DNA from: a bacterium
Lineage (GTDB): Bacteria; UBA10199; 2-02-FULL-44-16; DYJF01
Assembly: GCA_041739675.1 (NCBI GenBank)
Contig: JBGSNL010000049.1
Location: forward strand, 1 to 20,291
Length of the DNA stretch: 20,291 nucleotides
Direction: 5' to 3'
The notes beneath the pieces were generated by a model, which saw only the letters and a program-made list of their open reading frames with translations, was not told the DNA's origin and made no database searches. The translations under genes and the position numbers were made by a program. Within the stretch, counting starts at the first letter, position 1. The number at the start of each line of letters is the position of its first letter. This document shows, piece by piece, positions 1-20,291 of the stretch.

Positions 1-255
1 CACATCCTGAATGCGGTGGACATCCCGCAGGGCACGGACCGCTTAAGCGCCAATACGTTGGTGGGGGATTACACGCAGTGGGCGGTCATTAAAGATCTGA
101 AGAACCGCGTACTCTACTTCCGCTCATATAATGATATGTCGCTTCGATCGATAGATTTGAAAAAGGTCGATTTTTCGCCTGGCGCATCTCTCAAGTCGAT
201 TGAGATCTACGGAGGGACCGGTGCGGTCGAGGATGTGACAGCCAAGTTGAAGTAA
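1..255 (+). CDS. Choloylglycine hydrolase / linear amide C-N hydrolase family protein (Ntn hydrolase), C-terminal part, 5'-truncated by window
   Basis: Frame is open from base 1: HILNAVDIPQG...DYTQWAVIKDLKNRVLYFRSYND...IDL, which matches the HILNxxDIPxG / YTQW..xDL C-terminal pattern of this family. Confidence 0.8.
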   Translation, partial: HILNAVDIPQGTDRLSANTLVGDYTQWAVIKDLKNRVLYFRSYNDMSLRSIDLKKVDFSPGASLKSIEIYGGTGAVEDVTAKLK

Positions 256-315
256 CAGGCGAACATTCGGCGGCAAAGTTGTCTATTTGGCGAAGTAGCT
301 TCAGGGGCAAGCCGC

Positions 316-344
316 TTGCCAGTTCATCGCATTAGTATTATATT
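316..344 (+). promoter_or_regulatory. Putative sigma70 promoter
   Basis: TTGCCA (316-321), 17-nt spacer, TATATT (339-344), 29 nt upstream of ATG 374. Confidence 0.4.
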
Positions 345-373
345 GCCCGGCAAATGTTTTATCGGGGGATGAA

Positions 374-889
374 ATGAATTCAACAACCGTGACTCAGAAG
401 CAATATATTAGGTACATGCTGGTGGCGGGCCTCGTGGCGGTCTCTTTGGGCGGATGGCTTCTGCATTTGAAAATCCATCCCGTGAGCGAGGATGCTGAAT
501 ATTTCATTCCGGCGATATCTGGAATTTTGAGCGTCTTCATAATTCCGGCTCTTTTTCTCTACAGGAAGACGATCCCCTACGCTTATGTGATAAGCGGCAT
601 CACGGTGATTGTCGGCACGGTCACGATGGGTCATCTCTCCATCGTGCATCTGGGGGAAAAAGGTTTCACACTTTACAACGTACTGTTCGAAACGCTTCTC
701 GCTGATATCGCCGTCTTGTGGACGAAGCTGGTGCTGGCCAAATCGATATTCGAGCTCGATCTGCTTCAATCAGCGGAGCAATTGAAGCGAACAGGGAGAT
801 TTTTCCGCTATCCCAATTGGGGATACTGGTTCGTCCACCTTTTTGCAATTTCGACCGTCTACACGCTGGGCCACTTTTTGTGGAGATAA
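374..889 (+). CDS. Hypothetical multi-pass membrane protein with His residues in or near TM helices (171 aa)
   Basis: GGGGGA RBS, about 4-5 hydrophobic segments, His in WLLHLKIH, MGHLSIVH and FVHLFAISTVYTLGH. Confidence 0.75.
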   Translation: MNSTTVTQKQYIRYMLVAGLVAVSLGGWLLHLKIHPVSEDAEYFIPAISGILSVFIIPALFLYRKTIPYAYVISGITVIVGTVTMGHLSIVHLGEKGFTLYNVLFETLLADIAVLWTKLVLAKSIFELDLLQSAEQLKRTGRFFRYPNWGYWFVHLFAISTVYTLGHFLWR

Positions 890-892
890 TAT

Positions 893-988
893 ATGAATAG
901 ATTCTTACTTTTTACGCCTGGCTGGTGGATCCTTCATATGATAGCCATCCTTTTCTTCTTCTGGCTCGGCCATATCGTTGATTTCTAG
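893..988 (+). CDS. Small single-TM protein, 31 aa (MNRFLLFTPGWWILHMIAILFFFWLGHIVDF), not in the ORF track
   Basis: ATG 893 to TAG 988, GGAG RBS upstream, fills the gap between two co-oriented genes, and resembles the C-terminal helix of the upstream protein. Confidence 0.7.
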   Translation: MNRFLLFTPGWWILHMIAILFFFWLGHIVDF

Positions 989-1002
989 CGCAGGGGGAAA
1001 CC

Positions 1003-1332
1003 ATGGCTGATTTTTGGAAGAAAAAATGCGTGCCGTGCGAGGCCGGCGCGCCGGCCCTCTCGGGAAACGTCCTCAAATCATATGTGGATGAGCTCAAAGG
1101 GGGTTGGGAGCTGAAAGACGGAAATCATATCGAAAAGACGTTCCGTTTTAAAAACTTCGCAGAGGCGCTTGCCTTCACAAACAAGATAGGTCAAGTAGCA
1201 GAAGAAGAGGGGCATCATCCGGACATTTATCTCTCATGGGGAAGGGCGAAGGTAACTTTGTGGACACATAAGGCAAAAGGGCTGACCGAAAACGATTTTA
1301 TAATGGCTGCCAAGATCGACAGGCTAAATTGA
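1003..1332 (+). CDS. phhB: Pterin-4-alpha-carbinolamine dehydratase
   Basis: KCVPC N-terminus, FKNFAEALAF, EEEGHHPDI catalytic motif, WTHKAKGLTENDFIMAAKID. Confidence 0.93.
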   Translation: MADFWKKKCVPCEAGAPALSGNVLKSYVDELKGGWELKDGNHIEKTFRFKNFAEALAFTNKIGQVAEEEGHHPDIYLSWGRAKVTLWTHKAKGLTENDFIMAAKIDRLN

Positions 1333-1351
1333 AGAAGGGACTCTTTCTCAT

Positions 1352-2383
1352 ATGGAAATAGCGATAATCGGATTACCACAGAGCGGCAAGAGCACGCTCT
1401 TCGAGATCATGACGGGCGTTGCCAGCCGGGAGAAGTTCGGCGAGCCCACGGTGCGCGCCGTAGCGCGCGTGCCCGACCCCCGTTTCGACGAGCTTGTGAA
1501 GATTTTCAAGCCGCGCAAAATATCGCCGGCCACGGTGCCGTTCATAGACATTAACGCCGCGGGTGAGGATGCATGGGCGAATCTGCGCAAGCTTGCGGGC
1601 GACGCCGCCGGCATCCTGCATATAGTGGACGGTTTCACGAAGAAGTCTCAAGATGAGATGGTGGCGGCCTACCGCAAACTCTCCGATGAGTTGACCATTT
1701 CCGATCTTGCTATCATCGAGCACAAAATCGAAAGGCTCACAAAAATATCGAAGGCACACTTGAAGCCTGAGGATGCGATGCATGCGGCGCTTCTTCCGAG
1801 GCTCAAAGAGGCGCTTGAAGGAGGCCTGGCGCTTAGAGACTTAAAACTCACCGATGAGGAACACAAATCTCTCAGGGGTTTCACCTTCTGGACGATAAAA
1901 CCCGAGCTTATCGTTCTCAATACTAATGAGGAGGCTGAAAGCATTGCGGATTCTTTTGTAGCCAGTACGAAGACGAGCTCGCCCGTAATCGATATCGCGT
2001 GCCAGATCGAAATGGAGATATCGCATCTGCCGCCGGCCGAGAGGGTGCCATTTCTCAAAGAGATGGGCATCCCCGAGCCCGCGTTTGAAAAGATAATCCG
2101 GACGGCGTTCAGGCTTCTTGACAGAATATGGTATTACACCGTGGGTGAGGACGAGGTGAAGGCGTGGGTGATCCCCGCGGGATCTACAGCTCCGAAGGCC
2201 GCGAGCGCCATCCATAAGGATTTCGAGCGCGGTTTCATCAAGGCCGAGGTCGTATCGTACGATGATTTCATGGCGTCGGGAAAGAGCATCGCGTCGGCGC
2301 GCAGCGCTGGAAAGTTAAGACTCGAGGGAAAAGAATATATCGTCCAAAACGGCGATATAATCTCTTTCCGTTTCAATGTGTGA
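1352..2383 (+). CDS. ychF: YchF/Ola1-family ATPase (divergent), with C-terminal DUF933/TGS-like domain
   Basis: P-loop GLPQSGKST, VPDPR, TVGEDEVKAW, APKAASAIHKDFERGFIKAEV, RLEGKEYIVQNGDIISFRFNV. Confidence 0.85.
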   Translation: MEIAIIGLPQSGKSTLFEIMTGVASREKFGEPTVRAVARVPDPRFDELVKIFKPRKISPATVPFIDINAAGEDAWANLRKLAGDAAGILHIVDGFTKKSQDEMVAAYRKLSDELTISDLAIIEHKIERLTKISKAHLKPEDAMHAALLPRLKEALEGGLALRDLKLTDEEHKSLRGFTFWTIKPELIVLNTNEEAESIADSFVASTKTSSPVIDIACQIEMEISHLPPAERVPFLKEMGIPEPAFEKIIRTAFRLLDRIWYYTVGEDEVKAWVIPAGSTAPKAASAIHKDFERGFIKAEVVSYDDFMASGKSIASARSAGKLRLEGKEYIVQNGDIISFRFNV

Positions 2384-2486
2384 CGGGATAACCGTTTTTT
2401 GGTTGGAATAAGCGACGGAAAAGTTATATAGGAGTCCAAACAAACCAAGGCTCGCCACTAAACCGTCGGCGGGCGAGGAGGTAAAT

Positions 2487-3089
2487 ATGCCGTACACACT
2501 TCCGGATCTGCCTTTTACGAAAGACGCATTGAAGCCGCACATTTCGTCCGAGACGCTTGATTACCATTACGGTAAACATCACGCGGCCTACGTCACAAAT
2601 CTCAACAATCTTCTGGAAGGAACGGGTCTGGATAAATTGCCGCTTGAAGAGCTTATTGTGAGCGGTGTCGAAAAGGTCCCCTCCGACAAACGGACCGGCG
2701 TTTTCAACAATGCGGCGCAGGTCTACAACCACACCTTTTACTGGAACTGCATGAAGCATTCCGGTGGCGGAGCGCCCACGGGCAAGTTGGCCGATGCCAT
2801 CACAAAATCATTCGGGAGTTTTGATAAGTTCAAAGAGCTCTTCACAAAGACGGCCGTCGGCCATTTCGGCAGCGGATGGGCCTGGCTGGTGAAAACGGGC
2901 AGCGGCACTCTGGAAGTCTATTCCACATCCAATGCCGCCACACCCCTTACGGAAAAGAAAACGCCGCTTCTAACCTGCGACGTGTGGGAGCACGCGTATT
3001 ATATAGATTATCGCAACGCGCGCGCGAAGTACGTCGAGGCGTTCTGGAACGTCGTCAATTGGGATTTTGTCTCAAAGAATTTTGGCTGA
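2487..3089 (+). CDS. sodB: Superoxide dismutase [Fe]
   Basis: [20 protein letters not shown] (AAQ is Fe-type), [26 protein letters not shown]. Confidence 0.95.
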
Positions 3090-3126
3090 TGGCTTAAAGA
3101 AGGTCCATAACGACGGGGGAGCTGCC

Positions 3127-4386
3127 ATGGCGAGAAAAACTTCTTCGCTCACTGCTATAATAATTGCCGTTGCATTCGTTGTGGGAATTGCGGCCTGCGG
3201 CGGAGGGGGTTCGACAAATCCCTCGCCCACAGCCAAGGGATACATAGTACTTTCCTGGAACAACTTGGGCATGCATTGCCTGAATCCCACCTTCCAGACC
3301 CTCGCGATACTGCCGCCGTACAATACTCTCTGGGCGCAGGTGATAAGGAAGGGCGAAGCGCCTGAGGTCGTGACGTCGGGCATCACGGTCGAATACAGTT
3401 TTGCCGAGAACACATATTCGGCGGCCTCCACTCCGCAGAAAACCGATTTCTGGACTTATGTGAAGCAGCTCTTCGGTGCCGATCTGGCACCCGACATGGG
3501 GCTAGCGGGGAAAACTCTTTCGGGCCAGATGGATCTCGTCGGCGACCATTTCGAAGCCGTAGGGATACCTCTCACGGAGTTTCGCGATGCGGATGCCACA
3601 GCCGGCGGTGACTATAAGACGTGGACCCGCTATCCTTATCAGCTTGCGACCGTCATTGTGAAAAGCGCCGTGACCGGCGAGGAGCTGACGCGCGCCACGG
3701 TGGTCGCTCCTGTTTCAAGCGAGATTAACTGTTCAAATTGTCACGGCGATACTGGGGATGCTACGACGTCATATCCTATCACGCCATCGGGGACCGAAAA
3801 CGTCGATCTCAACATCTTAAGGATTCATGACTTTCTTAGTGCCACGACGCTGGAGGCCTCGCAGCCGGTTTTGTGTGCTTCATGCCACGCATCGAACGCA
3901 TTGGGCACGGCCGGAGTTCCGGGGGTGAATAGCTTGTCGAACGCCGTGCACGGCCATCACAAGGACCTAGCAGACATCACTCCCGACACGGACGGCTGCT
4001 ATAATTGCCATCCGGGACCGGTGACCAAATGTTTGCGGGATGTGATGACGACGAAGGGCGAAGTTGCCGGTTGCGTCACCTGCCACGGGACGATGGCCAC
4101 GGTTGCGGTCAATGCCAATCCTTGGCTCAACGAGCCGCGCTGCGACAGTGCCACCTGCCATGGTGCAAGATATGCGCAGGACAAGGCGCTGTACCGCGAA
4201 TCGAAGGGGCACCATGGCATATACTGCGCGGCGTGCCACGACAGCCCGCATGCGATAGCGCCCAGCCGCGAAGCCAACGACGCATTGAAGTTTACCGCGT
4301 TTCAGGGGCATAACGGTCCTATAGATACCTGTAGCCTCTGCCACACGTCCGAGTCGGGCGGGATTGTGCATGAGGAAGATGATTAG
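3127..4386 (+). CDS. Multiheme c-type cytochrome lipoprotein (6 CxxCH + 1 CxxxxCH), 419 aa
   Basis: ATG 3127 after GGGGGAG RBS; lipobox IAAC; WNNLGMHC N-domain; CSNCH, CASCH, CYNCH, CVTCH, CDSATCH, CAACH, CSLCH. Confidence 0.9.
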   Translation: MARKTSSLTAIIIAVAFVVGIAACGGGGSTNPSPTAKGYIVLSWNNLGMHCLNPTFQTLAILPPYNTLWAQVIRKGEAPEVVTSGITVEYSFAENTYSAASTPQKTDFWTYVKQLFGADLAPDMGLAGKTLSGQMDLVGDHFEAVGIPLTEFRDADATAGGDYKTWTRYPYQLATVIVKSAVTGEELTRATVVAPVSSEINCSNCHGDTGDATTSYPITPSGTENVDLNILRIHDFLSATTLEASQPVLCASCHASNALGTAGVPGVNSLSNAVHGHHKDLADITPDTDGCYNCHPGPVTKCLRDVMTTKGEVAGCVTCHGTMATVAVNANPWLNEPRCDSATCHGARYAQDKALYRESKGHHGIYCAACHDSPHAIAPSREANDALKFTAFQGHNGPIDTCSLCHTSESGGIVHEEDD

Positions 4387-5347
4387 GAAGACCGTTAGGC
4401 GTCTGTGGGAGACACTAGCGTCGGTGGAGATGGCGGCGGTTCTCTTTGTGCTCATCATTGCGGCGGCTCTTGCCGGTGTGTTTACCTCTTATGATGTGTA
4501 CCATGCTTCATGGTTCGCGGGTCTTCTGGCCGCATTCGGTATCAACCTTTTCGCCTGCACAGCCCAAAGAATTTCGGCCGGCAAAGTCAGGATAGGTTCG
4601 CTTCTCTCCCATCTGGGTATTCTCGTAATCTTGGCCGGTGTGATCGTCAGCGCGATGCTGAGCGAGCGCGGCCAGATCTCGATTTCGGAGGGCGAGACGC
4701 TGAACGCGTACAGTACCGGCAGGCGCGTCAATCGGATGCCCTTCGGCATCCGGCTCGACGACTTCAATCTGGAATGGAAAAATCAGACGCCGCACGAAAT
4801 TGAAATCGTGGTCAGGGATGCACGCGTAAGGCAGTCGCTGGATGTCGATGTCGGAGGGATCTACGATATAGCAAGTAGCGGTTATTCCATCGAAGTTATG
4901 CGTTTTGTCCCCGATCTTTTTGTTGATAGCGGAATGAATGTCGTTTCAAGAAGCGACAATCCGGGAAACCCCGCGCTCCTGGTCCGTATAAGCCGCGGCG
5001 ACAAGGTGGAGGCGCGCTGGCTCTTCGCCCGCTATCCCGACTTTACGATGGAGCGCGACGGCAATATCGGCCTCGCTTATAAATTCGGAAAGAGCCCGGG
5101 GGATTTCAAGAGCACGGTTACGATATTTGACGAAGGGAAAGGGCGCCTGACCGGCACGATAGAGGTGAACCACCCGCTCAAGTACAGGGGCTATTCATTC
5201 TATCAGGCGAATTACGATCCGGCGAGTCTCCAATGGACGGGCCTCGAAGTTGTCCGCGATCCGGGCGTCCACGTTGTGTTTGCCGGAATTTTGCTTCTCA
5301 ATTTGGGCGTCGTGATAATGTTGTACCGCAGGAGTGTCAAATCATGA
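4370..5347 (+). CDS. resB: Cytochrome c biogenesis System II protein, ResB/Ccs1-like
   Basis: Three N-terminal TMs ending in SHLGILVILAG, a periplasmic domain with IEVNHPLKYRGYSFYQ, and RDPG plus a C-terminal TM. Start is 4370 or 4379. Confidence 0.85.
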   Translation: MRKMIRKTVRRLWETLASVEMAAVLFVLIIAAALAGVFTSYDVYHASWFAGLLAAFGINLFACTAQRISAGKVRIGSLLSHLGILVILAGVIVSAMLSERGQISISEGETLNAYSTGRRVNRMPFGIRLDDFNLEWKNQTPHEIEIVVRDARVRQSLDVDVGGIYDIASSGYSIEVMRFVPDLFVDSGMNVVSRSDNPGNPALLVRISRGDKVEARWLFARYPDFTMERDGNIGLAYKFGKSPGDFKSTVTIFDEGKGRLTGTIEVNHPLKYRGYSFYQANYDPASLQWTGLEVVRDPGVHVVFAGILLLNLGVVIMLYRRSVKS

Positions 5348-6129
5348 GCGCAGTCAACATAAGCATCGCACTGTATTTTGCCGCCTGCGTTTTCTATTTT
5401 GCAGGCGGAATATTCAAGCGCCCCAAAATCGTGAGAATTGCTTCGGCGATTCTTGCCGGCGGTATCGTTTCAAATATGGTTGCCGTGGCTATGAGATGGT
5501 ACATGGCGGGCCGCCCGCCGCTCTCGAATATGCACGAGTCGCTTGTTTTTATCGCGTTTTCTATCGCGCTTGTGTCGCTCATCGTGGAGCTCAAGTACGA
5601 AATAAGTGCAATCGGAGCATTTGCCGCACTTATGGCCCTTCTGGCGCTGGGTTATGGCTCTATTCTTGACACGGCGATAACGCCGCTTTTGCCGGCGCTC
5701 AAGAGCAATTGGCTTATCATCCACGTGACAGCGTACTTCATAGCCTACGGGGCGCTGGCGGTTGCGACAATCGCGGCCGCAATCTATCTTGTCATGGCAT
5801 GGACGCACTTTTCGGATAGAGAGTTTTTAAATAGTCTCGACGGTCTTTCCTTTCGCCTGATCCTTTTTGCTTTTCCATTCCTGACGGTGGGACTTACCAC
5901 CGGCGCGGTTTGGGCGAACGTGGCGTGGGGCAGATACTGGGGCTGGGACCCTAAGGAGACGTGGTCCTTGATCACATGGCTCATCTACGCGCTCTATCTT
6001 CACCTGCGCTCGATGCGCGGTTGGAGAGGGGGACAGACGGCCGCCGTTGCTGTCGCCGGTTTTGTATTCGTCGTCTTCACCTTCATGGGCGTTAATCTTC
6101 TAATGGGAGGTCTGCACAGCTACAAATAA
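5344..6129 (+). CDS. ccsA: Cytochrome c biogenesis protein CcsA/ResC (cytochrome c synthase)
   Basis: WWD motif WGRYWGWDPKETW, PALKSNWLIIH, C-terminal GLHSY; ATGA overlap with the resB stop. Confidence 0.93.
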   Translation: MSAVNISIALYFAACVFYFAGGIFKRPKIVRIASAILAGGIVSNMVAVAMRWYMAGRPPLSNMHESLVFIAFSIALVSLIVELKYEISAIGAFAALMALLALGYGSILDTAITPLLPALKSNWLIIHVTAYFIAYGALAVATIAAAIYLVMAWTHFSDREFLNSLDGLSFRLILFAFPFLTVGLTTGAVWANVAWGRYWGWDPKETWSLITWLIYALYLHLRSMRGWRGGQTAAVAVAGFVFVVFTFMGVNLLMGGLHSYK

Positions 6130-6135
6130 GCCCGA

Positions 6136-6507
6136 TCAACCACGTTCTTTCATCATCTCGTCTATTGTCGCGAAAAGCTTCTCTTTGGTGATGGGTTTTT
6201 GCAGAAAGTGGGCGTGATTCACCCTTTTCAATTTTTCCATTATCTCGGGGCCCAAAACGCTGACCACAAGCACGGGGATGGATTCCGTCTTTGCGTCACT
6301 CTTGAGGTATACGAAAAACGAATCTCCGGCGATGGGTTCCATGATGATGTCCAGTATTATGAGATCGTAGTTCTGTGACGTCAGCCTTCTTAAGGCAGGC
6401 ATGGTTCCGGTTTCAATATCGATCTTGTAATTGTCCTGGTCGCTGAACATGTCCTTGTAAATATCCTGCATGTCTCTTTCGTCTTCCACGATCAGAATTC
6501 GCTTCAT
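6136..6507 (-). CDS. Single-domain (CheY-like) response regulator
   Basis: ILIVEDE, DLIILDIIM (phospho-Asp), VVS, QKP; 4-nt overlap with the kinase gene. Confidence 0.9.
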   Translation of the reverse strand: MKRILIVEDERDMQDIYKDMFSDQDNYKIDIETGTMPALRRLTSQNYDLIILDIIMEPIAGDSFFVYLKSDAKTESIPVLVVSVLGPEIMEKLKRVNHAHFLQKPITKEKLFATIDEMMKERG

Positions 6508-8462
6508 ATTTTCCCTCCTTTGAAAGCGGGAAGGGTGGCGGTAACGATTGTGCCCTTCCCCTCACCCCTTGAGTTCACTTTAATCCTTCCGCCGTTTCTT
6601 TCAAGTATTTCTTTGCAGATGGGAAGTCCAAGCCCGACGCCGGGAATGGACGATGTTTGTTTATAGAACTTCTCAAAAACGCGTGCTATCGATTTTTTCG
6701 AAATACCGATCCCAGTATCCTTGACCATGACATTTATGTTGGTTCCGGCACGGGCCGCCGAGATTCCAATTCCTCCGCGCTCCGTAAATTTGACCGCATT
6801 GTCTATCAGGTTTGACAGGACGGACCTGAGATCATACTTGTCCATGAACACAAAATCCGCGTTCTTCGGAATGAAGGTTTTTACATCCAGATTTTTGGCG
6901 TCGATCAAATAACGGAAGTCGCGGAGGACCTCGCGGAGAGCTTTTGAGATCGACGCTTTTTGCTTTGAGATTTCCCTTTTCTGTTCGATCGAAGAGAAAC
7001 TCAATATATTGTCGATGTCTTTTCTGAACCTTTGAATATTTCCCTGGGCCATCTTGAATGCTTTCTTTAAGCGCACGCCGTCGTTTTTGTTCATGGCGCT
7101 GCCAAGCATATCAAGCGACATCTGGCAGAGGGCCATCGGAGTCTTGAGTTCGTGCGAGACGTCCCTGATGAGGTTCTCTTTCATCGCGGTTATTTTCTTT
7201 CTTTCCGTGATATCTTCGGCAAAACCGAAGAAATTGACGATCTCACCTTTCGAGTTTCTGTAAGGGATGACAACAAGATGGACAGGAAAAGTCTCACCGT
7301 TTTTGCGCCTAAAGTTGAGTTCCCCGTCAAATATGCCTTTCTTCGCAGCCGTGTGTACGACATTTTCGGCTTCTTCCCGTGATTCATGTAAGTTGGATGG
7401 AGTAAGCTTTCCTACAGCCTCCTTGGCCGAATACCCCAACATTATCTCAGAATATTTATTCCACAATACGAACTTCCCCGATTGGTCTATGATTCCCATG
7501 TGCAGCGGTACATTGTCATATGAAAGCCGGTAACGCTCTTCGCTGCGTCTCAGCGCCTCTTCGGCTTTCTTGCGCTCTGTGATGTCTATGTTGAATTCAG
7601 CCACCAGCCACTCTCCGTCGGGGTTTCGAAAGGGGATGGTGTGCACCTGGATCACACGGTTGTTTTCGCGCGGCAGCACCTCCTCGGTTACAATGGACCT
7701 CTTTGTCTTGAGAGCCCGCGGAATACCGCAAGTGGAACAGGCCTTGTCCTTTCCCATGAAATATTCGTAACATTTGCGGCCTGCCGGTTCACCGTATATC
7801 TTTTTCCATGCCGGATCCACGTACCGGATGTTATAGTCGCTATCAATCACGTCAACGTTGGTGTTGGTGGCGCCAAGGACGTATTCCAGCCTTTCCTTGG
7901 TTTCCCGAAGTTCCGTTTCCATCCTCTTGCGCTCTGTGATGTCGCGGACGATTCCGAATTCTCCGATGATTTTGCCCCCCTTGATCATCGGCGCGCTTGT
8001 GAATTCGCCTGTCACGTAATTGCCCGACTTGGTTCTTATTCTAAGCTCATACGGGCGGGGCGACTTTCCTTTAAGGACATGGCGGAAGGTGTCGAACGCG
8101 AGCGACAGATCGTCGGGATGGACGAGCGATAAAAAGGCCTTGCCTATGAAATCTTCGCGGCGCCAGCCCGTCACCTTTTCGAAGGCGGGGTTCAGGGAAT
8201 TGATTGTCTCGGTCTCAGCCGAAACTGCATAGATGACGTCAGGGGCGTTTTCAAAAAGGATGCGGTAGCGCTCCTCGCTCTCCCTCAGCGCATCTTCGGC
8301 CTTCTTTCGTTCCGTTATGTCCTCACCCGAACTGATGGCGGCGATCGCCTTTCCTTTATCGTCTCTTAGAAGTGCGTTGTGCCATGCGATCTGCCTTTCT
8401 TCACCCGTGCCGGTCAGTATGGGATTTTCGTTGTACTCGCTCACATCAATTTCGCCGGACAT
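6504..8462 (-). CDS. PAS-domain histidine kinase, C-terminal fragment (partial PAS + 3 PAS + HisKA + HATPase)
   Basis: Repeated DITERK PAC ends, H-box SHELKTPM, N-box NLIDNAVKF, DTGIGI, GLGLPI; no clear SD before ATG 8462. Confidence 0.7.
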   Translation of the reverse strand: MSGEIDVSEYNENPILTGTGEERQIAWHNALLRDDKGKAIAAISSGEDITERKKAEDALRESEERYRILFENAPDVIYAVSAETETINSLNPAFEKVTGWRREDFIGKAFLSLVHPDDLSLAFDTFRHVLKGKSPRPYELRIRTKSGNYVTGEFTSAPMIKGGKIIGEFGIVRDITERKRMETELRETKERLEYVLGATNTNVDVIDSDYNIRYVDPAWKKIYGEPAGRKCYEYFMGKDKACSTCGIPRALKTKRSIVTEEVLPRENNRVIQVHTIPFRNPDGEWLVAEFNIDITERKKAEEALRRSEERYRLSYDNVPLHMGIIDQSGKFVLWNKYSEIMLGYSAKEAVGKLTPSNLHESREEAENVVHTAAKKGIFDGELNFRRKNGETFPVHLVVIPYRNSKGEIVNFFGFAEDITERKKITAMKENLIRDVSHELKTPMALCQMSLDMLGSAMNKNDGVRLKKAFKMAQGNIQRFRKDIDNILSFSSIEQKREISKQKASISKALREVLRDFRYLIDAKNLDVKTFIPKNADFVFMDKYDLRSVLSNLIDNAVKFTERGGIGISAARAGTNINVMVKDTGIGISKKSIARVFEKFYKQTSSIPGVGLGLPICKEILERNGGRIKVNSRGEGKGTIVTATLPAFKGGKI

Positions 8463-8522
8463 TATCTTGTTAAATACGCTTTTGACCTCTTTTTTGAATT
8501 TCTTCGGCAGAAAATTGTCGAA

Positions 8523-9086
8523 CTAGTTTTTTCCGATTATGTCATCGCAACTGTATCCTAAAATATCGCATCCTTTTGTGTTGATGAGGGTCACTTTCTG
8601 GTCTGGATTTATGGCGACGATTATCATCGCCGTCGTGTCAAGGTACGATTTAAACGTATTGCGCTCCCGCTTCAGCTCGTCTTCAATTCTCTTCTGCTCT
8701 GTGATGTCACGGACGTATTCGATGACCCCCTTCATCTTTCCCGTGGACGTATCGATGAGGGGAAACGCGTAGAGATCAAGCCAGCCCACAATTTTACCGC
8801 CCGGACCTCTCTTCGGAACCACTTCGTTAGAAGGTTTTCCCGTCCGGAGGGTATGGCTCGTGGGGCAGACCTCGCACATCGTGTCCCTGCAGTGGTAGGC
8901 CTCAAAGCACCTCTTGCCGATGAGAGGCATGGCGTGTGAGTACCACTTTTCCATTGCCGGATTGACTCTGATTATATGGAAGTTCGTGTCGAGGATGCTG
9001 ATTCCGTCCTGAATGGAGGAGAAGACATCCGAAAGGAAGCGCTCGTTCTCCTGAAGTCTCTTAAGGAAGTTCTGCGAAGGCTCCAT
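8523..9086 (-). CDS. PAS-domain protein, N-terminal fragment of the split kinase
   Basis: AAGGAG RBS; PAS with CFEAYHCRDTMCEVC; RDITEQK; the second PAS is cut by TAG. Confidence 0.65.
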   Translation of the reverse strand: MEPSQNFLKRLQENERFLSDVFSSIQDGISILDTNFHIIRVNPAMEKWYSHAMPLIGKRCFEAYHCRDTMCEVCPTSHTLRTGKPSNEVVPKRGPGGKIVGWLDLYAFPLIDTSTGKMKGVIEYVRDITEQKRIEDELKRERNTFKSYLDTTAMIIVAINPDQKVTLINTKGCDILGYSCDDIIGKN

Positions 9087-9150
9087 TTTGCTCCTTCAGC
9101 CTCTATATGGCCAAACTTCGCGGTGTAAATGCAAGCGATTTTATGAACCG

Positions 9151-10698
9151 CTATTGCTCTGGATTGGAGGCCAGATATATTTCGGCAAATTCCGATGCGA
9201 TTTCTAGACCGCGCTCCGTTTTTTTGAACGAGTCGCTTGTCATTTTATAATTATCGACGACCTTCTTTGCCGTGGCATCATCGGTCATCCCGTATTTGTA
9301 GGCCTGCATGTAGTTGAAGGCGGCATCCCCGTAATTTTTTGATTCCTCTTCCGCCTTGCCTATTTCAAAATACTCACGCGCCTTGGCGATGTCCGTTTCT
9401 GCGCCTCCCTTCAGGCGCGGCCGGGAGATTTTGACGGGTGCTCCGGAGCTCTCGGGGAACCGCATCAGGATGACGGATGGCTTCTCTGCTTTGATATCCA
9501 CGGTGTGCATGACGGTGCTTGTGCCCCCCCCGGCGACGAGCTCGATCTCATGGTGGCCTGCGGGCAGATAGAAGCGCCCGATCTGAAATTGCGCCGGCAG
9601 CGTCCGCCAGCTTCTCTCGTCCGCCTTCTCGGCGGCGGACATGGAAAGCGCCAGAAGCGCCAGCCCCACACCCGCGATCTTGCTCTCTGTGTCGTCCTCA
9701 TCCATGAGTTCGCCGCTGGCCGCATAGAGCCCCGTCTGCACGGGGAGCTTTATCATCTTTCTTATAAAACTTCTCTTCTGCCTGTCTTTTTCCGCACGAA
9801 GTATATCCTTCATTATGTTGTAGAACGGATATGTGCTCCCAACCTCCTTGCCGTCTACGACCACTTTTGCGGATTTCAGATTTTCGGGGAAAGCCCTGAC
9901 TTCGGGCATCGAGAGCGTGAACAGGCCGTTGGTGACCGTTGTGGCGACGAAGATCGGAGTTCTGCCCGCCTCTGCGATGACGATGAGCTCGCCGTTTTGT
10001 TTTCTGTAATTTTTCGAAGTCGCCCATGCGAGGGAATTTTTTGGCGGGAGGGTGGCCGTGATTCCAAGCTTTGCGCGTATGGTCTCTGCGTCATAGGCGT
10101 AATAGGGTACTTCGGATTTATGTTTCGTGAGCTGGTTGTACGAAATGAGGGCGTCGTTTATCTGCCCCAGCGTTTCCCACACAATCGCCGAAAGATATAT
10201 GGCGAATGCATTATCAAGCTCATTGGGATCAGTATATATTCTTTCCGATGTCGTGATAAGGCGTCTGACTTCGACGAGGGCCTCGTCCCATTCATCCTCC
10301 ATTATATAGTTGAGCATCCTGATGACGGGGATCATTATGCGCTCGTATTTTTCGCCGCCGTATTCTGTCGCCTCCTCGCTCCAGAGCGTGGCCGCAGTCT
10401 CCCTTGAGACGCTCTTAGGGCTGAGCGCATCGGAGAGCTCCTCGGCCTCGCTGAGCAGCTTGTTGCTTTCGCGGTATTTTCCCGCGGCGTGAAAAATCAT
10501 CCCCTTGTCAAGAAGGTACAAGAGGCGGTCGCGGCCGGCCGGCTTCACATCGTTTATGAGGACAGCGGCATCGTCAAAGCGGCCTTCGTGATATGCGTCG
10601 TGTGCGGCCCGCGCCTTGAGGTTATAGTTCGACACGCACGATGCAAGGCACGGTGCCAGAAGGAGGAAAGTCGCAGCACGAAGGATGATTCGCTGCAT
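9151..10698 (-). CDS. TPR-containing lipoprotein, COG3014-like
   Basis: Lipobox LASC; DRLLYLLDKGM, YGGEKYE, ALVEVRR and ADERSWRTLP motifs typical of the family that neighbours lpoB-like genes; extra C-terminal TPR-like segment. Confidence 0.75.
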   Translation of the reverse strand: MQRIILRAATFLLLAPCLASCVSNYNLKARAAHDAYHEGRFDDAAVLINDVKPAGRDRLLYLLDKGMIFHAAGKYRESNKLLSEAEELSDALSPKSVSRETAATLWSEEATEYGGEKYERIMIPVIRMLNYIMEDEWDEALVEVRRLITTSERIYTDPNELDNAFAIYLSAIVWETLGQINDALISYNQLTKHKSEVPYYAYDAETIRAKLGITATLPPKNSLAWATSKNYRKQNGELIVIAEAGRTPIFVATTVTNGLFTLSMPEVRAFPENLKSAKVVVDGKEVGSTYPFYNIMKDILRAEKDRQKRSFIRKMIKLPVQTGLYAASGELMDEDDTESKIAGVGLALLALSMSAAEKADERSWRTLPAQFQIGRFYLPAGHHEIELVAGGGTSTVMHTVDIKAEKPSVILMRFPESSGAPVKISRPRLKGGAETDIAKAREYFEIGKAEEESKNYGDAAFNYMQAYKYGMTDDATAKKVVDNYKMTSDSFKKTERGLEIASEFAEIYLASNPEQ

Positions 10699-10704
10699 GA
10701 TAAG

Positions 10705-11307
10705 TTAGGGCCGAACCGTTTTTCTCTTGAACGCTTTTTTGAGTTCGACCTCATCGGCCCAGAGGATCGCCGACGATTCAAGATCGGTCACTTCCATTGT
10801 TGTCTTGTAATAGACGATCTCCTGTTTTCCCACAGGCTGTTTTATGGACGCGATGTGGCCCGATATTAGCCAGTCGGCGCCGATCTGTTTGCCCTTCATC
10901 TTTGCCGTCTCGGGGCTCACGTAGCCGGAGGCCTGGTATTCGTACTCTTTTGCCATCTCTTTTCTCAGACGCTCATTCAAGAAAACGAACTGTTTTGTCT
11001 TCAGGAGCTTGGTGCGCATCATGTTCGTGAGAGAAAGTATGTCGATGTGCTCGTCCGTGCCGTTCGTGAACAGACTTATGATGACGGCCGGCTTTTTGTG
11101 TGCCGTAGTGACCAGCTCGCTTCCAAGAAGCGATTGCGTGAGTTGATCCGATATCGTCTGCAGATCGGCCTCGACAAACTTGTCGCTCAAAAGCTTCACC
11201 TCTTCGGGATCGATGTACTTGCCCTTCGTGTAAACCTTTTTCTGCGCGCAGGAAAAAAAGGCGAAGGTCAACGTTAAGGCAAAAGCTAATGCAAAGATTC
11301 TTTTCAT
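10705..11307 (-). CDS. lpoB: LpoB-family lipoprotein (penicillin-binding protein activator-like / CsgG-like fold)
   Basis: Lipobox FFSC; NGTDEHID, GKQIGADWLISG, VYYKTTMEVTDLES..ILW pattern. Confidence 0.8.
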   Translation of the reverse strand: MKRIFALAFALTLTFAFFSCAQKKVYTKGKYIDPEEVKLLSDKFVEADLQTISDQLTQSLLGSELVTTAHKKPAVIISLFTNGTDEHIDILSLTNMMRTKLLKTKQFVFLNERLRKEMAKEYEYQASGYVSPETAKMKGKQIGADWLISGHIASIKQPVGKQEIVYYKTTMEVTDLESSAILWADEVELKKAFKRKTVRP

Positions 11308-11316
11308 TTGTTCCTC

Positions 11317-12351
11317 CTAAAATGTTTCCAGTATTTTGTCTGCGATTGTCTTCTGGACGTGTCTTCCGAGTGCCCTGATGGCAGATTTCGAAGCCATCGT
11401 TTCGACTTTTTCGTTTGCGGAAACGGACCACGTGAGGGCGCCGATGCTCTCATCGGTCTTCGGATTTTTTATTTCAAGATCCAGGTCGGCCTGATAGACC
11501 TGAACCTTGAGGTCCGGGCCCATGTCCATCTCCCCTTTGTAATTCAGATCGGTGGTTCCGAGAAGCAGATAACTTTGCGCGCCCGTCTCGGTTTGTCCTT
11601 TTGTGATAAAACCGCCCTCGGATAACCCCTCAACAACGTACGGTCTGACGGAGGCTGCGGGTCCCTCGATCTTCACTTCAAATCTCACCAACCTTTTCAG
11701 TCCGCCCAAAATTGTTTTTATCGCGGCTTGATGGCTCATCTGAGGTTCTATTGCGCCCTCCAGAATTGCGATCAGCTCGTTTTTGTCGTCGATCTGGGAT
11801 GCGAGCCTGAGTGCCGTGTTGTAATGGCGGATCGAGAGAAGGATCTCTTTTTTGTCCTGATAGCTTTTTGCCGTATCGGTTTCCACCGACAGTTCCCCTT
11901 TGAGGATTTCCGCCTGCTTCTGAATCCTTTCGGCAGCCATCGGCCTGTCGAGGACGGCCAAAGCATAAGTCATCTTGTTTTTTTTGTCGGTGTAGTACTC
12001 TTTTATTTCGACGCCCTCCAATATCTCGTTTGTGCTCGCGGTCACGACGTCAGTTTGGGTCGATTGAGTCTCCGGAGTTTTCTTGCCGCTTATCACCGTT
12101 CTCTTTGCGACCGTCGTGGACTGGATCTCAATCCGCATTGACTTTGCGATCTCCGCCCTGGCCCTGTCGGCTGCCCACCCCAACTGCTGCTTGGGCCCGC
12201 CCTTGTCGGCCGCCACGGCCCCGACTCCAATGAAATAGCGGGGCGGGGAATATTTTTTTGACTGTCCGTCTATCCAGTCGGGTGCTTTCTTGGCCCATGC
12301 GCTGGGCAGGACCATCGCCATCAATGCCACGAATATCAGAATTCTTTTCAT
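11317..12351 (-). CDS. LPP20-domain exported protein
   Basis: SPI-type signal (AWA), PDWI..YFIGVG, AADRARAEIAK, ILEGVEIKEYY..TYALAVLD. Confidence 0.7.
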   Translation of the reverse strand: MKRILIFVALMAMVLPSAWAKKAPDWIDGQSKKYSPPRYFIGVGAVAADKGGPKQQLGWAADRARAEIAKSMRIEIQSTTVAKRTVISGKKTPETQSTQTDVVTASTNEILEGVEIKEYYTDKKNKMTYALAVLDRPMAAERIQKQAEILKGELSVETDTAKSYQDKKEILLSIRHYNTALRLASQIDDKNELIAILEGAIEPQMSHQAAIKTILGGLKRLVRFEVKIEGPAASVRPYVVEGLSEGGFITKGQTETGAQSYLLLGTTDLNYKGEMDMGPDLKVQVYQADLDLEIKNPKTDESIGALTWSVSANEKVETMASKSAIRALGRHVQKTIADKILETF

Positions 12352-12932
12352 TGGACACCGCCATCAGTTATCGTTTTTTCGACGATCGGAGTTTCCATCT
12401 CTTTCAATTTTACGATCGCTTCGTCTGTTTTCGCTTTTATTTTAGCGTCGACATTGGGGCTCTCCAGCACGGAGTTTTCGTAATTTTCATATATTCTTTC
12501 GAAGAAATAATTCATGTCGACTTTGATCAGAGACTTGTACTGTTTCTTTTCGTAACGCCTCGCGACTATCACGGCCCCCAAGAGCGTTTCGTTGGAGGAG
12601 TTTTCGACGATGCTCCGGGAAATTGCGTAGTGATGTGTTCTCACCTCTTTCATGTAGTTGGAAACTAGGGACTGCATGAAGTTTGCGACCTCGGATCTTG
12701 CGTTGAGATCCGCGCTCTTTCTCTGATCGAACTTGTTTTTCCATTCAGGGTTGGAATAACCGATGGCCATGAATATCTTCTCTTTCGGATCCCACGAATC
12801 GCCTTCCTTTTTCCACCATTTTCCCTTGGGATCTAGGTTCTGCCCCCAGTGCTCGTCCTTGGCGCATCCCATAATGAGAGAGGCCGCCATGAAGATGAGA
12901 AGTGCCGCTGCGAAACGTCTTTTTGTAATCAT
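12348..12932 (-). CDS. LPP20-like lipoprotein
   Basis: Lipobox IMGC, AIGYS, ADLNARSEVA, TLLGAVIVAR; ATGA-type overlap with the downstream gene. Confidence 0.7.
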   Translation of the reverse strand: MITKRRFAAALLIFMAASLIMGCAKDEHWGQNLDPKGKWWKKEGDSWDPKEKIFMAIGYSNPEWKNKFDQRKSADLNARSEVANFMQSLVSNYMKEVRTHHYAISRSIVENSSNETLLGAVIVARRYEKKQYKSLIKVDMNYFFERIYENYENSVLESPNVDAKIKAKTDEAIVKLKEMETPIVEKTITDGGVQ

Positions 12933-12950
12933 ATAGGACTCCTTAAGTTG

Positions 12951-14435
12951 CTATTTTTGCATCGTGTATTCCAGGCACGCGCCGCAATTCTGCAATATAA
13001 ATTGATCCGGCACGACAGCGCCGACTTCACACTTCACGCACGCCGAACCGTTGATAGATCCTGCGACGCAGAGATCGTTCACAAATGTGAAAGATATTTG
13101 ATCCGTTCCGCTGGTGAAGGTGTAAACGGGTCCCGATCCCGTGAATGTTGAGATGGTGGATAGCGGACAGACTCCTCTTCCCGATACCCTTATGTAATCG
13201 CCTGCCTGGGAAACGCCGCCGAAACATTCGAGAAGCGTGTTCGTATCGGGTTTTTCAAGTGTCGTTACGAGACTTTCGCATTCCGCCATGTCGAAAGCGG
13301 ATGCGTCGACGTCAGAGAAGGTTCGATCCGTCGGCGCCTCGCAATCCCATATGTTTTGAAACGCGACCGCCTGTCTCACGGAGTCGCCCAGATCGGTTGA
13401 AGGCAGGGCTTGGCCTGACACGTCGCCGAAATAGCTCACCGTTGCGGAGTCTATGATCGTCGGGAAAACCTCTTTCGGGTTGAACGCCTGCAGATCCTCG
13501 TAGCTGCCCTGTCCGTTGTTGTACAGTGCCTTCGATGCGCCGTTCGTTGCGGTGTACATGGAAAAAATTGCGCTCTGCGGGAAAGCCGGAACGTCATACA
13601 CGCTCGTAATCGATTGCTCGGCAACACCCAGTGAGGCGTCGAGCGCTGTGTGTGTGAACGCGGCATTGAAAATGTCATCGAATGTTGTGGCGTCAGTGAC
13701 GTCCTCCGTGGATGGATTTGCGCCGCGGTTAGCCGTGAAGTTGGCGGAAGACGCCTTGCTCCAGTCGAACGCGCTTTCAAGATCCGAGGCAGAGTTCATG
13801 ACGATTTCAAAAGACGCACTTTCGAAAGCAACAGGTGTGCCGCCGATGTTGTGGGCAACTGTGCTTCCCGACCACGTGTGGGTCGATATGATCCCGGTGA
13901 CTTCAAAGTGGTTCGTCCTCTTGAACGAAGCGCCGTCGGCACTCTGGCAAGCGTCTATTTTTAGCGTGTTCGCCGTGCCGTCGGAGATGTTGCCTATCCT
14001 GAGCCTCAGACTCTTGATGCCTGTGACGGATGCGAAGGAATCTCTCATTCCGATCTTGTAATAGCCGTAAGAATTCGCCGTGTCCCCCTCCATGAGGGGA
14101 ATGAAGAATGAGGGCGTCAGAGCCTGCGCCTTCTTTATGATGCAATTAGAAAGCTCCGCCATTTTCAGCGAATCGTTTAGAGTGGGCTTATAGAATTTGG
14201 TCGACATGCAGCCCGTGGAAGACGGGTCGCCGACGACGAACGAGTCTTTACTTACCGATCCGGACGGCGGAGATACAATGTCTATGCCGGAAATGTCGAC
14301 AGTGGGCACGGAAGAGGCTTCATGAACGATCACGGTGTCCCCGATGCCCATGCTGGAAGTTCCGCCGCTGCATGAGAAATAGACAGCGATCCCGGCAAGA
14401 ATAAGAAAAATTGCGATTATCTGAAATTTTCTCAT
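12951..14435 (-). CDS. Hypothetical Cys-rich, Ser/Thr-rich lipoprotein (494 aa)
   Basis: AAGGAGG RBS, signal peptide with lipobox-like YFSC, 13 Cys including C-terminal CVKC and CGAC. Confidence 0.75.
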   Translation of the reverse strand: MRKFQIIAIFLILAGIAVYFSCSGGTSSMGIGDTVIVHEASSVPTVDISGIDIVSPPSGSVSKDSFVVGDPSSTGCMSTKFYKPTLNDSLKMAELSNCIIKKAQALTPSFFIPLMEGDTANSYGYYKIGMRDSFASVTGIKSLRLRIGNISDGTANTLKIDACQSADGASFKRTNHFEVTGIISTHTWSGSTVAHNIGGTPVAFESASFEIVMNSASDLESAFDWSKASSANFTANRGANPSTEDVTDATTFDDIFNAAFTHTALDASLGVAEQSITSVYDVPAFPQSAIFSMYTATNGASKALYNNGQGSYEDLQAFNPKEVFPTIIDSATVSYFGDVSGQALPSTDLGDSVRQAVAFQNIWDCEAPTDRTFSDVDASAFDMAECESLVTTLEKPDTNTLLECFGGVSQAGDYIRVSGRGVCPLSTISTFTGSGPVYTFTSGTDQISFTFVNDLCVAGSINGSACVKCEVGAVVPDQFILQNCGACLEYTMQK

Positions 14436-14562
14436 TTATCCCTCCTTATGAAGCGGAAGGTATACTAGTCCATAATATAATACTGGGCAATTATAAGTTT
14501 TTGAGGTTGAAGTTTGCTTCAAGATGCAGCAAATTGGGCCCAACCGAGACGGGGGGGGAGCT

Positions 14563-14838
14563 ATGGTTAGAAAGATACTGCTTGGCATCTTTATCGTGGG
14601 CCTGCTCGTGGCATGCTCCAGGACGATCACGCAGGAGCAATATATCGGAGCGATGACAGCCCTGGGATGTAAAAACATGACAGAGAGAAGCCCGGGGGCC
14701 GCGGCTGTTCTGAAAGAGGCTGGCGTCGCCGGCGATCAGATAGTGGTCTTCAGAAAAAAGATGGACCCCAAGAAGACGACAGAGGTTTCAATGGAAATCG
14801 CGCGCCGCGTGATGGAGTGCCACGGCGTCAAAAAGTAG
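14563..14838 (+). CDS. Small hypothetical lipoprotein (91 aa)
   Basis: GGGGAG RBS before ATG 14563, lipobox LVAC, two further Cys. Confidence 0.7.
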   Translation: MVRKILLGIFIVGLLVACSRTITQEQYIGAMTALGCKNMTERSPGAAAVLKEAGVAGDQIVVFRKKMDPKKTTEVSMEIARRVMECHGVKK

Positions 14839-14846
14839 GTGGAGAG

Positions 14847-15926
14847 ATGACAATTAAAACTATCGGAATTTTGACCGGCGGCGGGGATTGTCCGGGTCTC
14901 AACGCGGCGATCAGAGCGGTTGCAAAGACCGCCATCCATGATTGCGGCTGGGAGGTGAAGGGCATACTGGACGGCTTTGAAGGTCTGGTCACCGGAAAAT
15001 CCAAACAGCTCGAGTCTTCCGATGTATCAAATATTTTAACGCTCGGCGGGACGATTTTAGGCACATCGAACAAGGCCAATCCATTTTCCTTTTCGCAAAA
15101 CGGCGGTAAGCCGAAAGATCTATCAGGTCTCGCTGTCGAGAACCTGAAAAAATGGAAGATAGACGCGCTATTTTGTATCGGCGGCGACGGCACGCTTTCC
15201 ATCGCGAATAAGCTCCGCGGAAAGTGGGAGAATATAATCGGCATTCCGAAGACGATCGACAACGATCTGAAGTGCACGGAGCAGACGTTCGGTTTCGACA
15301 GCGCCTGCAATTTCGTTACTCAGTCGATCGACCGCATCCATTACACGGCCCAGTCGCATCACCGCGTGATGGTCATCGAAGTCATGGGCAGATATGCGGG
15401 CTGGATAGCATTGCAGGGCGGGCTCTCCGGCGGCGGAGACATTATTTTGATACCGGAGCTGCCGTTCAGTTTTGAGAAGATTACGGAAGCCGTCAAAAAC
15501 CGTTCGAAGCAGGGAAAACGTTTTTCCATCGTGATCGCGGCTGAAGGCGCGCATCCGGCCGGTGAAGACTATGAGGTCAAAAAAGTGGTGGCGGACAGCC
15601 CCGATCCCATAAGACTCGGCGGAATCGGCGCGAGGATCGCGGATCACATAGAAAAAACTACGGGTCACGAGTCGCGTGTCACGGTTCTTGGCCATCTGCA
15701 GCGCGGAGGATCGCCGTCGTTTGTCGACCGTCTGCTCGCCACGGCTTACGGCATAGCCGCGGTCAAGTTTGCCTCAAAAAATATGTTTGGAAAGATGGTG
15801 GCGTTAAAGGAGCGCGACATTGTACCCGTGGATCTTGAAGAGGCCACATCCGGCTTGAAGCTAGTGCCGGCAGATCACAAGCTCATCAAAGCCGCGCTTT
15901 CACTCGGCACTTCGTTTGGGGTTTAA
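14847..15926 (+). CDS. pfkA: 6-phosphofructokinase (PfkA family, probably ATP-dependent, group III type)
   Basis: TGGGDCPGLN, GGTILGT, IGGDGT, PKTIDND, EVMGR, LGHLQRGG; GGAG RBS before ATG 14847. Confidence 0.93.
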   Translation: MTIKTIGILTGGGDCPGLNAAIRAVAKTAIHDCGWEVKGILDGFEGLVTGKSKQLESSDVSNILTLGGTILGTSNKANPFSFSQNGGKPKDLSGLAVENLKKWKIDALFCIGGDGTLSIANKLRGKWENIIGIPKTIDNDLKCTEQTFGFDSACNFVTQSIDRIHYTAQSHHRVMVIEVMGRYAGWIALQGGLSGGGDIILIPELPFSFEKITEAVKNRSKQGKRFSIVIAAEGAHPAGEDYEVKKVVADSPDPIRLGGIGARIADHIEKTTGHESRVTVLGHLQRGGSPSFVDRLLATAYGIAAVKFASKNMFGKMVALKERDIVPVDLEEATSGLKLVPADHKLIKAALSLGTSFGV

Positions 15927-16163
15927 GCCAAAATTGTTCGTTTCTTTGTTCTTCTCCTTGAGTTGCTCTTTGCGTCTGCGGTACCACCATCTCAAGAATT
16001 TGAGCGCCCCCCATGACATGATAAGAAACAGGCAAATCCACGGGATCGCTGCGAACAAAACGACGATCATGAAGGCGAACGATTTCAAAAATGCCTCAAG
16101 CGCGCGCGCGGGAAGGTCGAGAAATTGATTCAGTACAATTGCCGATAAAAAAATGGTTGGCAT
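15900..16163 (-). CDS. Small hypothetical membrane protein (87 aa)
   Basis: GGGGGA-TGCC-ATG start context, long hydrophobic stretch followed by a basic tail (WWYRRRK); 27-nt convergent overlap with pfkA. Confidence 0.5.
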   Translation of the reverse strand: MPTIFLSAIVLNQFLDLPARALEAFLKSFAFMIVVLFAAIPWICLFLIMSWGALKFLRWWYRRRKEQLKEKNKETNNFGLNPKRSAE

Positions 16164-16272
16164 GGCATCCCCCGTCAAGTTTGAAAAAGCGTGGAGAAAA
16201 TATCAGCCTGGGCCAGTAAGTTCAAGAAAAAGAATTGCGCATGTGTTGTGAATTTGTTAACTTAGCCACACT

Positions 16273-16575
16273 ATGCCAAGGGGGATAATCCAACAACCCG
16301 ATCGTCCGAAAGGCCCCACGGCGGGCTATCCTGAAATCGAGCGTCTGATCGAGACGGAAGATTTTTCCGAGGTCAACGTGAAATTCAAGGAAGCCTACGA
16401 CAAGTTAGACGAGATAGCCAAGCACAAGCGCGGCCTGAAGAAGAGCCGTGAGGCGAAAAAGGCGATGAAGTCTTTGGATCTCGTGATGGATCTTTTCCGG
16501 GAGCTTCTCACCATCAAGTACCGTCTTCAGGAAATAGTCGCCGCGCATCAGTCAAAAAATCCCTCCAAAGCCTGA
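16273..16575 (+). CDS. Small helical protein, candidate YscE/CdsE-like needle co-chaperone
   Basis: 100-aa predicted helical hairpin, first gene of an E-F-G-like triad upstream of sctJ. Function inferred from synteny. Confidence 0.55.
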   Translation: MPRGIIQQPDRPKGPTAGYPEIERLIETEDFSEVNVKFKEAYDKLDEIAKHKRGLKKSREAKKAMKSLDLVMDLFRELLTIKYRLQEIVAAHQSKNPSKA

Positions 16576-16590
16576 TGGCATAATTCTTGC
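16576..16590 (+). promoter_or_regulatory. Putative sigma54 -24/-12 promoter
   Basis: TGGCATAATTCTTGC: GG-N10-GC with TGGCA and TTGC flanks. Confidence 0.55.
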
Positions 16591-16627
16591 GATCCGGTGC
16601 GGCTTTTTTCCGCTAATTTCATAATAT

Positions 16628-16640
16628 AATCAATAATTTA
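16628..16640 (+). promoter_or_regulatory. IHF consensus site
   Basis: AATCAATAATTTA = WATCAA-N4-TTR in an AT-rich intergenic tract. Confidence 0.5.
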
Positions 16641-16690
16641 TATGGCTTTGTGCTCAGGAAAATATTATATATAATGATGTTGTGAAGGGC

Positions 16691-16722
16691 GCAACTTTCG
16701 GTATCGGGCCGGCCGATAATAA
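16691..16722 (+). promoter_or_regulatory. Sigma28 (FliA)-type promoter, copy 1
   Basis: GCAACTTT-N13-GCCGATAATAA, with a canonical sigma28 -10 GCCGATAA; same architecture at 18777. Confidence 0.75.
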
Positions 16723-16754
16723 GAGTGAGGGGTGAATCTTTAGGAGACCGATTT

Positions 16755-17279
16755 ATGGAACCAATCAACATAAAAGCCATTCAGGCAAATGCGATTAGAA
16801 GCTCCGGCCCAAAGGCGGTCGGTACGAAGAGCTTTGATGACTTTTTAGGAGCGGTAGACGCGATGAGCGGAGCCGCAACGACGGCGGGCCAGATGTACGG
16901 TCCGGTCAATGCCAGTACCGTTCTGTCATCGGCTTTTTCCGGCGTCAGCCAGTTGAGCGCAATGAGCGCTCCGTCTTATGCTTCGGGGGCGGGAATGGGC
17001 GGAGTGAGCTCGCCCGGTTATATGGGTTATGGCAAATCCTCCAGTGCGTATCTCTCTTCGTCAATTGCTGGCACCGATTCAACATCTGTAATTCCGGGTA
17101 CCGACGGGTACTCACAGGCGGATATGATCAACACTATGAACCAGAACAACCTGCAACTTTTGGAATTGCAGGCGCTCATGCAGAGCAACATGCAGTCGTG
17201 GAACACGAAATCCAATATTTTATCGGCAGATCACCGTGCGCGCATGGCGATGATTGAAAAGTTCACGGCGCGCGGATAA
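16755..17279 (+). CDS. Putative T3SS needle/filament (SctF/EspA-Bsp22-class) subunit, 174 aa
   Basis: AGGAG RBS; Gly/Ser-rich N-part; C-terminal amphipathic helix NNLQLLELQALMQSNMQSWNTKSNILSADHRARMAMIEKF; lies between E-like and G-like genes. Confidence 0.6.
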   Translation: MEPINIKAIQANAIRSSGPKAVGTKSFDDFLGAVDAMSGAATTAGQMYGPVNASTVLSSAFSGVSQLSAMSAPSYASGAGMGGVSSPGYMGYGKSSSAYLSSSIAGTDSTSVIPGTDGYSQADMINTMNQNNLQLLELQALMQSNMQSWNTKSNILSADHRARMAMIEKFTARG

Positions 17280-17306
17280 TCGATTGAGGTCCCTTTAATG
17301 GGTTGT

Positions 17307-17348
17307 AAAAACCCGCGGTTCGCGTATAATGCGACCCGCGGGTTTTTT
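17307..17348 (+). terminator. Intrinsic terminator (17-bp inverted repeat including A/T tails, 1 mismatch)
   Basis: AAAAACCCGCGGTTCGC-GTATAAT-GCGACCCGCGGGTTTTT(T), 27 nt after the stop of 16755..17279. Confidence 0.7.
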
Positions 17349-17364
17349 ATCAAAGGGGGAATTC

Positions 17365-17793
17365 ATGATCGACATCGATAGAAAATATCTCGTCGTTATG
17401 ATGGAGGCCGGCTACGTCTATCTGGGAATGCAAAAATTCAAGGAGGCGTACCAGGTCTTCGAGGGTGTTGCAGCAATGGCGCCGGATAGCGACATACCCC
17501 TCGTGGCGTTGGGAGGTGTCGATTTTTGCCTGGGCAGATTTACGAGCGCGATCAAATGGTACAAGAAGGCCTTGAAACTCGATCCCACAAGCATATTTGC
17601 AAAGGTCTACATCGGCGAATCGCTTTTCTTTTCGGGAAAGAAAGATGACGCGGTCGCAACGCTTGGCGAAGTGAGCCGCGAAGATCCTTCAGGCGGCGCC
17701 GGCGATTTTGCCCGCGCCCTTCTTGATGCGATAAATCAGGGATTCACACCAAAGATGCTGGCCGGTTTCGAGGCCCCAAAGGGAGCAACATGA
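17365..17793 (+). CDS. TPR protein, SctG (YscG/CdsG)-like T3SS needle chaperone
   Basis: GGGGGA RBS; TPRs (MMEAGYVYLGMQKFKEAYQVFEGVAAMAPDS, AIKWYKKALKLDP); translationally coupled to sctJ. Confidence 0.65.
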   Translation: MIDIDRKYLVVMMEAGYVYLGMQKFKEAYQVFEGVAAMAPDSDIPLVALGGVDFCLGRFTSAIKWYKKALKLDPTSIFAKVYIGESLFFSGKKDDAVATLGEVSREDPSGGAGDFARALLDAINQGFTPKMLAGFEAPKGAT

Positions 17794-18728
17794 GAAAACG
17801 TCATTTTCTTTGTGGAATTATCGCAATCGCTATCCTTTTCGCATTTGTCTCTTGCGGCGGTGTGGCGCTTTATCAGAATCTTTCCGAGGAGGACGCCAAC
17901 GAAATTCTTGTCCTCTTGAGCGAGAATGGAATCAAAGCGGTGAAAAAGACTGAGACGCGCCAGAACGAGGTCTCATGGTCCATCCTTGTCCCTGACAAAG
18001 ATATGGCGCGCGCGCGCGGACTTCTGATGCAGCATAATCTGCCTCGTAAGCGCGAACTCGGCCTCACGGGCGTGTACAAGGAAAAAGGTTTGATCCCCAC
18101 GCCCGATGAACAGAAGGCGCGATATATTCTTGCTCTCAAAGGGGAGATCATCAATTCGCTTGAGAGAATTCCGGAAATCGTGGACGCCGACGTCGTCCTC
18201 AACATTCCGTCGAAAGAGGAATTTGCGACTACCGAGGAAAAGATGAAGCAGCGCCCGACGGCGTCGGTCATCGTCAAGTTCAAGACCTCGGAGAGCGGAA
18301 TACCGCAACTGACAGAGGCAAAACTTCAGGAGTTTGTCGCCAACTCGGTTGAGGGGATGAGTCCCCGCGACGTCACCGTCGTTTTGAGTTACATACCGGG
18401 CAACGGCCAGACGATACGTCCGGGGCAGGTTATGACGCTCCCGCCCAAGGGAGCTGAGGGTGCAGCGCCCCAGGCGGTCGCTCCGACGATGGACAGGGAG
18501 CTGGTCGGCCTGCGCCTGGATGCTGCGTCGAAGGATCGGCTGAAAATTTATCTTTTAGTTTTTTTCCTGCTTCTCATTATCTTGTCGGTCGGTCTTATCA
18601 TCTCAATAGTTCAGGGGAGCCGCATGAGAAGGAAGCTTGCGGAGATGCAAAGCGGCGGGCAATATCCCGCGGTGGAAGGAAGGGTCATGGACGAGGGTCC
18701 GCCCCGCCTGGGTGATGGCGACCGATAA
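17790..18728 (+). CDS. sctJ: Type III secretion inner-membrane ring lipoprotein (YscJ/HrcJ/PrgK family)
   Basis: Lipobox FVSC, LYQNLSEEDANEILVLLSENGI, GLIPTPDEQKARY..ALKGEI..SLERI, PTASVIVK, VANSVEGM...VTV, C-terminal TM. Confidence 0.92.
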   Translation: MRKRHFLCGIIAIAILFAFVSCGGVALYQNLSEEDANEILVLLSENGIKAVKKTETRQNEVSWSILVPDKDMARARGLLMQHNLPRKRELGLTGVYKEKGLIPTPDEQKARYILALKGEIINSLERIPEIVDADVVLNIPSKEEFATTEEKMKQRPTASVIVKFKTSESGIPQLTEAKLQEFVANSVEGMSPRDVTVVLSYIPGNGQTIRPGQVMTLPPKGAEGAAPQAVAPTMDRELVGLRLDAASKDRLKIYLLVFFLLLIILSVGLIISIVQGSRMRRKLAEMQSGGQYPAVEGRVMDEGPPRLGDGDR

Positions 18729-18738
18729 GTAGTTGATA
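18726..18738 (-). promoter_or_regulatory. IHF consensus site
   Basis: Reverse complement TATCAACTACTTA = WATCAA-N4-TTR. Confidence 0.45.
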
Positions 18739-18776
18739 TTTAAGGGAAAGAAATTCAATTTTTAAGGTCAAAATAA

Positions 18777-18808
18777 GCAACTTTGCCCCCTCTCAAAACC
18801 GATAATAA
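18777..18808 (+). promoter_or_regulatory. Sigma28 (FliA)-type promoter, copy 2
   Basis: GCAACTTT-N13-ACCGATAATAA, matching copy 1 at 18 of 19 motif positions with the same spacer length. Confidence 0.75.
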
Positions 18809-18849
18809 TAGTAGAGGGAATGGGGTATAATTGAGTTGAGGTTAAGTCC

Positions 18850-19272
18850 ATGCAATTTAGTCCGATACAACCCGATCTCGTAAGATACGAGATGAAGATG
18901 ACTCAGGGGGTGGATCCGACCGTCAGAGAGGCGAAGAAGCCGGGATTTTTCGGGCGCCTGCTTTCCGGTTTGGGACGCGTGTTGGGCGCCGTGGCCATGC
19001 CGCTTTCTTTCATATTTCCTCCGGCGGCGATCGGTGCGGCCGGCATGTACGGCCTGGGCCAAATCGGGGACCAGATGCAGGCCAAAGCTTATCAGAAACA
19101 GATGGACAAGATGCAGCGCGATAACCAGACGCAGGTTTCGTTTCCCGGCTTGCAGATGGACGGAGAAGCGCTTCAGCCGGCGGGCTATGATATTTCGGCC
19201 AGCGACGAGCGCGTGATGAATGTGCTTTTTGCGAGAAATGACGCCATGAACGAGATGGCGCATTCAATATAA
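18850..19272 (+). CDS. Hypothetical T3SS-associated protein, putative secreted substrate (140 aa)
   Basis: GAGG RBS; amphipathic/hydrophobic segment GFFGRLLSGLGRVLGAVAMPLSFIFPPAAIGAAG; C-terminal helix resembles that of 16755..17279. Confidence 0.7.
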   Translation: MQFSPIQPDLVRYEMKMTQGVDPTVREAKKPGFFGRLLSGLGRVLGAVAMPLSFIFPPAAIGAAGMYGLGQIGDQMQAKAYQKQMDKMQRDNQTQVSFPGLQMDGEALQPAGYDISASDERVMNVLFARNDAMNEMAHSI

Positions 19273-19282
19273 GAGGTGGGTT

Positions 19283-19672
19283 ATGGGTGTCAGGGATGTA
19301 AGATCAACAACGCATGTGCCGGCTACAGAGCGCGAAGAGCGCTTTGCCGGGCATACTGTCAACGAAGGACAGCATTTCGAGCAGTCTGCAGCTCGTCCGG
19401 CGGTTTTGTCCAGGACCGGCGCCTCCCGCTCAGTCACATCTTATCCAGAACCCACGAAAGAGCAGTTGGACAAGATCACCGAGGAACTTCATCCTCTTTC
19501 TTATGCATTTGGCGTTGCAAAAGAAGTTGAGAATGCCGAGGGACAGCCTGTTCCAAAGGAATTTGTTTCCTTTGTCGCCGAGTGGGAGACGCTGAAGCAG
19601 ATTCATGCTGCGGGCTACAATACTTTGCAAGAGATGATCAAGGCCTTCAGCGACGAAATTCAAGCGGCCTGA
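19283..19672 (+). CDS. Hypothetical T3SS-associated protein (129 aa)
   Basis: GAGGTGG RBS, 10 nt after the upstream stop; disordered N-terminus and C-terminal helix WETLKQIHAAGYNTLQEMIKAF. Confidence 0.7.
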   Translation: MGVRDVRSTTHVPATEREERFAGHTVNEGQHFEQSAARPAVLSRTGASRSVTSYPEPTKEQLDKITEELHPLSYAFGVAKEVENAEGQPVPKEFVSFVAEWETLKQIHAAGYNTLQEMIKAFSDEIQAA

Positions 19673-19760
19673 TTTCGGGGTGTGAGCCCCCCACTTTTAG
19701 CGGTATTTCCCTTCACCTCCATCAAATCAAGTCAACCTATCACCCAAATAATCGTTTATT

Positions 19761-19773
19761 TATCAACTAGTTA
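19761..19773 (+). promoter_or_regulatory. IHF consensus site upstream of sigma54 promoter
   Basis: TATCAACTAGTTA = WATCAA-N4-TTR, 26 nt upstream of the -24 element. Confidence 0.55.
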
Positions 19774-19799
19774 GATATTGCAGGCGGTCGTCAAAACCG

Positions 19800-19815
19800 T
19801 GGCATGGAACGTGCA
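19800..19815 (+). promoter_or_regulatory. Putative sigma54 -24/-12 promoter of the sigma28 gene
   Basis: TGGCATGGAACGTGCA: GG-N10-GC, 37 nt before ATG 19853. Confidence 0.6.
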
Positions 19816-19852
19816 TTTCATCTTGCCGGAGTCCGTACAAAAAGGGGATGCC

Positions 19853-20291
19853 ATGGGTAAATCGATTCTTCAGAAGTTGAAGCTGTCCCGCAGGGATGTT
19901 GAAACCCGCGCGCGGGAGAAGGCAAAAGATGAAGCGAGACGGGCGACCGAAGAGGCAAGAAAGCAGAGCGCGCCTAAGCTCACGAAGGCGGAAATGGCAA
20001 AGCTCAAACGCCGCGACGAGCTCATCGCTCAGTATATGCCTTACGCCGCATCGATTGCAGGACGCGTATGCCAGACACTCTCTTCGGCAGTCGATTATGA
20101 AGATGTGCTTTGCAACGCAAGACTGGGTCTTCTTGAAGCCGCAAAGAGATATGATGAGACGGAGAACGTCGATTTCCGGACCTTTGCATATTACAGAATC
20201 AAGGGCGCGATTTACGACGGTCTCAGACGCAGCGGTTGGTTGCCCAGAACTCTCTACGCAAAGCTCAAGTTTGAGGAAGCCGCGAACGAAT
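19853..20291 (+). CDS. fliA: FliA/WhiG-family RNA polymerase sigma factor (sigma28), 3'-truncated by window; not in ORF track
   Basis: Own translation: ...RDELIAQYMPYAASIAGRV..VDYEDVLCNARLGLLEAAKRYDETENVDFRTFAYYRIKGAIYDGLRRSGWLPR (region 2 of FliA); AAGGGGA RBS. Confidence 0.88.
   Translation, partial: MGKSILQKLKLSRRDVETRAREKAKDEARRATEEARKQSAPKLTKAEMAKLKRRDELIAQYMPYAASIAGRVCQTLSSAVDYEDVLCNARLGLLEAAKRYDETENVDFRTFAYYRIKGAIYDGLRRSGWLPRTLYAKLKFEEAANE

Follow-up and report, generated by a model that had tools for sequence, protein, structure and literature searches.

A secretin-less, non-flagellar type III secretion locus with FliG-like and needle-like genes in an uncultured bacterial phylum

[quoted passage not shown] The locus belongs to a phylum that is uncultured and known only through metagenomes, and it is a core machine of that phylum, present in nearly every genome. 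Our preferred reading, to which we give a probability of roughly one half, is a non-flagellar T3SS core on a FliG/FliM/FliN ring that likely builds a filament of a 174-aa protein and serves contact delivery to prey or host.

Results

Gene content and conservation

All seven open reading frames of the preliminary description were confirmed in position and common orientation (Table 1), and the export apparatus that it placed beyond the window was located on the further contigs and elsewhere in the genome. The rest of the cluster encodes the sigma factor, SctI, FliG-, FliM-, FliN- and FliO-like proteins, SctL, SctN, SctO, SctP, SctR, SctS, SctT and two LcrH-like chaperones. Two genes, sctU and sctV, are not linked to it and have their place elsewhere in the source genome (completeness 94.6%). 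Forty of 88 loci were chosen for their long contigs. The order from the sigma gene to sctT held in 38 of these and every gene from the E-like gene through sctT was detected in 36, hence the arrangement is not due to chance.

An SctJ orthologue was found in 88 of the 93 genomes of the phylum, most of which measure 1.5–3.5 Mb, and full-length SctV is 69–87% identical throughout. A degenerate relic or a contaminant contig was ruled out, as the GC content (0.52) is like that of the other contigs and SctV is intact. Flagella occur in 11 of the 93 genomes, at loci separate from the T3SS, and both are kept in 10; no flagellin over the cut-off was seen in 82/93. In some families of the phylum, translocator-like genes accompany an additional, second SctV, which groups with canonical injectisomes (96/94); this module was not found in the source genome.

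Table 1. Features of the locus in window coordinates.
Position	Strand	Feature	Basis
16273..16575	+	100-aa helical protein in SctE (needle co-chaperone) position	slot; 38/40 loci
16691..16719	+	bipartite promoter GCAACT-N17-CGATAA, ahead of needle-like gene	38/38 upstream regions (shuffle mean 0.15, maximum 2)
16755..17279	+	174-aa SctF-like putative filament subunit, Gly/Ser-rich N-terminal extension	profile and homologue matches
17365..17793	+	TPR chaperone in SctG position	LcrH 5e-7, SctY 4.9e-4, CdsG 1.8e-3, all below cut-off
17790..18728	+	sctJ, inner-membrane ring lipoprotein	PF01514 2.9e-28; SctJ versus FliF scores; 88/93 genomes
18777..18805	+	second promoter copy, ahead of 140-aa, 129-aa and sigma genes	39/41 upstream regions (shuffle mean 0.08, maximum 1)
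18850..19272	+	140-aa protein, Gly-rich hydrophobic hairpin, no signal peptide	40/40 loci
19283..19672	+	129-aa fast-evolving protein; slot kept, sequence not	no family
19853..20291	+	FliA/WhiG-related sigma factor, N-terminal half; remainder on C87	best family FliA/WhiG 7.5e-24

The ring protein, the export apparatus and their phylogeny

The sctJ product has 312 residues, with a lipobox cysteine (Cys22) and a C-terminal membrane helix evident from its sequence. It scored 134.6 bits with the SctJ model TIGR02544 (below the cut-off of 161.95) versus 41.2 bits with the FliF model TIGR00206, which rules out its identity as FliF. The other sct core genes, looked for throughout the genome, are present (SctI, L, N, O, P, R, S, T, U and V), including the complete SctN, R, S, T, U and V set. 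SctV (791.8) and SctR (233.2) exceeded their cut-offs and scored higher than FlhA and FliP, respectively; SctN was also over its cut-off and SctU scored 356.4, whereas for SctN, SctS and SctT the flagellar models scored equally or higher. For the rod protein SctI, 15 of the 39 members matched PF17001, the best at 4.7e-5. In two trees, one of SctR, SctS and SctT and one of SctV, both built without a named Myxococcus or Chlamydia sequence, the export genes clustered with injectisomes (100/100 in each). The system is thus placed on the non-flagellar side, outside the canonical injectisomes, and the non-flagellar, deep-branching character first proposed is borne out by the SctJ score and both trees.

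Flagellar-type parts and the outer-membrane route

FliG-, FliM-, FliN- and FliO-like neighbours are indeed present, a setting that the preliminary description would have taken, with a FliF-scoring ring protein, as a sign of a flagellum; the ring protein, however, is SctJ. The flagellar reading fails because of this, because the source genome lacks genes for rod, flagellin and L-ring and because the export genes group with injectisomes. Searches of the source genome gave no match for flagellin, rod or FlgH (L-ring) genes, while controls matched. Scores for the ring and FliO genes all exceeded their cut-offs (PF01706 31.4, PF14841 26.6, PF02154 67.6, PF01052 70.5, PF04347 44.4, TIGR03500 55.7), and the FliN-like gene scored higher as an SctQ tail (80.4) than as FliN (61.1). 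These matches indicate that a FliG-FliM-FliN ring and FliO are retained.

The D slot holds a 705-aa FHA-membrane-PEGA-TPR protein, of which only the FHA part is covered by the TIGR02500 match (5.9e-4); a gene of about 700 aa of the FHA-membrane type lies immediately upstream in 27/40 loci. The two LcrH-like chaperones (1e-21 and 2e-20) follow sctT, each behind a helical protein. One of these partners (378 aa) gave no fold or profile match; profile and plasmid searches returned only coiled coils, and its AlphaFold model was poor (pTM 0.29). None of the known translocon or tip families was matched; candidates for these functions are named by anatomy alone.

The secretin that the preliminary description suggested looking for did not emerge: no SctC was found in the source genome, whose secretins, classified individually, are GspD (type II secretion, T2SS) and PilQ (type IV pilus), each in its own operon, and SctC was over the cut-off in 0/93 genomes. 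The Tad marker RcpC is absent from the source genome and present in 28/93, and GltE gave nothing over the cut-off. No outer-membrane route for the filament was found in these searches.

The E-F-G triad

The starts adopted for the 174-aa gene (16755), the 142-aa TPR gene (17365) and the sigma gene (19853) were judged by ribosome sites and promoter position; the longest versions of the first two start at 16725 and 17329. A profile of the last 65 residues of the 174-aa protein matched PrgI/MxiH entries in 9 of 12 PDB hits (best 7y6c_F; E 0.017–1.1), the nine being variants of just two proteins. PF09392 was matched at 5.3e-5 by a homologue from a second phylum, the loci of which carry arrays of subunit paralogues, and by 1/38 members of the family itself (E 0.03). 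No needle match is over a cut-off or significant alone, and SctF of Desulfovibrio vulgaris (D. vulgaris) is matched equally well by the SctI and the needle profiles. Weak but concordant, these matches suggest that the 174-aa protein ends in a needle-like helix and is likely the needle subunit.

The 100-aa gene occupies the slot of yscE and of the D. vulgaris E gene; its product had no sequence match (E about 0.08 against the reference set), and PDB searches with this family and the 140-aa family gave no match. The TPR family profile matched the D. vulgaris G-slot TPR protein at 1e-9 among 17 references. The proposed E-F-G reading is therefore upheld by position for all three genes and by weak similarity for F and G, but E lacks sequence support. 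By analogy, the E- and G-slot proteins are predicted to chaperone the needle-like subunit.

Sigma factor and accompanying small proteins

The contig ends within the sigma reading frame, the rest of which follows in frame on C87, the halves joining at residue 178 of an intact sigma factor from a genome of the same genus (G006). FliA/WhiG, as first assigned, is the best-scoring family, but two intact relatives reached only 137–141 bits, below the TIGR02479 cut-off of 189.6; the protein is hence FliA-related, not a typical FliA. The genome contains additional sigma factors.

The 140-aa protein matched no family. One of five members scanned had a weak phage internal-virion-protein match (E 0.003), and the Atlas value of 0.82 is a lead only; the protein is a candidate for a secreted pore or tip protein. 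The 129-aa protein had no sequence homologue in the 40 loci, where its slot is mostly filled by unrelated-looking reading frames of about 95–170 aa. That it might be an anti-sigma factor of the FlgM kind is only an idea, and family searches gave no FlgM match.

A conserved promoter and candidate late regulon

The promoter motif (Table 1) recurs as GMAACT-N17-CGATAA, with 837 sites versus 53 in the control across 93 genomes. The source genome has 14 sites of at least 21 bits versus 1, 0 and 2 in shuffles. The motif was carried by 18 of 20 loci fetched through protein alone and was rare ahead of sctI (4/39), the 378-aa gene (2/12) and sctU (2/18); in the loci of the second phylum it was not seen in matching form. 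For sigma28 the -10 consensus is GCCGATAA and the -35 element TAAA. The -10 element found here matches that consensus, while the -35 element is GCAACT. This conserved sigma28-like promoter supports the flagellum-style regulation suggested initially, and it is probably the local sigma factor that reads it.

The candidate late regulon behind the motif includes a lytic transglycosylase (SLT, 1.4e-29; its best model is the flagellar assembly transglycosylase), small hydrophobic proteins and large orphans. Among 19 proteins of the regulon area, no eukaryote-type effector families beyond TPR and FHA were seen. A 128-aa regulon protein matched virion-protein PHROGs in 5 of 11 members (E 4e-5 to 0.01) and spanins in 4, with 3 having no match; it also gave one Pfam T7_gp14 match (0.0035) and no PDB support for a likeness to phage ejection. 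Such a likeness is a lead, and may just reflect a hydrophobic-helix-plus-coil make-up.

Discussion

Mode of action and alternatives

In the mechanism that we propose, SctRSTUV, SctJ and the FHA-domain membrane protein would form the base, with SctN, SctL and SctO sitting on the FliG-FliM-FliN ring. SctI and the needle-like subunit, the latter bound to the chaperones of the E and G slots, would be exported first, until a FliK-like ruler and SctU switch substrates. The local sigma factor would turn on the late class, made up of the filament subunit, the 140-aa protein and three small hydrophobic coiled-coil proteins, together with the signal-less lytic transglycosylase and the large orphans. As no dedicated secretin was found, the filament might pass the outer membrane through a GspD or PilQ ring that it borrows, or else through a pore formed by the system's own small hydrophobic substrates. 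The target is most likely bacterial prey or a host; a near-universal machine in small genomes fits dependence on other cells.

The missing dedicated secretin also suits a machine that exports to the periplasm only, a short rod or needle stub passing substrates to the T2SS or the type IV pilus, as has been proposed for the needle-less Myxococcus T3SS*. GspD and PilQ would be at hand, the co-regulated transglycosylase would fit work on the cell's own wall, and Salmonella lacking the secretin still exports SctF to the periplasm, according to the parts of PMC3459982 cited here. A strong-consensus promoter, a ruler, LcrH-like chaperones with partners and the paralogue arrays of the second phylum suggest instead an abundant, extended filament, and we regard periplasmic export as a serious but rather unlikely alternative. 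A filament on the cell surface that does not inject but adheres or senses, replacing the flagellum without rotating, would account for the flagellar-type C-ring and FliO, for a subunit transcribed like flagellin and for the many genomes without flagellin. It is improbable, given the absence of rod and L-ring genes in the source genome, the 10 genomes that hold a flagellum alongside the T3SS and the co-regulated hydrophobic, translocator-like proteins.

Injection of effectors into protists by symbionts or parasites, in the manner of canonical injectisomes, would agree with the small genomes, with the large orphans of the regulon and with the second SctV of some families; moreover, all T3SSs shown to inject target eukaryotes, as stated in the cited portion of PMC3459982. 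The peptidoglycan enzyme in the regulon speaks against this, as do the lack of eukaryote-type effector families and of a second SctV module in the source genome; no ATP/ADP translocase was found either, in a weak search whose control matched nowhere. We consider a protist host distinctly unlikely. Delivery to prey or host by a filament-bearing machine is preferred.

Comparison with known systems

The nearest studied system, the T3SS* of Myxococcus xanthus, is required for prey lysis according to the sections used of PMC12075869 and PMC10433427. By published description, we compared its long locus (MXAN_2434-2464) and the short one (MXAN_5643-5654). The Myxo non-flagellar T3SS lies outside the canonical injectisomes and has no secretin, as described in those parts of PMC3459982 and PMC10433427 that treat it. 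It shares with our locus SctJ, SctI, the export apparatus, the ATPase and several LcrH-like chaperones. Unlike the loci described here, it is reported to lack SctF and FliG and to be restricted to Cystobacterineae. In the present loci, needle-like and FliG-like genes are conserved, the host is in another phylum, and sctU and sctV are unlinked. Tad, the partner of the Myxococcus T3SS*, is mostly absent here, and the source genome has no third secretin. The needle difference may be one of detection only, since the 174-aa protein has look-alikes in Myxococcota (Atlas). We take MXAN_2437, within the T3SS* cluster, to be fliA-like, for which no support was found in papers or supplements; if right, a sigma factor within such a locus is not new.

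Our locus shares the order D-E-F-G-J-K-L-N-O-P-Q-R-S-T with Yersinia Ysc and D. vulgaris pDV, and Chlamydia cdsDEFG is comparable. Canonical injectisomes, the sister group in our trees, are controlled by AraC or HrpL. The present system differs from them in its sigma28-type control, in having no SctC, a FliG-like gene in place of SctK and a retained FliO, in encoding FliM- and FliN-like proteins by separate genes, the middle domain of FliM being present, and in a needle-like subunit of twice the usual length. The flagellar fliF-fliR operon is resembled in the order G-H-I-J-K-M-N-O-P-Q-R, as in E. coli; in contrast to that operon and the FliA regulon, there is SctJ, not FliF, and no rod, flagellin or FlgH gene in the source genome.

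From these comparisons, the system appears to be an early-branching T3SS of the Myxo type with a needle-like gene, a FliG-like gene and no secretin, apparently a new combination. This bears on the old question of the origin of the injectisome from the flagellum: to our knowledge, the sole known intermediate is the Myxo system, from which needle and FliG are both said to be gone, whereas here both apparently are kept. Abby and Rocha reportedly predicted that the injectisomes' last common ancestor was at such a stage. Tentatively, and with considerable doubt, the locus could be that stage still living (a needle-bearing, secretin-less T3SS with a C-ring of flagellar type, FliO and late genes under sigma28), serving throughout the phylum as a predator's or ectoparasite's weapon with a phage-ejection-like crossing, its elongated SctF being the overlooked needle of the Myxococcus T3SS*. 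With the promoter motif, candidate substrates can be listed for 90 genomes, the system gives a first functional handle on a phylum seen only in metagenomes, and the elongated SctF could be sought in the T3SS loci of the genetically tractable M. xanthus.

The cluster at the end of the window is real, is found phylum-wide, and is a new form of the early-branching, secretin-less T3SS.

Components of the secretion machine

All seven co-oriented ORFs of the preliminary description are real and lie in one orientation, and its reading of the 312-aa gene as sctJ is borne out (134.6 bits for SctJ-type versus 41.2 for FliF). Contig C5 is the window in full (genome G000; 1.91 Mb, 94.6% complete), and its end breaks the gene of the FliA/WhiG-related sigma factor, the second half of which opens contig C87. 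C5 and C87 overlap by 4 bases, which by itself is not significant; upon alignment to the intact G006 protein, the two sigma halves join at residue 178.

The export apparatus, expected beyond the window, was located there: SctR, SctS, SctT and SctN are encoded on C87, SctV on C31 adjoining secA, and SctU on C37, with a single copy of each found. Gene order on C87 is sigma end, 167-aa SctI, FliG-like, SctL/FliH, SctN, YscO-like, FliK/SctP, FliM-like, FliN-like, FliO-like, SctR, SctS and SctT. PF17001 is matched by 15/39 members of the SctI family, and the FliG-like gene is over cut-off with both FliG Pfam models. C12, which shares a 9-base overlap with C87, and C66 encode two helical proteins, each with an LcrH-like chaperone behind it; such pairs also lie 3' of sctT among relatives. 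A check for flagellar genes, proposed earlier, gave no match for flagellin, rod or FlgH in G000, with positive controls. G000 has two secretins: GspD, encoded within an operon for the T2SS, and one of PilQ type, whose gene adjoins pilus-assembly-like genes.

Further features are listed in the table. The trio beside sctV is a candidate set of envelope partners. No counterpart of the window's lipoprotein cluster was seen beside the T3SS cluster of relatives.

Coordinates of features in G000 and other genomes (L numbers denote stretches of DNA examined)
Position	Contig	Strand	Feature
window 3067-6129	C5	+	Genes for a multiheme cytochrome c and ResB/cytochrome c assembly, 3' of SOD and YchF-like gene
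window 9151-14435	C5	-	Lipoproteins (LPP20, LpoB/CsgG-like, TPR) and 494-aa orphan lipoprotein-like gene
L010:7988-11384	C31	opposite to sctV	Conserved trio: double-FHA, PilW-like TPR, second TPR protein
L010:4077-4842, 7085-7839; L195:2-400			Small look-alike genes (~110-140 aa) dispersed near T3SS genes; four-helix-bundle type by eye
L204:1956-7703	C54		Large orphan proteins in runs near motif sites or sctU
L203:1-2865	C60		As C54
L049:2-10316	C37		As C54
L193 (G251:C6:56365-61544)	C6 of G251		Needle-like paralogues in tandem, adjoining sctU

Distribution and phylogeny

Among 93 genomes of the phylum, presumably UBA10199 of GTDB, all of one class, SctJ is matched in 89 (88 when G082, whose match is merely FliF-length, is set aside), SctV in 91 (that of G082 being only FlhA-like) and SctU in 90. 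SctC is over cut-off in 0/93 and a Tad marker is present in 28/93. Flagellin is over cut-off in 11/93, and the same 11 carry a second, FliF-length frame. In 40 loci chosen for long contigs, the run from sigma to sctT is unbroken in 38 and every gene was seen in 36; a ~700-aa FHA-membrane protein is encoded directly upstream of the cluster in 27, and in many genomes sctV lies ~8-16 kb farther upstream. A second phylum (5-11 Mb genomes; G253, G255) has the order E-F-G-(small gene)-sigma-SctI-SctJ-FliG-L-N-O-P. At 10/19 loci examined in L150-L167, sctU and a Ser/Thr-kinase-like gene are divergently oriented, usually with an FHA-like gene (named by eye); phospho-control is possible.

Trees of SctR+S+T (32 rows, six canonical injectisome references) and SctV (28 of 35 available rows, four references) were rooted on flagella and contained no named Myxococcales or Chlamydia row. 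In both, the phylum groups with injectisomes at 100/100, yet outside the canonical ones. This agrees with the non-flagellar, deep-branching position claimed beforehand. The trees do not resolve the order among the deep branches, and the branches of several references are long.

A second, divergent sctV, absent from G000, occurs in L115, L118, L119, L120 and L122 (G091, G085, G027, G028, G084); in the tree of SctV it groups with the canonical injectisomes. The genes beside it encode two translocator-like proteins as well as one or two proteins of ~190-210 aa whose tails are needle-like.

According to PMC3459982, Myxo systems branch first and have no secretin, SctF or FliG, and SctF is proposed to have been present, and the secretin absent, in the last common injectisome ancestor. 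PMC12075869, PMC10433427, PMC12428579 and PMC10196010 report that prey lysis requires T3SS*, the secretin-less T3SS of M. xanthus, acting together with the Tad/Kil pilus, the pair reportedly being confined to Cystobacterineae. MXAN_243x rows are absent from the supplements of PMC11980068 and PMC10196010. An abundance list is the one mention of UBA10199 found in 10.64898/2026.10.21.760627. In literature outside subscription journals, we found no paper on a T3SS of this type in the phylum, on a sigma28 regulon for one, or on SctF in T3SS*. The sigma or FliG-like genes may already be shown in figures or supplements of Thiery 2022 or in Figure 5 of Abby and Rocha.

The needle-like protein

From its sequence, the 174-aa family is probably homologous to SctF. 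SctF tails align with its final 40 residues, and in a profile search of the PDB 9/12 matches were PrgI or MxiH variants (E 0.017-1.1). The top match was the 43-aa chain 7y6c_F, presumably a needle peptide; its listing gives the name of the chaperone. In the Atlas, matches included hypothetical proteins of Myxococcota (0.95) and HrpA pilin (0.83), and in one matched cluster 11% of members bear PF09392. A homologue from the second phylum also matches this model (5.3e-5, below cut-off). Evidence against the homology is that PF09392 is matched by 1/38 family members, that NCBIfam needle models matched no family member, and that the rod profile matches D. vulgaris SctF as well as the needle profile does.

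In L193 and G224:C76, three to five needle-like paralogues stand in tandem, resembling flagellin arrays. L186 and L173-L175 (G192:C13, C130) carry arrays of 500-620-aa proteins ending in a needle-like tail.

A promoter motif and candidate late genes

GMAACT-N17-CGATAA lies upstream of the needle-like gene in 38/38 cases (shuffle mean 0.15) and of the 140-aa Gly-rich hairpin gene in 39/41 (0.08), counts that are not independent because the pattern was derived from the same upstream regions. Other checks are independent. With the window left out of its training, a matrix picked up 14 strong sites in G000, versus 1, 0 and 2 in shuffles; exact sites in the 93 genomes numbered 837, versus 53 with the reversed pattern (90 genomes positive); and of the loci retrieved with a protein query, 18/20 have the motif. 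It is rare upstream of sctI (4/39) and absent before the E-slot (0/39) and G-slot (0/41) genes. Its -10 part agrees with the sigma28 consensus, and we infer that the local sigma reads it.

The machine would consist of a base plus a flagellar-type ring, with a rod and a filament; a ruler would drive the substrate switch, sigma the late gene class, and delivery would occur upon contact. This proposal is frailest at the outer-membrane crossing and at the target cell.

Among the products encoded behind the motif in G000 are an SLT transglycosylase that lacks a signal peptide, an FHA protein, a TPR protein of 709 aa, a pair of orphan paralogues of ~1000 aa, and a trio (128, 185 and 161 aa) having hydrophobic helices and coils. 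At several sites, no gene clearly follows. The 185-aa gene was found in 20/93 genomes, and 19 of these keep the gene order of the window's genome. The orphan proteins of the C54, C60 and C37 runs are candidate substrates; several share, by eye, a similar Ala/Arg/Val-rich tail, and one of 1009 aa has an HD domain.
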